Assembly (NCBI RefSeq): GCF_054482595.1
Contig: NZ_CM137008.1
Strand: one strand, 5' to 3'
DNA: 64,000 nucleotides
Part shown: in pieces, positions 1 to 64,000 of the stretch
Layout of the letters: every line of letters begins with the position of its first letter
Numbering within the stretch: the stretch's first letter is position 1
Made by a program: the position numbers and the translations under genes
The notes under the pieces: generated by a model
Databases searched by the model: none
Seen by the model: the letters and a program-made list of their open reading frames with translations, nothing else
What the model was told of the DNA's origin: nothing

Positions 1-812
1 TTTTCGATAAGCTCCACCTGCCGACCGCACCGTGGCAGTTACTTGCCGATCGCAGCGAGTGGCCTGCGGTGTTTGATCGTTTAGGTGAGCTGGCGATTGT
101 TAAGCGTCGCACTGGTGGCTATGACGGACGCGGTCAATGGCGTTTACGCGCCGATGAAACCGAACAGTTACCGGCTGAATGCTACGGCGAATGTATAGTC
201 GAGCAGGGCATAAACTTCTCTGGTGAAGTGTCGCTGGTTGGCGCGCGCGGTTTTGATGGCAGCACCGTGTTTTATCCGCTGACGCATAACCTGCATCAGG
301 ACGGTATTTTGCGCACCAGCGTCGCTTTTCCGCAGGCCAATGCGCAGCAGCAAGCGCAAGCCGAAGAGATGCTGTCGGCGATTATGCAGGAGCTGGGCTA
401 TGTGGGCGTGATGGCGATGGAGTGTTTTGTCACCCCGCAAGGTCTGCTGATCAACGAACTGGCACCGCGTGTGCATAACAGCGGTCACTGGACACAAAAC
501 GGTGCCAGCATCAGCCAGTTTGAGCTACATCTGCGGGCGATTACCGATCTGCCGTTACCGCAACCAGTGGTGAATAATCCGTCGGTGATGATCAATCTGA
601 TTGGTAGCGATGTGAATTATGACTGGCTGAAACTGCCGCTGGTGCATCTGCACTGGTACGACAAAGAAGTCCGTCCGGGCCGTAAAGTGGGGCATCTGAA
701 TTTGACCGACAGCGACACATCGCGTCTGTCCGCGACGCTGGAAGCCTTGATCCCGCTGCTGCCGCCGGAATATGCCAGCGGCGTGATGTGGGCGCAGAGT
801 AAGTTCAGTTAA
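1..812 (+). CDS. purK: N5-carboxyaminoimidazole ribonucleotide synthase, 3' portion (5' end outside window)
   Basis: Open frame from window edge to stop at 810-812; ATP-grasp-like translation; synteny next to ybcF. Confidence 0.85.
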   Translation, partial: FDKLHLPTAPWQLLADRSEWPAVFDRLGELAIVKRRTGGYDGRGQWRLRADETEQLPAECYGECIVEQGINFSGEVSLVGARGFDGSTVFYPLTHNLHQDGILRTSVAFPQANAQQQAQAEEMLSAIMQELGYVGVMAMECFVTPQGLLINELAPRVHNSGHWTQNGASISQFELHLRAITDLPLPQPVVNNPSVMINLIGSDVNYDWLKLPLVHLHWYDKEVRPGRKVGHLNLTDSDTSRLSATLEALIPLLPPEYASGVMWAQSKFS

Positions 813-830
813 CCTGGTGCTCATTTGATT

Positions 831-942
831 GCCGGATGCGGCGTGAACGCCTTATCCGGCCTACACCGATCCGGTACCCATTGTAGGCCTGATAAGACGC
901 GTCAAGCGTCGCATCAGGCATGGTACGCCGATTGCCGGATGC
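831..942. repeat. REP/BIME element (inverted REP pair) between convergent purK and ybcF
   Basis: gccggatgcggcgtgaacgccttatccggcctac followed by inverted gtaggcctgataagacgcg...gcatcaggc; same family as the array at 42270-43010. Confidence 0.7.
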
Positions 943-950
943 TCTCATCA

Positions 951-1844
951 CTACAGCGAAATACAGGTCCCCGCTTCGCCCGCCAGCGTCTCTTCAATTC
1001 GCGATAACGCCCCAATCCACGCGGGTTTACCACGGCTTCTGACATAACCACTCACCGCCGTTACCTTCGGCCCCATCGAACCATCGGCTTTGGCAAATGG
1101 CGCTAACTCATCCGGTGTGGCATGGCGAATGGCACGTTGCTGCGGCGTTCCCCAGTTTTCATATACCGCATCAGCATCGGTGAGGATCACCAGTCCATCG
1201 GCATTAATCTGCTCGGCGAGCAACGCAGCAGCGAGATCTTTATCAATCACCGCTTCACTCCCTGCCCCGTCTTCCGTCACAGGCACACCGCCGCCGCCAC
1301 TGCAAATCACCACATGCCCCTCTTTGAGCAACAACTCGATGGCTTCGCTGTCGAGAATTTTACGCGGTTGCGGAGACGCCACCACCCGGCGTAAATATTT
1401 ACCATCACGTTTCATCTGCCAGCCGTAAGCCGCTTCCAGTGCCTCTTGTTCTTCTGGCTGATAAACCGGACCAATAAATTTCTCTGGCTGCAAAAACGCC
1501 GGATCATCAGGCGAAACCTCAATGCGCGTCAGCACCGTCGTGACAGGCGGCATCTGCGGCTGTGCGCTCAAACTTTGCGCCAGCATATAGCCAATCATCC
1601 CCTGACTTTCCGCCACCAGCACATCCAGCGGATACGGTTCTACCTCTTTCCACGCCAGATTCTGCAATGCCAGCAGCCCCACCTGCGGCCCGTTGCCGTG
1701 AACAATCGCCAGCCGATAAGAACGGGCCAGCCGTGCCAGCGCGGGTACAGCACTGGCGATATTGCGATATTGATTTTCTGCCGTCAGCGCCTCACCGCGC
1801 TGAAGCAAGGCATTGCCCCCAAGAGCTACAACCAGTGTTTTCAT
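951..1844 (-). CDS. ybcF: carbamate kinase-like protein
   Basis: 297-aa ORF, N-terminus [13 protein letters not shown] typical of carbamate kinase; last gene of fdrA-ylbE-ylbF-ybcF cluster. Confidence 0.9.
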
Positions 1845-2656
1845 GGTTTTCCTTGTAATAATTGTTGGCCAAGCCAGAACCCCAGCAGCGTATCTGCCCC
1901 TGACGTATGCCCCAGCGCCAGCAGCGAATCAATCGCAACAGCGGTACGTTTCGGGCAACTCAGAGCATGAGCAAAGTGCAGGAGTGGCGAGGCGAAATAT
2001 CCTTGCGCGGCATAACGTAAATAACTGACGCTCACCGCTGTGGTAACGAGTTGAAGATTGTCGGAACAGGCAAAAAACGGGCGACCGGCGCGCGCATGTA
2101 AAGCACCATAATACCAGGCCGCCAGCAGCATTCCGCTCAACGTGTCATCATGACTTGGCGTTAATCCGGGGCCTTTACCCAGCCAGTGCCGCCAGTCGGT
2201 CTTAACGCCATTGAGCGCGGCCTGAAAACAGTGACGAAACTGGCGTAATTCAGCGGGCAGCGGATCGCTTGCCGCCATCGCCAGTGGCCCGAAAAGTCCG
2301 GTTTCCTCCGCGCGTTGCATCCATGCAGCTGCAAGCGGTTGAGGATGCGAAGGCGGCGTAATACGCAGCAAACAATAACGCTGTGGCTGTGTAACCGTGA
2401 AACGCCCGAGGCGAATCCCTTGAGCCACAACCTGTGGTCGTTCATTGCCGCATAATCCACCGCATAACGCATCGAATTGCGCACGGCGAAGCACCCATCC
2501 TCCGGGGCCGAAACCACTACCCTGACGATGCAGCGTTAACAGTTCGCCGCTTTCCGTCATCAGGTTAATCGCCCGCCGCCACACTCCCGCTAACCGCCAG
2601 GACTGGCGATAATTCGGTGCGCTACTACTGGCAAGCAGAGGATGGATGATCGTCAT
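1841..2656 (-). CDS. ylbF: DUF2877 protein, putative oxamate carbamoyltransferase subunit
   Basis: ORF 1841-2779; start set at internal ATG 2656 (MTIIHPLL) to give the 271-aa length I recall for YlbF. Confidence 0.8.
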
Positions 2657-2666
2657 TGCGCGTTCC

Positions 2667-3926
2667 TCAACCAATCCCCATGCTTTCAGCCAGTGCTTCC
2701 AGCGCCTGTTCAAAACACGCCAGCGGTGCCCGCACGGTGCCTGCGCCAATCTGCCCGATCCCCGCCTCTTTATGGGCAATACCGGTATTGATGAGTGGCG
2801 TAATGCCGGTTTCTACCACGCGACGAATGTCCAGCCCCAGGCACGCGCCCTGAAAATCCCAGCTTGGGATCTGCAACTGCATATTGCGTTCAAGGTAAAT
2901 TTCCGCCATCTCTTCAGATACCGCCCTGGCCGCTTCCATGCCACCCGCACCGACAAAGCGCGTTACGCCAGGCGCTGCGATCATTGCCGCACCTCCGATA
3001 CCAAAGGTTTCGGTAATCGCGCTATCGCCCATATCCGGGTTCGCCTGCTCCTGCGAGAAGCCGGTGAAAAACAGACCTTGCGGAGTGTTTACAGGCGCAG
3101 TAAACCAGCGTTCGCCCAGCCCGCTTACCCGAATCCCGAACATATTACCGTTGCGGGTCATTGCCGTGACGATGCTGCCTGCGCGGATCATCGCGCCAGC
3201 ATCCATCGCCGCCTTGCAGTAAGCCATCGCGAGGTTGAGGAAGAACTGATCGGTCACGCTGAGGAAATCCATCACTTCCGCGATGTGCTGTTTATCATGA
3301 TCGAGGCGAGCAATTTGTGGGGCCAGCGCACGCATTAACAGTGCTGAGGAAGCAATATTGCGTTGATGGAACTCATCGCCCATCGTAATGCCCTGCGCCA
3401 TCATCGCGGTAAGATCGATACCGCGCTCCATGCGCCCCAGCGCCGCGCTTAATACTGGCATTAACACATCGCGCATCCAGCGATGGCGAGTCAGGACATC
3501 TTCGCCGTAAGCGCCAAAACGCATCACTTTGCCGATACCTTCGTTGAGGTTGCAGTACGCCCGGTTGCCGTCGGTCACGTTCTCGACCACCAGCATCGGC
3601 ATACTGGCAGAAGTAATACCGCCCATTGGCCCGACGGCATTCACATGGTGACAAGGAATGAAGTTCACTTCCCCCTGCTCCAGTATTGCCAGCGCCTGCG
3701 CTTCATCTTTCGCCCAACCTTCGAACAGACATGCGCCCACGCACGCCCCTTTCATGGGTCCGGTCATCTCCTGCCAGCGCATTGGCGGCCCGGCGTGAAG
3801 CAGTGTTTTGCCCTGGTTTAGTTCGCTGATAAGTGAAGAAGCCGGTTGCACATCCAGCCAGTGTGGACGAGCGCGACGAATTTGTTCGATAACCGCAGCA
3901 TTGGCTTGCGCCACTGATGTAAACAT
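2667..3926 (-). CDS. ylbE: DUF1116 protein, intact 419 aa
   Basis: Uninterrupted 419-aa ORF between fdrA and ylbF. Confidence 0.85.
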
Positions 3927-3935
3927 GGGAACCCC

Positions 3936-5603
3936 TTATTGCAAACGTTCTAATAAACGAGCCAGTTTTTTATTGCCGCCGGCGACTGGCGACCATTGGT
4001 AATGCACAACCGGTTTGCTGGCGCTTTGTAGCTCCAGCGCAAAACTGCGTAATCCGATGTTAATCACGGCGACGTTTTCCAGTAATGACGGTGTGTGTTG
4101 CTGTGCGGCAGGCGAGAGCGGATGAATTAACGCTGCCGCCAGCAAGGTGGCTTCCGGTAGCGAACTCACGACCGCAATCCCCGCATCTTCCAGCGTGGCG
4201 ATTTGCTGCGAGCGGCATTGCGGGTCACGTTCGGTACCTGTCACCGTGGCAATGGCGTACAGCGGTTGGCTGTCTGAACGCGCGGCACAGGCTTTTTGCC
4301 AGGCGCTCACCAGCGAGGCGGCAGGATCGGCGGTCGCGCCGAAGCCAATCACGACATCAAGTAGCAATACGCGCACTGACAGTTTAGCGCCGAGATCGGC
4401 AATTAACTGGTTGCGTAAGGTTGGGTCGATCATCGGATGGGGACGCCCGACGGTGTAGAAATCATCGCCAAGGTCAATAATCTGGTGACCATCGGCGTCG
4501 AGCATCATGCCGTGATGATGGGCATCATCGGCTTCCACGCCAAGGTGTCCGGCAAGTAATCCCGCCGCTTCGGCAGCCAGCGTACCGCCGGTATACAAAC
4601 CGCAAATAAATCCGCTGCTGACAGGTGCTATTGCGTTACGTCGCGCCGTGACGCGTGAAAGCAGGCAAGCCAGGCGTGCGGCCTCATCCAGCGAGGAGGC
4701 AAACCAGACATTCTCGTCGCGGGCCACCGCCGGGGTATAACCTAAAAACAGCGCCACCGTCGGTTTGCCGGTTGCTTTCATGGCATTAACAATTTTCAGA
4801 CGCACCGCTTCGGCAGGTGGTTTTGAAACAAATGCCAGCACTTCGCTTTTCTCGTCTGCACTGAGCATTTCCAGCGCCGTCAGCGCACTGATGCCGCCCA
4901 CTTCACGGCTGAGGTCGCGGCCGCCAAGGCCAATCGCGTGAGTAATTCCCTCCCCTGCCAGCGCAATCTGCGAGCACAGCTCCTGAATCCCGGTACCGGA
5001 AGCGCCAATGACGCCAATATTGCCTTCCGGCATCACGTTAGCAAAAGCCAGCGGCGTGGCGGCAATCATCGACGTACCGCAGTCCGGCCCCATCACCAGC
5101 AAGCCTTTTTCTCGCGCGCGGGTTTTAAGTTGGATTTCATCTTCCAGCGTGACGTTATCGGAGAACATCATCACGTTGAGGTTGCGATCCAGCGCCTGAT
5201 TCGCCAGCTCCGCCGCATACTCGCCAGCCACTGAAATCAGCGCCAGATTGGCATCGGGTAATTTCTGACAGGCACTGTCCCAGCGACGCACCTGCGTCAA
5301 GGACTGGCTGCTGCCTGCCCCCTGCGCCAGTTGTTTTAGCGCCTCTTCAAGCTGCTGCATAATCGCCTGCGCGATCCCCGCATCCGCCGCTTCGCTACGA
5401 ATTGCCACGCAAATATCGTTCGGCGTGGCGTTATTAAAATCGTCATGCCAGAAACCTGTGGTATCTAATAACGCTTTATTGGCGGGCGTACCCATCATTA
5501 CGGAAACATCATCAACATTTTCTGATTCGCTGAGTTTTCGTGAAATAATCATTAAACTGACCGAATCCTGAAAACACCCTTTTTTAATAAAGGCGTGGAT
5601 CAT
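3936..5603 (-). CDS. fdrA: FdrA, acyl-CoA synthetase (NDP-forming)-like protein
   Basis: 555-aa ORF, N-terminus MIHAFIKKGCFQDSVSLMIISRKL; synteny. Confidence 0.9.
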   Translation of the reverse strand: MIHAFIKKGCFQDSVSLMIISRKLSESENVDDVSVMMGTPANKALLDTTGFWHDDFNNATPNDICVAIRSEAADAGIAQAIMQQLEEALKQLAQGAGSSQSLTQVRRWDSACQKLPDANLALISVAGEYAAELANQALDRNLNVMMFSDNVTLEDEIQLKTRAREKGLLVMGPDCGTSMIAATPLAFANVMPEGNIGVIGASGTGIQELCSQIALAGEGITHAIGLGGRDLSREVGGISALTALEMLSADEKSEVLAFVSKPPAEAVRLKIVNAMKATGKPTVALFLGYTPAVARDENVWFASSLDEAARLACLLSRVTARRNAIAPVSSGFICGLYTGGTLAAEAAGLLAGHLGVEADDAHHHGMMLDADGHQIIDLGDDFYTVGRPHPMIDPTLRNQLIADLGAKLSVRVLLLDVVIGFGATADPAASLVSAWQKACAARSDSQPLYAIATVTGTERDPQCRSQQIATLEDAGIAVVSSLPEATLLAAALIHPLSPAAQQHTPSLLENVAVINIGLRSFALELQSASKPVVHYQWSPVAGGNKKLARLLERLQ

Positions 5604-5919
5604 AACAACTCCTTAAAAATTGCACCCATGGCAATTGCACGAGCAGTGTTAATGTGGCGATTACGGTATCGATGACAACGGGTAAATAAGGTGATGAATA
5701 TCACACAGGGATTATTAACAAAAGAATTCAAATAACCGCCATGCTATTACGTGTTATTTTTTAATAAGCGTGGTTGTTTTAAAAACCAGGTTAAAAGCGA
5801 GCGGATTATCAAATAAATTCTAACTATATTTTTTTGCCTGTCTGGATCACATAATCCAGATATTTTCCCTGTATGTTAATTGCAGTCATGCTTCACACCG
5901 TCGTTAAAAAGGAAGACAG

Positions 5920-6969
5920 ATGAAAATCAGTCGGGAAACACTCCACCAGCTAATTGAGAATAAACTCTGCCAGGCTGGGTTAAAACGTGAGCACGCTGCA
6001 ACCGTGGCTGAAGTATTGGTTTACGCCGATGCCAGAGGGATCCACTCTCATGGCGCGGTGCGCGTGGAATACTACGCGGAACGCATTTCAAAAGGCGGCA
6101 CCAACCGCGAACCGGAGTTTCGTCTTGAGGAAACCGGGCCGTGCTCGGCAATTTTACATGCCGACAATGCCGCCGGACAGGTCGCGGCGAAAATGGGTAT
6201 GGAACATGCCATCAAAACCGCCCAGCAAAATGGCGTTGCGGTGGTCGGTATCAGCCGGATGGGTCACAGCGGCGCAATCTCTTATTTTGTGCAGCAGGCA
6301 GCCCGCGCCGGATTAATTGGCATTTCGATGTGTCAGTCCGATCCAATGGTGGTGCCGTTTGGCGGCGCGGAAATTTACTACGGTACTAACCCACTGGCCT
6401 TTGCCGCGCCGGGAGAAGGCGACGAGATCCTTACCTTTGATATGGCGACTACCGTACAGGCATGGGGAAAAGTGCTCGACGCCCGCTCGCGTAATATGTC
6501 TATCCCGGATACCTGGGCGGTCGATAAAAACGGTGCACCAACAACCGATCCGTTCGCGGTACATGCTCTGCTCCCCGCAGCCGGGCCGAAAGGGTATGGC
6601 CTGATGATGATGATTGACGTCCTCTCAGGCGTCTTACTCGGCTTACCGTTCGGGCGACAGGTTAGTTCGATGTATGACGATTTACACGCCGGGCGTAATT
6701 TGGGGCAATTACATGTAGTTATTAACCCGAACTTTTTCTCCTCCAGCGAATTATTCCGTCAACATCTTAGCCAGACCATGCGCGAATTAAATGCCATTAC
6801 CCCCGCGCCCGGTTTTAATCAGGTTTATTATCCCGGACAGGATCAGGATATTAAACAACGCCAAGCCGCCGTCGAAGGCATCGAAATTGTTGATGATATT
6901 TACCAGTATTTAATTTCCGACGCGCTTTATAACACGTCATACGAAACGAAAAATCCCTTTGCGCAATAA
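5920..6969 (+). CDS. allD: ureidoglycolate dehydrogenase
   Basis: 349-aa ORF, malate/L-lactate dehydrogenase-family translation; first gene of allDCE. Confidence 0.9.
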   Translation: MKISRETLHQLIENKLCQAGLKREHAATVAEVLVYADARGIHSHGAVRVEYYAERISKGGTNREPEFRLEETGPCSAILHADNAAGQVAAKMGMEHAIKTAQQNGVAVVGISRMGHSGAISYFVQQAARAGLIGISMCQSDPMVVPFGGAEIYYGTNPLAFAAPGEGDEILTFDMATTVQAWGKVLDARSRNMSIPDTWAVDKNGAPTTDPFAVHALLPAAGPKGYGLMMMIDVLSGVLLGLPFGRQVSSMYDDLHAGRNLGQLHVVINPNFFSSSELFRQHLSQTMRELNAITPAPGFNQVYYPGQDQDIKQRQAAVEGIEIVDDIYQYLISDALYNTSYETKNPFAQ

Positions 6970-6990
6970 TTATTGAGACAGGACTTTCTT

Positions 6991-8226
6991 ATGATTACAC
7001 ATTTTCGTCAAGCCATAGAAGAAGCGCTGCCCTGGCTTTCCTCTTTTGGCGCTGACCCAGCGGGTGGGATGACCCGTTTACTTTATTCGCCGGAATGGCT
7101 GGAAACCCAGCAGCAATTTAAAAAAAGAATGGCCGCAAGTGGGCTGGAAACACGTTTCGATGAAGTGGGGAATTTATACGGTCGCCTGAGTGGCACCGAA
7201 TATCCACAGGAAGTGATTCTGAGCGGTTCGCATATCGATACCGTGGTTAACGGCGGTAACCTCGACGGGCAATTCGGCGCGCTGGCGGCGTGGCTGGCAA
7301 TTGACTGGCTGAAAACTCAATACGGCGCACCGCTGCGTACGGTTGAAGTGGTGGCGATGGCGGAAGAAGAAGGCAGCCGCTTCCCGTATGTTTTCTGGGG
7401 CAGTAAAAATATCTTTGGGCTGGCGAATCCTGACGACGTGCGGAATATCTGTGATGCCAAAGGAAATAGTTTTGTCGATGCGATGAAGGCTTGCGGATTT
7501 ACTCTGCCGGACGCCCCGCTAACTCCGCGTCAGGATATTAAAGCCTTTGTCGAACTGCATATCGAACAGGGCTGTGTGCTGGAAAGTAATGGGCAATCAA
7601 TTGGCGTGGTGAATGCAATTGTCGGGCAACGTCGCTATACGGTGACGCTGAACGGCGAATCAAACCATGCAGGCACCACGCCGATGGGTTATCGTCGTGA
7701 TACGGTTTACGCTTTCAGTCGCATTTGCCATCAGTCGATCGAAAAAGCGAAAAAGATGGGCGACCCGCTGGTGCTGACCTTTGGTAAGGTGGAGCCGCGC
7801 CCGAATACGGTGAATGTGGTGCCGGGTAAAACCACATTCACCATTGATTGTCGTCATACCGACGCCGCCGTGCTGCGCGATTTCACTCAGCAGTTAGAAA
7901 ACGACATGCGGGCGATTTGCGATGAAATGGACATTGGTATTGATATCAATTTATGGATGGACGAAGAACCCGTGCCGATGAATAAGGACCTGGTCGCCAC
8001 CCTGACAGAATTGTGTGAAAGTGAAAAACTGAATTACCGGGTGATGCACAGTGGTGCCGGGCACGACGCGCAGATTTTCGCGCCTCACGTGCCGACCTGC
8101 ATGATTTTCATTCCCAGCATCAACGGGATCAGCCATAACCCGGCGGAACGCACCAATATTACCGACCTTGCCGAAGGGGTCAAAACGTTGGCACTCATGC
8201 TTTATCAACTTGCCTGGCAGAAATAA
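6991..8226 (+). CDS. allC: allantoate amidohydrolase
   Basis: ORF 6973-8226; start set at ATG 6991 (MITHFRQAIEE, 411 aa) with GAGACAGGA upstream; M20 peptidase-like. Confidence 0.9.
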   Translation: MITHFRQAIEEALPWLSSFGADPAGGMTRLLYSPEWLETQQQFKKRMAASGLETRFDEVGNLYGRLSGTEYPQEVILSGSHIDTVVNGGNLDGQFGALAAWLAIDWLKTQYGAPLRTVEVVAMAEEEGSRFPYVFWGSKNIFGLANPDDVRNICDAKGNSFVDAMKACGFTLPDAPLTPRQDIKAFVELHIEQGCVLESNGQSIGVVNAIVGQRRYTVTLNGESNHAGTTPMGYRRDTVYAFSRICHQSIEKAKKMGDPLVLTFGKVEPRPNTVNVVPGKTTFTIDCRHTDAAVLRDFTQQLENDMRAICDEMDIGIDINLWMDEEPVPMNKDLVATLTELCESEKLNYRVMHSGAGHDAQIFAPHVPTCMIFIPSINGISHNPAERTNITDLAEGVKTLALMLYQLAWQK

Positions 8227-8236
8227 GGAGTCATAA

Positions 8237-9022
8237 ATGGGATATTTAAATAACGTCACCGGTTACCGCGATGATTTACTGGCTAACCGTGCGATTGTGA
8301 AACACGGTAATTTCGCACTGTTAACACCAGACGGTCTGGTAAAAAATATTATTCCGGGCTTTGAAAATTGTGACGCGACAATCCTCTCTACGCCAAAGCT
8401 GGGTGCCTCTTTTGTTGATTATCTGGTCACACTGCATCAAAACGGTGGCAACCAACAGGGCTTCGGTGGCGAAGGCATTGAAACGTTCCTGTATGTGATC
8501 TCTGGAAATATCACTGCCAAAGCCGAAGGCAAAACATTTGCCTTAAGCGAAGGTGGCTATCTTTATTGCCCGCCAGGCTCCTTAATGACGTTTGTTAACG
8601 CCCAGGCCAAAGACAGCCAAATCTTTTTATATAAGCGCCGCTATGTTCCGGTAGAAGGCCATGCACCGTGGCTGGTTTCTGGCAATGCCAGCGAACTGGA
8701 ACGCATTCATTATGAAGGCATGGATGATGTGATCCTGCTGGATTTTCTGCCCAAAGAGTTAGGTTTTGATATGAACATGCATATCCTCTCTTTTGCACCA
8801 GGTGCCAGCCATGGTTATATCGAAACACACGTTCAGGAACACGGTGCCTATATTCTTTCCGGTCAGGGGGTTTATAACCTCGACAATAACTGGATCCCGG
8901 TGAAAAAAGGCGATTACATCTTTATGGGCGCTTATTCTTTACAGGCTGGTTATGGCGTAGGGCGTGGTGAAGCGTTCAGCTATATTTACTCGAAAGATTG
9001 CAACCGCGACGTAGAGATTTAA
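8237..9022 (+). CDS. allE: (S)-ureidoglycine aminohydrolase, cupin
   Basis: 261-aa ORF; synteny after allC. Confidence 0.9.
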   Translation: MGYLNNVTGYRDDLLANRAIVKHGNFALLTPDGLVKNIIPGFENCDATILSTPKLGASFVDYLVTLHQNGGNQQGFGGEGIETFLYVISGNITAKAEGKTFALSEGGYLYCPPGSLMTFVNAQAKDSQIFLYKRRYVPVEGHAPWLVSGNASELERIHYEGMDDVILLDFLPKELGFDMNMHILSFAPGASHGYIETHVQEHGAYILSGQGVYNLDNNWIPVKKGDYIFMGAYSLQAGYGVGRGEAFSYIYSKDCNRDVEI

Positions 9023-9064
9023 GTCATACCACTCGCCTGATTATTTTTAGCTATGTTGGATTTT

Positions 9065-9091
9065 GCCACGGTTTATACCGTGGCTTTTTTT
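9065..9091 (+). terminator. rho-independent terminator after allE
   Basis: Hairpin gccacgg-tttata-ccgtggc followed by a T7 run. Confidence 0.6.
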
Positions 9092-9099
9092 GTAACATT

Positions 9100-9204
9100 G
9101 CCTGATGCGCTTCGCTTATCAGGCCTACATGATCTCTGCAATATATAGAATTTGCGCGATTTTCAGGAAGGATATAGTGCTCATGCAGCATCCGGCATGA
9201 GCAC
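9100..9204. repeat. REP-like palindrome plus a second 27-bp dyad in the allE/glxK convergent gap
   Basis: gcctgatgcgcttcgcttatcaggcctac at 9100-9128; gtgctcatgc...gcatgagcac at 9178-9204. Confidence 0.5.
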
Positions 9205-9249
9205 TGCGCTCTTATACGAAATAAATCGCATCCGCTTTAAAGGTAAGGG

Positions 9250-10395
9250 TCAGTTTTTAATTCCCTGACCTATTTTAATGGCGCAGGCAATATTTCGCGC
9301 GCTGTTGAAGAGATTGGTTTCACCGCTGGCGAGCACTTCGGCTAAAGGTGCCAGACGAGGCAAAATGCTGAATACCGCGTCAATGCCGTACTGGTGCACC
9401 ACTTCCACGCCATCACCCAATACGCCAGCAATCCCAATCACCGGTACATTAAACTGCTTCGCCACCGACGCAACGCCCAGCGGCGCTTTACCGCCTGCCG
9501 TTTGCGAGTCAATGCGCCCTTCCCCGGTGATCACCAGTGCTGCCCCCTGCACCGCCTGCTCCAGGTTGACCGCACGCAGTACAATCTCAATACCCGGTTT
9601 AATATCCGCATTGAGAAATACCGCCGCCGCAATACCCATACCGCCCGCAGCGCCGCCGCCCGCCATCTGACAGACATTAATTTCAGTTTGCTGTTGTAAA
9701 ACACGGGCGTAATTTTGCAGCCCCTGTTCCAGCTCTTCGACCATTTCCGGCGTTGCCCCTTTTTGCGGGCCAAACACCGCCGCCGCGCCGCGTGCCCCTA
9801 CCAGCGGGTTATCAACGTCACATGCTACTTCAATATGGCAATTCGCCAGACGCGGATCGCATTCATCCATCTCAATGCTTGCCACGCGCGCTAAATTACC
9901 ACCGTTTGCCGCCAGCGCCTGACCGTCGGCATCAAGGAAACGCACACCGAGCGCCTGCGCCATGCCCATACCGCCGTCGACCGTCGCACTGCCGCCAATG
10001 CCGAGAATAATATGGCGAATGCCGTTATCCAGCGCATGACGAATTAACTCCCCCGTACCAAAACTGGAGGCCAGCAACGGATTACGCTTTTCAGGCGCGA
10101 CCAGCATCAGGCCACTTGCTGCCGCCATCTCAATCACCGCCGTTTTCCCGTCGCCGGTAAGGCCATAAAAAGCATTCACTTTTTCGCCCATCGGCCCGCA
10201 GACTTCAAGCGTCACGATGTTGCCGCCCGTCGCGGCGACCATCGCATCCACCGTCCCTTCGCCGCCATCCGCTATCGGCAAACAGATATAGTTCACATCG
10301 GGAAAGAGGGTCGAAAACCCGGCTTTAATTGCCTGACAACATTTTTCTGCACTTAAGCTCTCTTTAAAAGAGTCTGGCGCAATGACAATCTTCAT
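9250..10395 (-). CDS. glxK: glycerate 2-kinase
   Basis: ORF 9250-10401 opens on TTG; start set at ATG 10395 ([14 protein letters not shown]); glycerate kinase family. Confidence 0.9.
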
Positions 10396-10416
10396 TATCA
10401 ATCCTTTTTCAACAAA

Positions 10417-11718
10417 TTATTCGATGCGTTCCCACGGAATAAGGTTATCCATAAGAACAGCCAGTAAAATCCCGACCAATAAGCCGTTACTGAGCAGAGG
10501 ACGAAGCGTTAATGGAAGGTCTTGCAGATACACAGGCGGTAATGCCATTAAAAATATGCCGACAAATAACGGCAATGCGAGTCGATAAATGTTGCGAGCG
10601 GTAAACGTTATTTGCTGGCTAAACACCAGCGCGGAAAAGAGTAAAGGCAGATAAGAAACCAGCATGACCGCACTACTCACGGGTAAAGGGATACTGCAAA
10701 ACAGTCGCGTGAGTGCAGGAACCAGCGCCACCAGCAGGCAAATAACGCTGCCATAAATAAACGAACGCCGCGTGTAATCGCCAGTCTGGGTTAATAAACC
10801 AATGGATGAAACAAACGGTGAAAATGGAATTACCGCCAGCGGTACGGTTATCAGCGTCATAAATCCGGTCGCCACAAAGCTACGACGATAACGCGTATTC
10901 CCCGCGCCCTGCTGCGGATAAAAAACATCCGTGCCCCGAATCGCACCGTAGGTATTGCTGATATTCACCAGACCTGTAATCACCGCCGTCAGAATAATCC
11001 CCGGAGACAAAGCACCGCCACTGCCGAGCGGGAACCACTGCCAGTACAACTCACCGGAGAGCGAATGCGAAGAAGGAAAGCAAAAGTACCACAACAACCA
11101 GCCGGTTATCGTACCGACCAGCAGGCCATAACGGGCAAAACGTTGCGGCAGAAAGATAATCATCGCCAGTACCAGGCACATCACCGCCACCGAGAGCGCG
11201 AACGGCGGTAACTGAATTTTAAAATTTGGGTCGGCTATGCCAAACGGCAGCCCGAGCATACCTTTGAAAAAGATAGTGGTCAGCTGCGCGCCCAGCATCA
11301 ACATAAACAAGACCATCACCGACGGCGTAAATAACCGCGCCAGGCGATGACCTAATCCGCTAAAACCAATCAACATCGTCAGCACGCCGGAGAGTGCAAT
11401 CCCCACCGCCAGGCTGGTGGCGATATCGTTGATCGGTGTCCCGCGCGATGCTTCGCCAAGGGTGATAGTTAGGATGGTTCCCCACCACAGGCCCCCCGGC
11501 CCTTCCATAATAGCGCGACGATGGCCACAGAACGCCTGAGCGAAGCAGGCCAGTGCGGTAGCAAGAAAAGCATATTGCGTGAGCGTAAGCAGGCTACTTT
11601 GCGGCAACTGAAAAGCAGAAAGTAGCGTAGGAGGAACCACAACCGTGTTGCAAAAAATAAAGAAAAACCACTGAAATCCTGATAACAGGCTTTCGCGGCT
11701 GACTGCAAAATTGAACAT
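10417..11718 (-). CDS. ybbY: putative purine/nucleobase permease (NCS2 family)
   Basis: Polytopic membrane protein; ORF opens on GTG 11724, start placed at ATG 11718 (MFNFAVSRESLL). Confidence 0.85.
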   Translation of the reverse strand: MFNFAVSRESLLSGFQWFFFIFCNTVVVPPTLLSAFQLPQSSLLTLTQYAFLATALACFAQAFCGHRRAIMEGPGGLWWGTILTITLGEASRGTPINDIATSLAVGIALSGVLTMLIGFSGLGHRLARLFTPSVMVLFMLMLGAQLTTIFFKGMLGLPFGIADPNFKIQLPPFALSVAVMCLVLAMIIFLPQRFARYGLLVGTITGWLLWYFCFPSSHSLSGELYWQWFPLGSGGALSPGIILTAVITGLVNISNTYGAIRGTDVFYPQQGAGNTRYRRSFVATGFMTLITVPLAVIPFSPFVSSIGLLTQTGDYTRRSFIYGSVICLLVALVPALTRLFCSIPLPVSSAVMLVSYLPLLFSALVFSQQITFTARNIYRLALPLFVGIFLMALPPVYLQDLPLTLRPLLSNGLLVGILLAVLMDNLIPWERIE

Positions 11719-11774
11719 AAACACACCTTAACCGGAGAATGCCCGCCGCAAGGACGGGCATTGCAGGGGCCAGA

Positions 11775-13136
11775 TTACTGCTGATGTTTAAGGATAAATT
11801 GACCTTTCGGCGCAACAGGGAAGCCCTGTTCAATGTCGTAAATCACATCACCACGTAAGATGGTTTTCGTGATACGCGCGCCAATGGTACGGCCAACATA
11901 CGGGCTGACTTTGTGGCGATATTCCAGATCGTCATTGGTAAGAACATAGCTGCTATTCGGCTGAATGAAGACGAAGTCGGCATCTTTTCCTGGGGCGATA
12001 CGGCCTTTTTGCTGCAGACCGAAAATATCTGCTGCGTTAGTCGCCATTAATTTGCCGAACATTGGCAGAGACATTCCGCGTTTCTGTACCGCTTCATCGA
12101 ACATCACGTCCATACAGTTTTGCAGACCGGCAATACCGCCCCATGCTTCCATGATGTTGCCGGCTTTCATTTCCGGAGGGCATGGTGAGTGGTCGGAAAC
12201 CAGGCAGTCGATTTCACCGTTAAACAGTTTTTCCCACATGCCTTTCTGGTTTTCCAGATCGCGGATCGGCGGTGAACACTTCGCCAGAGTACCGATTTCT
12301 TCGAACTGATCGGTATCCAGTACAAAGTAATGCGGGCAGGATTCACAAGTAACGTCCTGACCTTCCTGACGTGCACGAGTCACTTCTTCAACGCCTTCCG
12401 GGCTGCTGATATGGCAAACGTGCAGACGGCAACCGGCAACTTTCGCCAGATACAGCACGCGGCGAATCGCTTCCACTTCGGTAAATACCGGACGCGAAGC
12501 CACATAGTCATGGGCAGTTACGCGACCTTCACGTTTCGCTTCTTCGCCCAGTGCGTCACAGATCAGCGCGTTTTCGCAGTGCACCAGCACCGGCTGCCCC
12601 AGTTCGCCCAGCTTCTGCGCACCTTTGAAGAACTGCCAGTCGTTTACATCACGGAAGTCGTTGTCGATACCGCGATCGCCACAGGTCGCAACGAAGCATT
12701 TGAAGCCGACAACGCCCACTTCATCCAGCTCATGCAGACGGTCGATGTTGTAAGACACCAGGCCACCGAGTTGTGCCGCATCGATAGTCAGCTTGCCTTT
12801 AGCGGCATCGAACTTCAGTTCAATTGAAGCGCGGTCAACCGTTGCAGGCAGCTGGTTGAGCGGCATTTCGATCATGGTGGTGATACCACCTTTTGCCGCT
12901 GCGCGAGTACCGGTTTCATAACCTTCCCAGTGGCTACGACCCGGTTCAGAAATATGGGTGTGCGCATCAACCATGCCCGGCGAAACCACCAGACCAGACG
13001 CATCCATAACTTCTTTTGCATCGCCCAGATCCTGACCGATAGCAGCAATTTTGCCGCCTTTAACGGCGATATCTACAACGCGAGCTTCGTTTTCTAAAAT
13101 AACGGTGCCGTTTTTAATGATTAAATCAAAAGACAT
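11775..13136 (-). CDS. allB: allantoinase
   Basis: 453-aa ORF; cyclic amidohydrolase HxH motif (DAHTH). Confidence 0.92.
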
Positions 13137-13195
13137 AACAAACTCCTTGTAAAATACAGATTGGTTTTTAACTCAATGTTCAATATCGGGATTAA

Positions 13196-14650
13196 TTAAC
13201 CTATGGTTTTTTGCTCTCCTGTTTTTTCTGCTGTTGTACGTTTCTTTAATAAGGCGTAGGCCGCAAAGGCGACGATGACGCCGACAAACCATGAAACACG
13301 CGATAACGGTTCCATTAAGGGAATAAACTTACCGCCAAGAGATAAAATAACGGCCACCAGAGTTACTGAAAACGCGGTGAGGTTAAAACCGTTATCGTAA
13401 TATTTATAATCGCCAGGTGCGGTGTACAGTTCATCAAGATTAATTTGCCCACGCATCACCACAAAATAATGCGCCATCATGACACCAATTACCGGCCCCA
13501 GCATTCCGCCGATAATATCGAGGAACAGATAAATACTGTCCTGATTTTCCATTAATTTCCACGGGCAGATCAGCAGACTGATAATACTGGCAATCAGTAC
13601 GCCGTTTTTATAGGTCAGTTTTGTCGGTGCAATGGCAGCAATCTGATAACCGGCCGGAATAATATTACCGGTGGCGTTAGTGGAGATAGTCGTCATCAGA
13701 ATAACCAGTACCGCAAAGAACGAGGCGAACAAGCTGTCCCAACGCTGAACAATATCCAGCACGTTCCAGGTGTCAGCGCCGTAATGAATACTGGCTCCGG
13801 CAATAATACATACCCCCGCGACCGCAAACAGAATATAGGCCACAACTAAACCCAGCGTTTGCCCCAGCGCTTGCTCACGAAACGAGTGGGCGTTTTGCGT
13901 AAAGTCGGATGCGCTCACCGCCGGTGCCGCCCAGACCGCAACTACCGCGTTAATCACCACCAGGAACAAGAATCCACTGTTTTCTGCTTTCTGAATACCG
14001 CTCGGAATGTAGTCAAAGATTGGACCGAGCCCGACCAGCGAAATCGCCCAAATCGCCATACCGCCGAAAACGATATAGATGCACGGGTTAAGAATGGCAG
14101 TGAATTTATTTAAAACTTTGCCACCGCCAAAACCTATACCAACGTTGACCAGCCAGAAGAGTAAGAAAGTAATTAAGCCCGGTAGAGAAAGGCCTAACAG
14201 AGTGAAATCACCACCGAGAGTCAAAAATCCCGGCCAGATTTTGCCAATCAGAATCAAGCAGGCCAGTGACCCTGCGTAACATTGCAGGCCAAACCACATA
14301 ATGGCAGCAATACCGCCTCTTAATAATCCGGGAAACAGTGCGCCACGTACGCCGTAAGAAGCACGCAGGATCATGGCAAACGGTACGCCGTATTTACTGC
14401 CCGCAGCACCGTTTAATACCATTACCGCGGCAATGAAAAAGGCGCTGAGGATAATTGCCAGCATAATACTAAAGGTAGACAAGCCGAGAATAAAAAAGCC
14501 GCCGACCATCACATAATTGGGAACGTTATGAACCGAACCCATCCATAAGGTAAAATAGTTAAATGTTTTCCAGGTCCGCTGGCTTTGCGTTTTCGGCAAT
14601 AGATCTTCGCTATAGCCGCGTTGCTGGAATAGTTTTCTCTGATGTTCCAT
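13196..14650 (-). CDS. ybbW: allantoin permease (NCS1 family)
   Basis: 484-aa polytopic membrane ORF; synteny. Confidence 0.9.
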   Translation of the reverse strand: MEHQRKLFQQRGYSEDLLPKTQSQRTWKTFNYFTLWMGSVHNVPNYVMVGGFFILGLSTFSIMLAIILSAFFIAAVMVLNGAAGSKYGVPFAMILRASYGVRGALFPGLLRGGIAAIMWFGLQCYAGSLACLILIGKIWPGFLTLGGDFTLLGLSLPGLITFLLFWLVNVGIGFGGGKVLNKFTAILNPCIYIVFGGMAIWAISLVGLGPIFDYIPSGIQKAENSGFLFLVVINAVVAVWAAPAVSASDFTQNAHSFREQALGQTLGLVVAYILFAVAGVCIIAGASIHYGADTWNVLDIVQRWDSLFASFFAVLVILMTTISTNATGNIIPAGYQIAAIAPTKLTYKNGVLIASIISLLICPWKLMENQDSIYLFLDIIGGMLGPVIGVMMAHYFVVMRGQINLDELYTAPGDYKYYDNGFNLTAFSVTLVAVILSLGGKFIPLMEPLSRVSWFVGVIVAFAAYALLKKRTTAEKTGEQKTIG

Positions 14651-14787
14651 AAATCCCTCTTAATTTCACGTATCGAATAACGTTGTTTTAATCTAGCTAT
14701 GAGGAACAAATAAAATAAAAATATTATTTTTAATACTGAAGCAACATCTTTGGCTGCTTTCTTTTTTAATATTGCTGGCCGATTCAT
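14509..14787 (-). CDS. ybbV: small hypothetical ORF overlapping the ybbW 5' end (ybbV-like)
   Basis: 92-aa ORF, lysine-rich, AT-rich region; coding status doubtful. Confidence 0.3.
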   Translation of the reverse strand: MNRPAILKKKAAKDVASVLKIIFLFYLFLIARLKQRYSIREIKRDLWNIRENYSSNAAIAKIYCRKRKASGPGKHLTILPYGWVRFITFPIM

Positions 14788-14818
14788 TTTCTGATATCGG
14801 CCATTTTTATTGCGGGTA

Positions 14819-15697
14819 TCAGGCCAGTTTATGATTCGCCATTAATTCCAGCGCCTGCACTAACGCAGAGTGATCCAACTGGCTGCCACCGTTTGCCGCA
14901 CAGGTATTAAATAACTCCTGGCAGGTCGCGGTGTTTGGCAGGTTCAGCGCCAGTGCCTTCGCACTTTGCAGTGCCAGGTTGAGATCTTTCTGGTGCAGCG
15001 CAATTTTGAAACCTGGATTAAAGGTGCGTTTAATCATACGCTCGCCATGAACTTCCAGAATACGTGAGGAAGCAAAGCCGCCCATCAGCGCCTGGCGCAC
15101 ACGTACCGGGTCCGCACCGGCTTTTGAAGCAAATAGCAGGGCTTCAGAAACCGCTTCAATATTGAGCGCCACGATAATCTGATTTGCCACTTTGCAGGTT
15201 TGACCGTCGCCGTTACCGCCCACGAGGGTGATATTTTTACCGAGCAATTCAAACAGCGGTTTAACACGTTCAAATACCGCTTCGTCGCCGCCAACCATAA
15301 TCGACAACGTCCCTTCACGCGCGCCGATTTCACCGCCGGAGACTGGCGCATCGAGATAATCACCACCCAGTTCATTCACCTGACGAGCGAAACGTTTAGT
15401 TTCAATCGGTGAAATGGAGCTCATATCAACAATGGTTTTGCCCTTCAGCGAGGCTTTGGTACAACCATTTTCACCAAACAGAACTTCTTCAACCTGAGGT
15501 GTGTCCGGCACCATAATAAAAATGATGTCCGCTGCTTCCGTTACCTGGCGCGCGGTGTCGACATTAACAGCACCGAGTGACAGTAATTCATCAGCAACCG
15601 GTCCAATGGTCGTGACATGCAGTTGATGACCGGCACGCGCCAGATTAATGGCCATCGGTGTACCCATAATGCCTAAGCCAATAAATCCCAGTTTCAT
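14819..15697 (-). CDS. glxR: tartronate semialdehyde reductase
   Basis: 292-aa ORF, N-terminal GxGxxG NAD-binding motif (MKLGFIGLGIMG). Confidence 0.9.
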   Translation of the reverse strand: MKLGFIGLGIMGTPMAINLARAGHQLHVTTIGPVADELLSLGAVNVDTARQVTEAADIIFIMVPDTPQVEEVLFGENGCTKASLKGKTIVDMSSISPIETKRFARQVNELGGDYLDAPVSGGEIGAREGTLSIMVGGDEAVFERVKPLFELLGKNITLVGGNGDGQTCKVANQIIVALNIEAVSEALLFASKAGADPVRVRQALMGGFASSRILEVHGERMIKRTFNPGFKIALHQKDLNLALQSAKALALNLPNTATCQELFNTCAANGGSQLDHSALVQALELMANHKLA

Positions 15698-15796
15698 AAT
15701 TAACCTCTTTTAAATTTTGCTTTTCCTGGATTCAGACAACACGATCCCCTGCCAACTTAGCGGCCTAAAAAAGCATTGCCTGAACAGCGTTACGTT

Positions 15797-16573
15797 TTAA
15801 CGGTACGGATCCATCCAGCGTAAACCGGCTTCCGTGGTGGTTTGGGGTTTATATTCACAACCAACCCAACCGTTGTAGTCAGAATTTTCGATTACCTTAA
15901 AGAGATAATCATAATTAATTTCTCCGGTCCCCGGTTCGCCGCGATGCGGATTATCGGCAATTTGCAGGTGACCAATTTTATCGGCCCACTGAGTCATGGT
16001 GTTGGTTAATTCACCTTCCATCCGCTGCATGTGATAAATGTCATACTGAATTTTCAAATTGCAGCAACCAACATCATCAATCAATTTCAGCGCCTGCCGA
16101 GTTCCGGTGAGATGGAAACCAGGAATATCAAAATGGTTAATAGGTTCAATCAGTAATAAAATATCTTCTTTCATCAGCATATTCGCGGCATAACGCAGGT
16201 TTTCTACAAGCGTTGCGTGAATCTGTTCACTGCTGAAACCAGTCGGCGTTTTACCGACCAGACAGTTAATTTTTTTATTACCCAGCGCACGAGCATAACG
16301 AATCGCTGCTGCTACGCCATCCCGAAACTCTTCTTCACGGCCAGGAATACAGGCAATACCCCGCTCGCCCGCCGCCCAGTCACCTGCCGGTAAATTGTGC
16401 AGCGTATGTTCGAGTTTATTACTCGCCAGTACCTGTTTTAATTCTTCAATGTCGTAGTCATAAGGAAACATAAATTCAACGCCGCGAAAACCACACTGCG
16501 CAGCTTTCTCAAAACGGGCGAGAAAATCATATTCACCAAATAACATCGATAAATTAGCAGAGAAACGTAACAT
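15797..16573 (-). CDS. hyi: hydroxypyruvate isomerase
   Basis: 258-aa ORF; synteny between gcl and glxR. Confidence 0.9.
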   Translation of the reverse strand: MLRFSANLSMLFGEYDFLARFEKAAQCGFRGVEFMFPYDYDIEELKQVLASNKLEHTLHNLPAGDWAAGERGIACIPGREEEFRDGVAAAIRYARALGNKKINCLVGKTPTGFSSEQIHATLVENLRYAANMLMKEDILLLIEPINHFDIPGFHLTGTRQALKLIDDVGCCNLKIQYDIYHMQRMEGELTNTMTQWADKIGHLQIADNPHRGEPGTGEINYDYLFKVIENSDYNGWVGCEYKPQTTTEAGLRWMDPYR

Positions 16574-16585
16574 TATTTATCTCCC

Positions 16586-18367
16586 TTATTCATAGTGCAT
16601 GAAGCAGGTTTCAGTCGGTGCATCCGCTGCGTTATCGGCGATATCTTCAAATTCCATGACGTTATCCAGTTCGCTGCCCATCGAAATATTTGTCACACGC
16701 TCGAGAATAACTTCCACGACTACCGGTACCCGATATTGCGCCATTAAGGCTTTCGCCTGTTCAAAGGCCGGTGCAATATCTTCCGGTTTGAAGACGCGAA
16801 TAGCTTTACAACCTAAACCTTCCGCTACTTTTACGTGGTCGACGCCGTAACCGTTCACTTCGCTGGAGTTGATATTCTCGAAAGCGAGTTGCACGCAGTA
16901 GTCCATGTCAAAGGCGCGTTGTGACTGACGAATCAGACCGAGATAGGCGTTGTTAACCAGCACATGGATGTACGGAATGTTGAACTGCGCGCCAACGGCT
17001 AACTCTTCAATCAGGAACTGGAAGTCGAAGTCACCGGAAATCGCCACCACATTGCGTTTCGGATCAGCGGCACAAACCCCCAGCGCCGCCGGAATCGTCC
17101 AGCCTAACGGACCAGCCTGACCACAGTTGATCCAGTGGCGGTCTTTAAAGACATGCAGCATTTGTGCCGCAGCGATTTGTGACAGACCAATGGTGGTGAC
17201 ATAACAAACATCGCGACCAAAGGCTTTGTTCATCTCTTCATACACGCGCTGCGGTTTCACCGGCACGTTGTCGAAGTGGGTTTTGCGCAGCAAAGTGCGT
17301 TTGCGCTGCTGGCAGTCGGCGACCCATTCTTTACGACACGGCAGACGACCCGCTTTTTGCATCTCCTGCGCCACTTCAACCAGCAGTGTCAGCGCCGCTT
17401 TAGCATCAGAGACAATGCCGAGATCCGGACACAGCACGCGGCCAATTTGCGTCGGCTCAATATCGATATGAACGATTTTGCGCCCTTCGGTGTATTTCTC
17501 TACCGAACCGGTATGACGGTTAGCAAAACGGTTACCGATACCAAACACCATGTCGGACGCCAGCAGCGTTGCGTTACCGTAACGATGCGCGGTTTGCAGA
17601 CCGACCATCCCGGCCATCAGTTCATGATCGTCCGGGATACAGCCCCAGCCCATCAGCGTTGGGATCACCGGAACGCTGGTCAGTTCAGCAAACTGTTGTA
17701 ACAGTGCAGCTGCGTCAGCATTGATTACCCCGCCCCCGGCAACAATCACCGGACGTTCGGCCTGGATTAACATTTCTACAGCTTTTTCGATCTGCATACG
17801 GCTGGCAGCAGGTTTGTAGACCGGCAGCGGTTCGTACATGTCAGGATCAAACTCGATTTCCGCAACCTGAACGTCGAACGGTAAATCCACCAGTACCGGA
17901 CCCGGACGACCAGAACGCATCAGGTGAAATGCCTGTTGCAGCACGCGAGGCACCAGCGCCGCTTCACGAACTGTAACCGCCATTTTGCTGACCGGTTTAG
18001 CAATTGCTTCAATATCTACGGCCTGAAAATCTTCTTTATGCAGACGGGCGCGCGGAGCCTGGCCGGTAATGCACAGAATAGGAATGGAATCAGCAGAAGC
18101 AGAATAGAGCGCGGTGATCATGTCCGTGCCCGCAGGACCGGAAGTCCCCAGACATACGCCGATATTCCCTGCCGTTGCGCGGGTATAACCTTCCGCCATG
18201 TGCGAAGCACCTTCCACATGACGCGCCAGAATGTGACGAATACCGCCGTGCTTACGCATCGCTGAGTAGAACGGATTGATTGCAGCTCCCGGAACACCGA
18301 AGGCGGTGGTGATACCTTCTTTCTCCAGCACATACATTGCCGCGTCAACGGCTCTCATTTTTGCCAT
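16586..18367 (-). CDS. gcl: glyoxylate carboligase (ThDP-dependent)
   Basis: ORF 16586-18457; start set at ATG 18367 ([10 protein letters not shown], 593 aa) with AGGTAGGAAT RBS upstream. Confidence 0.92.
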
Positions 18368-18387
18368 TTTATTCCTACCTCTATTTA

Positions 18388-18404
18388 TTGGAAAATTTTT
18401 CCAA
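18388..18404. promoter_or_regulatory. AllR operator in gcl promoter
   Basis: Palindrome TTGGAAAATTTTTCCAA about 20 bp upstream of gcl start; near-identical to the box at 19938. Confidence 0.7.
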
Positions 18405-18419
18405 CTTTCAAATTTTGTC

Positions 18420-18444
18420 AAAAAAACCCGCTCCGCAGAGCGGG
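18420..18444 (-). terminator. rho-independent terminator after allR
   Basis: Minus-strand hairpin cccgctctgcggagcggg followed by a U7 run. Confidence 0.6.
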
Positions 18445-18456
18445 ATGCGACAGACA

Positions 18457-19272
18457 TTATGGATGTGCTTTCAGTCCCAACGCCGTGCTGATATCGCGGG
18501 CGGTGTCTCTGACCAGCTCACCCTGACTGACAAAACGGTCTTCTGTCAGTCTTGATGAAGGCCCGGAGATGGAGATAGCGGCAACAACGCTACCTACATC
18601 ATCGTAAATTGCTGAAGCTATGCAATTCAGACCTACAACATGCTCTTCTTTATCTACGGTATAGCCCAGTTCACGCGCTTGTTCCAGGTCCTTCAGCAAG
18701 GTGGGCATATCCACAAACGTAGTTGGCGTAAACTGCTGCAAACCGGTTTGCAGAATGATGCTCATCAACTCCTCTTCCGCCAGCGGATAAAGCAGCGCTT
18801 TGCCCGCACCGGAAGCATGCAGTGGCAGACGACTGCCCAGTGGCGCACACATCCTGACCATCGATTTACACTCTAACTGACCAATTAATACCGCTTCATT
18901 GCCGTTACGGATCGCGACATTGACCGTTTCGCCGGAAAGTAACATCAGGCGGCGCATAAACGGCCCGGCGACGGAGAGGACATCGCGGTTATGGATGTAC
19001 GCTGCACCGACGTTAAAGACACCTAATCCTATATGCCACCAGCCTAACTGACTGTCCTGATAGACAAAATCCGCTGCCTGTAAAACCTTCAGCAAGCGAA
19101 AGGTCGTGGAGAGCGGCAAATCCAGATTGAGAGAAATATCGCTAACCGACGAACTTCCCCCACTTTTTTCCAGATATTGCAGAATCGCAATTCCCCGCTC
19201 TAATGCCTGTGCGCCCTTCTGTGCCACAGGCTCCGCCTGTCCTGGCCTGCCGCGCCGTCTAACTTCCGTCAT
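18457..19272 (-). CDS. allR: IclR-family repressor of the allantoin regulon
   Basis: 271-aa ORF; IclR-type HTH plus effector domain; synteny. Confidence 0.9.
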
Positions 19273-19349
19273 ACCTACGTTAACTCCGACCTACAAGTGA
19301 GCATAAACAATGAACAATTAGTTTATCTTATGCAAGTCGGTTGCAGGCG

Positions 19350-19832
19350 TCACGCAAAACAGAGTTCCTGTTCAGGAATACTTTCAACATCACAGTTGTC
19401 ACTGCCGCCGCGATCGATGGTCAGAAAATCGGTGACGCGCTGCCAGGCGAAAAGTGGGTGATGCCAGACGTTACGATGGTAATTCACTCCCTGTTCGCCG
19501 TTGGTAATAAACGCCCGCAGGGTTGACAGGTCTGGTTTGTCGTCACCTAACGCCACGACCACCACAAACACCTCACCTTTCATCGGGATAAAGGCCTGAG
19601 TACCCAGCGGATGACGTTCGAGTTCGTGAATGGTCAGCGGCAGATTCGCCGGTTGCGCGCGGTTAATGCTGATAAGCGTACGGTCTTGCTCAAGAATCTC
19701 AACCAGCGCCAAATCGTGGTAACGCTCCACCAGGCCATTGTTAATATGGAAAAAATCCCGTTGCTGCGTTTCGATTACGTCGCCATAAGCACTAAAGGCT
19801 TCCTGACTTAACGGTAATACCTGAAGTTTCAT
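19350..19832 (-). CDS. allA: ureidoglycolate lyase
   Basis: 160-aa ORF; synteny, divergent from allS. Confidence 0.9.
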
Positions 19833-19937
19833 CTTTTTGTCCTTGTAACATAATTCCGTTCAACCAGCGCCGACCGGTCAGCTTGGTTTCAATAACAGGC
19901 AATCTAAAACCTTAAGAGAACAACATCAATACAAAAG

Positions 19938-19954
19938 TTGGAATATTTTTCCAA
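19938..19954. promoter_or_regulatory. AllR operator in the allA/allS divergent intergenic region
   Basis: Palindrome TTGGAATATTTTTCCAA; one mismatch from the gcl box. Confidence 0.7.
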
Positions 19955-20061
19955 AACTAGATTTAGTCCACAAATTGAACAGGGTTATCATGTAAAAATA
20001 CTGATAAATCAGAGGATAAGAAAATCACGCAACTTGCGGATTTAAAAGGGGATACCTGAAG

Positions 20062-20988
20062 ATGTTCGATCCAGAAACCTTGCGGACTTTCATTGCGGTT
20101 GCTGAAACAGGAAGTTTTTCAAAAGCGGCAGAACGATTATGTAAAACCACGGCGACGATCAGTTATCGCATTAAACTTCTGGAAGAGAATACCGGAGTAG
20201 CGCTGTTTTTCCGTACGACTCGCAGCGTGACGTTGACAGCGGCTGGCGAGCATCTACTTTCCCAGGCCAGAGACTGGCTGAGCTGGCTGGAAAGTATGCC
20301 AAGCGAGCTGCAACAGGTGAATGATGGCGTGGAACGCCAGGTGAATATTGTCATCAACAACCTGCTCTACACCCCCCAGGCCGTCGCCCAGTTGCTGGCG
20401 TGGCTGAATGAACGTTACCCCTTTACCCAGTTTCACATCTCCCGACAAATCTATATGGGCGTCTGGGACTCGCTATTGTACGAAGGTTTTGCGCTGGCTA
20501 TCGGCGTCACGGGAACTGAGGCGCTGGCAAATACCTTTAGTCTTGATCCCTTAGGATCGGTGCAATGGCGATTTGTCATGGCGGCGGATCATCCGCTGGC
20601 GAACGTTGAAGAGCCGCTAACAGAAGCGCAGTTGCGGCGCTTTCCGGCGGTCAATATTGAAGACAGCGCCCGCACCTTAACCAAACGCGTCGCCTGGCGA
20701 TTGCCAGGGCAAAAAGAGATTATTGTTCCCGATATGGAAACGAAAATCGCCGCCCATCTGGCGGGCGTTGGCATTGGTTTTTTGCCAAAATCACTTTGCC
20801 AGTCAATGATCGATAATCAACAACTGGTCAGCCGGGTAATCCCAACGATGCGCCCTCCTTCGCCATTGAGTCTGGCATGGCGCAAATTTGGCAGCGGCAA
20901 AGCGGTAGAAGATATTGTGACCTTGTTTACCCAGCGCAGGCCGGAAATCAGCGGATTTTTAGAAATTTTCGGCAACCCACGCAGTTAA
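20062..20988 (+). CDS. allS: LysR-type activator of allDCE
   Basis: 308-aa ORF with N-terminal LysR HTH. Confidence 0.9.
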
Positions 20989-21041
20989 AAATCAAGTTTC
21001 CTTGCGCGTTGGCGCGTAAAATAGCGCGCAAGCTGATTTGA

Positions 21042-22151
<1,110 letters not shown>

Positions 22152-22266
22152 TGAGGGACGTATTTGTATTAGTCGCGACTTGATCTGACACATGGCCTTG
22201 AAAGGTTGAGAGTTACCGGTTTTGATATGAGTGTCGAATCCTTATCCAAAACAAGAGGTAACTCTC

Positions 22267-22638
22267 ATGCTTCATACTGCCAATCCCGTCATCAAACACA
22301 AAGCCGGTTTGCTCAATCTGGCTGAAGAACTCAGCAACGTATCAAAAGCCTGTAAAATCATGGGCGTTTCGCGTGATACGTTTTATCGTTACCGCGAACT
22401 GGTCGCTGAAGGCGGTGTGGATGCGCAGATTAATCGTAGTCGCCGCGCTCCTAACCTTAAGAACCGTACCGATGAGGCAACTGAACAGGCTGTTGTTGAT
22501 TACGCCGTCGCTTTCCCGACACATGGTCAGCACCGGGCCAGCAACGAGCTGCGTAAACAGGGGGTTTTTATCTCCGACAGTGGTGTCCGTTCTGTCTGGT
22601 TACTCCATAACCTTGAGAATCTCAAAAGACGATACTGA
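22267..22638 (+). pseudogene. ylbG: truncated transposase-like HTH protein (ylbG-like)
   Basis: 123-aa product from ATG 22267 with AAGAGGT RBS; HTH segment (MGVSRDTFYRYRE) typical of IS transposase N-termini; no catalytic domain follows. Confidence 0.6.
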
Positions 22639-22648
22639 ACAAATTTTA

Positions 22649-22786
22649 TCAGGTGACGTTCCGTAAAAAGTTGTATGGAGTTCTCGATGCAGTCGGCGCG
22701 ACTATCAGTACCCCCGCTGAACCCTGGACTATCGGGCCGCCGTACTGGGGCATGTCACCCTGGCGTGCCGCTGGTTTTCCGCTAAT
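22649..22786 (-). pseudogene. relic of an rhs 5' end (start codon ATT)
   Basis: Minus-strand translation [26 protein letters not shown] matches rhs N-terminus [26 protein letters not shown] at 27827; diverges after about 30 codons, stop at 22649. Confidence 0.55.
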
Positions 22787-23152
22787 GGTTTATTTCCTCT
22801 TTCTTTCCCGGCAAGAATTTATTTTAATCCGGAAGGATTATTTATTTTCAGATAGGGACTCACATTAAACACGTAACATTTTAATTAATGCATGGCTGAA
22901 TATGTATTACACAATGTCAGATATCGTAAAAGACCAGTGCAATTCTATGTAAACTCTCTGACTGTTCATTTTATTTGTTGCTTCAGGGTCGGAACTCACC
23001 CTCAATAAACAACTGAATACGAGTAGATATTCATCGTCTGAGCTATATGGCTTTACACAATAGCCGACATGTCTTTTCTCAGTCAGGATTTTTACTTTTC
23101 CTCACTACGAAGTTGACGACTTCGATATGGGATAGACTCTTAATTCAAGCAA

Positions 23153-23644
23153 TTACTCTGCACAAGCATCAGGCAATCCAGCTCCAATATTTGTTATAAA
23201 ATAATGCGTAACATTAATTTCACCAACAAAAAAAAGATTTACGCTATCCCCTTGCCCTGGTATTTTACCATATTTACACCACACTTTTTTTGTATCTGGA
23301 TCATTCTTTGATACGATTTTCGCCACTTGTTCCCTGGCCCTCACCGTCAATGTTTTCTTAAACCTCCCCCCATCATCGATTGTTAGGGAAAAATAAGAAA
23401 AAAAATAATCATCTTCTACATTTGTGGATATTGATATATCCACCGCTACGTGCGGAAAAAAATCTGGGAGCCATGTAAAAACTCCATCATTTTCTGGTAT
23501 TGCCATATAGTTTATGTAATGCTTACTTACAAGAGATTCATCTTTGTGTAAATAAAGATAAGTAGTCACGCATAAAAAAACAACGATTATAATAGCAAAA
23601 ATAAATATTACCATCTTTGAGATGTTACTTGAGATAGCCACCAT
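23153..23644 (-). CDS. putative Rhs immunity protein, N-terminal membrane anchor
   Basis: 163-aa AT-rich ORF whose ATG lies 20 nt inside the rhs 3' end; hydrophobic N-terminus ([15 protein letters not shown]). Confidence 0.7.
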
Positions 23645-26600
23645 CTTGTAAAGCCTTTATCGTTTTTTTATGCTCTGGATTAATATAATCAATACATCTA
23701 TTTGAGCAATCTTGTGTTAATGGACATGTCAACCCATGTTCATTTACAGCCAAGTCTTTTTTATTATCTTCAATCATCTCAGAATGGGATAACTTTACTT
23801 TTCTGCCGTACATACCGAACATATTTAACCCGTAATCTCTAATCTCTTTTTCATAACCCAGCCCTTTCGCCGATCGGCTAACACCAGCGTCATTTAATTT
23901 AGACACTCGACAAAATGCCATACAATGGAAAAATTGATCAGTCCCACCTAAATTTAATCTCTTCATATCATCATAAGTATCAGATAATATATCCCATGCT
24001 CTTTGATGGTTTAGTTGTTCTTTTTTTCGCATTAACGCTACATCTGCAGGACTTAACCCTAATGGATCAATACCATTCACCGGATACGCATACAGACTCC
24101 ATCCCCCCGCCAGCCCAATCGGGTCCTGAGTAATATATCGTCCCAGCAACGGATTGTAGTACCGGTTCCGGTTATAATACAGCCCCGACTCCTCATCATA
24201 CTGCTGCCCTGGCAGACGGTACGGCTGATACACATGATGCGGGTTCTCCTCATTAAGCTGGTTGCCCCATTCATCATATTCCGCGCTCCACGCCGTATTG
24301 CCGTCTTCGCTGATAAGCGCCAGCGGCAGTCCCCGGTGGTCGCAGTGATAAAGATGAGCTTTTCGCGCCGGTGTGTATTCCGGCTCCACCTGTCTGGCCA
24401 GTTGCTCCACCGTCAGCCCGCACTGCGCAAGCCACGCCCGGCTTTCACTGCTCACGCGGTCTGCCCGGATTTCTTCCTCCAGTCTGTCCAGCAGCCGCAC
24501 CAGTTCAGCCGGAAATACCACGCCGTGCCCGTCCTCGCTCCCTTCCTGCTGCAGCTTCTCCGCCAGGCTGCGGCGCTGCGCTTTCTCCCGCTCGCCGTTG
24601 TCTGTTTCGATGCGGATGAGCGGCGCGAAGCTCCCCGGCTGATATACCGTCTGGATACGCGTGGTGTCGGTCTGTACCGTCGTCAGCCGGTCGCCGTCCC
24701 ACCCGTACCACGTCACCTCCGGTTTCCGCGACAGCGACATCCATCCCGTCAGGTCACGCTCGCGACGCCACACCCGTTTCCCTGTCCGGCGACCCAGCGG
24801 GTCGTAAAGGTATCGGCTCTCGACCAGCGGCTCCTCATATTGGATACGGATGTAATGGACCAGGCGGTGCAGGCTGTCGTAATGGTAGTGATGGGTGCGC
24901 TCGTCGTCCGTCCGTATCACACCCGCCGGGATGCGGTCCGTCTTCTCCGTCAGTCTGCCGTATTCATCGTAGTGGTAAACATAGTGCGCATCCTTCGCGA
25001 TGCGGTTATCCGGCCACACTGTGAGGGTACTGTCCGGGTGCAGCTCCGGGTCCGGCAGGCGGTTTCCCGCCGGGTCGGTGGCATACGGGATGCGGATGTC
25101 CAGGTCCGGTGCGAGGGTACGCACGCTCTCCAGCCTGCCCGTGGCGCTGTAGCCGTATTCCCGCGTCTGTCGCGGGCCGCTGATGCGCACCAGGTCGCCG
25201 TTGTCATTCCACCCGTAGTCACGGTCATACACCAGGCTGTTCAGGTGCTGGCTCTGTAACTGGCCTGCGGGGGTGTATGTGCTGGTCAGTTTATATGCGG
25301 CATTACTGCCTGCCATGCTGCCAAAGCTGCGCACCGTCTCCCGGTGCATGCGGTCGCGCGTGTACTCCAGCAGCGGCGTGTCGCCAAGCTTCATGCCCGC
25401 CAGATAACCGCTGCCGTAGGTCAGCCACTCCACCGGCGGCAGGCTGTCCGGCGTGACGCGGTTTGCCAGCCCCTGTTCGTTGTAGGCGTGTGTTGTCTCA
25501 TGCTGCCACAGCAGTTCCCCCGTCTCCGGGTTCTCCACCGTCTGCCGTTCGCCGGTCAGGCGGCCCTTATCGTCGTAGCCGTAGTGGACAGCGACACGGT
25601 GGCCTTCGCTCAGGTGGCTGATGTCTGTCAGCCAGCCGTGGTCATCATACTGCCACTGCTCTGCCGGTTCGCCGTTCACCGTGCGGTGAGTGATACGGTC
25701 CGATTCATCGTAGTACCAGAGGGTGACAAGCCCCTCATCTTCACTCTGCGTGAGTTTTCCGGTCAGGTCATAATGATAACGCTGCGTCCGCCCGTCAAAG
25801 CCGCCCTGCTGTACCAACCGGTCCAGCGCATCGTAGCTGAAGTCGCTGTGGCTGCCGTTCTCGTTAGTCAGACTGATGACACGTCCGGCAGCATCGTACT
25901 CCATACTGCGCGTCAGCCCGCCCTGCGTGGTGCTGACCGCCTTTCCCCACGCATCGTACTGTGTCTCGCTCCGGTTGCCGTCCGGGGTGATAACGGCAGT
26001 CAGGTCGCCTGCGGCGTTGTACTCATACTGCGTTTCACGGCCCTGTGCGTCTTTCACCGAGGTTAACCGGCCACGGTTGTCATAGTGGCGGTAAAGGCTG
26101 ATACCTTCCTCGCGGTGAACCGCCGTCATCTGGCCGAAGCGGTCGTATTCATAGCGGGTCTGGTAGCCCGAGCAGTCGGTGAACGCCAGCAACTGACCGT
26201 AGCGGCTCCACGTCATCTGCCGGGTGCTGCCCGTCGCATCTGTTGTCGTGGCCGGTAATTCACTGTGCGCATCATCATAGCGGTAGCGTACTGTCTCCCC
26301 GCTGCGCGATGTCTCCGTTACCAGCCTGTCCAGTTCATCATATGCCCGGCGGCTCTCCAGCCCGTCCGGGGACACCACCGCCGTCAGCTGGTTCCCGTCG
26401 TTATAGTAAAATTTCGTCTCCCGCCCGTCCGGTGTGGTGATGTCCGTGATATCGCCGGACACCACATTCAGACCGTACTCTGTCCGCCGTCCCGCCGCGT
26501 CCGTCTGCGCCGTGAGCCTTCCTGCCGCGTCATACCCGCTGTGCGTGACGCTGCCATCCGCCAGTTCTTTTTTCACCACCCGTTTCAGCCCGCCTTCACC

Positions 26601-27827
26601 TTCTGTATGCAGCACCTCACGCCGGTTCAGGCTGTCGGTGACGGTGATGCGGTCCTGCTCATACTGGTAGCGGTAACTCAGGCCTGCCGGGTTAAGCTGC
26701 TCCACCACCCGCCCGGTATCGTCGTAGCGGTAGCGCATCTCCGGCCTTCCCGCATAACGGTGCCCCACCATCCGGCCCGGGTGCTGCGCGTCATACGTGA
26801 AAGCGCGCACCTGTGTCCCGCTGCGGTCATATACCGCCAGCAGTTCACCGGCTTCCGTATACGTGTACCGCGCCAGTGGCGCTCCGGGCAGGCTCTCCGG
26901 GTATGCCGGGTCGTGCATCAGCCACACCGCCAAAAGGCGGATACCCCTGTCGGGGCCGTATTCGGTACCGGGCAGTGTGTCGGGGAACGCTGAGGCTGAG
27001 AGAGGGCGGGGTGTGTCAGGGGAAGATAAGGAAGCGGTGCGCTGTTTACGGGCCTCTTCCGCACGCTGCGCCTGCGTGGTCAGCACCAGACGGAACTCCC
27101 GCCCGGCACCGTCCGTCACGCCGGTGATTTCCCCGGCCAGGTCACCGGCGGCCTCACGCCGGTACGTCAGCGTCCGCCCGAAGCGGTCTGCCAGCCCGGT
27201 AAGCACCCGGTACGGCGGCAGCGGCGCTGGCAGTACGTCCTCAGCACCCGGCACCAGCTCTGACCACCCCAGTATCCACCACGGCCCCTGTGCGCTGTTG
27301 GTCGCCAGGTAAAGATGCGGGCTTAACCGGATATCCGGCGGCAGCGACGCCCACAGCCGTGCCAGCGTATGGCCGTCCGGCTGCGTTGCCTTACCGCCAC
27401 GCACCAGCCACAGGGACTCGCTGCGGCTGTACACCGCCTCACCCGGCAGCAGCGGCTCAAAGTGAATGCTCCGTCCGCCGTTGTCGTTGAGTACCAGTGC
27501 ATCATCGCGTATCTGTAAGCGGATATCAGAAGGCGCTTTCCAGCCGGGGCCAAAAATCCCCACCGGTGCAGGCGTCTTCGTCCGGTAGCTGCTGTAGGTG
27601 CGGGAGAGAATGAACGGCAGCGGGCCGGGCAGCGCAAGGTCCGTCTCGCCGGGCAGCACCTTCGCCCCCAGCAGCGGATTTACCGGGTTGCCCGAAGTCA
27701 TCCCGCCCGGACACACCGAGCACGCCACGCCAGTTGGCGCGCCAATTCTTACACCTGCCGAACCCTGGACAATGGGACCGCCATACTGAGTCATATCTCC
27801 CTGACGCGCCGCTGGTTTTCCGCTCAT
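23625..27827 (-). CDS. rhsD: Rhs-family polymorphic toxin: PAAR-like N-terminus, YD-repeat core, variable C-terminal toxin domain
   Basis: 1400-aa ORF; many YD repeats; core ends at [10 protein letters not shown] (about 24045-24060) followed by about 143 aa of AT-rich unique sequence; sits between ybbP and selU. Confidence 0.92.
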
Positions 27828-28256
27828 ATAAAGTGCCCTTTTAGTTATTGTTCATATCCCTGTGTTAGCAACAAAAAAAATAAAATGACACACAAGACCA
27901 GCTAATGTATTTATATATTTTTCACATAAACTTATTTGTTCTCAATCAACAACAACTGTTATTACAGGTCACTTTCAATATTTTATTAAACTAACATTTT
28001 TAGCACAGATGAATTCATCATCAACAAATTCACTATATGGATAATATCCATTCAACGCATATGATTTATGATTTTATTAGTCTGAGTTATTTTTGTAGGG
28101 CTATATTTAAAATCAATAAACTCCACCGATTCAGATTAATATCAGCAATAGAAAGATAGGAAATCACCAATTCAATAACATCATCAATGAAACATATTGT
28201 AGAATTAATTTAAACAAGGCGTTCCATTCAACCAGAACGCCCCTTATTTACTCTCA

Positions 28257-30671
28257 TCACCCCGCAAACTGCCTGAACAGCGCCTTACCCTTAACCAGTC
28301 GCGCACCCAGCCAGCCGCCGAAAAGCGACAGCAGCAGCGCTCCGCTGCACGGCAGAACAATCCACAATCGCCAGTCTGGCTCCCACGGAAAATCAAACAC
28401 TTTCGCCTGCAACACTGCCAGCGCCGTTTCCGCACCAATTGCGGCCACCAGGCCGGAAACAAACCCAAGCATGGCGAACTCACACCACAACGTGGTACGC
28501 AGCAGTTTTTTCCCCGCACCGAGTGTGCGCCACACCACCAGCTCCTGGTGGCGCTGACGCATACCCACCTGCACCTGTGCCAGCAACAGCAACATACCGC
28601 AGGCGGTGACCAGCACCACCATCACCTCCAGCGCCCGACTTACCTGCTCCAGCACCTGACCGACCTGTTTTAAAATCGCGCCAATGTCTAACAGGCTAAT
28701 GGTCGGGAACTGGCGGTTGAGTTGCGTCAACATGCCGTTGCCATTCTCCCAGCGGAAACTGGTAAGCCAGCTCTGCGGTTGCCCGTCTAATGCCCCTTCC
28801 GGGAAAATAAAATAGAAATTAGGCCGCAGACTTTCCCAGTCCACTTTGCGCAGGCTGGTCACTTTAGCGCGGAACTCCTGGGTATCGCCCATAAAAGTCA
28901 CGGTATCACCGAGGGCAACCTTTAAGCGTTTCGCCAGCCCCTCTTCCATCGACACTTCATCGGCTTTTGGCGGCCAGTTACCGGCGACAATCGGATTATG
29001 ATCGGGCCGCGTATTTTGCCAGGTAAGATTGAGTTCGCGGTTAAGCGCCTCATCTTCATTACCTTCTGTCGGCTTATCGTTAATCGCCGTCAGCCGCGCC
29101 CGCACCACCGGATAAAACGATTCCGGGACTATCTGATGTTCCGCGAGGAACGCTTTTAGCGGTGCTACCTGTTCTGTGGCGATGTTAATTAAAAAGTAGT
29201 TCGGGCTTTCTGGAGGTAGCTGCTGCTGCCAGCGGTCGAGCAGATCACCACGCAACACCAGCAGCAGTGCCAGCAGCATAAAGGAGAGCGAAAATGCCGA
29301 AAGCTGGCTTAACGTTGACCACGGCTGACGTAACAGGCGGCTGACCGCCAGGCGCAGAGGCAGCGATTTCAGCGTCATGCGGCGAAGTACATTCAGCAGC
29401 ATCCAGCCCAGCACACCGCACAGCAAAGCCAGTACTACCGCGCCCGCCAGCACCGCCCAGAGCAGCATACTGCCCCCCATTAATCCGGCGAGCAGCAGCA
29501 CAACCACTACACTGACAATCGGCAGATAAAACTTCAGCGGCCAGACGTTCGCTACCACATCATTACGTAATACGCGTAAAGGCTGCGTTGCCAGCAACAA
29601 GCGGTATGGTCGTAGCCCCACCAGCAGCGAGATGACCGTCATGGTGCCCAGCGCCCATAGCCACGGCCAGAGGCTGGCTGGCGGTAGTGCAGCAGGCAGA
29701 ACGGGCTTGAGCAGCACCATCAACACGTTTTCGAACAACAGGCCTATCGCCCCACCGGTAACGGCTGAAAGCGTCAGCACCATCAACCACTGACCGACGA
29801 TTAGCTTACGCAGTTGCGCTCGCCCTGCCCCCAGCGTTTTGAGGATCGCCACCAGATCGTAGCGACTGCGACAGTAATGATTCATCGCTACCGCCACTGC
29901 TGCCACTGCCAGCAGCAAGGTCAGAAGCGCCGAAAGCAGCAGGAACTGTTGCGAGCGTTCCATCGATCGCCCCAGCGCGCCTTCGTCCTGTTCCAGACCG
30001 TACCAGCGTTGTTCGGGTTTAAGCTGGGGTAACAACCATTTCTCATAGCCGTCGAGCTGGTTCTCGTTGCCGCCGAATTTATAACGCCAGGTGACCCGAC
30101 TCCCCGGCTGCACGGCTCCGGTTTTATCGACATCCGCCAGATTCATCATCAGACGCGGAGCCATCTGGAAGGGGTTAAAACCGGAATCCGGTTCCTGAAT
30201 CACTTCTCCGGCAATCCGCAAGGTGGCATCGCCCACGTCAATGGTGTCGCCCGTTTTCAGGTTAAGCAGCGCCATCAGGCGTGGGGCCAGCAATACGCTG
30301 CCCGCCTGCGGTTTCAGGCCAGGGGGATTAGTTTGCAGATCGCCATACATCGGGTAGATATCATCCACCGCTTTGACGTTCGCCAGCTGCGGTGTGTCGC
30401 CTGCAAATGTCATGGTGGCGAAAGTCAGCTGCTTGCCGACTTTCAGGCCGCGCTTTTGCGCTTCCTCCAGCCATGCTTGCGGCACTTCGCGCGAACTGCG
30501 CAACGCCCGATCGCCCGCCATAAACTCCCGGCTTTGTTGGCTTAAGCCCTTCTCCATGCGATCGCTGATATTGCCCAGCGCCAGCACGCAGGCCACCGCC
30601 AGGCTTAGCGCCAGCCAGACAATTAATAGCGACGGCGAACGCCATTCGCGCCAGAACCAACGTGCAATCAT
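28257..30671 (-). CDS. ybbP: ABC transporter permease, FtsX/MacB-like
   Basis: 804-aa membrane ORF; 4-nt overlap with upstream ybbA. Confidence 0.9.
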   Translation of the reverse strand: MIARWFWREWRSPSLLIVWLALSLAVACVLALGNISDRMEKGLSQQSREFMAGDRALRSSREVPQAWLEEAQKRGLKVGKQLTFATMTFAGDTPQLANVKAVDDIYPMYGDLQTNPPGLKPQAGSVLLAPRLMALLNLKTGDTIDVGDATLRIAGEVIQEPDSGFNPFQMAPRLMMNLADVDKTGAVQPGSRVTWRYKFGGNENQLDGYEKWLLPQLKPEQRWYGLEQDEGALGRSMERSQQFLLLSALLTLLLAVAAVAVAMNHYCRSRYDLVAILKTLGAGRAQLRKLIVGQWLMVLTLSAVTGGAIGLLFENVLMVLLKPVLPAALPPASLWPWLWALGTMTVISLLVGLRPYRLLLATQPLRVLRNDVVANVWPLKFYLPIVSVVVVLLLAGLMGGSMLLWAVLAGAVVLALLCGVLGWMLLNVLRRMTLKSLPLRLAVSRLLRQPWSTLSQLSAFSLSFMLLALLLVLRGDLLDRWQQQLPPESPNYFLINIATEQVAPLKAFLAEHQIVPESFYPVVRARLTAINDKPTEGNEDEALNRELNLTWQNTRPDHNPIVAGNWPPKADEVSMEEGLAKRLKVALGDTVTFMGDTQEFRAKVTSLRKVDWESLRPNFYFIFPEGALDGQPQSWLTSFRWENGNGMLTQLNRQFPTISLLDIGAILKQVGQVLEQVSRALEVMVVLVTACGMLLLLAQVQVGMRQRHQELVVWRTLGAGKKLLRTTLWCEFAMLGFVSGLVAAIGAETALAVLQAKVFDFPWEPDWRLWIVLPCSGALLLSLFGGWLGARLVKGKALFRQFAG

Positions 30672-31354
30672 GCTTCCTCCTGCAACTGCCCGTTCACCAG
30701 CCGTAAGCAGCGGTCGCAGCGTGCCGCCAGTTGCAGGTCGTGGGTCACCATAATCAACGTGGTGCCATGTTCACGGTTGAGGGAAAACAGCAGGTCGGCA
30801 ATTTTATCGCCCGTCTGGCGGTCAAGGTTGCCGGTGGGTTCGTCGGCAAACAGCACATCAGGTCGACCATTAAAGGCTCGTGCCAGCGCCACTCGTTGCT
30901 GTTCACCGCCGGAAAGCTGTGCCGGAAGATGATCCAGACGTTTACCCAGCCCTAACTGTTCGAGCAACGCTTTCGCCCCGTTACGACTTTCCGCGCTACT
31001 CTCACCGCGCAGCAGAGCCGGAAGCTCGACGTTTTCCAGCGCGTTAAGGGTAGGAATTAACATAAATGACTGAAAAACAAAGCCGACGTGCTTCGCGCGC
31101 AACTTTGCCCGCGCTTCTTCGTCCATATTATGTAGCGGTTGTCCCACCAGACTCACTTCGCCACTGCTGCCGTCATCAAGCCCGGCGAGGATCGCCAGCA
31201 AGGTTGACTTACCCGATCCCGACTCGCCCACCAGTGCGATGGTCTCGCCACGTTTGACAACCAGCTCAACTCCGGTGAGGATGGAGAGTTCATGCTCCCC
31301 CTGACCGACGGACTTCTTAAGATGATGAACTTCAACAATGTTTTCCGCTGGCAT
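30668..31354 (-). CDS. ybbA: ABC transporter ATP-binding protein
   Basis: 228-aa ORF with Walker A GESGSGKST and LSGGEQQR signature. Confidence 0.9.
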   Translation of the reverse strand: MPAENIVEVHHLKKSVGQGEHELSILTGVELVVKRGETIALVGESGSGKSTLLAILAGLDDGSSGEVSLVGQPLHNMDEEARAKLRAKHVGFVFQSFMLIPTLNALENVELPALLRGESSAESRNGAKALLEQLGLGKRLDHLPAQLSGGEQQRVALARAFNGRPDVLFADEPTGNLDRQTGDKIADLLFSLNREHGTTLIMVTHDLQLAARCDRCLRLVNGQLQEEA

Positions 31355-31948
31355 TTGCCCTTCCTGTTCCTGGTCCTGTTAACCTTCCGTGCCGCCGCAG
31401 CGGACACGTTATTGATTCTGGGTGATAGCCTGAGCGCCGGGTATCGAATGTCTGCCAGCGCGGCCTGGCCTGCCTTGTTGAATGATAAGTGGCAGAGTAA
31501 AACGTCGGTAGTTAATGCCAGCATCAGCGGCGACACCTCGCAACAAGGACTGGCACGCCTTCCGGCTCTGCTGAAACAGCATCAGCCGCGTTGGGTGCTG
31601 GTTGAACTGGGCGGCAATGACGGTTTGCGTGGTTTTCAGCCACAGCAAACCGAGCAAACGCTGCGCCAGATTTTGCAGGATGTCAAAGCCGCCAACGCTG
31701 AACCATTGTTAATGCAAATACGTCTGCCTGCAAACTATGGTCGCCGTTATAATGAAGCCTTTAGCGCCATTTACCCCAAACTCGCCAAAGAGTTTGATGT
31801 TCCGCTGCTGCCCTTTTTTATGGAAGAGGTCTACCTCAAGCCACAATGGATGCAGGATGACGGTATTCATCCCAACCGCGACGCCCAGCCGTTTATTGCC
31901 GACTGGATGGCGAAGCAGTTGCAGCCTTTAGTAAATCATGACTCATAA
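31322..31948 (+). CDS. tesA: thioesterase I / lysophospholipase L1 (GDSL hydrolase)
   Basis: 208 aa from ATG 31322 (MMNFNNVFRW); signal peptide then GDSLSAGY; ORF track extends 10 codons upstream. Confidence 0.9.
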   Translation: MMNFNNVFRWHLPFLFLVLLTFRAAAADTLLILGDSLSAGYRMSASAAWPALLNDKWQSKTSVVNASISGDTSQQGLARLPALLKQHQPRWVLVELGGNDGLRGFQPQQTEQTLRQILQDVKAANAEPLLMQIRLPANYGRRYNEAFSAIYPKLAKEFDVPLLPFFMEEVYLKPQWMQDDGIHPNRDAQPFIADWMAKQLQPLVNHDS

Positions 31949-32747
31949 AGCAACGGAGATCCTGACAGGTAAAGTTATGCAAAAATCGGTCTTAATTACC
32001 GGATGTTCCAGTGGAATTGGCCTGGAAAGCGCGCTCGAATTAAAACGCCAGGGTTTTCATGTGCTGGCAGGTTGCCGAAAACCGGATGATGTTGAGCGTA
32101 TGAACAACATGGGATTTACCGGCGTGTTGATCGATCTGGATTCACCAGAAAGTGTTGATCGCGCAGCAGACGAGGTGATCGCCCTGACCGATAATTGTCT
32201 GTATGGGATCTTTAACAATGCCGGATTCGGCATGTATGGCCCCCTTTCCACCATCAGCCGTGCGCAGATGGAACAGCAGTTTTCCGCCAACTTTTTCGGC
32301 GCACACCAGCTCACCATGCGCCTGTTACCCGCGATGTTACCGCACGGTGAAGGGCGTATTGTGATGACATCATCGGTGATGGGATTAATCTCCACGCCGG
32401 GTCGTGGCGCTTACGCGGCCAGTAAATATGCGCTGGAGGCGTGGTCAGACGCACTGCGCATGGAGCTGCGCCACAGCGGAATTAAAGTCAGCCTGATCGA
32501 ACCCGGTCCCATTCGTACTCGCTTCACCGACAACGTCAACCAGACGCAAAGTGATAAACCAGTCGAAAATCCCGGCATCGCCGCCCGCTTTACGTTGGGA
32601 CCGGAAGCGGTGGTGGACAAAGTACGCCATGCTTTTATTAGCGAGAAGCCGAAGATGCGCTATCCGGTAACGCTGGTGACCTGGGCAGTAATGGTGCTCA
32701 AGCGCCTGCTGCCGGGGCGCGTGATGGACAAAATATTGCAGGGGTGA
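31938..32747 (+). CDS. ybbO: short-chain dehydrogenase/reductase
   Basis: 269-aa ORF; TGCSSGIG NAD(P)-binding motif. Confidence 0.88.
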   Translation: MTHKATEILTGKVMQKSVLITGCSSGIGLESALELKRQGFHVLAGCRKPDDVERMNNMGFTGVLIDLDSPESVDRAADEVIALTDNCLYGIFNNAGFGMYGPLSTISRAQMEQQFSANFFGAHQLTMRLLPAMLPHGEGRIVMTSSVMGLISTPGRGAYAASKYALEAWSDALRMELRHSGIKVSLIEPGPIRTRFTDNVNQTQSDKPVENPGIAARFTLGPEAVVDKVRHAFISEKPKMRYPVTLVTWAVMVLKRLLPGRVMDKILQG

Positions 32748-32765
32748 GTTGAAGCGCGCGCTTAA

Positions 32766-33662
<897 letters not shown>

Positions 33663-33692
33663 TATTCCGTTGATCGGCACATGAACCACAAC

Positions 33693-33718
33693 GCCGGATG
33701 CGATGCTGCGCATCCGGC
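33693..33718. terminator. GC-rich hairpin between convergent cnoX and fetB
   Basis: gccggatgcg-atgctg-cgcatccggc perfect 10-bp stem; no strong U-run on either side. Confidence 0.5.
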
Positions 33719-33724
33719 ATCGCA

Positions 33725-34504
33725 TCATTTCTTCTTCAATTGCGTCACCACCAACTGGTGGCGCGAATTATAAAACTTACGATAGGTTAAATAGCAGGCA
33801 ATAATGGTCGACAAGCTGGCGGTTGAGAGCAGCATAAAGGTCACCATAATCTGATATTTAATCGCCTTCACCGGATCAATCCCGGCAAATATCAGCCCGG
33901 ACATCATTCCTGGTAAACTCACTAAGCCAACCGTTTTTGCTGAATCGACCGTCGGAATTAAAGCCGCGCGAATACTGTCGCGAATCAATATCGCTGAAGC
34001 CTGCTTCGGCGTCGCACCAAGACTCAGTTTCTCCTGAATCTGTTGCTGTTCGCTAATGACCCGTTGCCCTAAATTGTTGTAACACAACCCCACCGCTACC
34101 ATGGCGTTACCGGCAATCATCCCGGCGATAGGGATCACCTGCATCGGGATAAATTCAATCGACCCAGAGAGAATCAGCACCGCCAGGGTAATTCCCGCCC
34201 CGACCGTAATGGCAATAAACGATGAGATAAAAGCTTTAGCAATATATTTACTGCGTTTTTGCGCGTTCCACGCCGCATTAAAGCAGATAAATAACACCAT
34301 CAATAATGTCAGGCTGGCATCATCCACGCTGAAAATATACTTCAGCACATAGCCGACAATAATCAGCTGAATTATCGCTCGCCCGACGCTCCAGAAAATA
34401 TCTTTCTCCAGCGCCAGTTTTTCTTTATGGCTAATTAAGATTGCCACCACCACCAGCATTAATGCCAGTGCCAATGATTCGTTAGTAATATTATGCGAGT
34501 TCAT
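33725..34504 (-). CDS. fetB: iron export ABC permease
   Basis: Start set at ATG 34504 (MNSHNITNE, 259 aa), overlapping fetA 3' end by 14 nt. Confidence 0.85.
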   Translation of the reverse strand: MNSHNITNESLALALMLVVVAILISHKEKLALEKDIFWSVGRAIIQLIIVGYVLKYIFSVDDASLTLLMVLFICFNAAWNAQKRSKYIAKAFISSFIAITVGAGITLAVLILSGSIEFIPMQVIPIAGMIAGNAMVAVGLCYNNLGQRVISEQQQIQEKLSLGATPKQASAILIRDSIRAALIPTVDSAKTVGLVSLPGMMSGLIFAGIDPVKAIKYQIMVTFMLLSTASLSTIIACYLTYRKFYNSRHQLVVTQLKKK

Positions 34505-35168
34505 AGCGTGCTTCCTGCATTTCTCCGGCATGCGGTTGCAGTGTAATCACTTTATCCGCATGATTAATTTCGTCTTTATCGTGTGTCACCCACAGCACGG
34601 CAATATTTTGCTCGCGCACATAACGATGGATCATCTCATTAACGTTATGTTTATTACTTTCATCCAGCGCACTGGTGATTTCATCCAGCAATAAAACCTT
34701 CGGCATAAATTGCAGGTTACGAATCAGTGAGATGCGTTGTTTTTCACCACCAGATAGCTCGGCGATATTTTTCGTCAAAATGCTGTCCGGCAAAGCGAAG
34801 CGTTCGAGAAAATCGAGAAAAATGGCCGGGTCAGGCTGCTGGTTACGGATCTGCCAGGGAAAGATCAGATTATCGTATACCGTATCGCCAAACAGCGTCG
34901 GCGTCTGGGCGCAGTAAGAGACTTGCTGGCGGTAGATTTCTGGCTTTAGTGTGCTGACATCCTCACCTTCAAACAGTAACGTTCCGCTGGTTGGGCTGAT
35001 CAATGAAGCAACTATTTTTAGCAGCGTACTTTTGCCACAACCGGAAGGACCGGTAATTAACTTAAATTCGCCAGCACGCAGCGAAAAATTGATGTTATTA
35101 AGAATCTTCGCATCACCCGCCAGATATCCTACGTTTTGTAGCTGAAGCAAAGGACTATTTTCCTGCAT
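34491..35168 (-). CDS. fetA: iron export ABC ATPase
   Basis: Walker A GPSGCGKST, LSGGEKQR signature; start taken at second Met (MQENSPLL). Confidence 0.88.
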   Translation of the reverse strand: MQENSPLLQLQNVGYLAGDAKILNNINFSLRAGEFKLITGPSGCGKSTLLKIVASLISPTSGTLLFEGEDVSTLKPEIYRQQVSYCAQTPTLFGDTVYDNLIFPWQIRNQQPDPAIFLDFLERFALPDSILTKNIAELSGGEKQRISLIRNLQFMPKVLLLDEITSALDESNKHNVNEMIHRYVREQNIAVLWVTHDKDEINHADKVITLQPHAGEMQEARYELA

Positions 35169-35313
35169 CACTGTTCCCTTTTTCTGATTTTTACTAAAAA
35201 CAGTTTATCCTTCGCAGGAATAAGGGGGAACTCTCTTTCAGTAATCAGGTATAATTTGTTTAATCAAGCAGCAATTTTGCTGATTATGGACGGTACAACA
35301 GGAGGTTTTTCCG

Positions 35314-36231
35314 ATGCTTATCTTTATCCCGATTCTCATTTTTGTCGCGCTGGTCATTGTCGGCGCGGGCGTCAAAATCGTGCCGCAGGGCTATCAATGG
35401 ACGGTAGAACGTTTTGGTCGCTATACCAAAACGTTACAGCCGGGGCTCAGTCTGGTGGTGCCGTTTATGGATCGCATTGGTCGCAAGATCAATATGATGG
35501 AGCAAGTGCTCGATATCCCTTCCCAGGAAGTTATCTCGAAAGATAACGCCAACGTTACCATCGACGCAGTCTGTTTTATTCAGGTGATTGACGCGCCGCG
35601 CGCGGCTTATGAAGTCAGCAATCTGGAGCTGGCGATCATCAACCTGACCATGACTAACATCCGTACCGTGTTGGGTTCAATGGAACTTGACGAAATGCTC
35701 TCTCAGCGCGACAGCATCAACTCACGCCTGCTGCGTATTGTCGATGAAGCCACCAACCCGTGGGGGATTAAAGTCACCCGTATTGAAATTCGCGACGTGC
35801 GCCCACCGGCAGAGCTTATCTCTTCAATGAACGCGCAGATGAAAGCGGAACGTACCAAACGCGCTTACATTCTTGAAGCGGAAGGGATCCGTCAGGCGGA
35901 AATCCTCAAAGCCGAAGGTGAAAAACAGTCGCAAATCCTGAAAGCGGAAGGCGAACGTCAGTCGGCGTTTTTACAGGCTGAAGCGCGTGAACGTTCCGCC
36001 GAAGCAGAAGCCCGCGCCACCAAAATGGTGTCTGAAGCTATCGCCTCCGGTGATATTCAGGCGGTGAACTACTTCGTAGCGCAGAAATACACCGAAGCGT
36101 TACAGCAGATCGGTTCCTCCAGTAACAGCAAAGTAGTGATGATGCCATTAGAGGCCAGCAGCCTGATGGGGTCGATTGCCGGGATTGCCGAGCTGGTGAA
36201 AGACAGCGCCAACAAACGGACTCAGCCATGA
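35314..36231 (+). CDS. qmcA: SPFH/band-7 (stomatin-like) membrane protein
   Basis: 305-aa ORF, N-terminal TM then SPFH domain. Confidence 0.9.
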
Positions 36232-36686
36232 TGGAGTTAATGGTCGTTCATCCACATATTTTCTGGCTCAGTCTCGGCGGTTTGCTGCTGGCAGCCGAGA
36301 TGCTGGGCGGAAATGGTTATTTGTTGTGGAGCGGCGTGGCAGCGGTGATTACCGGCCTGGTGGTCTGGCTGGTGCCGCTGGGTTGGGAGTGGCAAGGGGT
36401 AATGTTTGCCATCCTGACGCTGCTCGCCGCCTGGCTGTGGTGGAAATGGTTGTCGCGGCGGGTGCGCGAACAAAAGCACAGCGATAGTCATTTAAACCAG
36501 CGCGGGCAGCAGCTGATTGGCCGACGTTTTGTGCTGGAATCTCCGCTGGTCAACGGGCGCGGTCATATGCGCGTCGGTGACAGTTCATGGCCTGTCAGCG
36601 CCAGCGAGGATCTCGGTGCAGGTACGCATGTTGAAGTCATTGCGATAGAAGGGATAACCCTACATATCCGAGCCGTCTCGTCTTAA
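36228..36686 (+). CDS. ybbJ: NfeD-like membrane protein, partner of QmcA
   Basis: 152-aa ORF, ATGA overlap with qmcA stop. Confidence 0.88.
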
Positions 36687-37094
36687 TCACCCTGCCCGAT
36701 GATGACAGCAGCCGGAGAGATTTTCGATAATCGGGCAGTCGGCGCTGTCATCGCCAGGGCAGGCATTCGCCAGTGCCAGCAGCTGGTCGCGCATGGATTG
36801 CAGCTCCTCAATGTGTCGTTCGATCTCCGCCACCTTCTCCAGCGTGCGCCGTTTGACGTCGGCGCTGTGCCGCTGCGGGTCGTTAAACAGATTCACCAGC
36901 TCGCCGCTCTCTTCCAGGTTAAAGCCCACCTGCCGTGCCTGGCGCAGTAAGGTCAGTTCGTTGAGATGCTGCTGCGTGTAGGTGCGATAACCGTTTTCGC
37001 TGCGCATCGGCGGCGTCACCAGCCCCTTCTCTTCATAGAAGCGAATGGCTTTGCTGGTCAGGCCGGTAATTTTTGCTACATCGCTGATGTTCAT
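36687..37094 (-). CDS. cueR: MerR-family Cu(I)-responsive regulator
   Basis: 135-aa ORF; MerR HTH N-terminus, C-terminal CxxxxxxxC metal site. Confidence 0.92.
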
Positions 37095-37218
37095 CGTTCG
37101 CGCAACGCCTCCTGTGCTTTGTTAAAGGGTTTCAACAGATATTCAAGCACGTTTTTTTGCCAGTGCGAATATCGACCGCCACCACAATAATACAGGAAGT
37201 ACTGCGCACAGAGAGATG

Positions 37219-38511
37219 TTATACGGTTTTATTGCGCTTCATGACCATTGCCACAATAAGGCTGAGTAAGAGTGAGCCAATAATCCATATCAACGCACGG
37301 CTACCCTGGGACCACAGACTGTAGATAAAGCCAACGATCACCAACAACATCACCAACGTACCAACGATAAGAATCGGCAACGAGGCGTGAATATCATGAC
37401 GCAGGCGGATCGCCACCACAAACACCGCCAGGTAGCAAATCAAAAAGGTGGCGCTGGCAACACTGGCGAGTGAGCCTAAATTTAGCGCCGCCGTCATCAG
37501 CATAATCAACACCACGACAATGATGTTGCCCCAGGTACTCTGCCGCCACAGGGATTTATTCATTAGCTTCGGCAGTTCGCGTTCGCTGCCCATGTTGTCC
37601 ATGATGTTAAACACGGCGAACAGGTTCGCGTTAATGGCTGAAGCCGTCGCCAGTAAAGCGCCGATGACGACGATCACATAACCCACATGTCCGAGCAGCG
37701 GAGAAGCAGCCTGCGCTACGGCGGTATCGGCATATTTTTCTAACTCTAATGCCGATACATCGCTAAGCAAAACCAGTGCCAGCGAGATATAAAGCAACGT
37801 GGTAACGCCAATCGCCACCAGAAACGCCCGCGGCATAATGACCTGCGGATCTTTCACTTTATCCGCCGCGTTCGCCATCATGCCAAAGCCCGCATAGGCA
37901 AGGAAGGTTATCCCGATACAGGAGAAGAACGCACCGGAGCTGGGGGGCGCAGAGACGGAAATATGCGCCGGTTGCAGCGACCAGACACCGGCAATAATCA
38001 GCAATAACAGGATCATCATTTTAATGCCGACGAGGATCACTTCCAGCCGCCCTACCGCATGGTTGCTTAAGGAGTTGAAAAGCGTCATCACCGCAATGAT
38101 CCCCAACGCGTAGAGCAAAATAAGGTGCTCCTCCTGGCTGCCTTCATGCAAAAACTGCACGGCATAAGCGCCAAAAGCACGGGCGACCATAGCGATGCTC
38201 ACCGCCAGCGTCAACAGGTACAGTAACGAGAGCGCCAGCGAAAAGACGCCGTTGCCTAATCCGCGACGAAAGAAGTCGATAATGCCGCCATTGCTGGGAT
38301 AGCTCGCCCCCAGACGCGCATAGGCATAACCGGAAAACATCGCCACAATACCGCCAAAAGCAAAGGCGACCCAGGTCGAGGCTTCCATTAGCAACGCAGC
38401 CTGCCCCAGCAGCGCGAAGATCCCCGCCCCCACCATTGCCCCAATACCGATGGAAACGACATTCCATAGACCGAGGGGTTTGTTACCGTTATTACCTTCC
38501 GTGTTCATCAT
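37219..38511 (-). CDS. ybaT: APC-family amino acid transporter
   Basis: 430-aa polytopic membrane ORF; 2-nt gap to glsA. Confidence 0.88.
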   Translation of the reverse strand: MMNTEGNNGNKPLGLWNVVSIGIGAMVGAGIFALLGQAALLMEASTWVAFAFGGIVAMFSGYAYARLGASYPSNGGIIDFFRRGLGNGVFSLALSLLYLLTLAVSIAMVARAFGAYAVQFLHEGSQEEHLILLYALGIIAVMTLFNSLSNHAVGRLEVILVGIKMMILLLLIIAGVWSLQPAHISVSAPPSSGAFFSCIGITFLAYAGFGMMANAADKVKDPQVIMPRAFLVAIGVTTLLYISLALVLLSDVSALELEKYADTAVAQAASPLLGHVGYVIVVIGALLATASAINANLFAVFNIMDNMGSERELPKLMNKSLWRQSTWGNIIVVVLIMLMTAALNLGSLASVASATFLICYLAVFVVAIRLRHDIHASLPILIVGTLVMLLVIVGFIYSLWSQGSRALIWIIGSLLLSLIVAMVMKRNKTV

Positions 38512-38513
38512 GA

Positions 38514-39446
38514 TCAGCCCTTAAACACGTTATAGCCGAGTTGCTTAGCGACCGATGCCACCATTTTTTGACCGCGAACACTGTTGCCTTCTTCGTCCAG
38601 CGGTGGTGAGAACGCGGCAATTCCCATCACACCAGGGACGACCGCCAGAATACCGCCACCTACACCGCTTTTGCCCGGTAAACCAACGCGATATGCCCAG
38701 TCACCGGAGCGACCATACAGCCCTTCCATCATCATTTCGGCCAGAATGTACGGCACGTTATCGGCCTGAAGAACGCGTTTATGCGTCAGCGGATTCACTC
38801 CCCCCGCCGCCAGCGTCGCGCCAAGTGTTGCCAGTTCAACAGTATTGAGGAGCGTGGAGCACTGACGGGTGTACACGTCACAGGCTTCCATTGCATCACA
38901 ATAGAGATATCCGGCGGAGTACAGCAGCCAGGCAATGGCCCGGTTATGGAAGTTGGTTGTTTGTTCCGACTGGTTGACTTCGTCAGAGAGCGCTACCTGC
39001 TCACCAGCCAGTTGCTGTTGGATATGTAAAATTCGCTGCCAGCGTTGTTCAACATTTTCAGCGTTAATCAGGCTGGTGGTGGCAATGGCACCAGCATTTA
39101 CCAGTGGCGAAAGCGGTTTGCCGCCATGCAACTCTAAGGCGATAACTGAGTTAAAGGGCAATCCGGTCGGGTCAGCGCCAATTTTGTCCTGTACCGCCTG
39201 CGGGCCGACATCCTCTAACGCAAGGGCTAACGTACAGACTTTCGAGATGGATTCCAGCGCAAAGCGGTAATCACTGTCACCCGCACTATAGACCTTGCCA
39301 TCGCAGGTCACGATAGCCACTGCCGCCAGTTGACCAGGCACATTCGCCAGAAAGGGAATGTAGTCGGCATTTTGACCGCCGTTAAGTGAGTGAAATTGGG
39401 TGTAAGCCTGATCCACTGCCTGCTGTAATTTGTTTGCATCTAACAT
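38514..39446 (-). CDS. glsA: glutaminase 1
   Basis: 310-aa ORF; serine-dependent glutaminase family; synteny. Confidence 0.9.
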   Translation of the reverse strand: MLDANKLQQAVDQAYTQFHSLNGGQNADYIPFLANVPGQLAAVAIVTCDGKVYSAGDSDYRFALESISKVCTLALALEDVGPQAVQDKIGADPTGLPFNSVIALELHGGKPLSPLVNAGAIATTSLINAENVEQRWQRILHIQQQLAGEQVALSDEVNQSEQTTNFHNRAIAWLLYSAGYLYCDAMEACDVYTRQCSTLLNTVELATLGATLAAGGVNPLTHKRVLQADNVPYILAEMMMEGLYGRSGDWAYRVGLPGKSGVGGGILAVVPGVMGIAAFSPPLDEEGNSVRGQKMVASVAKQLGYNVFKG

Positions 39447-39636
39447 CTTTTGTTAACTCCTTTTTATAGATGCGGGAGGTAATTCCTCACCCCGGTGCCG
39501 ATTTTGAGGCATCCTGATTTAACTTAGCACCCGCAACTTAACTACAGGAAAACAAAGAGATAAATGTCTAATCCTGATGCAAATTGAGCCAATTTTTTAA
39601 TCTTTACGGACTTTTACTCGCCTGGTTTATTAATTT

Positions 39637-39670
39637 CTTGACCTTCCCCTTGCTGGAAGGTTTAACCTTT
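39637..39670 (+). promoter_or_regulatory. copA promoter with CueR operator dyad
   Basis: TTGACC -35, then dyad ACCTTCC-N7-GGAAGGT within a long MerR-type spacer, then TTTAACC. Confidence 0.7.
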
Positions 39671-39707
39671 ATCACAGCCAGTCAAAACTGTCTTAAAGGA
39701 GTGTTTT

Positions 39708-42212
39708 ATGTCACAAATTATCGACCTGACCCTGGACGGCCTGTCCTGCGGTCACTGCGTTAAACGCGTGAAAGAAAGTCTCGAACAGCGCCCGGATGTG
39801 GAACAAGCGGATGTGTCTATCACTGAAGCGCACGTTACCGGGACTGCCAGTGCAGAACAGCTGATCGAAACCATCAAACAAGCGGGTTATGACGCATCTG
39901 TAAGCCACCCAAAGGCTAAACCGCTGGCGGAGTCATCAATCCCGTCGGAAGCACTGACAGCGGTTTCTGAGGCGCTTCCGGCAGCGACCGCCGATGACGA
40001 TGACAGCCAGCAGTTGCTGCTGAGCGGCATGAGCTGCGCCAGCTGTGTCACCCGCGTACAAAATGCGCTGCAAAGCGTACCGGGCGTCACTCAGGCACGG
40101 GTAAACCTGGCGGAGCGTACTGCGCTGGTGATGGGCAGTGCCTCCCCACAAGATTTAGTGCAGGCGGTGGAAAAAGCGGGCTACGGTGCGGAAGCGATTG
40201 AAGATGACGCTAAACGCCGCGAGCGCCAGCAAGAAACCGCCGTAGCTACGATGAAGCGCTTCCGCTGGCAGGCAATTGTTGCACTGGCTGTGGGTATCCC
40301 GGTAATGGTCTGGGGGATGATCGGCGATAACATGATGGTCACCGCTGACAACCGCAGCTTGTGGTTAGTTATCGGCCTGATAACCCTGGCAGTGATGGTT
40401 TTCGCCGGCGGCCATTTTTACCGCAGTGCATGGAAAAGCCTGCTGAACGGTGCAGCGACGATGGATACGCTGGTGGCGCTGGGAACGGGTGTGGCGTGGC
40501 TCTATTCGATGAGCGTCAACCTGTGGCCGCAGTGGTTCCCGATGGAAGCGCGGCATCTTTACTATGAAGCCAGTGCGATGATTATCGGTCTGATTAATCT
40601 CGGCCATATGCTGGAAGCGCGCGCACGTCAGCGTTCTTCTAAGGCGCTGGAGAAATTACTCGATTTAACCCCACCGACGGCGCGCCTGGTTACTGACGAA
40701 GGTGAAAAAAGCGTGCCTCTGGCGGAAGTGCAGCCAGGTATGTTGCTGCGCCTGACGACCGGCGATCGCGTGCCGGTAGATGGCGAGATTACCCAGGGCG
40801 AAGCATGGCTGGATGAAGCGATGCTGACGGGCGAACCAATCCCGCAGCAAAAAGGCGAAGGCGAAAGCGTCCATGCCGGGACAGTGGTACAGGACGGTAG
40901 CGTGCTGTTTCGTGCCAGTGCGGTTGGCAGCCATACCACGCTGTCACGGATCATTCGCATGGTGCGCCAGGCCCAGAGCAGCAAGCCAGAAATCGGTCAG
41001 CTGGCGGATAAAATCTCAGCCGTATTTGTACCTGTGGTGGTGGTGATTGCGCTGGTCAGTGCGGCAATCTGGTACTTCTTTGGTCCGGCACCGCAAATTG
41101 TTTATACCCTGGTGATTGCCACCACGGTACTGATTATCGCCTGTCCGTGTGCGCTGGGGCTGGCGACGCCGATGTCGATTATTTCCGGCGTCGGGCGGGC
41201 GGCTGAGTTTGGCGTGCTGGTGCGGGACGCCGACGCGCTGCAACGCGCCAGTACACTCGATACCGTCGTGTTCGATAAAACCGGGACGCTGACCGAAGGG
41301 AAGCCGCAGGTTGTCGCAGTGAAAACGTTTGCTGATGTTGATGAAGCGCAGGCATTGCGTCTGGCGGCGGCACTGGAGCAAGGTTCCAGCCATCCGCTGG
41401 CACGGGCGATCCTCGATAAAGCAGGTGATATGCAGCTGCCGCAGGTCAACGGTTTCCGCACATTGCGCGGGCTGGGCGTGAGCGGTGAAGCTGAAGGTCA
41501 TGCGTTATTGCTGGGCAATCAGGCGCTGTTAAATGAGCAACAGGTTGGTACCAAAGCTATCGAAGCGGAGATTACTGCTCAGGCATCGCAAGGAGCAACG
41601 CCTGTGCTGCTGGCGATTGACGGGAAAGCAGTAGCCCTGCTGGCTGTACGCGATCCGTTGCGTAGTGATAGCGTGGCGGCGCTGCAACGCCTGCATAAAG
41701 CGGGATATCGTCTGGTGATGTTGACCGGGGATAACCCAACCACCGCCAATGCGATCGCCAAAGAAGCCGGGATTGATGAGGTGATAGCCGGGGTGCTGCC
41801 GGACGGTAAAGCCGAAGCGATTAAACGCCTGCAAAGTGAAGGACGTCAGGTGGCAATGGTGGGCGACGGCATTAACGACGCGCCAGCGCTGGCTCAGGCG
41901 GATGTCGGCATTGCGATGGGTGGCGGCAGTGATGTTGCTATTGAAACCGCGGCGATTACCCTGATGCGCCATAGCCTGATGGGCGTTGCGGATGCGCTCG
42001 CTATTTCCCGCGCAACGCTGCGCAACATGAAGCAGAACCTGCTCGGCGCGTTTATCTACAACAGCATCGGTATTCCGGTTGCCGCCGGTATTTTGTGGCC
42101 GTTTACTGGAACACTGCTTAACCCGGTGGTTGCCGGAGCGGCAATGGCGCTCTCGTCGATTACCGTAGTGAGTAACGCCAACCGGTTGCTGCGGTTTAAA
42201 CCGAAGGAATAA
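39708..42212 (+). CDS. copA: Cu(I)-translocating P1B-type ATPase
   Basis: 834-aa ORF: two N-terminal CxxC domains (GLSCGHC, GMSCASC), [16 protein letters not shown]. Confidence 0.95.
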
Positions 42213-42269
42213 GTACGTCATTGCGGATGCGCTGCTTTAGGGCGGCGCATTTGGCATCGACGCATGACT

Positions 42270-43010
<741 letters not shown>

Positions 43011-43032
43011 GAGATGAAGCGATGTTTTGGCC

Positions 43033-43375
43033 TTACGCGACCTTTTTTGCACGCTCTTCACGGCGTGCCAAATATTCAGCCACTGTTTCAATCCGTCCCA
43101 ATTCTTCCTGGGTACGCATGTTGTTTTCAACTTCCCAAAGATCAACTGCCGCCTGGAGGTTTAGCCAAAAATCGACTGTGGTATCAAAAACTTTCGCCAG
43201 ACGGAATGCCATTTCAGTGGTGAGTTTACGATTATTATTGATCAGTGTACTGACGTTATTACGATGAACATGCAGCAACTCTGCTAACTCATTGATTTTC
43301 AAAGCGAGCGGTTCCAGATTATTCATAGAGAAGAATATCTCCGGGTGTCGTCGGTTTTCTTGTTGCCTGTTTCAT
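43033..43375 (-). pseudogene. ybaQ: HigA/Xre-like HTH regulator, apparently frameshifted
   Basis: 18-codon ORF from ATG 43375 (MKQATRKPTTPGDILLYE) stops at TAA 43321-43319, overlapping the 97-aa HTH ORF (43326-43033) in the +1 frame. Confidence 0.6.
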
Positions 43376-43512
43376 AGTTTTTAACTGTTGCTTCCCTGTG
43401 AATAGCGATACAAGAACATACTGAATCATACAAACACATTAAACAAGTCCCCAACTCCATTTGCGCCATTCCTCCCCGCGCGCTAGCATGATATTTCACA
43501 AAGGGAGGTCGT

Positions 43513-44307
43513 ATGGATCTGTTGTACCGGGTAAAAACGCTTTGGGCCGCGCTGCGCGGTAATCATTACTCCTGGCCTGCCATCGATATCACCCTCCCCG
43601 GCAATCGCCATTTTCATCTGATTGGCAGTATTCATATGGGTAGCCACGATATGGCTCCCCTGCCCGCCCGTTTGCTCAAAAAGCTCAAAAACGCCGATGC
43701 GCTGATCGTCGAGGCGGATGTTTCCACCAGCGATACGCCTTTTGCTAATTTGCCTGCCTGCGAGGCGCTGGAAGAGCGTATTAGCGAGGAGCAATTACAA
43801 AATCTGCAGCACATTAGCCAGGTGATGGGCATTTCTCCGTCACTCTTTTCTACCCAACCGCTGTGGCAAATCGCGATGGTTCTTCAGGCGACGCAGGCAC
43901 AAAAACTGGGGCTGCGGGCAGAATACGGTATCGATTACCAGTTATTGCAGGCGGCGAAGCAACAACATAAACCCGTGATTGAACTGGAAGGGGCTGAAAA
44001 CCAGATTGCCATGTTGCTCCAGCTCCCTGACAAAGGACTGGCGCTGCTGGACGATACGCTGACCCACTGGCATACCAACGCACGGTTGCTGCAACAAATG
44101 ATGAGCTGGTGGCTGAATGCGCCGCCGCAAAATAATGAAATAACGCTGCCCAATACGTTCAGTCAGTCGCTGTACGATGTGCTGATGCATCAGCGAAATC
44201 TCGCCTGGCGGGATAAATTACGCGCCATGCCGCCGGGGCGATATGTGGTCGCGGTCGGTGCACTACACCTGTATGGAGAAGGGAATTTGCCGCAAATGTT
44301 GCGCTAA
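43513..44307 (+). CDS. ybaP: TraB/GumN-family protein
   Basis: 264-aa ORF; synteny. Confidence 0.88.
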   Translation: MDLLYRVKTLWAALRGNHYSWPAIDITLPGNRHFHLIGSIHMGSHDMAPLPARLLKKLKNADALIVEADVSTSDTPFANLPACEALEERISEEQLQNLQHISQVMGISPSLFSTQPLWQIAMVLQATQAQKLGLRAEYGIDYQLLQAAKQQHKPVIELEGAENQIAMLLQLPDKGLALLDDTLTHWHTNARLLQQMMSWWLNAPPQNNEITLPNTFSQSLYDVLMHQRNLAWRDKLRAMPPGRYVVAVGALHLYGEGNLPQMLR

Positions 44308-44389
44308 AAAAATGGCCAATATCGCTATTGGCCCGTCAAAGAGGAATTTCATTTTTTTATTATTATGCCGTCACTTTAAGCGACGGTGT
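44306..44389 (-). ncRNA. chiX: ChiX (MicM/SroB) Hfq-dependent sRNA
   Basis: Minus strand reads ACACCGUCGCUUAAAGUGACGGCAUAAUAAUAAAAAAAUGAAAUUCCUCUUUGACGGGCCAAUAGCGAUAUUGGCCAUUUUUUU, 84 nt, matching remembered ChiX. Confidence 0.85.
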
Positions 44390-44495
44390 AACTCGATTGT
44401 CGCTCAATCTCACCATCCTGCCAATACTCTTAGGCAAGATGACTCTTTTTTTTGGACCGCCATCAGGCGTATGCTTGCTTCGTTTTTTTGTTTAA

Positions 44496-44990
<495 letters not shown>

Positions 44991-44996
44991 GCATTG

Positions 44997-45025
44997 TGCC
45001 GGATGCGAACATCCGGCACTTTCGG
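44997..45025 (+). terminator. hairpin terminator between convergent ybaK and ushA
   Basis: gtgccggatg-cgaa-catccggcac then TTTCGG. Confidence 0.5.
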
Positions 45026-45026
45026 A

Positions 45027-46679
45027 TTACTGCCAGCTCACCTCACCTTTCGGTTCATAAACACTCACATCCAGCGGCGAGCTTTTCTGGATATACGCTT
45101 TCAGCACTTCGGCATCAATAAAGCCGGTATTCACATAGCCCGGTTTGTTATCAAGGCGCGGATAGCCATCACCGCCGGTGGCATTGAAGTTTAATGTCGC
45201 CATACGGTAAGTTTTCGCTGGATCGACCGGTTCGCCTTTGATTTTAAGGTCGTTCAGTTTGCCGTCTTTCGACACAAAGCTAACGTTGGCAAATTGCGGG
45301 TAGGCACCTGAATCTGGCTTCATCTGCGCGACGGCGGTCAGGTAATCAATCACCTCTTTACCGGTCATGTCGGCATACACCACCACATTGCCGAATGGCT
45401 GCACTTTCAGCACGTTTTTATAGCTGATATCGCCTGCTTCGATAGAATCACGAATTCCGCCTCCGCTCATCACCGCAAAGTCGGCACCAGTGCGATCCAT
45501 TTGTGCTGCCAGAATTAACCGCCCCATATTGGTCTGTACAAAACGCACTTTGTCACGATCGCCTTCCAGACGACCATTGGTTTCGCCTATTTTCACTTCC
45601 AGCTGCGCTTTGCCTTTGTTCTGGAACGGTGATAACAGCGAGATCATTTGCTGGTTTTCAGCGATTTCAGGAGTGTAAAGCACGCGCTCGCTTTTCCCGT
45701 CTTCCCAGGTCACTTTCTTCTTCAGGTTCACCGGAATCAGCTGGTAGTTAACCATTTTCATTTCGCCATTACGAAACTCAAAATCAGCCCGTCCCACGTA
45801 TTTGCCCCACTCATGCGCCTGCACAATCCAGATGCCGTTTTGTTGATCTGGTTTGCATGGCGTACCCGGCACGTAATCGACCTGTTTTTTGTTTTCTGCC
45901 GCCATGCAGACCGGATCTTGCGAGTGACCACCGACGATCATCGCCAGCGATCCGGCAGGCAGCGCGCGTGCCATCTCCACATCGCCCGGTGCGTTAGAGC
46001 CGTGCTCACCATTATCGTAATGCCCCATATGGGTCGCCGCGATAATAATGTCTGGCTTTTCTGTCTGTTGCAGCTCCTGAATCACCAGCTTCGCTTCATC
46101 GGCGGGCTTACGAAATTCGACATCAGTGAAGTATTCCGGGTTACCAATTTTTGCTGTGTCATCGGTTGTCAGCCCAATGACGGCAATTTTCAGATCCTGA
46201 CGCTTAAACAGCGCCCACGGTTTAAACAGGCGCTCGCCAGTACTTTTCTGGTAGATATTCGCGGAAAGCAACGGGAACTTGGCCCACTTTTCCTGCTGGC
46301 GTAATACGGTGAGCGGATTATCAAATTCATGATTACCGATCGCCATCGCGTCATAGCCCACCAGATTCATACCGCGAAAATCAGGTTCGGCATCCTGTAA
46401 GTCAGACTCGGGCACGCCAGTGTTAATGTCGCCACCGGAAAGTAGCAGCACGCTACCGCCTTCAGCCGCAACCTCTTTGCGGATACCATCCACCAGCGTT
46501 TTTTGCGCCGCCAGACCATATTCGCCATATTCATTGCGCCAAAAATGCCCATGATGATCATTGGTATGCAGAACTGTAATTTTGTAGGTTTTATCCTGCT
46601 CATACGCCAGAGCAGTTTCACTCGCCAGTGTAAATGTGGTTAACAGCGCTAACGCCACGCCCCGCTGCAATAATTTCAT
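45027..46679 (-). CDS. ushA: periplasmic UDP-sugar hydrolase / 5'-nucleotidase
   Basis: 550-aa ORF with signal peptide and metallophosphoesterase motifs (DHHGH, GNHEFD). Confidence 0.92.
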   Translation of the reverse strand: MKLLQRGVALALLTTFTLASETALAYEQDKTYKITVLHTNDHHGHFWRNEYGEYGLAAQKTLVDGIRKEVAAEGGSVLLLSGGDINTGVPESDLQDAEPDFRGMNLVGYDAMAIGNHEFDNPLTVLRQQEKWAKFPLLSANIYQKSTGERLFKPWALFKRQDLKIAVIGLTTDDTAKIGNPEYFTDVEFRKPADEAKLVIQELQQTEKPDIIIAATHMGHYDNGEHGSNAPGDVEMARALPAGSLAMIVGGHSQDPVCMAAENKKQVDYVPGTPCKPDQQNGIWIVQAHEWGKYVGRADFEFRNGEMKMVNYQLIPVNLKKKVTWEDGKSERVLYTPEIAENQQMISLLSPFQNKGKAQLEVKIGETNGRLEGDRDKVRFVQTNMGRLILAAQMDRTGADFAVMSGGGIRDSIEAGDISYKNVLKVQPFGNVVVYADMTGKEVIDYLTAVAQMKPDSGAYPQFANVSFVSKDGKLNDLKIKGEPVDPAKTYRMATLNFNATGGDGYPRLDNKPGYVNTGFIDAEVLKAYIQKSSPLDVSVYEPKGEVSWQ

Positions 46680-46896
46680 ACTTCTCTCCCTGACCTGATT
46701 TCAACGTGTTGAAAAATAGTATGACGCGACATCATAGACAAGTCTGCGTCCGGTGAAGATAAATCTGCATCCAGATTAGAAATTCTGTATTCGGCGTTGA
46801 GACTTCCTTCAGGCGACGCATACAGGTATGTTAGTCGGGTAATAATCACAAATAAGATCATTCTTTACATCGCAACCCTGAAAAAGTGACTTTCCT

Positions 46897-48117
46897 ATGG
46901 CAATGAGTGAACAACCCCAGCCTGTGGCGGGCGCGGCTGCGTCAACGACCAAGGCCCGAACATCGTTTGGTATTTTAGGTGCTATCAGCCTCTCACATCT
47001 GCTGAACGACATGATCCAATCGCTGATTCTGGCGATTTATCCGCTGCTTCAGTCAGAATTTTCTCTGACATTTATGCAGATTGGCATGATAACCCTCACC
47101 TTCCAGCTCGCCTCTTCGCTACTGCAACCAGTGGTCGGCTACTGGACCGATAAATATCCGATGCCGTGGTCGTTGCCAATTGGCATGTGCTTTACCTTAA
47201 GTGGTCTGGTGCTGCTTGCGCTGGCGGGCAGTTTTGGCGCAGTTCTGCTGGCGGCGGCGCTGGTCGGTACCGGTTCATCGGTCTTTCATCCGGAATCTTC
47301 TCGCGTAGCCCGTATGGCTTCCGGCGGGCGGCATGGCCTGGCGCAATCTATCTTTCAGGTCGGCGGCAACTTTGGCAGTTCCCTGGGACCCTTGCTGGCG
47401 GCGGTGATTATCGCGCCTTATGGCAAAGGCAACGTTGCCTGGTTTGTGCTTGCGGCACTGCTGGCGATCGTGGTGTTGGCGCAAATCAGCCGTTGGTACT
47501 CGGCACAGCACCGAATGAATAAAGGAAAACCCAAAGCGACGATTATCAATCCACTGCCGCGCAACAAAGTGGTACTGGCGGTCAGCATTCTGTTAATCCT
47601 CATTTTCTCGAAATATTTCTATATGGCGAGCATCAGCAGCTATTACACCTTTTATCTGATGCAAAAATTTGGATTATCTATCCAGAATGCTCAGCTTCAT
47701 CTGTTTGCCTTCCTGTTTGCCGTTGCGGCAGGTACGGTGATCGGCGGGCCTGTAGGGGATAAAATTGGGCGGAAATATGTGATTTGGGGCTCTATCCTCG
47801 GCGTTGCGCCGTTTACGCTGATTTTACCCTACGCCAGCCTGCACTGGACGGGGGTTTTAACGGTGATTATTGGATTTATCCTCGCTTCGGCATTCTCTGC
47901 CATTCTGGTTTACGCTCAGGAGCTGCTTCCGGGACGTATCGGTATGGTTTCTGGACTCTTTTTCGGTTTTGCTTTTGGTATGGGAGGTCTGGGAGCGGCA
48001 GTTCTGGGGCTTATCGCCGATCACACCAGTATCGAGTTAGTCTATAAAATCTGTGCTTTCCTGCCACTATTGGGGATGTTGACCATATTCCTGCCTGATA
48101 ACCGGCATAAAGACTGA
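46897..48117 (+). CDS. fsr: MFS fosmidomycin-resistance transporter
   Basis: 406-aa 12-TM ORF. Confidence 0.9.
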   Translation: MAMSEQPQPVAGAAASTTKARTSFGILGAISLSHLLNDMIQSLILAIYPLLQSEFSLTFMQIGMITLTFQLASSLLQPVVGYWTDKYPMPWSLPIGMCFTLSGLVLLALAGSFGAVLLAAALVGTGSSVFHPESSRVARMASGGRHGLAQSIFQVGGNFGSSLGPLLAAVIIAPYGKGNVAWFVLAALLAIVVLAQISRWYSAQHRMNKGKPKATIINPLPRNKVVLAVSILLILIFSKYFYMASISSYYTFYLMQKFGLSIQNAQLHLFAFLFAVAAGTVIGGPVGDKIGRKYVIWGSILGVAPFTLILPYASLHWTGVLTVIIGFILASAFSAILVYAQELLPGRIGMVSGLFFGFAFGMGGLGAAVLGLIADHTSIELVYKICAFLPLLGMLTIFLPDNRHKD

Positions 48118-48354
48118 TTTCATTGCAGCCAAAGGCAAACTTTGGCTGCATCGTTTTACAGTCGCCATAAGCCTTTCCTCTGTTAAACCGCCTTCTGTTT
48201 TCCGATCCGTGCTTTTTTTGCAGCTAATTCCATTTTTCTGCAAAATTCAATAATTATTCATGAACATCATCAATGAAATTGTCATAAACTATTACCTGTA
48301 ATTTTGGTTTTCCCGGCCAAAAATGGACAATAACCACCAGGAAAAGGAGACGGA

Positions 48355-50031
48355 ATGCATCACGCCACCCCGCTTATCACCACCATTGTTGGCGGCCTTG
48401 TGCTCGCCTTTATCCTCGGCATGCTGGCCAATAAACTACGTATTTCTCCTCTGGTGGGATATCTGTTAGCGGGTGTGCTGGCAGGACCATTCACTCCGGG
48501 CTTTGTTGCCGATACCAAGCTTGCGCCGGAACTGGCTGAACTGGGCGTCATTCTGTTGATGTTTGGCGTCGGTTTGCACTTTTCGCTGAAGGATTTGATG
48601 GCGGTAAAGGCCATCGCCATTCCCGGTGCGATCGCCCAGATAGCCGTGGCGACGCTGCTGGGTATGGCGCTCTCTGCCGTGCTGGGCTGGTCGTTAATGA
48701 CCGGTATCGTGTTCGGTTTATGTCTTTCCACCGCCAGTACCGTGGTGTTACTGCGCGCACTTGAAGAACGGCAATTAATTGACAGTCAGCGTGGGCAAAT
48801 CGCCATCGGTTGGTTGATTGTGGAAGACCTGGTAATGGTTCTGACGCTGGTGTTGCTGCCCGCAGTGGCAGGAATGATGGAACAGGGCGATGTGGGCTTT
48901 GCCACTCTTGCAGTCGATATGGGGATCACCATCGGCAAAGTGATCGCATTTATCGCCATTATGATGCTGGTAGGTCGCCGTCTGGTGCCGTGGATTATGG
49001 CACGCAGCGCGGCAACCGGTTCTCGCGAGCTGTTTACCCTGTCGGTGCTGGCGCTGGCGTTAGGGATTGCCTTTGGTGCGGTGGAGCTGTTTGATGTCTC
49101 CTTTGCACTCGGTGCGTTCTTTGCCGGGATGGTACTGAACGAGTCTGAACTGAGTCACCGTGCCGCCCACGATACGCTGCCATTGCGCGACGCGTTTGCG
49201 GTGCTGTTTTTTGTCTCCGTCGGGATGTTGTTTGATCCGTTAATTCTGATTCAGCAACCGCTGGCAGTGCTGGCGACGCTGGCGATTATTCTGTTTGGTA
49301 AGTCGTTAGCCGCATTTTTCCTGGTGCGACTGTTTGGTCACTCCCAACGTACGGCATTAACCATCGCCGCCAGCCTGGCGCAGATTGGTGAGTTCGCGTT
49401 TATCCTGGCGGGACTGGGAATGGCATTGAATTTACTGCCGCAGGCCGGACAAAACCTGGTACTGGCAGGGGCGATCCTGTCGATTATGCTCAACCCGGTA
49501 CTGTTCGCACTACTGGAGAAATATCTGGCGAAGACCGAAACGCTGGAAGAGCAGACGCTGGAAGAGGCAATCGAAGAAGAGAAACAGATCCCAGTGGATA
49601 TTTGCAACCATGCGCTATTGGTGGGTTACGGTCGTGTAGGCAGCCTGCTGGGGGAGAAATTGCTCGCCTCTGATATTCCGCTGGTGGTGATTGAGACGTC
49701 ACGAACCCGTGTTGATGAGCTGCGAGAGCGTGGGGTCCGCGCTGTATTGGGCAATGCAGCGAACGAAGAAATTATGCAACTGGCGCATCTGGAATGTGCA
49801 AAATGGCTGATCCTGACGATCCCCAACGGTTATGAAGCGGGTGAGATTGTGGCGTCTGCCCGCGCGAAAAACCCGGATATTGAGATTATCGCCCGCGCCC
49901 ATTATGACGATGAAGTGACGTATATCACCGAACGTGGCGCGAATCAGGTAGTGATGGGTGAACGTGAAATTGCCCGTACTATGCTGGAACTGCTGGAAAC
50001 GCCACCGGCGGGTGAAGTGGTGACGGGGTAA
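48355..50031 (+). CDS. ybaL: CPA2 cation/proton antiporter with C-terminal TrkA-N domain
   Basis: 558-aa ORF; membrane domain plus GYGRVG Rossmann motif. Confidence 0.9.
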   Translation: MHHATPLITTIVGGLVLAFILGMLANKLRISPLVGYLLAGVLAGPFTPGFVADTKLAPELAELGVILLMFGVGLHFSLKDLMAVKAIAIPGAIAQIAVATLLGMALSAVLGWSLMTGIVFGLCLSTASTVVLLRALEERQLIDSQRGQIAIGWLIVEDLVMVLTLVLLPAVAGMMEQGDVGFATLAVDMGITIGKVIAFIAIMMLVGRRLVPWIMARSAATGSRELFTLSVLALALGIAFGAVELFDVSFALGAFFAGMVLNESELSHRAAHDTLPLRDAFAVLFFVSVGMLFDPLILIQQPLAVLATLAIILFGKSLAAFFLVRLFGHSQRTALTIAASLAQIGEFAFILAGLGMALNLLPQAGQNLVLAGAILSIMLNPVLFALLEKYLAKTETLEEQTLEEAIEEEKQIPVDICNHALLVGYGRVGSLLGEKLLASDIPLVVIETSRTRVDELRERGVRAVLGNAANEEIMQLAHLECAKWLILTIPNGYEAGEIVASARAKNPDIEIIARAHYDDEVTYITERGANQVVMGEREIARTMLELLETPPAGEVVTG

Positions 50032-50040
50032 ACGGTGGTT

Positions 50041-50149
50041 GCCGGATGTAAAATATGAAAAATATGTAGGCATGATAAGACGCGCCAGCGTCGCATCGGG
50101 CATCGAGAGCCAAATGCCAGATGCGGCGTGAACGCCTTATCTGGCCTAC
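50041..50149. repeat. REP/BIME element between convergent ybaL and gsk
   Basis: REP-family palindromes gccggatg...gtaggcatgataagacgcgccagcgtcgcatc...gcggcgtgaacgccttatctggcctac. Confidence 0.7.
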
Positions 50150-50163
50150 GAACCGACGATAAC

Positions 50164-51468
50164 TTAACGATCCCAGTAAGACTCTTCCAGGCTGTCTTCA
50201 CGCTCCGGCAAGCCGCGCGTTAAACGAGGTGAATGCTGGTTCAGTACCTGATAGCTCACACGGTTAGCATATTTACACACCTGCGCTAACGATGAATAAG
50301 TTAACCAGGTGAATTTATGTTTGCTGGAGTTTGGTACGTTGCTACGATGGTAGCTGTTGGCGGTAATGTCATGCAGCAACGCTGCCAATGCGCCATCCCC
50401 CGCTCCATTAGTGTTCATGATTTTTTCCGGCCCGCCCATGTACGGCGCAATGTGCGAATATACACGCAGCGGATTCTGGCAATCCTTGTGGCGCATGGCG
50501 CGGCTAAACTCATACTGGTTGAATTCCGCTATAGCGCCCGGCAGCAGCGGATGCTGGGTTTTACGTTTCGCTTCGTCTTCGGTAAAGCCCGCCATATACA
50601 AGCCGATTGGCCCGGCGGTGCACAGCACCAGATCTACCCAGTCCAGCGCCTTGTCAGATGCCAACAACGGATCGCTTTCTCCGGTCAACGCTTCGGCTTC
50701 ATCTTCGTTCATCGCAAGGATAGAAACGTGGTCTTTGAGGAATTGCTGCCACCACTGCGGATTCTCGGCAATGACAAACTTGGTGCCCAGCGTCAGCACC
50801 ACCGGTACGTTATATTTCTTCGCGTACTCAATGGCTTTCATGGTTGCTTCCGGCATGGGTTCACCCGGTTTGCAACGCACCAGATAAGAGGTGAGAACCA
50901 GTGCCGAGGCTCCGGCAATCACATCTTCCGGAATGCTTTCAGCCCGCAGCTGGTTCATGTGGCCTGGACTGATAGCAAAGGTACGTTCCCCGGACTCGCC
51001 AATCAGCGTAAAGCAACGACCAATCGGGCCATCCACGCCTTGTAGATAGTTAAGATCGGTACGGCTGGAAGTGTTACACAGGTAACGATAGGCATAACTG
51101 CCAATTTCAATATTGCTGCACATGACGCCCAGCAGCACCGAACGGTCGTCCGCGAGCACCGAGTAGTTGTGCATGGTGTTACCAATGGTGCCACCCGCAA
51201 ACTGATGGGTAATCAGGTTTTTCTGTTTTAGCTCCTGATAAAGCGCTTCGGCTACGTCATCCTCAATCACCAGTGAATGCCCGGCGCTTAATCCATAACG
51301 CTCAATGAATTCATCATCCACTTTCGCTTCAATATCGACCAGCGTCTGGTCAATACCTACGACCCAGGCGGCGCTGGTTTCGTTTTCTGGCTGGAATTGC
51401 TGAAGCAGCGGATCGCGTGCATTTACAGGGAAGTAATGTTTGGATTTACGTTTACCGGGAAATTTCAT
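50164..51468 (-). CDS. gsk: inosine-guanosine kinase
   Basis: 434-aa ORF; PfkB-type sugar kinase motifs. Confidence 0.92.
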   Translation of the reverse strand: MKFPGKRKSKHYFPVNARDPLLQQFQPENETSAAWVVGIDQTLVDIEAKVDDEFIERYGLSAGHSLVIEDDVAEALYQELKQKNLITHQFAGGTIGNTMHNYSVLADDRSVLLGVMCSNIEIGSYAYRYLCNTSSRTDLNYLQGVDGPIGRCFTLIGESGERTFAISPGHMNQLRAESIPEDVIAGASALVLTSYLVRCKPGEPMPEATMKAIEYAKKYNVPVVLTLGTKFVIAENPQWWQQFLKDHVSILAMNEDEAEALTGESDPLLASDKALDWVDLVLCTAGPIGLYMAGFTEDEAKRKTQHPLLPGAIAEFNQYEFSRAMRHKDCQNPLRVYSHIAPYMGGPEKIMNTNGAGDGALAALLHDITANSYHRSNVPNSSKHKFTWLTYSSLAQVCKYANRVSYQVLNQHSPRLTRGLPEREDSLEESYWDR

Positions 51469-51619
51469 GGTTGTTTTTACGGGTGGTTAACTGAGCGGCG
51501 AATGTTAACACAATCTGACGGGAGCGCGCGAGACGCAGCCAGTTTCAATATCAGCAGGCGGGATCGCATTTTCATGGCAGTGGTTCCTTACAATGACGTA
51601 ATTTGAAAGGAGTTTTTGT

Positions 51620-52579
51620 ATGAAGCCGGAAAACAAACTACCTGTTCTGGACCTTATTTCTGCTGAAATGAAGACCGTTGTGAATACTCTTCAGCCGGAT
51701 TTACCGTCCTGGCCCGCAACGGGAACGATTGCTGAGCAACGACAGTATTACACGCTTGAGCGCCGATTCTGGAATGCGGGCGCTCCAGAAATGGCAACCA
51801 GAGCTTACATGGTTCCAACAAAATATGGGCAGGTGGAAACACGTCTCTTTTGTCCGCAGCCAGATAGCCCGGCGACGCTATTTTATTTGCATGGAGGCGG
51901 TTTTATTCTCGGCAATCTCGATACCCACGATCGCATCATGCGCCTGCTGGCAAGCTACAGCCAATGTACGGTGATTGGTATTGATTACCCCCTTTCACCT
52001 GAAGCGCGTTTTCCGCAAGCGATAGAGGAAATTGTGGCTGCTTGTTGTTATTTCCACCAGCAGGCGGAGGATTATCAAATCAATATGTCCCGCATTGGCT
52101 TTGCCGGTGATTCCGCAGGTGCCATGCTGGCGCTCGCCAGTGCGTTGTGGTTGCGTGATAAACAGATCGATTGCGGTAAAATTGCGGGTGTTTTGCTGTG
52201 GTATGGGCTTTACGGATTACGGGATTCCGTGACTCGTCGTCTGTTGGGCGGTGTCTGGGATGGCTTAACGCAACAGGATTTGCAGATGTATGAAGAGGCG
52301 TATTTAAGCAACGACGCGGACCGCGAGTCACCGTATTACTGTCTGTTTAATAATGATCTCACTCGCGAAGTTCCGCCCTGTTTTATTGCCGGGGCGGAGT
52401 TCGATCCGCTGCTGGATGACAGCCGTCTGCTTTACCAGACGTTAGCGGCGCATCAGCAGCCCTGTGAGTTCAAACTCTACCCAGGTACGCTGCATGCCTT
52501 TTTGCATTATTCACGAATGATGAAAACCGCCGACGAGGCTCTTCGCGACGGCGCTCAGTTCTTTACCGCTCAGCTTTAG
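51620..52579 (+). CDS. aes: acetyl esterase (alpha/beta hydrolase)
   Basis: 319-aa ORF; HGGG oxyanion motif and GDSAG nucleophile motif. Confidence 0.9.
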
Positions 52580-53538
52580 CGATACGCGGCAACAAGATTA
52601 GCCATCATTTCGATATGTTCCGGCGTGGCATTAAGCGCTGGAATATATTCATATTTTTTCCCGCCGGCACCGAGGAAGACCTCACGGTTTTGCTCGGCAA
52701 TCTCTTCCAGCGTCTCCAGACAATCCGCAGCAAAGCCCGGGCACATCACCTGTATATGACCTACGCCTTTTTCTCCGAGCATTTTCAGCGTTTCGTCGGT
52801 ATAAGGCATCAGCCAGGGTTCCCGGCCAAAGCGCGACTGAAAGGTCATCATCACTTTTTCCGGTGCCATCCCCAGTGCGGAAGCCAGTTCGCGAGTCGTT
52901 GTGCGGCAACGTTGCGGGTAATCATCGCCTTCATCTGCATAACGCTGGGGAATGCCATGATAAGAGAGCAGCAGCAGATCCGGTTCGCCATGTTTGGCAA
53001 AAGAAGCGCGTACGCTGTTCGCCAGTGCATTAATGTAATCGTGGTTATCGGCGTAATCACGAATAAACGATATCCCCGGAATGCTACGTTTGCGCGCCAG
53101 AATGCGTGCCAGTTCATCCCATACCGCACCGACCGTAGAACAGGAGAATTGCGGATAAAGCGGCAGCACCACAATATGATCTACATGCTCTGCCAGGAGT
53201 TCATCGACGGCGCTTTCCAGTGATGGCGAGCCGTAGCTCATGCCCAGCGCTACGGGCGTATCCGGTAAACGTTGTGCCAACGCCTGCTGTTGCTGGCGGC
53301 TGTAAACCATCAGCGGCGAGCCGTCTTCCATCCAGACCGAGGCGTACAGCTTCGCCACACGCGGCGAGCGCAGCGGCAAAATCACGCCGCGCAGCAACGG
53401 CCACCATAACAACCGTGAGGTATCAACCACGCGTCTGTCGCTTAAAAATTGTTTCAGATAGCGTTTTACCGCTTCAGGTGTGGGGGCATCGGGCGTACCC
53501 AGGTTTGCCAGCAGGATACCGGTTTTAGTCTGACGCAT
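52576..53538 (-). CDS. hemH: ferrochelatase
   Basis: 320-aa ORF; 4-nt overlap with aes stop. Confidence 0.92.
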
Positions 53539-53773
53539 TACCGCCTCTTATCGATTCAACTTGTTGATAATTGTAGCGGAAAAGTGAGGAAGAAGAACTA
53601 ATTGCTGTGAGAGGTCAAATCAGAAAAAGGAATAGCGCAGATTGAGGTTTTTGTAAAAGGCCGAATGAATATCCGGCCTGAGATTGCTGATAAGTTTGCT
53701 TGTGCGGGCCTGTTCCCCTCACCCTAACCCTCTCCCCGAGGGGGCGAGGGGACTGTCCGTGCGCGCTTTCGAA

Positions 53774-54490
<717 letters not shown>

Positions 54491-54554
54491 TCAAGAAAGG
54501 CACCTGAGGCTGAAACGGTTAATGGCGAGATAATTTGCGGAAAGTGCAGATGAT

Positions 54555-54593
54555 GAAAAGAAAAATGCCGGATGACACAAAGGTCATCCGGCA
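54555..54593 (-). terminator. rho-independent terminator after htpG
   Basis: Minus-strand hairpin tgccggatgacc-tttgt-gtcatccggca followed by UUUUUCUUUUC. Confidence 0.65.
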
Positions 54594-54598
54594 TGACA

Positions 54599-56473
54599 TC
54601 AGGAAACCAGCAGCTGGTTCATACGACGAATAAACAGGTTCGGATCTTCCAGCGTGCCGCGTTCTGCCAGCAGCGCCTGATCCAGCAGCAGTTCTACCCA
54701 CTCGCTGAACTTCGCTTCATCTTCAGTATCTGCCGCACGTTTCACCAGTACGTGATCCGGGTTCAGTTCGAAGATGTATTTCACTTCTGGCACTTTCTGG
54801 CCCGCCGCAGCGAACAGTTTCGCCATCTGAGTGCTCATTTCGTCCGCGTCGGTCGAAACGATCGCTGGCGTATCGGTCAGACGGTGAGTCAGACGGACAT
54901 CTTTCACGCGCTCGCCGAGCAGGGCTTTCACACGGTCGATGAACGGAGTCAGTGCTTTCTCCGCTTCTTTCGCGCTCTCATCAACTTCGTCAGCCAGTTT
55001 TTCCAGCGACTCGTCAACTTTAGACACCGACTGGAACGGTTTACCGTCGAACTCAGTCAGATAGTTCATCATCCACTCATCGATGCGGTCGGAAAGCAGC
55101 AGAACTTCGATGCCTTTCTTACGCAGCAGTTCCAGGTGTGGGCTGCTCTTCGCTGCCGCATAGCTGTCTGCAGTGATGTAGTAGATTTTCTCCTGCCCTT
55201 CTTTCATGCGGGAAACGTAGTCTTCCAGAGACACGGTCTGCGCAGAAGAATCGGTATAAGTAGAAGCAAAACGCAGCAGTTTGGCGATCGCTTCCTGGTT
55301 AGCGAAATCTTCCGCCGGACCTTCTTTCAGTACCAGGCCAAACTGTTGCCAGAAGGTCTGGTATTTTTCCGCGTCGTCTTTCGCCAGTTTTTCCAGCATT
55401 TGCAGCACACGCTTGGTCAGCGCATTGCGCAGGTTACGCGTTACCGTGCTGTCCTGGAGGATTTCACGGGAAACGTTCAGCGGCAGATCGCTGGAGTCAA
55501 TCAGACCACGCACGAAGCGCAGATAGTTCGGCATGAACTGTTCTGCGTCGTCCATGATGAACACACGCTGGACGTACAGTTTCAGGCCGTGTTTATGATC
55601 ACGGTTCCACATATCCCACGGAGCCTGGGACGGGATGTACAGCAGGCTGGTGTACTCCTGCTTACCTTCAACGCGGTTGTGGCTCCAGGTCAGCGGATCA
55701 TTAAAGTCGTGGGCGATGTGTTTGTAGAACTCTTTGTACTCTTCATCGGTGATTTCCGACTTGTTACGAGTCCACAGCGCCTGCGCTTTGTTGATTTTCT
55801 CCCAGGAGATAACGGTTTCGCCGTCTTTCTCTTCGCGTTTTTCGATCTCTACCGGCAGCGCGATATGGTCGGAGTATTTGCTGATGATGGAACGCACGCG
55901 CCAGTCATCGAGGAACTCGTCTTCGCCTTCACGCAGATGCAGGGTGATTTCAGTACCACGATCTTCTTTGGTGATGTCGGCAACGGTATATTCACCTTCG
56001 CCAGCCGATTCCCAGAAGACGCCGTTTTCTGGTTTTTCGCCTGCCGCGCGAGTACGCACGGTCACTTTGTCGGCCACGATAAACGCAGAGTAGAAACCAA
56101 CACCAAACTGACCGATCAGCTGGCTGTCTTTCGCCTGGTCAGAACCCAGGGATTCGAGGAATGATTTGGTACCGGATTTAGCGATAGTCCCCAGATGGTC
56201 AATCACTTCGTCGCGGGTCATCCCCACGCCGTTATCGGAGATGGTCAGCGTGCGCTTGTCTTTATCGAAAGAGACACGAACGCGCAGTTCGCCATCACCT
56301 TCGTACAGGTCCGGGTTAGATAGCGCACGGAAACGCAGCTTGTCCGCCGCATCGGAGGCGTTAGAGATAAGCTCACGCAGGAAGATTTCTTTATTGGAAT
56401 AGAGAGAATGGATCATCAGGTGCAGAAGCTGTTTCACTTCTGACTGAAAACCACGAGTTTCTTGTCCTTTCAT
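54599..56473 (-). CDS. htpG: Hsp90-family chaperone
   Basis: 624-aa ORF; GHKL ATPase N-terminus. Confidence 0.95.
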
Positions 56474-56582
56474 GTAGGTCTACCTCAATAATGCCATTTT
56501 AAGGTTAAAAACAGGATGAGGGAGAGATGGGGACAAGGGAGAATAATTTCAAGCGAGAGCAGGTGATCCTGCTCTCGTTTGC

Positions 56583-57187
56583 TTAAAAACGAATCTTATG
56601 ACGCCCGGCAAGGGAGTGTGACAGCGTGGTGCCATCGACCATTTCCAGTTCGCCGCCAACCGGTACGCCATGAGCGATTCGGCTGGCTTCCACGTCATAT
56701 TGCGCGCAAAGCTCGGCAATGTAGTTAGCGGTAGCTTCACCTTCAACCGTGGGATTGGTGGCGAGGATCACTTCAGTGATTTTTTCCTCTGCCAGACGCT
56801 GTTCCAGACGATCAAGGCCGATATCATCCGGACCGATGCCGTCCAGCGGTGACAGGTGCCCCATCAACACAAAATAACGGCCTGAAAACTGCCCCGTCTG
56901 CTCAATGGCGTAGATGTCCGCCGGACTCTCCACCACACAGATTTGACCGTTTTCCTGACGACGCGGATTCGAACAGATGTTACAGACTTCCTGTTCGGTG
57001 AAAGTGCGGCAATCGGCGCAGTGGCCGATTTCCGACATCGCCCGGGTGAGCGCCTGCGCCAGACGCATCCCGCCGCTACGATCGCGCTGAAGCAGCGTGA
57101 ACGCCATACGCTGCGCCGACTTCGGGCCAACGCCCGGCAGACAGCGCAGTGCTTCCATAAGCTGTGTTAACAGCGGGCTGGTTTGCA

Positions 57188-57188
<1 letters not shown>
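56583..57188 (-). CDS. recR: recombination protein RecR
   Basis: 201-aa ORF; C4 zinc finger (CADCRTF...CNIC), Toprim domain. Confidence 0.93.
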
Positions 57189-57532
<344 letters not shown>

Positions 57533-57569
57533 TCACGTTAAGGATGACGAACGTAAGCTGTGCTTACGA

Positions 57570-59501
57570 TCAAATGGGGCGGATACTTTCTTCATCCAGC
57601 TCCGCATCGAAGAACCGACGCAGGGTCTGAATATTATTATCCGCAATAATGGACTCGCGCGCCTGCGCAAGTTTTTCTTCGTATATCGCCTGACGCCACT
57701 CCAGCGGCGTACGCACCGCGGGATTATCATCTTCAACGATAGTCAGTTCAACCGTTGAACCTTTTAACGTGCTCAACGCTTCAGCCAGTTTTTGCTGTGC
57801 ACCGCGGTTGTTCAAATGCCGCTGAGAGGAGCGCAAATGCAGACATACTGCGTTGTCGCTCTCCTCTTTCCAGGCATTTAAGGCCACCTGTTCGACCAGT
57901 TTTGGTAGCGAAAGTTGACTCACCTGTGCCGCCCACGCGTCGCGCTCAATGGCTTCTGCCGCCAGCTTCGCCGCCAGTTCCGGCGTTTTTTCATGTTCCA
58001 GCGCTTTTTTCAGCGCCTTCGGCGTGGCGACCACTTCTTTTTGCTGCATCACTGGAGTGGTAGCCTTCCAGCGATACGCTTCTTTTTTGGCTGGCGCTTT
58101 TTCCAGCGCCGATGGCACCGGACGCGCCTGAACGCGATCGGTGACCGAAGCCAGTCTTTCCAGCGCAGCGTTATTCACCGGCCGCGCGCGGGTAGCGGCT
58201 GCCGGTTCACTCTTTTTTGCTTTGGTTGCTCCCTGCACGCGCTGCAACTGCTGGCGCGCCGCCAGCACCTGGCTGGTGGTTTCCGGGAGCGGTACAGTCG
58301 GTGCCTGCTGCGGCGCTGATTGCGGTTGCGGCGGCACCTGGGTTGGCGTCATTACTGCCGTTGGCGCGACGGGCGCAAAGGACTGGCGTGGCACTTCTGG
58401 CTCAGGCAGAGGCATACGTGGATGGAACGCCAGCGCGCGCAGCAGCGTCATCTCAACGCCCATGCGGCGGTCCGGCGCATACGGTAATTCTTTGCGACCA
58501 ATCAACAGCGTCTGATAGTAAAGCTGAATATCCGTCGGCGGTATGGTGCGCGCCAGTTCACGCATCCGCAGCTCAATGGCGGCCATGTCGTTGCCAAGTG
58601 CAGCAGGCGAAAGTTGTACCATCGCAATACGATGCAACAGGCCGAGCATTTCCACCAGCAACGCTTCCCACTCGATACCACGGGCAGCGGCTTCATTAAT
58701 CAGCGCCATTACGCGCTCGCCGTTGGCCTCGACCATCGCTTCAACCAGCGACAGCGCCTGATCGTCGTCAAGCGTACCCAGCATCGCACTGACTGCCTGG
58801 GTTGAAACCTGGCCGTCACCGCTGGCAATCGCCTGGTCGGTCAGACTTAAGGCATCTCGCAGGCTGCCTTCAGCGGCGCGCGCCAGCAATTGCAACGCCC
58901 GCGGCTCGTGAGCGATATGTTCTTCGTTGAGGATGTGCTCAAGTTGATGGCGAATTTGCTCGACATCCAGCGCCTTGAGATGAAATTGCAAACAGCGCGA
59001 CAAAATCGTCACCGGCAATTTCTGTGGATCGGTCGTCGCCAGCAGAAACTTAACGTGCTCCGGCGGCTCTTCAAGGGTTTTTAACAGTGCGTTAAAGCTG
59101 TGGCGCGACAGCATATGCACTTCGTCGATCAGATAAACTTTGAAACGACCACGCGCCGGAGCGTACTGGACGTTATCCAGCAGGTCGCGGGTATCTTCAA
59201 CTTTGGTGCGCGAGGCGGCGTCGATTTCAATCAGATCGACAAAGCGCCCCTGCTCGATTTCACGACAGTTATCGCACACGCCGCACGGCGTCGCGGTAAT
59301 GCCGGTTTCGCAGTTTAGCCCCTTCGCCAGCAGTCGGGCGATAGAGGTTTTTCCGACGCCACGGGTACCGGAAAAAAGATAAGCATGATGAATACGCCCT
59401 AACGACAAGCCGTTCGCCAGTGCGGTCAGCACATGTTCCTGGCCGACGACGTCAGCAAAGGTTTGTGGGCGCCATTTTCGGGCTAAGACCTGATAACTCA
59501 T
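57570..59501 (-). CDS. dnaX: DNA polymerase III tau subunit (gamma made by -1 frameshift)
   Basis: 643-aa ORF; AAA+ Walker A GTRGVGKTS; internal frameshift signal at 58176-58218. Confidence 0.95.
   Translation of the reverse strand: MSYQVLARKWRPQTFADVVGQEHVLTALANGLSLGRIHHAYLFSGTRGVGKTSIARLLAKGLNCETGITATPCGVCDNCREIEQGRFVDLIEIDAASRTKVEDTRDLLDNVQYAPARGRFKVYLIDEVHMLSRHSFNALLKTLEEPPEHVKFLLATTDPQKLPVTILSRCLQFHLKALDVEQIRHQLEHILNEEHIAHEPRALQLLARAAEGSLRDALSLTDQAIASGDGQVSTQAVSAMLGTLDDDQALSLVEAMVEANGERVMALINEAAARGIEWEALLVEMLGLLHRIAMVQLSPAALGNDMAAIELRMRELARTIPPTDIQLYYQTLLIGRKELPYAPDRRMGVEMTLLRALAFHPRMPLPEPEVPRQSFAPVAPTAVMTPTQVPPQPQSAPQQAPTVPLPETTSQVLAARQQLQRVQGATKAKKSEPAAATRARPVNNAALERLASVTDRVQARPVPSALEKAPAKKEAYRWKATTPVMQQKEVVATPKALKKALEHEKTPELAAKLAAEAIERDAWAAQVSQLSLPKLVEQVALNAWKEESDNAVCLHLRSSQRHLNNRGAQQKLAEALSTLKGSTVELTIVEDDNPAVRTPLEWRQAIYEEKLAQARESIIADNNIQTLRRFFDAELDEESIRPI
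58176..58218 (-). other. dnaX programmed -1 ribosomal frameshift site (slippery heptamer plus stem-loop)
   Basis: Minus strand GCA AAA AAG AGU GAA CCGGCAGCCGCUACCCGCGCGCGGCCGGUGAA; -1 frame reads GAG then UGA. Confidence 0.85.
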
Positions 59502-59629
59502 TGGCAGGCTCTGAAACGCTGGAAGGTGGATTCACGAAGGGGTAATGCTAACACAGCCCCGTCAGAACGGCGAGGCTGAATGCACATCTTGTGCTGTCCG
59601 TAGCGTGGGCAGCACAAGACTGGCGATAA

Positions 59630-60181
59630 TTAATGGCCCGGGAACGGGACAAGGCTGTAGCTGGTAATGCCCTGTTTTTCGAGACGCTGTTCGCCGCCGA
59701 GATCGAACAGGTTGATAATGAACGCAGCGTCAGCCACTTCACCACCCAGACGACGGATCAGTTTAACGGTCGCTTCGATAGTGCCGCCGGTTGCCAGCAG
59801 ATCGTCCACCACCAGAACTTTGTCGCCCGGTTTGATGGCATCAACGTGGATCTCCAGCTGATCGGTGCCGTATTCCAGGTCGTAAGTTTCACTGATGGTT
59901 TCACGCGGCAGTTTGCCCGGTTTACGGACCGGTACAAAGCCAACGCCCAGACCCAGAGCTACCGGAGCGCCAAACAAGAAGCCACGCGCTTCGGTGCCGA
60001 CAACTTTGGTAATGCCCGCATTTTTGTAACGCTCAACCAGCAAGTCGATGCTGAGAGCGTAAGCTTTCGGGTCTTCCAGTAAGCTGGTGACATCGCGGAA
60101 AAGAATGCCGGGTTTTGGGTAGTCCTGAATGCTTTTGATGCTATTTTTGAGATACTCAAGCTGCTGTGCAGTCGCGGTCAT
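59630..60181 (-). CDS. apt: adenine phosphoribosyltransferase
   Basis: 183 aa from ATG 60181 ([15 protein letters not shown]); PRPP-binding [11 protein letters not shown]. Confidence 0.92.
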
Positions 60182-60333
60182 AAGTGTATGCCTGCTTGTT
60201 ACGGTGGTACTCACGGCGCGTTTTAAACGTATCAAAAGTAACAGTTGTTTAACCTTTGACCGCCTGCGCCTGTGCTCGAAAACGCCAGAATGTACTGGCT
60301 GTACGCAATAATTGCAACTGCGATTGTTGTGCT

Positions 60334-60711
60334 TCAGTGCTTTTCTTGCTTTTCATCAATCACCGGAATTCGCCACATATAGAAAAGCAAACAGGCGAGA
60401 ATTACCAGCAACATGATGCGCACCCATGGCATCTGGACGAACCACAGAGAAATGGCAAACGTGAGCAAAATAAGCAAAATCGCCCGCGGTTTGACGCCGC
60501 GCGGCATCGCATGATGTTTCTGCCAGAAACGTAGATAGCTGCCAAACCATGAGCGGTACAGCAACCAGGCGTGAAAGCGCGGGGAAGAACGGGCAAAGCA
60601 CCAGGCCGCCAGCAGGATAAACGGCGTCGTCGGTAATACCGGTAATACCACGCCCAGCGTACCCAGCACTACCGCCAGCCAGCCAATGATGATTAAAATG
60701 ATTCGTTGCAT
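60334..60711 (-). CDS. ybaN: DUF454 inner membrane protein
   Basis: 125-aa hydrophobic ORF. Confidence 0.85.
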
Positions 60712-60780
60712 ATTGAGTGTTGTCAGCTTACAGAGTGGCTACTTTAGCATAACAATTATCATTTTCATTGAGGTCTTATC

Positions 60781-61308
60781 GTGAAAACCGCCCTGCTGCT
60801 GGAAAAACTGGAAGGACAGCTCGCTACGCTGCGTCAGCGTTGTGCCCCGGTAGCGCAATTTGCCACGCTAAGTGCCCGTTTTGACAGACACCTTTTTCAA
60901 ACCCGTGCGACAACACTGCAGGCTTGTCTCGATGAGGCGGGCGATAATCTGGCTGCGCTTCGTCATGCAGTTGAGCAGCAACAGCTGCCGCAAGTGGCCT
61001 GGCTGGCGGAACATCTGGCGGCACAACTGGAAGCCATCGCGCGTGAAGCCTCCGCCTGGTCATTGCGCGAGTGGGACAGTGCGCCACCGAAAATTGCCCG
61101 CTGGCAGCGTAAACGTATTCAGCATCAGGATTTTGAGCGGCGGCTACGTGAGATGGTTGCCGAACGCAGAGCCCGCCTGGCGCGGGTGACCGATCTCGTG
61201 GAACAGCAAACGCTGCATCGTGAAGTGGAAGCCTATGAAGCGCGCCTGGCACGCTGCCGCCATGCGCTGGAAAAAATCGAAAACAGGCTAGCGCGCTTAA
61301 CCCGCTAG
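60781..61308 (+). CDS. priC: primosomal replication protein N''
   Basis: 175-aa ORF starting on GTG; synteny. Confidence 0.85.
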
Positions 61309-61321
61309 CAATGGAGAGAGT

Positions 61322-61483
61322 ATGTCACTGGAAAATGCCCCTGACGATGTCAAACTGGCTGTCGATTTGATTGTGCTGCTGGAAGAAAATCAGATCCCAG
61401 CCCGCACCGTGCTGCGCGCGCTGGATATTGTAAAACGCGATTATGAAAAGAAATTAACGCGCGATGATGAGGCGGAAAAGTGA
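61322..61483 (+). CDS. ybaM: small DUF2496 protein
   Basis: 53-aa [26 protein letters not shown]..., below the ORF-track size cut-off, read by hand. Confidence 0.7.
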
Positions 61484-61536
61484 GAAATAAATGGGGCCGC
61501 TAAATGTCCCCTAAGATTGTGGGCAAACGCAAAACT

Positions 61537-61634
61537 GCCTGATGCGCTACGCTTATCAGGCCTACACCGCTCCTGCAATACATTGAATTCTTGCGGTTTC
61601 GTAGGCCGGATAAGGCGGTCACGCCGCATCCGGC
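61537..61634. repeat. REP/BIME element between convergent ybaM and mscK
   Basis: gcctgatgcgctacgcttatcaggcctac ... gtaggccggataaggcggtcacgccgcatccggc. Confidence 0.65.
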
Positions 61635-61694
61635 ATGAACAACGCGCACTTTGTCAGTAATCTCGGGGCAACTAAATGTCGCCCCCTTTGGTTA

Positions 61695-64000
61695 TTACCC
61701 TACCGCTGGCGTCGGGTCATCGCCTTTGTAGTCGCGTTTGACTTCCGTCACCTCATCGCCCTTCTCGTTGTGCAGATGCACTTCAAGCTGGTTAAAGGCA
61801 ATGTTGATGTCGTTTTCACGGCACAGCTGATCGATAGTACGGTTCAGCTCATCGACAGTACGACTACGGTCACGCAGTTCACGCACATACAGACGCAGCT
61901 CATGATCCAACGTGCTGGCACCAAACGCCGTAAAGAAGACTTCCGGCATTGGTTCGTGCATCACCCTTGGGTGCTCAGTCGCCGCCTTCAGTAACACTTT
62001 ACGCACTTTTTCCAGATCGGAGCCATAGGCCACGCCGAGACGGATCACCAGACGCGTAGTAGTGTCAGTCAACGACCAGTTGATCAGACGCTCGGTAACA
62101 AACGCTTTGTTCGGGATGATCACTTCTTTGCGATCGAAATCGGTAATCGTTGTCGCACGAATACGGATCTTACTTACCGTCCCCGAGAAGCTACCAATGG
62201 TTACCGTATCGCCAATACGCACCGGACGTTCGAACAGAATGATCAAACCGGAGACGAAGTTACCGAAAATTTCTTGTAAACCAAAACCAAGACCTACGGA
62301 TAATGCTGCGGCCAGCCACTGGAGTTTATCCCAAGAGACGCCCAGCGATCCGAACACCGTCATCGCACCAACGGCAATAATGATGTAGTTAAGGATGGTA
62401 GTAATGGCATACGACGCGCCCTGACGCATATTCAGTCGCGAGAGCACCAGCACTTCCAGTAAACCAGGCAGGTTGCGAATCAACGCCCAGGCCACCATTG
62501 AGGCGATAATCGCAAACAACAGACTGCCCATGGTGACGTTTTTCACCACCGCAGCGCCAGCTTCAGTGCCGTTGTAATGCCAGAGCGTGATGCTGTCGAG
62601 ATAGCTGAACACGGTGATCAAATCGGACCAAATTGCCCAGAACATGACACCGAACAGCGCAAACATCAGCAACATGGTAATACGCAGCGTCTGCTGGTTA
62701 ACTTGCTCCAGTGCAATGGTGGGTTCTTCCGGCGGTTCGGCACCTTCTGCGCCCTCTTTCACCAGATTCTGCCGACGCGCCAGCGCACGACGCCAGGCGA
62801 TACGCCGCGCCGCTACGCTTAAGCCGCGCAATACCGTCTGGTAGAGCAAGTTCCAGATGATCACCAGATAAACGGTTTCAATCCAACGCCCGGAGAGGCG
62901 CAGCGTGGTGTAGAAATAACCCGTGGCAGTCAGCACCATCAATGCAATCGGGATAATCGACAGCACGGTAATGGTGACCAGTCGCATGGTGTGCGACTCT
63001 TTATCACGCCAGCTTTCGCGGCACATTGGCCATACCAGGAAGGCAATCAGCAGCAGGTTGAAGAAAATCATCGCCTGCCCCAGCACATCATCCATCAGAT
63101 GCAGCGGGGAAAGTTCTGCCACCACAGACCAGAAATGGATAGGCAGCAACGCGAGACTGATGCGGACAATTTGCCGACGCCAGTGGCTGGTCTGCTGCTC
63201 CGGCATGCCGAAGTGACGCACGGCAACGCCATTTTTCTCCAGTACCTTCCAGCACAGGCCAAACACCAGCCAGAAAATCGCCAGTTTTTTACTGAACGAC
63301 CATAGCAGTTCGCTGATGTTGAGCTGCATGGTCAACAGAATCAGGCCAACCGCGAGAATAATCAGGCACACCGGCAGCGCGCGGATCAGGTCGATAAGGA
63401 TCGCTTTTGGTGTGTTGAGCTGGCTATCGTTACGCAGGGAACCCACAGCGGAAGCCAGTTTCTGTTGATACGCTTTCAGCCAGCCCAGACGCCAGTGGAT
63501 CAGCCCGGCAATCAACAGCAGCGGCAAACCAGCGAGGAAAGCGATAAAAACGGCAGGCCAGGCTTTTTCCCAGTTCACCGTGATTTTCATCGACTTAAAT
63601 TCATCTTTCAGGCTTTGCGGGAACGCTTTGATCCAGTCCCAGTCCATTGGACGGTTACTGTTCACCCAAAAGATTTGCTGAGTCAGGATGGATTTCAGGT
63701 TTTTCGATACGCTCATTAACTGCTGCTGGTTGATTTGCAGGTTAATGGCCATCATCAGCTGGTTACCCAACTGTTTGTTGAGTTGATCCAGCAATTCGCG
63801 ACGCATATCAACCACTTGCAATAACGCATCGTGAACTTCGCTGTTGACTTCGTTGGTGTGACCTTCTTCCAGTTTGTTGACGAACGCATCGCTCTGGAAG
63901 AGTGCATCACGCTGCTGGTTAACTTCAAACTGTTCGAGACGCAAATCCGCGATGCGGTTGGTCATGTTTTCCAGTTCATCCGCCGAGGGCAGCGTTTGTT
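61695..64000 (-). CDS. mscK: potassium-dependent mechanosensitive channel, 3' portion (5' end outside window)
   Basis: Minus frame open from the window edge to stop at 61695; MscS-family pore and beta domain. Confidence 0.88.
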   Translation of the reverse strand, partial: QTLPSADELENMTNRIADLRLEQFEVNQQRDALFQSDAFVNKLEEGHTNEVNSEVHDALLQVVDMRRELLDQLNKQLGNQLMMAINLQINQQQLMSVSKNLKSILTQQIFWVNSNRPMDWDWIKAFPQSLKDEFKSMKITVNWEKAWPAVFIAFLAGLPLLLIAGLIHWRLGWLKAYQQKLASAVGSLRNDSQLNTPKAILIDLIRALPVCLIILAVGLILLTMQLNISELLWSFSKKLAIFWLVFGLCWKVLEKNGVAVRHFGMPEQQTSHWRRQIVRISLALLPIHFWSVVAELSPLHLMDDVLGQAMIFFNLLLIAFLVWPMCRESWRDKESHTMRLVTITVLSIIPIALMVLTATGYFYTTLRLSGRWIETVYLVIIWNLLYQTVLRGLSVAARRIAWRRALARRQNLVKEGAEGAEPPEEPTIALEQVNQQTLRITMLLMFALFGVMFWAIWSDLITVFSYLDSITLWHYNGTEAGAAVVKNVTMGSLLFAIIASMVAWALIRNLPGLLEVLVLSRLNMRQGASYAITTILNYIIIAVGAMTVFGSLGVSWDKLQWLAAALSVGLGFGLQEIFGNFVSGLIILFERPVRIGDTVTIGSFSGTVSKIRIRATTITDFDRKEVIIPNKAFVTERLINWSLTDTTTRLVIRLGVAYGSDLEKVRKVLLKAATEHPRVMHEPMPEVFFTAFGASTLDHELRLYVRELRDRSRTVDELNRTIDQLCRENDINIAFNQLEVHLHNEKGDEVTEVKRDYKGDDPTPAVG

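Follow-up and report, generated by a model that had tools for sequence, protein, structure and literature searches.

The tesA-ybbO operon of Escherichia coli has been described as one that 'partially overlaps' ybbA-ybbP, and its product TesA binds YbbP (PLoS Biol 2025, PMC12646458). The tesA/ybbA linkage recurs in other Gram-negatives, and TesA and YbbAP form one complex (PMC12646458). The MG1655 locus of that work is identical to the one analysed here and nothing differs; start-codon choice, codon constraint and the geometry of the junction in other species, which are omitted there, are covered here. In an RNA-seq survey (ExcludonFinder, NAR 2025, PMC12288877), tesA-ybbA is among the 16 divergent excludons of MG1655, with overlapping transcription in at least 50% of 58 samples. 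The pair is like other divergent excludons in having overlapping 5' ends (PMC12288877); however, typical excludons overlap in untranslated leaders, whereas tesA and ybbA overlap in their coding sequences. Also, excludon function is defined by reciprocal expression and RNase III processing, while tesA-ybbA is likened to this class by geometry and transcript overlap, and because the coding sequences themselves overlap, the classification is nearly automatic if both genes are transcribed.

No orientation of gene overlap is rarer than the divergent one, which accounts for 331 cases against 12,737 co-directional ones in 58 genomes (Lillo & Krakauer 2007, PMC2174442) and, in a survey of 338 genomes, for 1% of the overlaps that were well characterised (Palleja et al. 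2008, PMC2478687). Compared with the short divergent overlaps, E. coli tesA/ybbA has the phase 123:321, whereas the CATG junction of other species, described below, has 123:213, which is the commonest divergent phase. Long divergent overlaps in such surveys are mostly mis-called starts; in contrast, tesA/ybbA holds up in orthologue length and in conservation, and it lies under the 60-bp warning line. The pR and pL promoters of coliphage 186 are face-to-face (convergent) promoters with transcriptional interference. The likeness is that the promoters of tesA and ybbA must fire toward each other across the shared segment; the difference is that here the promoters are predicted ones and both strands of the segment between them encode protein.

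The window analysed here is a stretch of 64,000 nucleotides of the E. coli chromosome (assembly GCF_054482595.1, contig NZ_CM137008.1). Of the 5426 complete E. coli genomes, 5417 have a match to a 401-nt probe, with identities of 95-100%, and the features under the matches are named tesA and ybbA. Window positions map one-to-one on MG1655 NC_000913.3 (MG = 551087 - window), in which tesA (b0494) is complement(519139..519765) and ybbA (b0495) is 519733..520419, giving a 33-bp overlap at 519733..519765. Both are real protein genes, having abundant homologues and solved structures of identical sequence (1IVN, 9GE6-8). The genes and the overlap are as follows:

31322..31948, + strand: tesA coding sequence, thioesterase I / protease I / lysophospholipase L1 precursor, 208 aa
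31322..31399, + strand: Sec signal peptide of TesA, 26 codons, with the mature protein from Ala27 (31400)
31938..32747, + strand: ybbO coding sequence, co-directional with tesA, whose 3' end it overlaps by 11 bp (tesA-ybbO operon)
30668..31354, - strand: ybbA coding sequence, ABC ATPase of the YbbAP type VII transporter, 228 aa
28257..30671, - strand: ybbP coding sequence (permease), its ATG and the ybbA stop sharing 4 bp (ATGA)
31322..31354, both strands: head-to-head coding overlap, tesA codons 1-11 (MMNFNNVFRWH) antisense to ybbA codons 1-11 (MPAENIVEVHH)

The original prediction, made from the sequence, placed the tesA start at 31322 (+) and the ybbA start at 31354 (-), and the sequence, the list of open reading frames and the MG1655 annotation agree on both. 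Read from 31319, the + strand is AAG ATG ATG AAC TTC AAC AAT GTT TTC CGC TGG CAT TTG, where ATG ATG occupies 31322-31327 (+) and the CAT at 31352-31354 is the ATG of the - strand, with 33 bases from 31322 to 31354. The predicted size of 33 bp is thus right by arithmetic and by the reference annotation, but the exact size hangs on the choice between the two adjacent ATGs, being 33 bp with the first and 30 bp with the second; in a PGAP-annotated K-12 derivative, tesA begins at the second one (window 31325, 207 aa), for an overlap of 30 bp. The two frames overlap in the phase given above, with M1/M2 of tesA antisense of His11/His10 (CAT) of ybbA, and W10-H11 of tesA antisense of M1-P2 of ybbA. 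The 33-bp overlap is already known, since the reference annotation contains it and the literature mentions it.

A total of 193 nt separates the GDS active-site codon of tesA from the Walker-A codon of ybbA, with no intergenic spacer, and this length has to accommodate the 42 YbbA codons before Walker A as well as the TesA signal peptide and the 7 mature residues before GDS. Upstream of 31322, the antisense tesA frame meets no stop for 38 codons, which by itself is unsurprising because only TTA, CTA and TCA codons in ybbA give stops. The overlap nevertheless goes beyond chance, since all 21 Enterobacterales loci keep the tesA ATG and both genes show reduced synonymous variation within the shared segment. 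It is therefore considered highly probable that tesA/ybbA is a genuine head-to-head coding overlap, with the ybbA start at 31354 (-) and the tesA start at 31322 or 31325 (+).

The ybbA start at ATG 31354 is unambiguous and not in doubt. It is the first start after an in-frame TAA located 9 codons upstream, and the next in-frame start is a GTG one codon ahead of the Walker A motif. A Shine-Dalgarno (SD) sequence with a duplex energy of -7.0 kcal/mol precedes it, and a CCCTTCC-like sequence, its antisense, is kept across Enterobacterales. The chain in PDB 9GE6-8 contains YbbA residues 1-228. Furthermore, the alignments with LolD, MacB and MJ0796 begin at YbbA residue 4-9 and at residues 2-8 of those proteins, which makes the N-terminal length of YbbA canonical. 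For tesA, there are four candidate starts, listed here together with the SD sequences of tesA and ybbA:

31292..31294, + strand: ATG, overlap of 63 bp, SD duplex energy -8.4 kcal/mol, 218-aa precursor, not conserved
31322, + strand: ATG, overlap of 33 bp, SD duplex energy -3.2 kcal/mol
31325, + strand: ATG, overlap of 30 bp, SD duplex energy -3.2 kcal/mol
31355..31357, + strand: TTG abutting the ybbA start (CAT then TTG), overlap of 0 bp, SD duplex energy -1.5 kcal/mol, 197 aa
31308..31313, + strand: weak SD-like ACGGAC for tesA, 9 nt before ATG 31322 and inside ybbA codons 14-16, -3.2 kcal/mol
31358..31364, - strand: ybbA SD GGAAGGG, 3 nt before the ATG (GGAAGGG-CAA-ATG) and inside tesA codons 13-15 (CCC TTC C)

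TesA products of 218, 208, 207 and 197 aa are found in public protein sets, which shows that gene callers disagree on the start. Only the M(M)NF start (33 or 30 bp of overlap) is always present among the 21 Enterobacterales species; its ATG occurs in 21 of 21 loci, as MM in 15, TM in 4 and ML in 2, and given these variants either of the E. coli ATGs (31322 or 31325) can suffice. The ACGGAC region shows a raised synonymous conservation of 0.65-0.75. A later start in either gene would have removed the predicted overlap, but none does: ybbA has no start before the GTG next to Walker A, and the TTG of tesA is non-conserved and without SD. The literature search on the start codon or the signal sequence of tesA returned nothing relevant, and the TRAINSPOTTER supplement had no entry for tesA or ybbA.

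By eye, the TesA precursor fits a Sec-type signal peptide (MMNFNNVFR / WHLPFLFLVLLTF / RAAA, then ADTLL), with MMNFNNVFR as the n-region, LPFLFLVLLTF as the h-region and RAAA as the c-region. The solved TesA chains begin at residue 27 (ADTLL), PDB 1IVN and 9GE8_T matching residues 27-208; because the signal peptide is cleaved, mature TesA is uninformative on the Met used. With a start at or after the ybbA ATG, the signal peptide would have no more than 15 uncharged residues ahead of the cleavage site. Separately, an 8-bp deletion affects the signal-peptide codons of one E. coli blood isolate, whose tesA is annotated as frameshifted.

Synonymous-codon identity, taken as the fraction of sequence pairs with the same codon given the same amino acid, was calculated across the 21 Enterobacterales species. 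It is 0.91 for ybbA codons 1-11 and 0.90 for tesA codons 1-10, against 0.43-0.46 for the rest of both genes and 0.47 for ybbP codons 3-13 used as a control (0.43-0.48 for the sequence outside the overlap and the control taken together). Synonymous change is thus reduced in both frames and within the overlap only, which is the signature of dual coding, and the 'tightly constrained codon usage at both N-termini' that had been anticipated from the sequence is borne out. Because the ybbP codons give 0.47, this is no generic effect of 5' ends. In the phase 123:321, a silent change in a third position hits the first position of the partner, and both genes therefore hold the shared bases almost fixed. 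It fits with this that the YbbA His codons would be held by the tesA ATG, the equivalent positions outside Enterobacterales not being His. The next segment, ybbA codons 12-21, reaches only 0.66, and so the 63-bp version of the overlap is not coding under the same constraint; the value fits a leader/SD function for this segment. In principle, RNA-level or regulatory constraints could freeze synonymous positions instead of tesA coding, but the invariant ATG favours coding. Within E. coli, all the differences among three divergent genomes that were aligned fall outside 31322-31354.

To compare the junction among species, 80 species loci with the TesA profile were collected and measured independently of annotation. 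The measure D was the distance between the GDS codon of tesA and the Walker-A Gly codon of ybbA, each taken at its first base, and the overlap follows as 3(n_ybbA + n_tesA) - D + 1. A divergent Walker-A gene lies immediately upstream of tesA in 79 of the 80 species. The 21 Enterobacterales loci have D of 193 or 196. Outside this order, the ATG of ybbA and an in-frame ATG of tesA share a palindromic CATG (2-bp overlap) in 38 of 58 loci, through 21 different combinations of N-terminal lengths and D from 194 to 305. The 29 CATG loci that are not from Pseudomonas have GGA/AGGAG 5-6 nt before the tesA ATG, as well as a TTTCC motif at +10 to +15, which is the antisense of the ybbA SD and accounts for the odd conserved Ser/Pro at TesA residue 6. 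The nine Pseudomonas loci also have the CATG, but a Met four codons downstream has a better SD; this downstream Met fits the 21-residue signal peptide reported for P. aeruginosa TesA and leaves a 10-bp gap. Counting CATG, CATATG and CATnnATG together, the starts overlap or lie within 2 bp in 46 of the 58 non-Enterobacterales loci. Real spacers are found in Aeromonas (57-60 bp), Marinobacter (about 100 bp) and Salinicola tamaricis (442 bp), and also in Methylophaga and Porticoccus. A symmetric operator at CATG was considered and dropped, as the mirrored complementary positions around it (mean of 8.2 of 30) are close to the random expectation (7.5).

Division of D by 3 leaves a remainder of 1 in each of the 22 Enterobacterales-type loci and of 2 in 44 of the 58 others, so that a change of relative reading frame accompanies the new tesA start. 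YbbA keeps 41-42 codons before Walker A in both Vibrionaceae and Enterobacterales. As expected of overprinting, the TesA extension is absent in the outgroups, where TesA starts at or near the ybbA ATG (the 29 non-Pseudomonas CATG loci). The E. coli state looks like a derived frame change, with its polarity read from the distribution among species and not from a rooted tree. Here it is proposed that in the Enterobacterales ancestor the relative frame shifted at the junction and an ATG located 10-11 codons upstream was recruited, and that the 11-residue extension (n-region) of the TesA signal peptide would have arisen from the antisense of ybbA codons 1-11. The literature consulted here had no description of the CATG junction or of the antisense origin of the signal-peptide extension, and these two seem to be modest new additions.

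Since there is no intergenic spacer, the ribosome-binding site, leader and promoter of each gene must lie inside the coding sequence of its partner, which necessarily points the two promoters toward one another. For the ribosome-binding regions this was foreseen in the original prediction and is what the sequence contains: GGAAGGG (31358-31364) of ybbA is in tesA codons 13-15, and the tesA leader is in ybbA from codon 12 onward. A back-to-back bidirectional promoter is one with a shared symmetric -10 region between divergent transcription start sites (TSSs). This arrangement is rejected here, as there is no DNA between the two starts and no symmetric element was found. Two sites are relevant for transcription:

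31254..31282, + strand: candidate tesA promoter, TTGACA (31254-59), 17-bp spacer and GAGGAT (31277-82), inside ybbA codons 24-34
about 31694-31696, - strand: weak published Cappable-seq TSS (U00096.2 518615, score 2.45, in the part of the data available), located within tesA, about 340 nt ahead of the ybbA ATG

The second position depends on a conversion of U00096.2 518615 to v3 that we take to be +776 to +778, and it may be 2 nt off in the window. The candidate tesA promoter has a predicted TSS near 31288 and a leader of about 33 nt. Its TTGACA is kept in 17 of 21 Enterobacterales, with TCGACA in the other 4 (two Photorhabdus, Providencia and Morganella), and the -11A, -8A and -7T of GAGGAT are kept in 21 of 21. 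The sliding profile of synonymous constraint has a second peak of 0.7-0.8 at ybbA codons 29-34, coincident with TTGACA. From this conservation we infer that TTGACA/GAGGAT is the best candidate for the tesA promoter. A consensus scan of 30900-31800 for promoters and terminators gave no promoter-like site. In a sigma-70 PWM scan, the best scores were 9.3 and 8.4 on the tesA side (8.4 being TTGACA/GAGGAT) and at most 5.1 on the ybbA side, with random 245-nt windows giving a median of 6.3, a 90th percentile of 8.8 and a 95th percentile of 9.2. The hits on both sides are within this background, the 8.4 of TTGACA/GAGGAT being below the 90th percentile, and the promoter calls therefore rest on conservation.

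For the ybbA promoter, nothing stood out in the computational scans; TTGCAG-17-AACAAT is found upstream of the weak ybbA-strand TSS (31733-31705, - strand). In the available Cappable-seq data, a part of one strand, there is no TSS for tesA, and ybbA has three weak ones on its strand, of which the closest to the ybbA ATG is about 340 nt upstream; no other falls between about 31694-31696 and that ATG (PMC4782308). Directed 5'-end mapping of ybbA yielded no product (PMC2760140), and the accessible portion of the genomic SELEX list of constitutive RpoD promoters has no entry for the tesA-ybbA junction (PMC3946193). The supplements of Romero 2014 and of SMRT-Cappable-seq had no entry for the locus, and Rfam on the whole window had nothing at the tesA/ybbA junction. 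With TSS, 5'-mapping and SELEX signals weak or absent, both genes seem weakly transcribed in laboratory conditions.

In this arrangement, the tesA leader and probably the TTGACA/GAGGAT promoter would lie in ybbA codons 12-34, and the ybbA SD in tesA codons 13-15. The complementary stretch of the tesA and ybbA mRNAs would comprise, at the minimum, the 33 nt and both leaders, and it would reach several hundred nt if the weak TSS at about 31695 corresponds to the ybbA promoter. Face-to-face promoters together with complementary mRNAs would allow RNA polymerase collision and antisense pairing, and mutual interference between tesA and ybbA, as originally predicted, is plausible. However, given the weak ybbA-strand TSS and 5'-mapping signals, transcription across the overlap may be low and the interference negligible.

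It is quite possible, if somewhat short of probable, that the overlap is real but a frozen accident without regulatory role, in which the spacer was lost, the signals were locked in place and both genes are weakly and independently expressed. There is no non-coding DNA between the two anchors, so that indels must be multiples of 3, and the junction would persist by ordinary purifying selection. The tight junction is not obligatory either, as spacers have reappeared in Aeromonas, Marinobacter and Salinicola tamaricis, and the TSS signals that are weak or absent at the locus suit such an accident. Moreover, partners of one complex should be co-expressed and not mutually excluded (PMC12646458); TesA and YbbAP being such partners, the excludon model fits poorly. 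On the contrary side, overlapping starts, or starts no more than 2 bp apart, persist in 46 of the 58 non-Enterobacterales species through the 21 length combinations, and overlapping transcription was seen in the RNA-seq samples cited above (PMC12288877), although neither of these proves a function.

The persistence of the junction could also be read as selection for a control module that couples the two operons of the TesA-on-YbbAP machine, which we consider unlikely. Its elements would be the shared CATG flanked by SDs in the first codons of the partner, in most Gammaproteobacteria, and the 30-33-bp overlap in Enterobacterales; the coupling could proceed by pairing of the complementary 5' ends, by mutual masking of the ribosome-binding sites or by polymerase collision.

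Two other readings concern the tesA start itself. That tesA begins 10 codons upstream at ATG 31292 (precursor MLPLTDGLLKMMNF..., 218 aa), with an overlap of 63 bp and the annotated Met as an internal residue, is very unlikely, even though this ATG has by far the best SD match (GAGGATGGAGAG, -8.4 kcal/mol against -3.2 for 31322) and some gene callers output the 218-aa product. The position has ATG in 12 of 21 Enterobacterales and GTG or TTG in 3 more; however, Citrobacter FP75, Photorhabdus caribbeanensis, Edwardsiella and Morganella have no start there and Rahnella has a stop directly before MM. Overall, 5-6 of the 21 loci lack the upstream ATG or have a stop in its place. The moderately raised synonymous conservation of ybbA codons 12-21 (0.66) could suit the longer version, but it is well below the 0.91 of the 33-bp overlap. 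The extension would also give a 21-residue n-region with an acidic residue, the candidate tesA promoter (TSS near 31288) would put the SD of ATG 31292 outside the mRNA, and all divergent overlaps above 60 bp in the survey of 338 genomes were 5'-extension misannotations (PMC2478687). The 63-bp version is rejected for its non-conserved start and its low synonymous identity; with the strongest SD, some use of ATG 31292 may still occur in E. coli itself.

The least probable reading, which we consider hardly credible, is that tesA begins at TTG 31355 without any coding overlap, the upstream ATGs being the antisense image of two ybbA His codons. Many automatic predictions do give the 197-aa TesA of this start, abutting or 2-bp-overlapping tesA/ybbA junctions are common outside Enterobacterales, and chance alone predicts an open frame in this antisense phase; but TTG or GTG is found at the position in only 9 of 21 Enterobacterales (the others having TGG, TAC, TAT, CTC, TTA, ATC or TTT), there is no SD (-1.5 kcal/mol), and the resulting signal peptide, (M)PFLFLVLLTFRAAAA, has no charged n-region. 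It also leaves unexplained why all 21 species use CAT, and never CAC, for at least one of His10/His11 of YbbA while the homologous residues outside Enterobacterales are not His, and why the third positions of ybbA codons 1-11 are frozen and those of the ybbP control are not. The 0-bp version is thus rejected, its start being absent in 12 of 21 loci and lacking both an SD and a charged n-region.

With the coding overlap of 33 or 30 bp as the preferred reading, the finding adds nothing for E. coli beyond the reference annotation, and its practical use is cautionary. Within the first 11 codons of tesA or ybbA, no recoding, knockout, CRISPRi guide or 'silent' mutation leaves the partner gene unchanged, and a tesA deletion from the start codon also takes out the start, the SD and probably the promoter of ybbA, and the reverse likewise. 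This is relevant to fatty-acid engineering strains in which tesA is manipulated and to the genetics of the newly described YbbAP-TesA complex. In evolutionary terms, the locus offers a natural example of how a spacer-free divergent pair evolves, with the CATG junction held across 21 combinations of N-terminal lengths, and of how part of a signal peptide may arise from the antisense strand of a neighbour gene. It would carry greater weight if the junction were to set the TesA:YbbAP ratio.

Two further overlaps, both co-directional, are found in the window next to the tesA/ybbA pair. The ybbA stop codon is overlapped over 4 bp by the ATG of ybbP, the downstream permease gene, as ATGA (30668-30671), which is the classic geometry of translational coupling. 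This arrangement was detected in 16 of the 21 Enterobacterales loci with ybbP starts chosen by script; in the remaining five, the script took an earlier GTG or TTG as the ybbP start. Four of these five still have the Met of MI(W/V)RWFW a few codons into the reading frame, and Edwardsiella (L018) has Val in its place. On the other side, the tesA stop codon is overlapped over 11 bp by the start of ybbO (31938-31948), with no detectable SD at the ybbO ATG (+0.7 kcal/mol).

The E. coli human blood isolate AF57 (L083, NZ_OZ546943.1) has an 8-bp deletion, GTCCTGTT, in the signal-peptide codons of tesA, which aligns to window positions 31373-31380 and is located between CCTG repeats. The PGAP annotation gives tesA as frameshifted, and ybbA is intact.

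Elsewhere in the window, Rfam matches include a DnaX ribosomal frameshifting element, and therefore dnaX is within the window. Three of the naRNA4 (CssrE) matches also score on the + strand.

Rfam matches in the window
9029-9095, - strand, STnc480 sRNA
9121-9163, - strand, ES036 sRNA
42324-43007, - strand, naRNA4 (CssrE), seven tandem matches spaced by ~101 nt
44306-44389, - strand, sroB sRNA
50069-50146, - strand, naRNA4 (CssrE), one isolated copy
58173-58237, - strand, DnaX ribosomal frameshifting element, 96.8 bits

Among the collected species loci, the sole canonical tesA start candidates 5' of a plausible signal peptide give overlaps of 35 bp in Shewanella electrodiphila (L071) and 39 bp in an uncultured Enterobacterales MAG (L026); these longer overlaps may be independent cases, or non-canonical tesA starts may be in use. 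In Candidatus Pantoea persica (L020), no Walker-A motif can be recognised 5' of tesA, and the tesA frame of Vibrio mexicanus (L029) extends only 24 codons 5' of the GDS motif, without an ATG; these cases could reflect decay, a sequencing error or a start of an unusual kind.

Outside the Enterobacterales, 38 of 58 species have a palindromic CATG common to the tesA and ybbA start codons (a 2-bp overlap), with 21 different combinations of N-terminal lengths. The junction is located ~70-150 nt upstream of position 3001 of each locus (L022-L081; for example, L027, L028, L042 and L072). At this junction, GGA/AGGAG, the tesA SD, is 5-6 nt upstream, and TTTCC, the antisense of the ybbA SD, is conserved 10-15 nt downstream, because of which TesA residue 6 is fixed as Ser/Pro.

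Follow-up and report, generated by a model that had tools for sequence, protein, structure and literature searches.

The window analyzed here, a 64,000-nucleotide stretch of contig NZ_CM137008.1 (NCBI RefSeq assembly GCF_054482595.1), carries on its minus strand, at 43033-43375, a ybaQ pseudogene of the HigA-family antitoxin/DNA-binding regulator type that is interrupted by a +1 insertion. A minus-strand reading of 42900-43600, together with the open reading frame (ORF) listing, bore out all the coordinates given in a preliminary description, which had proposed that the gene is split into two pieces. The first piece (43319-43375, minus strand) opens at the native ATG (43375-43373) and runs for 18 sense codons, MKQATRKPTTPGDILLYE, to a premature TAA at 43321-43319. 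An in-frame ATG at 43429 offers this frame an alternative, longer start; the MKQ start is the one used by the K-12 and PGAP annotations. The second piece, a 97-aa ORF in the shifted frame (43033-43326, minus strand), begins at an internal ATG at 43326, reads MNNLEPLALKINELAELLHV...RAKKVA, and ends with a stop codon finishing at 43033; it consists of MNN followed by YbaQ residues 20-113 and contains the helix-turn-helix (HTH). The two ORFs overlap within the string ATGAATAA. A scan of 42950-43650 for promoter and terminator consensus sequences returned nothing above shuffle expectation.

Several other features surround ybaQ. The copA gene occupies 39708-42212 on the plus strand, and the K-12 annotation adds to it a second product, a soluble Cu(I) chaperone, as a joined (frameshift) coding sequence at the copA 5' end. 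The spacer between copA and ybaQ is 820 bp long in the window, 316 bp in K-12, TUM18780, and A16, and 215 bp in PS10-3, and in SCU-316 it has received an IS1397-family element. In the window the spacer harbors, at 42269-43011, a 101-bp REP/BIME-type unit repeated 7.4 times in tandem with 97% identity among the repeats; this array gives seven minus-strand and three weaker plus-strand matches to the Rfam family RF02564 (naRNA4/CssrE) and yields many spurious ORFs of 50 to 76 aa on both strands. At the 3' end of ybaP, a minus-strand match to Rfam sroB (the ChiX small RNA; 82.1 bits) at 44306-44389 corresponds to a known feature, annotated likewise in K-12. Farther away, between cueR and ybaT (approximately 37091-37188), PGAP marks in the identical SM107 sequence a remnant described as [quoted passage not shown] which strain 2824 also has.

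In order to define the lesion, we aligned the ybaQ region of the window with those of K-12 MG1655, O157:H7 TR01, SCU-316, and four window-like genomes. K-12 MG1655, O157:H7 TR01, and SCU-316 read GAATATCTGG, whereas the window reads GAATAATCTGG, which is exactly one extra A, as the preliminary description had suspected. The inserted base is one of the two in an AA dinucleotide at 43319-43320 (minus strand), where the multiple alignment and a pairwise alignment to strain 2824 both place the change; it turns codon 19 from TAT into TAAT. When the extra A was deleted in silico, the two pieces gave the 113-aa protein that had been expected of them, with an end-to-end match (residues 1-113, E=8e-69) to PDB 2EBY, the 113-aa "putative HTH-type transcriptional regulator YbaQ" of E. 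coli. The K-12 gene (b0483; PDB 2EBY), which comprises 342 nt (113 codons plus the stop), lies at the same ybaP-copA locus and is likewise an orphan without higB-1; the repaired protein of the window differs from it by three substitutions in 113 residues, and the window differs from K-12 in carrying the extra A. Full-length 113-aa YbaQ is not encoded in the window, as the frame is broken after codon 18. The closest intact allele is of the O157:H7 TR01 type, at a distance of the indel plus one single-nucleotide polymorphism (SNP) over a 381-bp alignment. Strain 2824, 99.7% identical over 24 kb, was considered as the nearest intact relative and set aside, its ybaQ being K-12-like with 11 substitutions.

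The repaired protein belongs to the HigA antitoxin family by sequence match, scoring above the curated cutoffs of TIGR02607 (103.7 bits, cutoff 47.7, profile positions 2-80 of 81) and of Pfam HTH_3 (35.6 bits, cutoff 23, positions 1-55). Its PG(D/E)IL motif has an aligned counterpart in Coxiella VapI/HigA (3TRB), and its residues 6-79 align with residues 6-79 of PaHigA. At the locus in the window, no single reading frame encodes the whole HigA domain, the PG(D/E)IL segment and the HTH lying in different frames. We also modeled the repaired protein with single-sequence AlphaFold2. The model was one continuous helix from residue 11 to 112 (pTM 0.44), with pLDDT values of 54 to 61 for the other four models, and it was dropped because a lone helix is not credible given the solved structures of HTH-family relatives; the domain is judged here from its coverage of the family profiles and from the HigA structure in the literature.

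To evaluate how widespread the lesion is, we searched complete E. coli genomes with a 66-bp query centered on the insertion. The query was matched at 100% identity in 17 of the 4,833 genomes that have ybaQ (0.35%), and the remaining 4,816 matched it at 98.5% identity with a single gap. The preliminary description had proposed comparison with reference ybaQ genes as a check that could refute an insertion; K-12 and 4,816 other genomes turned out to lack the extra A. With one base more than in 4,816 genomes, reproduced in 17, the ybaQ of the window is a frameshifted pseudogene in the PGAP sense. We inspected nine carriers (XH990, Santai O157:H16, YZMc3-1, PS10-3, SM107, TUM18780, A16, Tig207, and the twin sequence of the window), and PGAP annotates all nine as "ybaQ, HigA family addiction module antitoxin, frameshifted," which supports the earlier reading of a gene split by a single-base insertion. 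The insertion in the eight named RefSeq genes is identical to that of the window. For SM107, the PGAP pseudogene at 12034-12376, shifted by an offset of 30999, falls exactly on 43033-43375.

Single-base indels are the commonest type of error in assemblies, which would favor the view that the extra A is a sequencing or assembly error and that ybaQ is in truth intact, with TAT at the site. Against this, the identical insertion recurs on three flanking haplotypes in 17 complete assemblies, made independently in different laboratories from strains of different hosts and countries, and the site is an AA dinucleotide, with no long homopolymer. The number of assemblies, the several haplotypes, and the nonhomopolymeric site together indicate that the insertion is not an assembly artifact, and we regard such an error as highly improbable.

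The carriers are not one clone at the ybaQ locus. Some, among them SM107, XH990, and Santai, are identical to the window over lengths of 481 bp to 24 kb, the SM107 group without any difference; SM107 and AHM21C2872I are 100% identical to the window over 24 kb. Carriers outside the SM107 group have shorter REP arrays and other flanking alleles. At least three flanking haplotypes are represented, with differing accessions for the YbaP and CopA proteins and with copA-ybaQ spacers of 820, 316, or 215 bp. Over the 1,400 bp upstream, 17 to 19 differences separate the groups formed by the window with XH990, Santai, and TUM18780, by A16, and by PS10-3 with Tig207; the window and K-12 differ at 21 positions over the same stretch, so that the carrier groups diverge as unrelated E. 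coli strains do. Within ybaQ itself, the window group and A16 are the same, and PS10-3 and Tig207 differ from them by 2 SNPs. The simplest reading is one origin followed by recombination; recurrent insertion is also possible. The carriers originate from several countries, with humans, poultry, pigs, and an otter as hosts. Of the 17, 16 have an intact 97-aa ORF. In YZMc3-1 (ybaQ at 2606-2947 of locus L003), a 1-bp deletion that shortens GGG to GG and a T-to-G substitution follow approximately 220 and 245 bp farther along the gene, which fits a decaying pseudogene or may be an error of that assembly.

We considered whether full-length YbaQ might still be made by recoding. A programmed +1 ribosomal frameshift of the prfB type at GAA-TAA would restore the 113-aa protein with a Y19N substitution: the sequence is such that a +1 shift at the ybaQ stop returns to the frame, and in prfB it is a stop codon in the A site that triggers the shift. 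Yet the site, CUC UAU GAA UAA U, offers no slippery P-site codon, as the tRNA-Glu on GAA cannot re-pair on AAU. The Shine-Dalgarno-like element of prfB stands 3 nt upstream of its site, whereas in ybaQ 14 nt separate a GGAG from the GAA codon downstream of it. The arrangement is, moreover, missing from 99.6% of ybaQ genes and thus is no conserved recoding signal. With slippery codon, spacing, and conservation among orthologues all failing, a prfB-type frameshift site is not supported, and we give recoding next to no credence.

A second route to a product would start at the internal ATG. According to this alternative, a truncated 97-aa YbaQ is translated from ATG 43326, either by means of a weak GGAG 12 nt upstream or by termination-reinitiation after the 18-codon leader, and keeps some DNA-binding or regulatory activity, so that the allele would be hypomorphic or altered and not null. 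The ORF is open and intact. The preliminary description had found no convincing ribosome-binding site for this start, which is a fair assessment, since the spacing of the GGAG (43339-43342, minus strand) exceeds the optimum of about 5 to 9 nt for a Shine-Dalgarno sequence; its duplex energy with the 16S rRNA 3' end, -6.6 kcal/mol compared with -5.1 kcal/mol for the best pairing upstream of the native start, nevertheless leaves some synthesis possible. The stop codon of the leader begins 5 nt past the internal ATG, within ATGAATAA, an arrangement that would permit termination-reinitiation. Bacterial ribosomes are known to reinitiate at start codons close to a stop, and Adhin and van Duin reportedly put forward a scanning model for this in 1990. 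On the other hand, premature termination usually lowers mRNA stability. Low-level synthesis of the 97-aa form is plausible on these sequence features.

As for the activity of such a product, the 97-aa ORF scores above the cutoffs of TIGR02607 (82.3 versus 47.7 bits, positions 15-80) and HTH_3 (32.9 bits, positions 8-55), but 13 to 14 positions at the start of the HigA profile and 7 at the start of HTH_3 are missing from it, and with them the conserved PG(D/E)IL motif. From general knowledge of the 434/Cro-type fold, we take the missing N-terminal positions to be helix alpha1. HigA-type antitoxins are compact five-helix bundles with a hydrophobic core, in which alpha2-alpha3 form the HTH and alpha4-alpha5 the dimer interface (PMC6987408). 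The truncated ORF keeps the HTH helices and the later helices, which mediate dimerization in PaHigA (PMC6987408). The loss of one helix from so compact a bundle should destabilize the fold. We therefore regard a functional 97-aa product as unlikely, and the same holds for the whole alternative of a truncated protein, made by either route, with retained activity. The specific version in which coupled translation through ATGAATAA keeps the allele from being null, by supplying a dimerizing YbaQ without helix 1 that binds DNA with altered affinity or specificity, seems to us quite improbable. If true, such coupled production could account for a downstream ORF that has remained open even as the allele came to be carried on at least three flanking haplotypes.

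The genomic context bears on what the loss of YbaQ would mean for the cell. The spacer between ybaP and ybaQ (43376-43512) is 137 bp long and of the K-12 type; alignment with K-12 and with the higB-1-bearing strain AR_0055 showed that higB-1 is missing, and this spacer, the stretch examined, has no toxin ORF that would make up a type II HigB-HigA module with ybaQ. In AR_0055, a 303-nt gene (positions 781-1083 of locus L010) encoding a 100-aa RelE/ParE-family toxin sits between ybaP and ybaQ. Matches of its product to the NCBIfam RelE and YoeB models are only weak (E-values between 1e-3 and 1e-2). Complete E. coli genomes show three states of the locus, namely, higB-1 with ybaQ (AR_0055 and similar strains), ybaQ alone (K-12-like strains), and neither; about 590 of 5,422 complete genomes have no ybaQ at all, for example, SCU-105 (locus L011).

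The three states agree with the work of Rousset et al. (bioRxiv 10.1101/2020.05.25.114553), who found ybaQ to be essential in 5 of 18 E. coli strains, belonging to phylogroups B2 and F and carrying higB-1 directly upstream. In that study, ybaQ was essential only where higB-1 was present, YbaQ being its HigA-type repressor/antitoxin, and higB-1 was strongly derepressed upon ybaQ knockdown. The toxin is gone from most phylogroups, phylogroup D has lost both genes, and in CFT073 the toxin is truncated by a stop codon, a case of reciprocal decay; most lineages without the toxin have kept ybaQ, which may also act in other ways (Rousset et al., bioRxiv 10.1101/2020.05.25.114553). The approximately 590 genomes without ybaQ are consistent with essentiality only beside higB-1. 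The window shares the antitoxin gene and its chromosomal site with the B2 and F pair but, unlike that pair, in which ybaQ is needed for viability, it lacks the toxin gene directly upstream. With no higB-1 between ybaP and ybaQ, the ybaQ of the window is an orphan, and its inactivation cannot release a linked toxin.

Altogether, we consider it very likely that the extra A is a genuine, inherited 1-bp insertion that defines a loss-of-function ybaQ pseudogene allele in a minority of E. coli lineages, tolerated where higB-1 is absent. The extra A in codon 19 shifts the frame and brings in the TAA after 18 codons, and 113-aa YbaQ can no longer be made. YbaQ is a HigA-type HTH repressor/antitoxin whose documented role is to repress higB-1, immediately upstream of it in phylogroups B2 and F. 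At this locus the toxin gene is absent and loss of the orphan ybaQ would not be lethal; a nonlethal loss may then have been kept and passed to several backgrounds. That higB-1 is missing from the locus, a context the preliminary description did not have, is probably the reason why the loss is tolerated, and we infer a functionally null allele whose persistence is due to relaxed selection. Its low frequency (0.35%) is more in keeping with a loss that is recent or mildly deleterious than with a favored one, and the loss may not be fully neutral.

The frameshift allele is already known, being annotated in RefSeq, and is an ordinary lineage polymorphism. Its importance lies mostly in annotation, as a further case of an orphan antitoxin decaying once its toxin partner is gone, and it agrees with what has been published on the higB-1/ybaQ locus, where the toxin has been lost, both genes have been lost, or the toxin has been truncated. 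The carriers are natural ybaQ mutants and could be used to ask whether YbaQ has a function besides the repression of higB-1.

Follow-up and report, generated by a model that had tools for sequence, protein, structure and literature searches.

The chiX small RNA gene of an Escherichia coli chromosome and its two-nucleotide overlap with the ybaP stop codon

Location and identity of chiX

The window, a 64,000-nt stretch of NCBI RefSeq assembly GCF_054482595.1 (contig NZ_CM137008.1), contains chiX, the gene of an 84-nt sRNA (also named SroB, MicM and RybC; Hfq-dependent according to the literature). It is convergent with ybaP, whose stop codon TAA is at 44305–44307, and ybaK is oriented as ybaP and starts 121 nt beyond the chiX transcription start site (TSS). 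The features of the region are as follows.

43513–44307, plus strand: ybaP, coding sequence of a TraB/GumN family protein of 264 aa (Pfam PF01963 TraB_PrgY_gumN, 148.4 bits; RefSeq annotation)
44306–44307, both strands: shared bases, the AA of the ybaP TAA being the template for the last two U of ChiX
44306–44389, minus strand: chiX, 84 nt (RF00368 match, identity to K-12, fold)
44306–44333, minus strand: intrinsic terminator of chiX, with an 8-bp stem (GGCCAAUA/UAUUGGCC) and GCGA loop at 44333–44314, A at 44313 and U7 at 44312–44306
44332–44345, minus strand: seed, RNA nt 45–58, UCCUCUUUGACGGG (pairing test)
44346–44367, minus strand: A-rich single-stranded linker, RNA nt 23–44, CAUAAUAAUAAAAAAAUGAAAU (sequence, fold and conservation across genera)
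44368–44386, minus strand: 5′ stem-loop of ChiX, RNA nt 4–22, in both the MFE and the centroid fold
44389, minus strand: TSS and RNA start of ChiX (Rfam match and K-12 annotation), 7 nt downstream of the -10 hexamer
44396–44424, minus strand: predicted chiX promoter, with -35 TTGGCA at 44424–44419, a 17-nt spacer and -10 GACAAT at 44401–44396
44464–44489, plus strand: weak terminator-like site, a 5-bp hairpin (CAGGC/GCUUG, 44464–44477) followed by the T-run CUUCGUUUUUUU
44511–44990, plus strand: ybaK, Cys-tRNA(Pro)/Cys-tRNA(Cys) deacylase (Pfam tRNA_edit, 81 bits; RefSeq annotation)

The initial annotation had named this RNA ChiX and had proposed a covariance-model search as a check. This search returned Rfam RF00368 (sroB = ChiX/MicM/RybC) at 44306–44389 on the minus strand with 82.1 bits, well above the gathering score of 44 (E-value 1.8e-10 for the whole window and 1.1e-12 in a local scan), and the model was covered end to end (positions 1–83 of 83); a permissive Rfam search of 44150–44550 gave no family besides sroB. 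The junction region (44250–44520) was 100% identical to that of E. coli K-12 MG1655, whose curated record lists ncRNA chiX (b4585) at 507204..507287 (+) and ybaP (b0482) at 507286..508080 (-), with the same 2-nt overlap. The initial placement on the minus strand and across the ybaP stop codon (ORF end 44305–44307, sRNA 44306–44389) agrees with this record, and all the coordinates given initially were retained. As described for RF00368, the gene lies between ybaK and ybaP on the opposite strand, which was evident from the ORFs, the Pfam matches and the K-12 annotation. Over 1.7 kb (43400–45100), strain XH990 matched the window at 100% identity and K-12-lineage genomes at about 98.8%.

A 151-bp stretch containing chiX (44290–44440) was found as a single copy in 5422/5426 complete E. 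coli genomes, with at least 99% identity in 5020 of the 5422. It was also noticed that the 4 remaining genomes had no match to the chiX region, and that 2 of the 5422 matches were on records typed as plasmids. In the PGAP RefSeq record of strain XH990, the DNA identical to 43400–45100 carries ybaP, ybaK and ushA only, and among the records compared a chiX feature was present in the curated K-12 record alone and absent from those annotated by PGAP, as had been anticipated for any ORF-based annotation. Two plus-strand ORFs (44243..44527 and 44328..44495) were rejected as protein-coding genes; they are read-through frames of anti-ChiX.

Chance resemblance, in which an ordinary ybaP terminator or intergenic spacer would have been mistaken for an sRNA gene, was refuted and is left with virtually no probability. 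Nothing was found in its favour, and it is ruled out by 1) the full-length covariance match, 38 bits over the gathering score, 2) the identity to the curated K-12 chiX, 3) a published Term-seq 3′ end with up to 955,394 reads, 4) a conserved promoter, and 5) a terminator directed away from ybaP. The minus strand of 44306–44389 is the chromosomal chiX of E. coli, and nothing contradicts this identity. Since ChiX, its position and the ybaP overlap were already known from the curated K-12 annotation and published 3′-end maps, they carry little weight as a discovery; identity, anatomy, target complementarity and conservation were observed directly in this analysis.

Several other elements were seen elsewhere in the window. 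The copA-ybaQ spacer, about 820 nt here versus 315 nt in K-12, contains seven tandem REP/BIME-type copies at 42324–43007 (101-nt period; Rfam naRNA4, 79–89 bits), and an eighth naRNA4-type copy is located at 50069–50146. ybaQ (HigA-family antitoxin/transcriptional regulator; 43033–43429, minus strand) has a frameshift near 43319–43326, which splits it into ORFs of 36 aa and 97 aa; it is a frameshifted pseudogene according to PGAP in strain XH990 and an intact gene of 113 aa in K-12. Rfam matches on the minus strand included the DnaX frameshift element (58173–58237, 96.8 bits), STnc480 (9029–9095, 87.6 bits) and ES036/CssrF (9121–9163, 38.1 bits, barely over its gathering score of 37.6). ybaK and ushA (44990–45027) likewise converge at a tight junction, and one hairpin is located in their 36-nt spacer; in the Term-seq data (PMC7815308), the 3′ end of ushA at K-12 506602 abuts the ybaK stop at 506603 (window 44991/44990).

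Anatomy of ChiX and pairing with its targets

In agreement with the RF00368 description of an RNA of about 84 nt with its own promoter and a U-tailed Rho-independent terminator, both elements were found at the two ends of chiX, the promoter at the sequence level. A consensus scan of 43300–45100 gave the chiX promoter as the sole sigma-70-like site. The -35 and -10 hexamers and the extended -10 block GCGACAAT were at least 95% conserved in 69 Enterobacteriaceae-type loci among the matches listed, and so were the linker, the terminator stem and the U-run, but not the 5′ hairpin. The terminator stem had one compensatory pair, A-U to G-C, in 4/26 genera among the matches listed. ChiX was predicted to fold with -24.1 kcal/mol (z = -3.9 versus dinucleotide shuffles).

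The 5′ hairpin was too variable for in-register alignment, and folding of each sequence was used instead of alignment-based covariation. Among the 106 unique ChiX sequences of the matches listed, 91 distinct 5′ segments were present, a helix run of at least 5 bp was kept in 92/106, and the mean MFE of the segment was -10.4 kcal/mol versus -4.6 kcal/mol for shuffles. In this hairpin, therefore, the sequence changes and the helix stays.

For the mapped 3′ end, the Hfq class, the repression of chiP and the decoys, we rely on the literature. Term-seq (Adams et al. 2021, PMC7815308, supplementary file 1) placed the dominant 3′ end of ChiX at K-12 507287 (+), which corresponds to window 44306, with 445,279 to 955,394 reads in three growth conditions, and classed the site as "primary chiX, antisense ybaP" (PMC7815308). 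A Rho termination region antisense to ybaP was reported at K-12 507468 (+) (PMC7815308, supplementary file 2), approximately window 44125 on the minus strand and 181 nt past the ChiX end (Rho score 3.71, p = 4e-10); some transcription thus seems to pass the ChiX terminator and to be stopped by Rho within anti-ybaP. ChiX has been assigned to the Class II sRNAs, whose binding mode involves the distal and the proximal face of Hfq; it competed for Hfq with both A27 (oligo-A) and U18 (oligo-U) and was among the strongest competitors (PMC6239178). The sequence prerequisites of this class, an A-rich linker and a U7 tail, are both there, and the linker is likely to be the site for the distal face of Hfq, as judged from its sequence.

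Since chiP (ybfM) and the chb operon lie outside the window, pairing was computed against the K-12 targets. ChiX nt 45–56 (UCCUCUUUGACG) are perfectly complementary to a 12-nt segment (CGUCAAAGAGGA) of the chiP Shine-Dalgarno region, 8 nt upstream of the AUG, whereas nt 47–58 and nt 38–44 pair with the chbB-chbC spacer over 12 and 7 bp, respectively. The duplex with chiP had -38.8 kcal/mol versus -28.7 for shuffled targets (reached by 7/500 shuffles), and that with the chbBC spacer -36.1 kcal/mol versus -21.5 (reached by 1/500 shuffles). The two pairings by which RF00368 is described, of the seed with the chiP (ybfM) ribosome-binding site and of the chbB-chbC decoy, were thus both found with the K-12 targets. 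According to PMC7815308, which cites the original studies, ChiX represses chiP, and compensatory mutations have proven the pairing involved (Figueroa-Bossi 2009; Overgaard 2009); the pairing raises Rho-dependent termination in chiP (Bossi 2012). ChiX is in turn sponged and destabilised by two RNAs, that of the chbBC spacer and ChiZ, which is a piece of the chiP 5′ UTR (PMC7815308).

By these lines, transcription of chiX starts at its own conserved, predicted sigma-70 promoter and ends at the Rho-independent terminator, and the U7 tail and the A-rich linker would load the RNA onto Hfq as in Class II sRNAs. The seed, which is single-stranded, pairs with the chiP Shine-Dalgarno region and keeps the chitoporin silent, until RNA of the chbB-chbC spacer (and ChiZ) pairs with ChiX and removes it.

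The ybaP/chiX junction in the window and in other species

The plus strand at the junction reads ...CGC TAA AAA AAT GGCCAATATCGCTATTGGCC CGTCAAAGAGGAATTTCATTTTTTTATTATTATGCCGTCACTTTAAGCGACGGTGT..., and the T of the ybaP stop codon (44305) is outside ChiX. The initial annotation had the U-run begin within the TAA; the overlap is as described, and when read along the RNA the U-run ends there ("begins" holds only in plus-strand coordinates). It had also described the 3′ ends of sRNA and mRNA as antisense over their terminal nucleotides, which is right in that the ybaP coding sequence overlaps ChiX and an over-reading in that the overlapping end is that of the coding sequence, not a mapped mRNA end. 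Of the 3′-end mapping it had suggested for both transcripts, the published Term-seq supplies the ChiX end at 44306, with none on the ybaP strand.

On the plus strand, the ChiX hairpin is followed by CGUCAAAGAGG/CGTCAAAGAGG and no T-run, and the terminator scan called a terminator on the minus strand only; the U-tract after the hairpin on both strands that marks a bidirectional intrinsic terminator was thus found on one strand. The same scan gave no convincing intrinsic terminator on the ybaP strand between the ybaP stop and ybaK. The site at 44464–44489 was the sole terminator-like one in this interval; the block was 70–95% conserved in the 69 loci among the matches listed, and it could instead be part of the ybaK promoter or leader. 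Published Term-seq (PMC7815308) lists no ybaP-strand 3′ end in this region, and in the literature on ChiX, ybaP and ybaK we found neither an anti-ChiX RNA nor a mapped 3′ end of ybaP reported. Because no intrinsic terminator follows the ybaP stop and no ybaP-strand end is listed by Term-seq, ybaP transcripts probably run further into anti-ChiX, well beyond two bases. The transcripts themselves would overlap by 2 nt as a minimum, and probably by far more, since the mRNA must pass its stop codon and no T-run follows the hairpin.

RIL-seq tables (PMC10954441) contain Hfq-bound fragments from K-12 507215–507289 on the minus strand (approximately window 44306–44380, plus strand), labelled ybaP.EST3UTR. 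They occur as the first chimera partner over the length of ChiX, e.g., in 540 chimeras with ArcZ, and were re-labelled as ChiX by their authors (PMC10954441). The signal of these ybaP-strand fragments is about 0.2% of that of ChiX, which would fit either a strand artefact or genuine anti-ChiX RNA.

To survey the junction, one genome per species was scanned with AAATTCCTCTTTGACNGGCC, which returned at least 120 loci. The pattern required an intact seed and the sample is biased accordingly; the invariance of the seed (106/106) was discarded as evidence for this reason. One match, in a Lindowbacteria MAG (L060), was rejected as a chance match with no T-run, and an incomplete locus (L025) was set aside, leaving 118 genuine loci from other species among the matches listed, in nearly all of which the order was ybaK-chiX-ybaP. 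The exception was Proteus (L065, L091), with the order ushA, ybaK, ybaP, a 396-aa gene, chiX and copA, and with ybaK and ybaP 35 nt apart. The junction could be measured in 115 loci, with the following classes among the matches listed.

87/115 loci (35 genus-level labels): TAA sharing 2 nt with the end of the T-run, the arrangement of the window
4/115 loci (Pantoea): TGA with a 1-nt overlap
4/115 loci (L041, L048, L066, L094): TAA changed to CAA, ybaP extending 17 nt into the terminator stem
1/115 loci (L026, Phytobacter massiliensis): ybaP frame running through all of chiX, 87-nt overlap
19/115 loci (Hafnia, Rouxiella, Buttiauxella, several Pantoea and Erwinia, others): gap of 3–230 nt

The largest class included, among the matches listed, Escherichia, Salmonella, Citrobacter, Klebsiella, Enterobacter, Serratia, Yersinia and Rahnella; its 87 loci are not independent events, since the 115 loci share phylogeny. 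In these 87 loci among the matches listed, the YbaP tail past the conserved motif LYGEGNLP-x-(L/M)L had 1–5 residues, and 46 distinct C-terminal 16-mers were present; the spacing between chiX and the start of ybaK, taken as a control, had 27 values (119–260 nt) in the same loci. The exact 2-nt overlap of the ybaP TAA with the ChiX U-tract in 87/115 loci among the matches listed, despite a varying YbaP tail, is the new observation here.

In the four loci with CAA, YbaP gains QKNGQ (tail ...QKNGQ*), encoded antisense to the ChiX U-tract and the terminator stem. The missed TAA of P. massiliensis is possibly a homopolymer sequencing error. Ten gaps of at least 64 nt among the matches listed were filled by a repeat which we take to be ERIC-like or by CAGTTGAG tandem repeats. 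Insertions directly after the TAA were found in Buttiauxella (L046, L064, L122), in Rahnella (L040) and in Erwinia/Pantoea-type loci (L067, L075, L100), and consisted of the ERIC-like repeat or of CAGTTGAG/CCGTTGAG unit arrays. A search of the ten gaps for a dedicated ybaP terminator gave none that was convincing among the matches listed, with one weak terminator-like hairpin flagged in a Pantoea locus (L049).

Reasons for the conserved overlap and comparison with known systems

For the reason for the overlap and its conservation, we infer that joint constraint on the shared bases is the most likely one. The two A of the TAA would be held by the need of ChiX for its U-tract, in termination and Hfq binding, and the T by the need of ybaP for a stop codon. 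The plus-strand frames past the ybaP stop are all open into anti-ChiX, that of the TAA for 5 to about 25 codons and the other two for about 60–74, so that only an insertion leaving ybaP with an in-frame stop can separate the two genes. In favour of joint constraint, the overlap is identical in 87/115 loci among the matches listed, though the YbaP tails and the chiX-ybaK spacing vary, and the exceptions fit it, being either stop loss with a short extension or insertions of repeats just after the TAA. The account as a whole, with the identity of chiX, a promoter-to-terminator sRNA that silences chiP and an overlap most likely arising from joint constraint, is almost certainly correct.

Conservation alone cannot tell such a passive double constraint from selection for functional coupling, in which read-through from ybaP, or from ybaP-ybaK, would carry a perfect anti-ChiX and the tight junction would itself be selected. 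The anti-ChiX RNA might then be a cis-encoded sponge that titrates or destroys ChiX, or the abundant ChiX might trigger cleavage of the ybaP/ybaK mRNA. We consider such coupling improbable. It would fit with the hairpin lacking a T-run on the ybaP strand, where the nearest terminator-like site is 160 nt on, just before ybaK, with a dedicated ybaP terminator gained in no gapped lineage among the matches listed, and with Proteus, in which chiX lies elsewhere and the close spacing of ybaP and ybaK points to a unit of these two genes as the ancestral state; in Campylobacter, a trans-acting sRNA opposed by a cis-encoded antagonist provides a precedent (PMC8687705). The ybaP-strand RIL-seq fragments at K-12 507215–507289 also point this way, but they make up about 0.2% of the ChiX signal and may just as well be a strand artefact of a hyper-abundant RNA, Term-seq has no ybaP-strand 3′ end in the region, reports of an anti-ChiX RNA were not found in the literature, and double constraint fully accounts for the conservation. 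That the 2-nt overlap is the visible edge of a full-length sense/antisense pair, with the ybaP.EST3UTR fragments being real anti-ChiX RNA, is likewise improbable.

The ChiX hairpin might also stop ybaP transcription, possibly with the aid of polymerases that start at the very active chiX promoter and collide with it head-on; the overlap of the two RNAs would then be confined to the hairpin. This hairpin has the same stability on either strand and lies 6 nt past the ybaP stop, ybaP has no other terminator nearby, the neighbouring ushA/ybaK junction is similarly tight, ushA mRNA ending right next to the ybaK stop, and collision-assisted bidirectional termination is proposed for convergent E. coli genes in a preprint (bioRxiv 10.1101/2022.10.23.513370). 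However, CGUCAAAGAGG follows the hairpin on the ybaP strand, where the U-tract, the defining feature of an intrinsic terminator, is absent, and a ybaP-strand 3′ end is not reported there. We regard a shared terminator as having a low probability, and the strict label of bidirectional terminator was rejected on account of the missing U-tract. The conservation of the stop codon and the U-tail is a modest addition to what was known of ChiX and is best explained by ordinary constraint of this joint kind.

The PGAP records for identical DNA omit chiX, so that a major Hfq-bound regulator is lost from pipeline annotations. In much of the Enterobacterales, the ybaP stop codon and the functional U-tail of ChiX use the same bases, which makes ybaP/ChiX a clear case of nucleotides under the constraint of two genes at once; in practice, editing the 3′ end of ybaP or deleting ybaP also alters ChiX, and read labels such as ybaP.EST3UTR in interaction datasets can hide or mimic ChiX signal. 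If coupling were true, ybaP transcription would provide a cis-encoded sponge of ChiX, which ranks among the most abundant Hfq-bound sRNAs; alternatively, ChiX would be a cis-acting repressor of ybaP/ybaK.

In comparison with ChiX of K-12 (b4585, RF00368), no base differs here in the 84 nt, the promoter or the flanks, the neighbours ybaK/ybaP, the 2-nt overlap with the ybaP stop, the seed and the terminator are the same, and no difference was found within the sRNA itself. Bidirectional intrinsic terminators resemble the junction in having convergent genes with a single hairpin between them and essentially no spacer, but they have a symmetric A-tract and U-tract, whereas the ChiX hairpin on the ybaP strand has an A-tract before it and no U after it. 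In a non-contiguous operon or excludon, a gene is embedded antisense between co-transcribed genes; chiX is likewise on the opposite strand between the co-oriented ybaP and ybaK (adjacent in Proteus), although the flanking genes of such operons are co-transcribed and ybaP/ybaK are known here as co-oriented only. As in Campylobacter CJnc180/CJnc190, as far as described in PMC8687705, a trans-acting sRNA potentially faces a fully complementary RNA from the opposite strand. Unlike that pair, the anti-ChiX RNA is hypothetical, and the known antagonists of ChiX, the chbBC spacer and ChiZ, are trans-encoded.

Follow-up and report, generated by a model that had tools for sequence, protein, structure and literature searches.

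The adk-hemH locus

The stretch of DNA analyzed here (hereafter, the window) comprises 64,000 nucleotides of contig NZ_CM137008.1, from the NCBI RefSeq assembly GCF_054482595.1, and belongs to Escherichia coli. It carries htpG (56473..54599), adk, and hemH on the minus strand and aes on the plus strand. The genes hemH (minus, ending at 52576) and aes (plus, ending at 52579) are convergent, and their stop codons overlap by 4 nt (52576-52579). The interval from the 3' end of adk to the start of hemH (53535-53780) is identical in alignment to that of E. coli K-12 MG1655, and window positions are converted to K-12 coordinates as 497843 + (53750 - window position). In K-12, adk ends at 497819 and hemH starts at 498055, and the copy of the BoxC repeat that is the subject of this work lies between them. 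The features of the interval are the following:

53776..53774, minus strand: stop codon (TAA) of adk
53654..53773, minus strand: 3' UTR of adk, 120 nt, with the BoxC copy inside it in sense orientation and the G-rich blocks in the mRNA
53616..53772, minus strand: block of about 157 nt specific to the long allele of the spacer (BoxC, its flanks, the terminator, and a further 40 nt or so), delimited by alignment
53700..53766, minus strand: approximate full BoxC unit, core and semi-conserved flanks, delimited by an alignment of 13 copies
53714..53752, no strand: dyad noted in the original prediction, corresponding to the outer stem of the minimum-free-energy RNA fold
53715..53750, minus strand: BoxC/PIT/TMECO core, 36 nt, type 'A mm', with one C-rich and two G-rich blocks, assigned by its consensus and by identity with a copy tabulated in the literature
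53654..53679, minus strand: intrinsic terminator of adk, AGGCCGGAU-AUUC-AUUCGGCCU followed by UUUA, assigned by its fold and by Term-seq
53539..53615, minus strand: conserved region upstream of hemH, ACCTCTCACAGCAATTAG...CGCTACAAT...AAGAGGCGGTA, the same in both E. coli alleles
53538, minus strand: start codon (ATG) of hemH

The original prediction, made from the sequence alone, described a GC-rich imperfect dyad downstream of adk, with no U-run, and offered three readings of it: a non-canonical terminator, a protein site, or a member of a dispersed small repeat family. The sequence it quoted is indeed present between the two genes, at 23 nt from the adk stop, which it follows, and at 176 nt from the hemH ATG, which it precedes. 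A repeat search retrieved the inverted repeat, with arms TCCCCTCACCC (53714-53724) and GGGCGAGGGGA (53742-53752) that are 11 nt long, 91% complementary, and 17 nt apart. The dyad is directly followed by AACAGGCCCGCAC, which confirms the lack of a U-run. While the arms are complementary as described, the element is not a simple dyad. The 17-nt spacer includes a third homologous block, CCCTCTCCCC, which reads GGGGAGAGGG on the minus strand and had been overlooked, so that the motif has three blocks. Also missed was a second and smaller hairpin, with TTTT, which on the minus strand follows after another 35 nt.

The 23-mer and the three-block degenerate motif had no match in 100 dinucleotide-preserving shuffles of the window. 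The BoxC hairpin taken alone has a predicted RNA folding energy of -30.4 kcal/mol, with a z-score of only -1.9 against shuffles because of its high G+C content. An Rfam scan of positions 53400-53900 (E <= 10) returned nothing but sub-threshold chance matches, the best of them at 19 bits for a eukaryotic antizyme frameshifting element whose gathering score is 40 (E = 0.2).

On the hemH side of the spacer, the conserved region contains a -10-like TACAAT at 53575..53570. Among the best 80 of at least 595 related adk loci, this region is kept in Escherichia, Citrobacter, Kluyvera, and Salmonella. We regard it as the putative promoter region of hemH.

A catalogued copy of the BoxC/PIT/TMECO family

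BoxC is a repeat of E. coli that was reportedly described by Bergler et al. in 1992 and surveyed by Bachellier et al. in 1999, and the PIT (potential intrastrand triplex) element is said to come from the work of Hoyne, Maher et al. in 2000/2002. On the minus strand (53750..53715), the core of the element in the window reads CCCTCGCCCC-CTC-GGGGAGAGGG-TTA-GGGTGAGGGG. The published consensus of TMECO elements is CCCTCNCCCN3-6GGGNGAGGGN3GGGNGAGGG (PMC4666352). The corresponding three-block pattern, CCCTCNCCC-N3-6-GGGNGAGGG-N3-GGGNGAGGG, has exactly one match in the 64-kb window, at 53750..53716 on the minus strand, and none in 100 shuffles. Table 1 of Holder et al. (2015, PMC4666352) lists as TMECO no. 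6 the 36-mer CCCTCGCCCCCTCGGGGAGAGGGTTAGGGTGAGGGG, located at 497843-497878 in K-12 and assigned to type 'A mm'. The 36-mer of the window is identical to it base for base and occupies the orthologous position between adk and hemH. The same authors regard BoxC, the PIT of Hoyne and Maher, and TMECO as one single element (Holder et al. 2015, PMC4666352). BoxC has been presented as an E. coli repeat of about 56 bp (range 51-59 bp) with 32-33 copies in K-12 (PMC2267715, PMC5172473). It is also known as an intergenic element, and so is the copy in the window, which is bounded by the adk stop (53774) and the hemH start (53538).

The fit to the consensus and the identity with a tabulated copy at the orthologous position identify the dyad as a catalogued copy of a known family. 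We consider it nearly certain that it is this BoxC copy and that it is not the terminator of adk. The third reading of the original prediction, a dispersed small repeat family, was therefore the right one, and a genome-wide search for the motif, which had been proposed as a check, retrieved it at a median of 15 places per genome (see below). Instead of a unique motif with no transcript end nearby, we found a multicopy motif and a nearby end, although the latter belongs to another structure. The element itself is already known, since descriptions of the family go back to the 1990s and this very copy was tabulated in 2015. What this work adds is local context only: the site is inside the mapped 3' UTR of adk, and it is part of a derived allele found in about 54% of E. 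coli genomes.

The 3' end of adk transcripts

The smaller hairpin downstream of BoxC has the features of an intrinsic terminator. Its stem (53679..53658) has 9 bp and a 4-nt loop and is followed by UUUU, with a predicted energy of -13.2 kcal/mol and a z-score of -5.1 against shuffles. Public Term-seq data place a 3' end at K-12 position 497939 (LB OD 0.4 and M63) or 497940 (LB OD 2.0), with the flanking sequence ...CAGGCCGGATATTCATTCGGCCTTTTA before the end and CAAAAACCTC after it (Adams et al. 2021, PMC7815308, supplementary file 1). Position 497939 corresponds to 53654 in the window, which is the A that follows the stem and the U-run. The curated Term-seq peak tables of the same study, on which our comparison relies in place of raw coverage, hold no 3' end at 4978xx, the region of BoxC, in any of the three growth conditions (PMC7815308). 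The transcript of adk thus ends about 60 nt beyond BoxC. Mapping of RNA 3' ends had been suggested in the original prediction; it did reveal an end nearby, at 53654, but none at the dyad.

Since the mapped end follows the second hairpin, BoxC is internal to the 3' UTR of adk, and the terminator is a separate and canonical structure. The BoxC copy is transcribed in sense within this UTR and is not a site of 3'-end formation. A scan for consensus terminators returned nothing at either hairpin; it missed the terminator of adk because the tail has 4 T in 8 positions where the scan needs 5. Consequently, the site should be annotated as a BoxC/PIT/TMECO repeat inside the 3' UTR of adk and not as a terminator, and the label of adk terminator belongs to the hairpin 53679..53658, which precedes the mapped 3' end (53654).

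Two other entries of the Term-seq study concern this region. The 3' ends at 497939/497940, where the adk transcript stops, are nonetheless labelled 'orphan' (PMC7815308). The study also reports a Rho-dependent region on the adk/hemH strand at K-12 position 498060 (about 53533 in the window), a few bases inside hemH, with a score of 4.0 and p = 1e-17 (PMC7815308, supplementary file 2). Its location implies read-through from upstream that is curtailed by Rho.

Two alleles of the spacer

A megablast search with the 381-nt region across E. coli genomes revealed two alleles of the adk-hemH spacer. We aligned the window and K-12 with one O157:H7 strain, one ST131 strain, and one wastewater isolate. 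The spacer is 235 nt long in the long allele and 131 nt in the short one. The long-allele block of about 157 nt, whose boundaries are good to within 2 nt because the alignment is ambiguous there, is replaced in the short allele by an unrelated block of about 52 nt (locus positions 388-440) that lacks BoxC. This short block contains a 12-bp hairpin, GCAGCAGATCTGC-TTTCGG-GCAGGTCTGCTC, with a predicted energy of -22 kcal/mol (z = -4.2) and no U-run. The sequence downstream of the block, ACCTCTCACAGCAATTAG...CGCTACAAT...ATG, is common to both alleles. No duplicated junction was found in the alignment at the boundaries between the alleles, which argues for a block replacement and not for a clean insertion.

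Both alleles are frequent. The part of the long block outside BoxC is present in single copy, with at least 99% identity, in 2,913 of the 5,426 E. coli genomes. The long allele thus occurs in about 54% of the complete genomes of the species, and BoxC is missing at this position in the remaining 46% or so. The short allele is carried by the O157:H7 and ST131 strains, the wastewater isolate, E. albertii, and the GTDB representative of E. coli. The Adk protein (WP_001220233.1) is the same in all three short-allele strains that were fetched.

To polarize the change, we used the best 80 of at least 595 candidate adk loci, taken at one genome per species, nearly all from other species of Enterobacterales. 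None of these 80 loci has BoxC between adk and hemH, and none has a homolog of the long block beyond the BoxC core and the conserved block upstream of hemH. Together with the short spacer of E. albertii, this indicates that the long allele is derived within E. coli, a polarity that rests mainly on E. albertii and on more distant genera, as E. fergusonii, E. marmotae, and S. enterica subsp. enterica fall outside the best 80 of the at least 595 loci.

The slot that follows adk is occupied by different hairpins or repeats in other genera. Among the best 80 of at least 595 loci, the first 100 nt or so beyond the adk stop contain TCTCACCCGG...CCGGGTGAGA in Enterobacter, Klebsiella, and Kosakonia, whereas Citrobacter, Kluyvera, and Pluralibacter have REP/BIME-like units in the same slot. 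The block upstream of hemH remains conserved.

Distribution and persistence of BoxC copies

We delimited the repeat unit by aligning the copy of the window with those of 11 further K-12 loci from Table 1 of the TMECO survey, which gave 13 motif copies in one orientation with 30-nt flanks. The copies share GGTC immediately 5' of the core, GAA immediately 3' of it, and looser outer GCAC motifs. The flanks of the unit read (a)aaGCGCAC-GGAC-(A/G)GTC on the 5' side and GAAC-N5-6-GCAC on the 3' side. These shared flanks give a unit of about 55-65 nt, in agreement with the 51-59 bp of BoxC, and the paralogous megablast match spans positions 99-162 of the query, i.e., 53762..53699 in the window. The GCAC motifs that flank type-A copies were considered as target-site duplications and discarded, as they are semi-conserved parts of the unit and not exact duplicates specific to each copy.

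A blastn search with an 81-nt query located 72,972 BoxC places in 5,407 of the 5,426 complete E. coli genomes, with a maximum of 26 per genome. Nearly all are chromosomal (72,945), against 27 on plasmids of the E. coli assemblies. BoxC is nearly absent from phages (3 of 50,697 records) and rare on genuine plasmids, since many of the plasmid matches are either chromosome-sized records or related G/C-rich motifs (in Rhizobium, Klebsiella, and others). The plasmid and phage searches thus point to no mobile element as a vehicle for BoxC.

In ten of the 12 K-12 loci fetched, a stop codon lies no more than about 170 nt upstream of BoxC, and in eight of these ten the copy is in sense relative to the gene concerned. 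The other two stop-proximal copies are antisense, and the remaining two of the 12 loci are divergent promoter regions. The TMECO survey found no positional or functional bias of the elements, and it found loci with TMECO to vary more from strain to strain than did intergenic control regions (PMC4666352).

Some copies are long-lived. The one between zntA and tusA occurs in 5,148 of 5,426 E. coli genomes, and divergent strains differ in it by about one substitution. Among the best 80 of at least 595 adk loci, another copy recurs in the htpG-adk spacer of Phytobacter, Enterobacter, Kluyvera, Klebsiella, and Pseudocitrobacter, always at the same place, some 170 nt before the adk start. It is located as follows:

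Locus positions 1331-1363 in seven loci and 316-348 in one: BoxC copy of the htpG-adk spacer, accompanied in three of these loci by a second, inverted copy nearby

E. coli lacks a BoxC copy in this spacer. The conserved placement suggests that the htpG-adk copy has persisted for very long across genera.

Other copies decay. In strain 19AR0646, the copy between frlR and yhfS has an internal deletion of 52 nt (locus positions 280-331) that leaves only the remnant GAGGGGACCGT. The deletion adjoins a REP-like palindrome and exemplifies the decay of the element. We considered this variant as a potential empty site and rejected it, because the deletion is internal and a remnant stays. Clean empty sites were sought at the zntA-tusA and frlR-yhfS loci and none was found, the zntA-tusA copy being nearly fixed. 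No target-site duplication could be defined at the BoxC loci examined.

Comparison with other small elements

In its three-block motif, its flanks, its intergenic position, and its multicopy dispersal, the element of the window matches BoxC/PIT/TMECO, from which it does not differ. REP and BIME are also small, GC-rich, palindromic intergenic repeats that often follow a stop codon closely and whose RNA can fold into stable hairpins. Yet their consensus is unrelated to that of BoxC, lacking motifs of the GCCGGATG/CCTGATGCG type, and BoxC has a third block. BoxC is not known to be associated with RAYT-type transposases. NC_000913.3 has no annotated REP or other repeat in 495500-498500, and the element of the window is unrelated in sequence to the REP-like units that follow adk in Citrobacter and Kluyvera among the best 80 of at least 595 loci. 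Intrinsic terminators resemble BoxC in having a GC-rich stem-loop after a stop codon, whereas BoxC has neither a U-tract nor a mapped 3' end. Finally, BoxC resembles MITEs in being short, non-coding, multicopy, palindromic, and intergenic. It differs from them by the lack of terminal inverted repeats matching a known IS element. Moreover, the allele junctions show no target-site duplication, and the exchange of 157 nt for 52 nt is not a clean pair of filled and empty sites.

A probable structure-prone passenger

The DNA of the element has been studied in vitro. When single-stranded, the G-rich strand forms a very stable, hairpin-based intrastrand triplex of the purine motif, and oligonucleotides of type A mm adopt this triplex according to CD and NMR, with a Tm of 74 C (PMC4666352). 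No triplex formed in duplex DNA, and none was detected by DMS footprinting in vivo (PMC4666352). In the window, the G-rich strand corresponds to the K-12 plus strand, which is the non-template strand of adk. Given the orientation of the replichore, this strand is presumably also the lagging-strand template at 0.5 Mb. The G-rich half of the core, GGGGAGAGGGTTAGGGTGAGGGG (53715-53737, minus strand), contains a GGGTTAGGG core that resembles the vertebrate telomere repeat.

The comparison of alleles shows that, in the lineage leading to K-12-type strains, an ancestral spacer segment of about 52 nt was replaced by the block of about 157 nt that carries BoxC. We propose that the repeat is most likely a structure-prone passenger with no dedicated role in the expression of adk or hemH. 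It would plausibly have two side effects: a stable RNA hairpin in the 3' UTR of adk, and a G-rich strand that, when exposed during replication or transcription, folds transiently and may thereby promote local rearrangements. Two observations are in line with some instability of BoxC loci, namely the 52-nt deletion at frlR-yhfS and the raised variability reported in the TMECO survey (PMC4666352). The BoxC copy between adk and hemH is probably a passenger without a dedicated local function, since about 46% of the genomes lack it and the three short-allele strains have the same Adk accession. The overall explanation, which blends the two claims of a catalogued BoxC copy and a passenger, has in our estimate a probability of about 0.85. 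Nevertheless, the long persistence of the zntA-tusA and htpG-adk copies is not easily explained by a purely neutral or selfish passenger, and it may be a pointer to an undiscovered function of the family.

The alternative that fares best, while still improbable, is that BoxC is an RNA-level element of the 3' UTR, which would block 3'-to-5' exonucleases or determine processing or stability. Some REP elements are known to act as exonuclease barriers or determinants of mRNA stability. The BoxC copy is transcribed in sense inside the UTR and is predicted to form a very stable stem, and most of the K-12 loci fetched (10 of 12) share the stop-proximal location and mostly (8 of 10) the sense orientation. 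On the other hand, the terminator hairpin at the extreme 3' end already gives the usual protection, and the two antisense copies and the two loci in divergent promoter regions weaken the case for such a role. The published survey found no positional or functional bias (PMC4666352). Furthermore, nearly half of the species, including the three strains with the same Adk, does without BoxC at this position.

Less plausible is that BoxC is the site of a protein that binds DNA or RNA, such as a nucleoid or recombination factor; a protein site was one of the readings originally offered. The copies are extremely conserved in sequence, including their semi-conserved flanks, and certain copies are long-lived within E. 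coli and across genera. Yet the literature that we searched reports no protein binding to BoxC, near-identical copies are typical of recent copying and not of a degenerate protein-binding motif, and the loop positions vary freely (Table 1 of PMC4666352).

Even less credit can be given to a G-quadruplex, in DNA or RNA. The stretch GGGG-AGA-GGG-TTA-GGG-TGA-GGGG has four G-runs and 3-nt loops that follow the canonical G3+N1-7 x4 pattern, and the possibility was acknowledged in PMC4666352. However, the adjacent C-rich block competes through Watson-Crick pairing, and NMR of the full oligonucleotides gave 18 sharp imino signals, as in a triplex and not as in a three-tetrad quadruplex (PMC4666352).

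The U-less terminator or pause site for adk is the weakest of the alternatives and can practically be set aside: a strong GC-rich hairpin does lie 23 nt after the adk stop and a Rho-dependent region lies nearby (K-12 498060, PMC7815308), but the stem has no U-tract, the curated ends fall after a different hairpin with UUUU in all three conditions, the Rho region is about 180 nt downstream of BoxC and the element is G-rich in the mRNA, the copies in pstA-pstB and yihS-yihR are antisense to the surrounding operon, and earlier tests of PIT/BoxC elements, in so far as they are cited in PMC4666352, detected neither promoter nor terminator activity nor any effect on RNA polymerase. The rut sites on which Rho acts are in general C-rich, unlike BoxC in the mRNA of adk.

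Beyond the passenger explanation, the observations also allow a joint and quite speculative scenario, which we hold to be unlikely. The swap from the short to the long allele, which brought BoxC together with a terminator, would have rewired the coupling between adk and hemH in K-12-type (A/B1-like) E. coli, and the persistent copies (zntA-tusA, and htpG-adk in five genera) would reflect an undiscovered function of BoxC. If this were the case, the BoxC hairpin and the terminator could yield a stable, processed fragment of the adk 3' UTR or alter the read-through into hemH, and short-allele strains, with their U-less hairpin, would co-transcribe or regulate hemH differently.

The useful outcomes of the analysis are the correct labels of BoxC and of the adk terminator and the record of a spacer with two alleles. 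As the spacer splits E. coli roughly in half, its long and short forms provide a natural allele pair with which to study effects on adk mRNA and on hemH expression, a modest opportunity. The junction between the alleles (53596-53640, minus strand) coincides with the upstream edge of the conserved promoter-proximal block of hemH, and any regulator site reaching more than about 40 nt upstream of TACAAT would differ between them. OxyR is a reported regulator of hemH.

Follow-up and report, generated by a model that had tools for sequence, protein, structure and literature searches.

The dnaX frameshift cassette of an ordinary Escherichia coli genome is of the reference type

The dnaX site is a main model system for studies of -1 frameshifting. 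At the sequence A_AAA_AAG of E. coli dnaX, frameshifting reaches about 50% and is followed by termination one codon further on; the resulting gamma subunit has been shown experimentally in K-12, with a tau:gamma ratio of about 1:1 (PMC5009743). There is only one tRNA-Lys, whose pairing with AAA is stronger than that with AAG, and a Shine-Dalgarno (SD)-like sequence, which acts via pairing with rRNA, is a major feature of dnaX frameshifting (PMC5009743, PMC6771820). Slippage of two tRNAs takes place mainly during translocation, which is hindered by the stem-loop (PMC6771820), and a slow route in which one tRNA slips is used when aminoacyl-tRNA is limiting (PMC5009743, PMC6771820). The ribosomal frameshifting of E. 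coli dnaX has also been reconstituted in vitro on defined mRNAs (PMC5009743, PMC6771820).

Signals composed of a slippery X XXY YYZ sequence and a downstream structure are likewise found in IS911, IBV 1a/1b and HIV gag-pol, and many IS elements possess an upstream SD sequence (PMC5009743, PMC6771820). In IS911, IBV 1a/1b and HIV gag-pol, translation continues into a new ORF after the shift and the protein becomes longer, whereas the shift in dnaX truncates the protein after one codon. The dnaX genes of Thermus thermophilus and Caulobacter crescentus resemble the locus described here in that one gene leads to tau and a shorter gamma (PMC5009743); however, these species use other mechanisms, namely transcriptional slippage and proteolysis, respectively, while our locus lacks a run of 9 A and does not need cleavage.

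The DNA analysed here, referred to as the window, is a stretch of 64,000 nucleotides of contig NZ_CM137008.1 (NCBI RefSeq assembly GCF_054482595.1). It contains an ORF of 643 amino acids on the minus strand (57570-59501), which corresponds to tau, the zero-frame product of dnaX. The assignment to E. coli dnaX is based on sequence comparisons: the ORF reaches 982 bits with NF005942, the NCBIfam equivalog for DNA polymerase III subunit gamma/tau (cut-off 613), and many complete E. coli chromosomes carry a dnaX gene that is 100% identical to it. The surrounding genes are arranged in the order htpG-recR-ybaB-dnaX-apt-ybaN, all of which are located on the minus strand. A search of E. coli genomes revealed that dnaX is present as a single copy in 5424 of 5426 genomes. 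Compared to dnaX of K-12 MG1655, the gene differs at 21 nucleotides, which results in two amino acid changes, P522A and M578T, both located in the part of dnaX that is only translated in tau. The Pfam matches to the clamp-loader ATPase domains and to domain III fall within residues 20-358 of DnaX; the match to the DnaB-binding domain IV covers tau residues 417-498, and that to the polymerase-alpha-binding domain V covers tau residues 500-640. The whole 64-kb window differs from the corresponding region of E. coli strain SM107 by three bases, and the genome is that of an ordinary E. coli, in which the frameshift signal is intact and of the reference type.

Outside of dnaX, the window contains several other elements. 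The spacer between copA and ybaQ is filled by seven units of RF02564 (naRNA4, a REP-type repeat), which follow each other head to tail every 101 bp (42324-43007), and RF02564 is also found at 50069-50146. The copA-ybaQ spacer has a length of about 820 bp in the window and of about 316 bp in K-12; thus, the repeat copy number differs between strains. The adjacent gene ybaQ (43033-43375, minus strand), which encodes a HigA-family antitoxin-like regulator, contains one extra A after codon 18 in comparison to K-12, near position 43320, and its frame is therefore broken; in strain SM107, which is near-identical, the annotation lists ybaQ as a frameshifted pseudogene. Rfam models further identify the small RNA sroB/ChiX beside ybaP (44306-44389, minus strand) as well as STnc480 and ES036 in the allE-glxK spacer (9029-9095 and 9121-9163, minus strand). 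A gene for an RHS element core protein (23625-27827, minus strand) is followed by a small ORF (23153-23644) and adjoined by pseudogene fragments, namely ylbG and a hypothetical gene that is truncated; variable regions such as this one (22267-27827) are typical of Rhs loci.

Within dnaX, positions 58173-58237 of the minus strand match the Rfam model RF00382 (DnaX ribosomal frameshifting element) over model positions 1-65 of 65 with a score of 96.8 bits (E = 5.8e-20; gathering threshold, 35 bits). The same interval is labelled "DnaX frameshifting element" in the RefSeq annotation produced by PGAP (sequence_feature L124 19173-19237). None of the 21 nucleotide differences to K-12 is located between nucleotides 1129 and 1439 of the gene, and the 65-nt element is therefore identical to that of the K-12 reference. 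Thus, window and K-12 share all parts of the cassette, i.e., the AGGGAG motif 10 nt upstream of the heptamer, the heptamer itself, the spacer, the stem, the GAG-UGA sequence and a gamma protein of 431 amino acids, and differ only elsewhere in the gene. Of 5423 E. coli genomes, 5372 carry the element with an identity of at least 99%, and the other 51 with an identity between 95 and 99%. The site is the reference dnaX frameshift cassette, a textbook example that is already known and annotated. The original prediction, which was made from the letters of the window, had described it as textbook recoding in dnaX with a heptamer and a stem present in the sequence, and the identity of the gene, the slippery phase and the full-length RF00382 match as well as the comparison to K-12 bear this out.

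The slippery heptamer A AAA AAG is located at positions 58212-58218 of the minus strand, to the base where it had been predicted. It corresponds to nucleotides 1284-1290 of the 1932-nt gene and, as revealed by a script-based phase check, lies in the X XXY YYZ phase of the 643-aa ORF: its first base is the third position of a zero-frame codon, and the zero frame reads Lys-Lys across it. The minus strand of the window from 58240 to 58170 reads GCGUGCAGGGAGCAACCAAAGCAAAAAAGAGUGAACCGGCAGCCGCUACCCGCGCGCGGCCGGUGAAUAAC, and the RNA at the site is ...GCA AAA AAG AGU GAA CCG GCA GCC GCU ACC CGC GCG CGG CCG GUG.... The zero-frame translation around the heptamer is ...RVQGATKAKKSEPAAATRARPVNN, which contains ...KAKKS..., while the translation of the -1 frame is ...SKKE and ends there, since one GAG codon (58212-58210) is followed by the stop codon UGA (58207-58209, minus strand). 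The predicted coding region of gamma thus spans 58207-59501 on the minus strand; it consists of the zero frame from 59501 to 58212 and the -1 frame from base 58212 onwards, which is read a second time after the slip. The resulting protein of 431 amino acids is composed of tau residues 1-430 plus one Glu and has the C-terminus ...KAKKE. It ends at nucleotide 1295 of the gene, the identical base at which the K-12 gamma CDS YP_009518751.1 ends, so that the short gamma product with UGA after one codon, which had been proposed from the sequence, agrees with the reference. In the PDB, DnaX chains of 643 and 431 amino acids are present, and the 431-aa chain matches residues 1-430 (8giy). With matches to domains IV and V that start at residues 417 and 500, respectively, the shift at codon 430 falls early in domain IV, and gamma would lack most of this domain as well as the whole of domain V. 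It had also been stated that a plain ORF caller misses gamma. This is true for the ORF list, which contains the 643-aa product only, but not for standard annotation: PGAP marks the site, and in the K-12 record tau and gamma have entries of their own, with a gamma CDS joined from two pieces.

Two putative stimulators flank the heptamer. The 5' stimulator is an internal SD-like AGGGAG motif at 58229-58234 of the minus strand, which lies inside the RF00382 match, is separated from the heptamer by a spacer of 10 nt and is assigned its role from the literature. The span of 58176-58218 that had been given for the signal includes both heptamer and stem; however, it omits this motif, and the full signal is wider. 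The 3' stimulator is a stem-loop at 58177-58206 of the minus strand, which is formed by a 5' arm (58206-58195), the loop UACCC (58194-58190) and a 3' arm (58189-58177). Its stem comprises 11 bp and is interrupted by a single bulged C and a single A·G apposition, in agreement with the 11-bp stem with bulged C and A:G apposition that is described, together with an SD stimulator, for E. coli dnaX (PMC5009743). In the structure line of RF00382, the pair A32-U61 and the outer helix CCGGC/GCCGG are followed by the A·G apposition, two G-C/C-G pairs, the bulged C, three further pairs and the UACCC loop. The arms CCGGCAGCCGC (58205-58195) and GCGGCCGG (58185-58178) that had been named as a GC-rich stem are present at these positions, but the 3' arm had been quoted incompletely and actually reads GCGCGCGGCCGG(U); because of the bulged C and the A·G apposition, the arms as first quoted do not form a perfect inverted repeat. 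The spacer between heptamer and hairpin (AGUGAA) has a length of 5-6 nt, and the CCGG arm begins 6 nt past the heptamer.

RNAfold reproduces the pairs of the Rfam structure and assigns -16.3 kcal/mol to the 28-nt core. Among the 1903 30-nt windows of dnaX, the stem-loop ranks first in stability with -18.0 kcal/mol (mean -5.9, sd 3.3). The minimum free energy of a 71-nt stretch compared to shuffled sequences is unexceptional (z = -1.16), which is uninformative since the stretch is GC-rich and its shuffles fold well, too; the rank within the gene and comparative analysis were used in place of the shuffle-based folding energy. Second in stability among these 30-nt windows is a GC-rich hairpin that directly precedes the SD-like motif on its 5' side (gene nucleotides ~1228-1260, ~58274-58242, minus strand). 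It was considered as an extra stimulator and rejected: its folds vary by species, and RNAalifold finds no consensus pairs in 24 sequences of Enterobacterales. This hairpin probably reflects GC-rich Ala and Arg codons.

The sequence AAAAAAG occurs 24 times in the window, compared to an expected number of about 13, and the heptamer alone is uninformative. Among these 24 sites, only 58218-58212 is preceded by an SD-like motif at a distance of 6-14 nt, and the same site has the strongest downstream fold of all; the composite signal is specific and unique in the window. Two of the other copies are located in the tau-only part of dnaX (58082-58088 and 58004-58010, minus strand). Both are read in the phase AAA AAA G, an SD-like motif is absent at either site, and they are probably coincidental. 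The 40 nt downstream of the copy at 58088-58082 fold with -19.2 kcal/mol, and one might speculate that ribosomes which are already on course to make tau give rise to a minor additional recoding product at this copy; this is very unlikely, since the phase is not slippery and the site lacks an SD-like motif.

To what extent the arrangement is shared by relatives was analysed by a scan for the pattern AGGGAG-N10-AAAAAAG-NN-TGA in one genome per species, which found at least 120 loci. Among the matches listed, 23 are dnaX genes of other Enterobacterales, including members of the genera Citrobacter, Enterobacter, Kosakonia, Pluralibacter, Kluyvera, Cedecea, Pantoea, Erwinia, Serratia and others. 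The SD-like motif, the heptamer and the UGA are part of the search pattern, and their invariance in the 23 relatives is therefore imposed by the search and no independent evidence; the hairpin, by contrast, is outside the pattern. In all 23 listed dnaX loci, the heptamer is in phase within an open zero frame and a hairpin is located 5-6 nt downstream of it. In the alignment, 88.7% of the cells are paired compared to 29-50% when the partners are slid against each other, and RNAalifold recovers eight shared core pairs, which are kept in nearly all relatives. The residues encoded between the arms vary (ATRA, PNPA or QNA), while the helix is retained. The stem is closed by A-U in 13 distinct sequences and by G-C in seven; this is the one clearly compensated pair, and it probably arose from one or two events. 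Support by covariation is thin because most stem pairs are invariant, and the conservation may in part act at the protein level, as the arms encode the conserved residues E-P-A-A ... A-R-P.

Two types of stem can be distinguished. The dnaX genes of the Pantoea/Erwinia/Serratia/Cedecea type share the SD-like motif, the heptamer, the -1 frame UGA, the CCGGC/GCCGG outer helix and the distance between heptamer and hairpin with the window. However, their inner helix is GCGC/GCGC or GCGCA/UGCGC, their loop is a different one and the bulged C is missing. The inner three pairs of the Pantoea/Serratia type (GCGC/GCGC) form in another register. The closing pair of this type is G-C, whereas the window has the A-U pair of the E. 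coli type.

Among the matches listed, the other 97 loci are not dnaX. In 70 of these, a start codon is located 3-11 nt past AGGGAG, which identifies them as real ribosome-binding sites that are followed by N-terminal lysines. About 60 of the 70 are found on Collinsella contigs and represent one conserved gene start (AGGGAG, 5 nt, GTG CCA AAA AAG ...). These Collinsella loci were rejected as frameshift sites, as they consist of a real ribosome-binding site followed by Pro-Lys-Lys; they illustrate that the motif of AGGGAG, heptamer and TGA misleads when it is used alone.

Gamma could in principle also be made in other ways. One of these is slippage of RNA polymerase on the A-run, which would give rise to mRNAs with one A more or less that are translated normally. 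The site does contain a run of six A, and transcriptional slippage is used by dnaX of T. thermophilus; bacterial slippage is, however, described for runs of 9 A or T (PMC5009743), a length that the run in the window does not reach. Slippage of this kind would also leave the conserved hairpin at its fixed distance and the SD-like element without any role, and the literature credits gamma of E. coli to ribosomal frameshifting (PMC5009743, PMC6771820), which together make a transcriptional origin extremely unlikely. Equally improbable is the formation of gamma by proteolytic cleavage of tau, for which heptamer and stem would only be incidental. There is a precedent in C. crescentus, in which gamma derives from proteolysis of tau (PMC5009743); yet for E. 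coli gamma is ascribed to 50% frameshifting (PMC5009743), and cleavage would explain neither the full-length Rfam match nor the combination of an in-phase heptamer with a -1 stop nor the spacing in 23 other species.

It might also be argued that heptamer and hairpin occur together by chance, or that the site functions on the plus strand, on which a GC-rich hairpin is followed by a T-run in the manner of an intrinsic terminator. The 24 copies of AAAAAAG in the window and a fold that is not significant in comparison to shuffles would fit the former idea, and the plus strand does read hairpin, then TTCACTCTTTTTTG, as required by the latter. Against both stands the composite signal, which is unique in the window and conserved. 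Moreover, a terminator scan made no call at the plus-strand complement of the site, because the T-run begins too far from the stem, and since htpG, recR, ybaB, dnaX, apt and ybaN are all encoded on the minus strand, there is no plus-strand transcript to terminate. We therefore regard this explanation, too, as hardly credible. In contrast, the reading of the site as the programmed -1 ribosomal frameshift cassette of E. coli dnaX has, in our estimate, a probability of about 97%; no observation speaks against it, and none suggests anything beyond the textbook signal.

According to the programmed -1 frameshift reading, a ribosome that translates the dnaX mRNA would arrive at the tandem Lys codons AAA AAG within A AAA AAG, while the hairpin 5-6 nt downstream, positioned at the mRNA entrance, would hinder translocation. 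At the same time, AGGGAG would pair with the anti-Shine-Dalgarno end of the 16S rRNA, as is known from the literature. The combined strain would cause the two tRNA-Lys to slip back by one base and to re-pair with AAA AAA. Judging from the published efficiency, about half of the ribosomes would then decode GAG, stop at UGA and release gamma, and the remaining half would stay in the zero frame and produce tau, including the DnaB-binding domain IV and the polymerase-alpha-binding domain V. That gamma is produced in this strain is likely by virtue of its sequence identity with K-12.

For genome annotation, dnaX should carry two products; as such, the site serves as a check for correctness and teaches nothing new. 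For the bacterium, the site sets the ratio of tau to gamma in the clamp-loader complex of the replicative polymerase.
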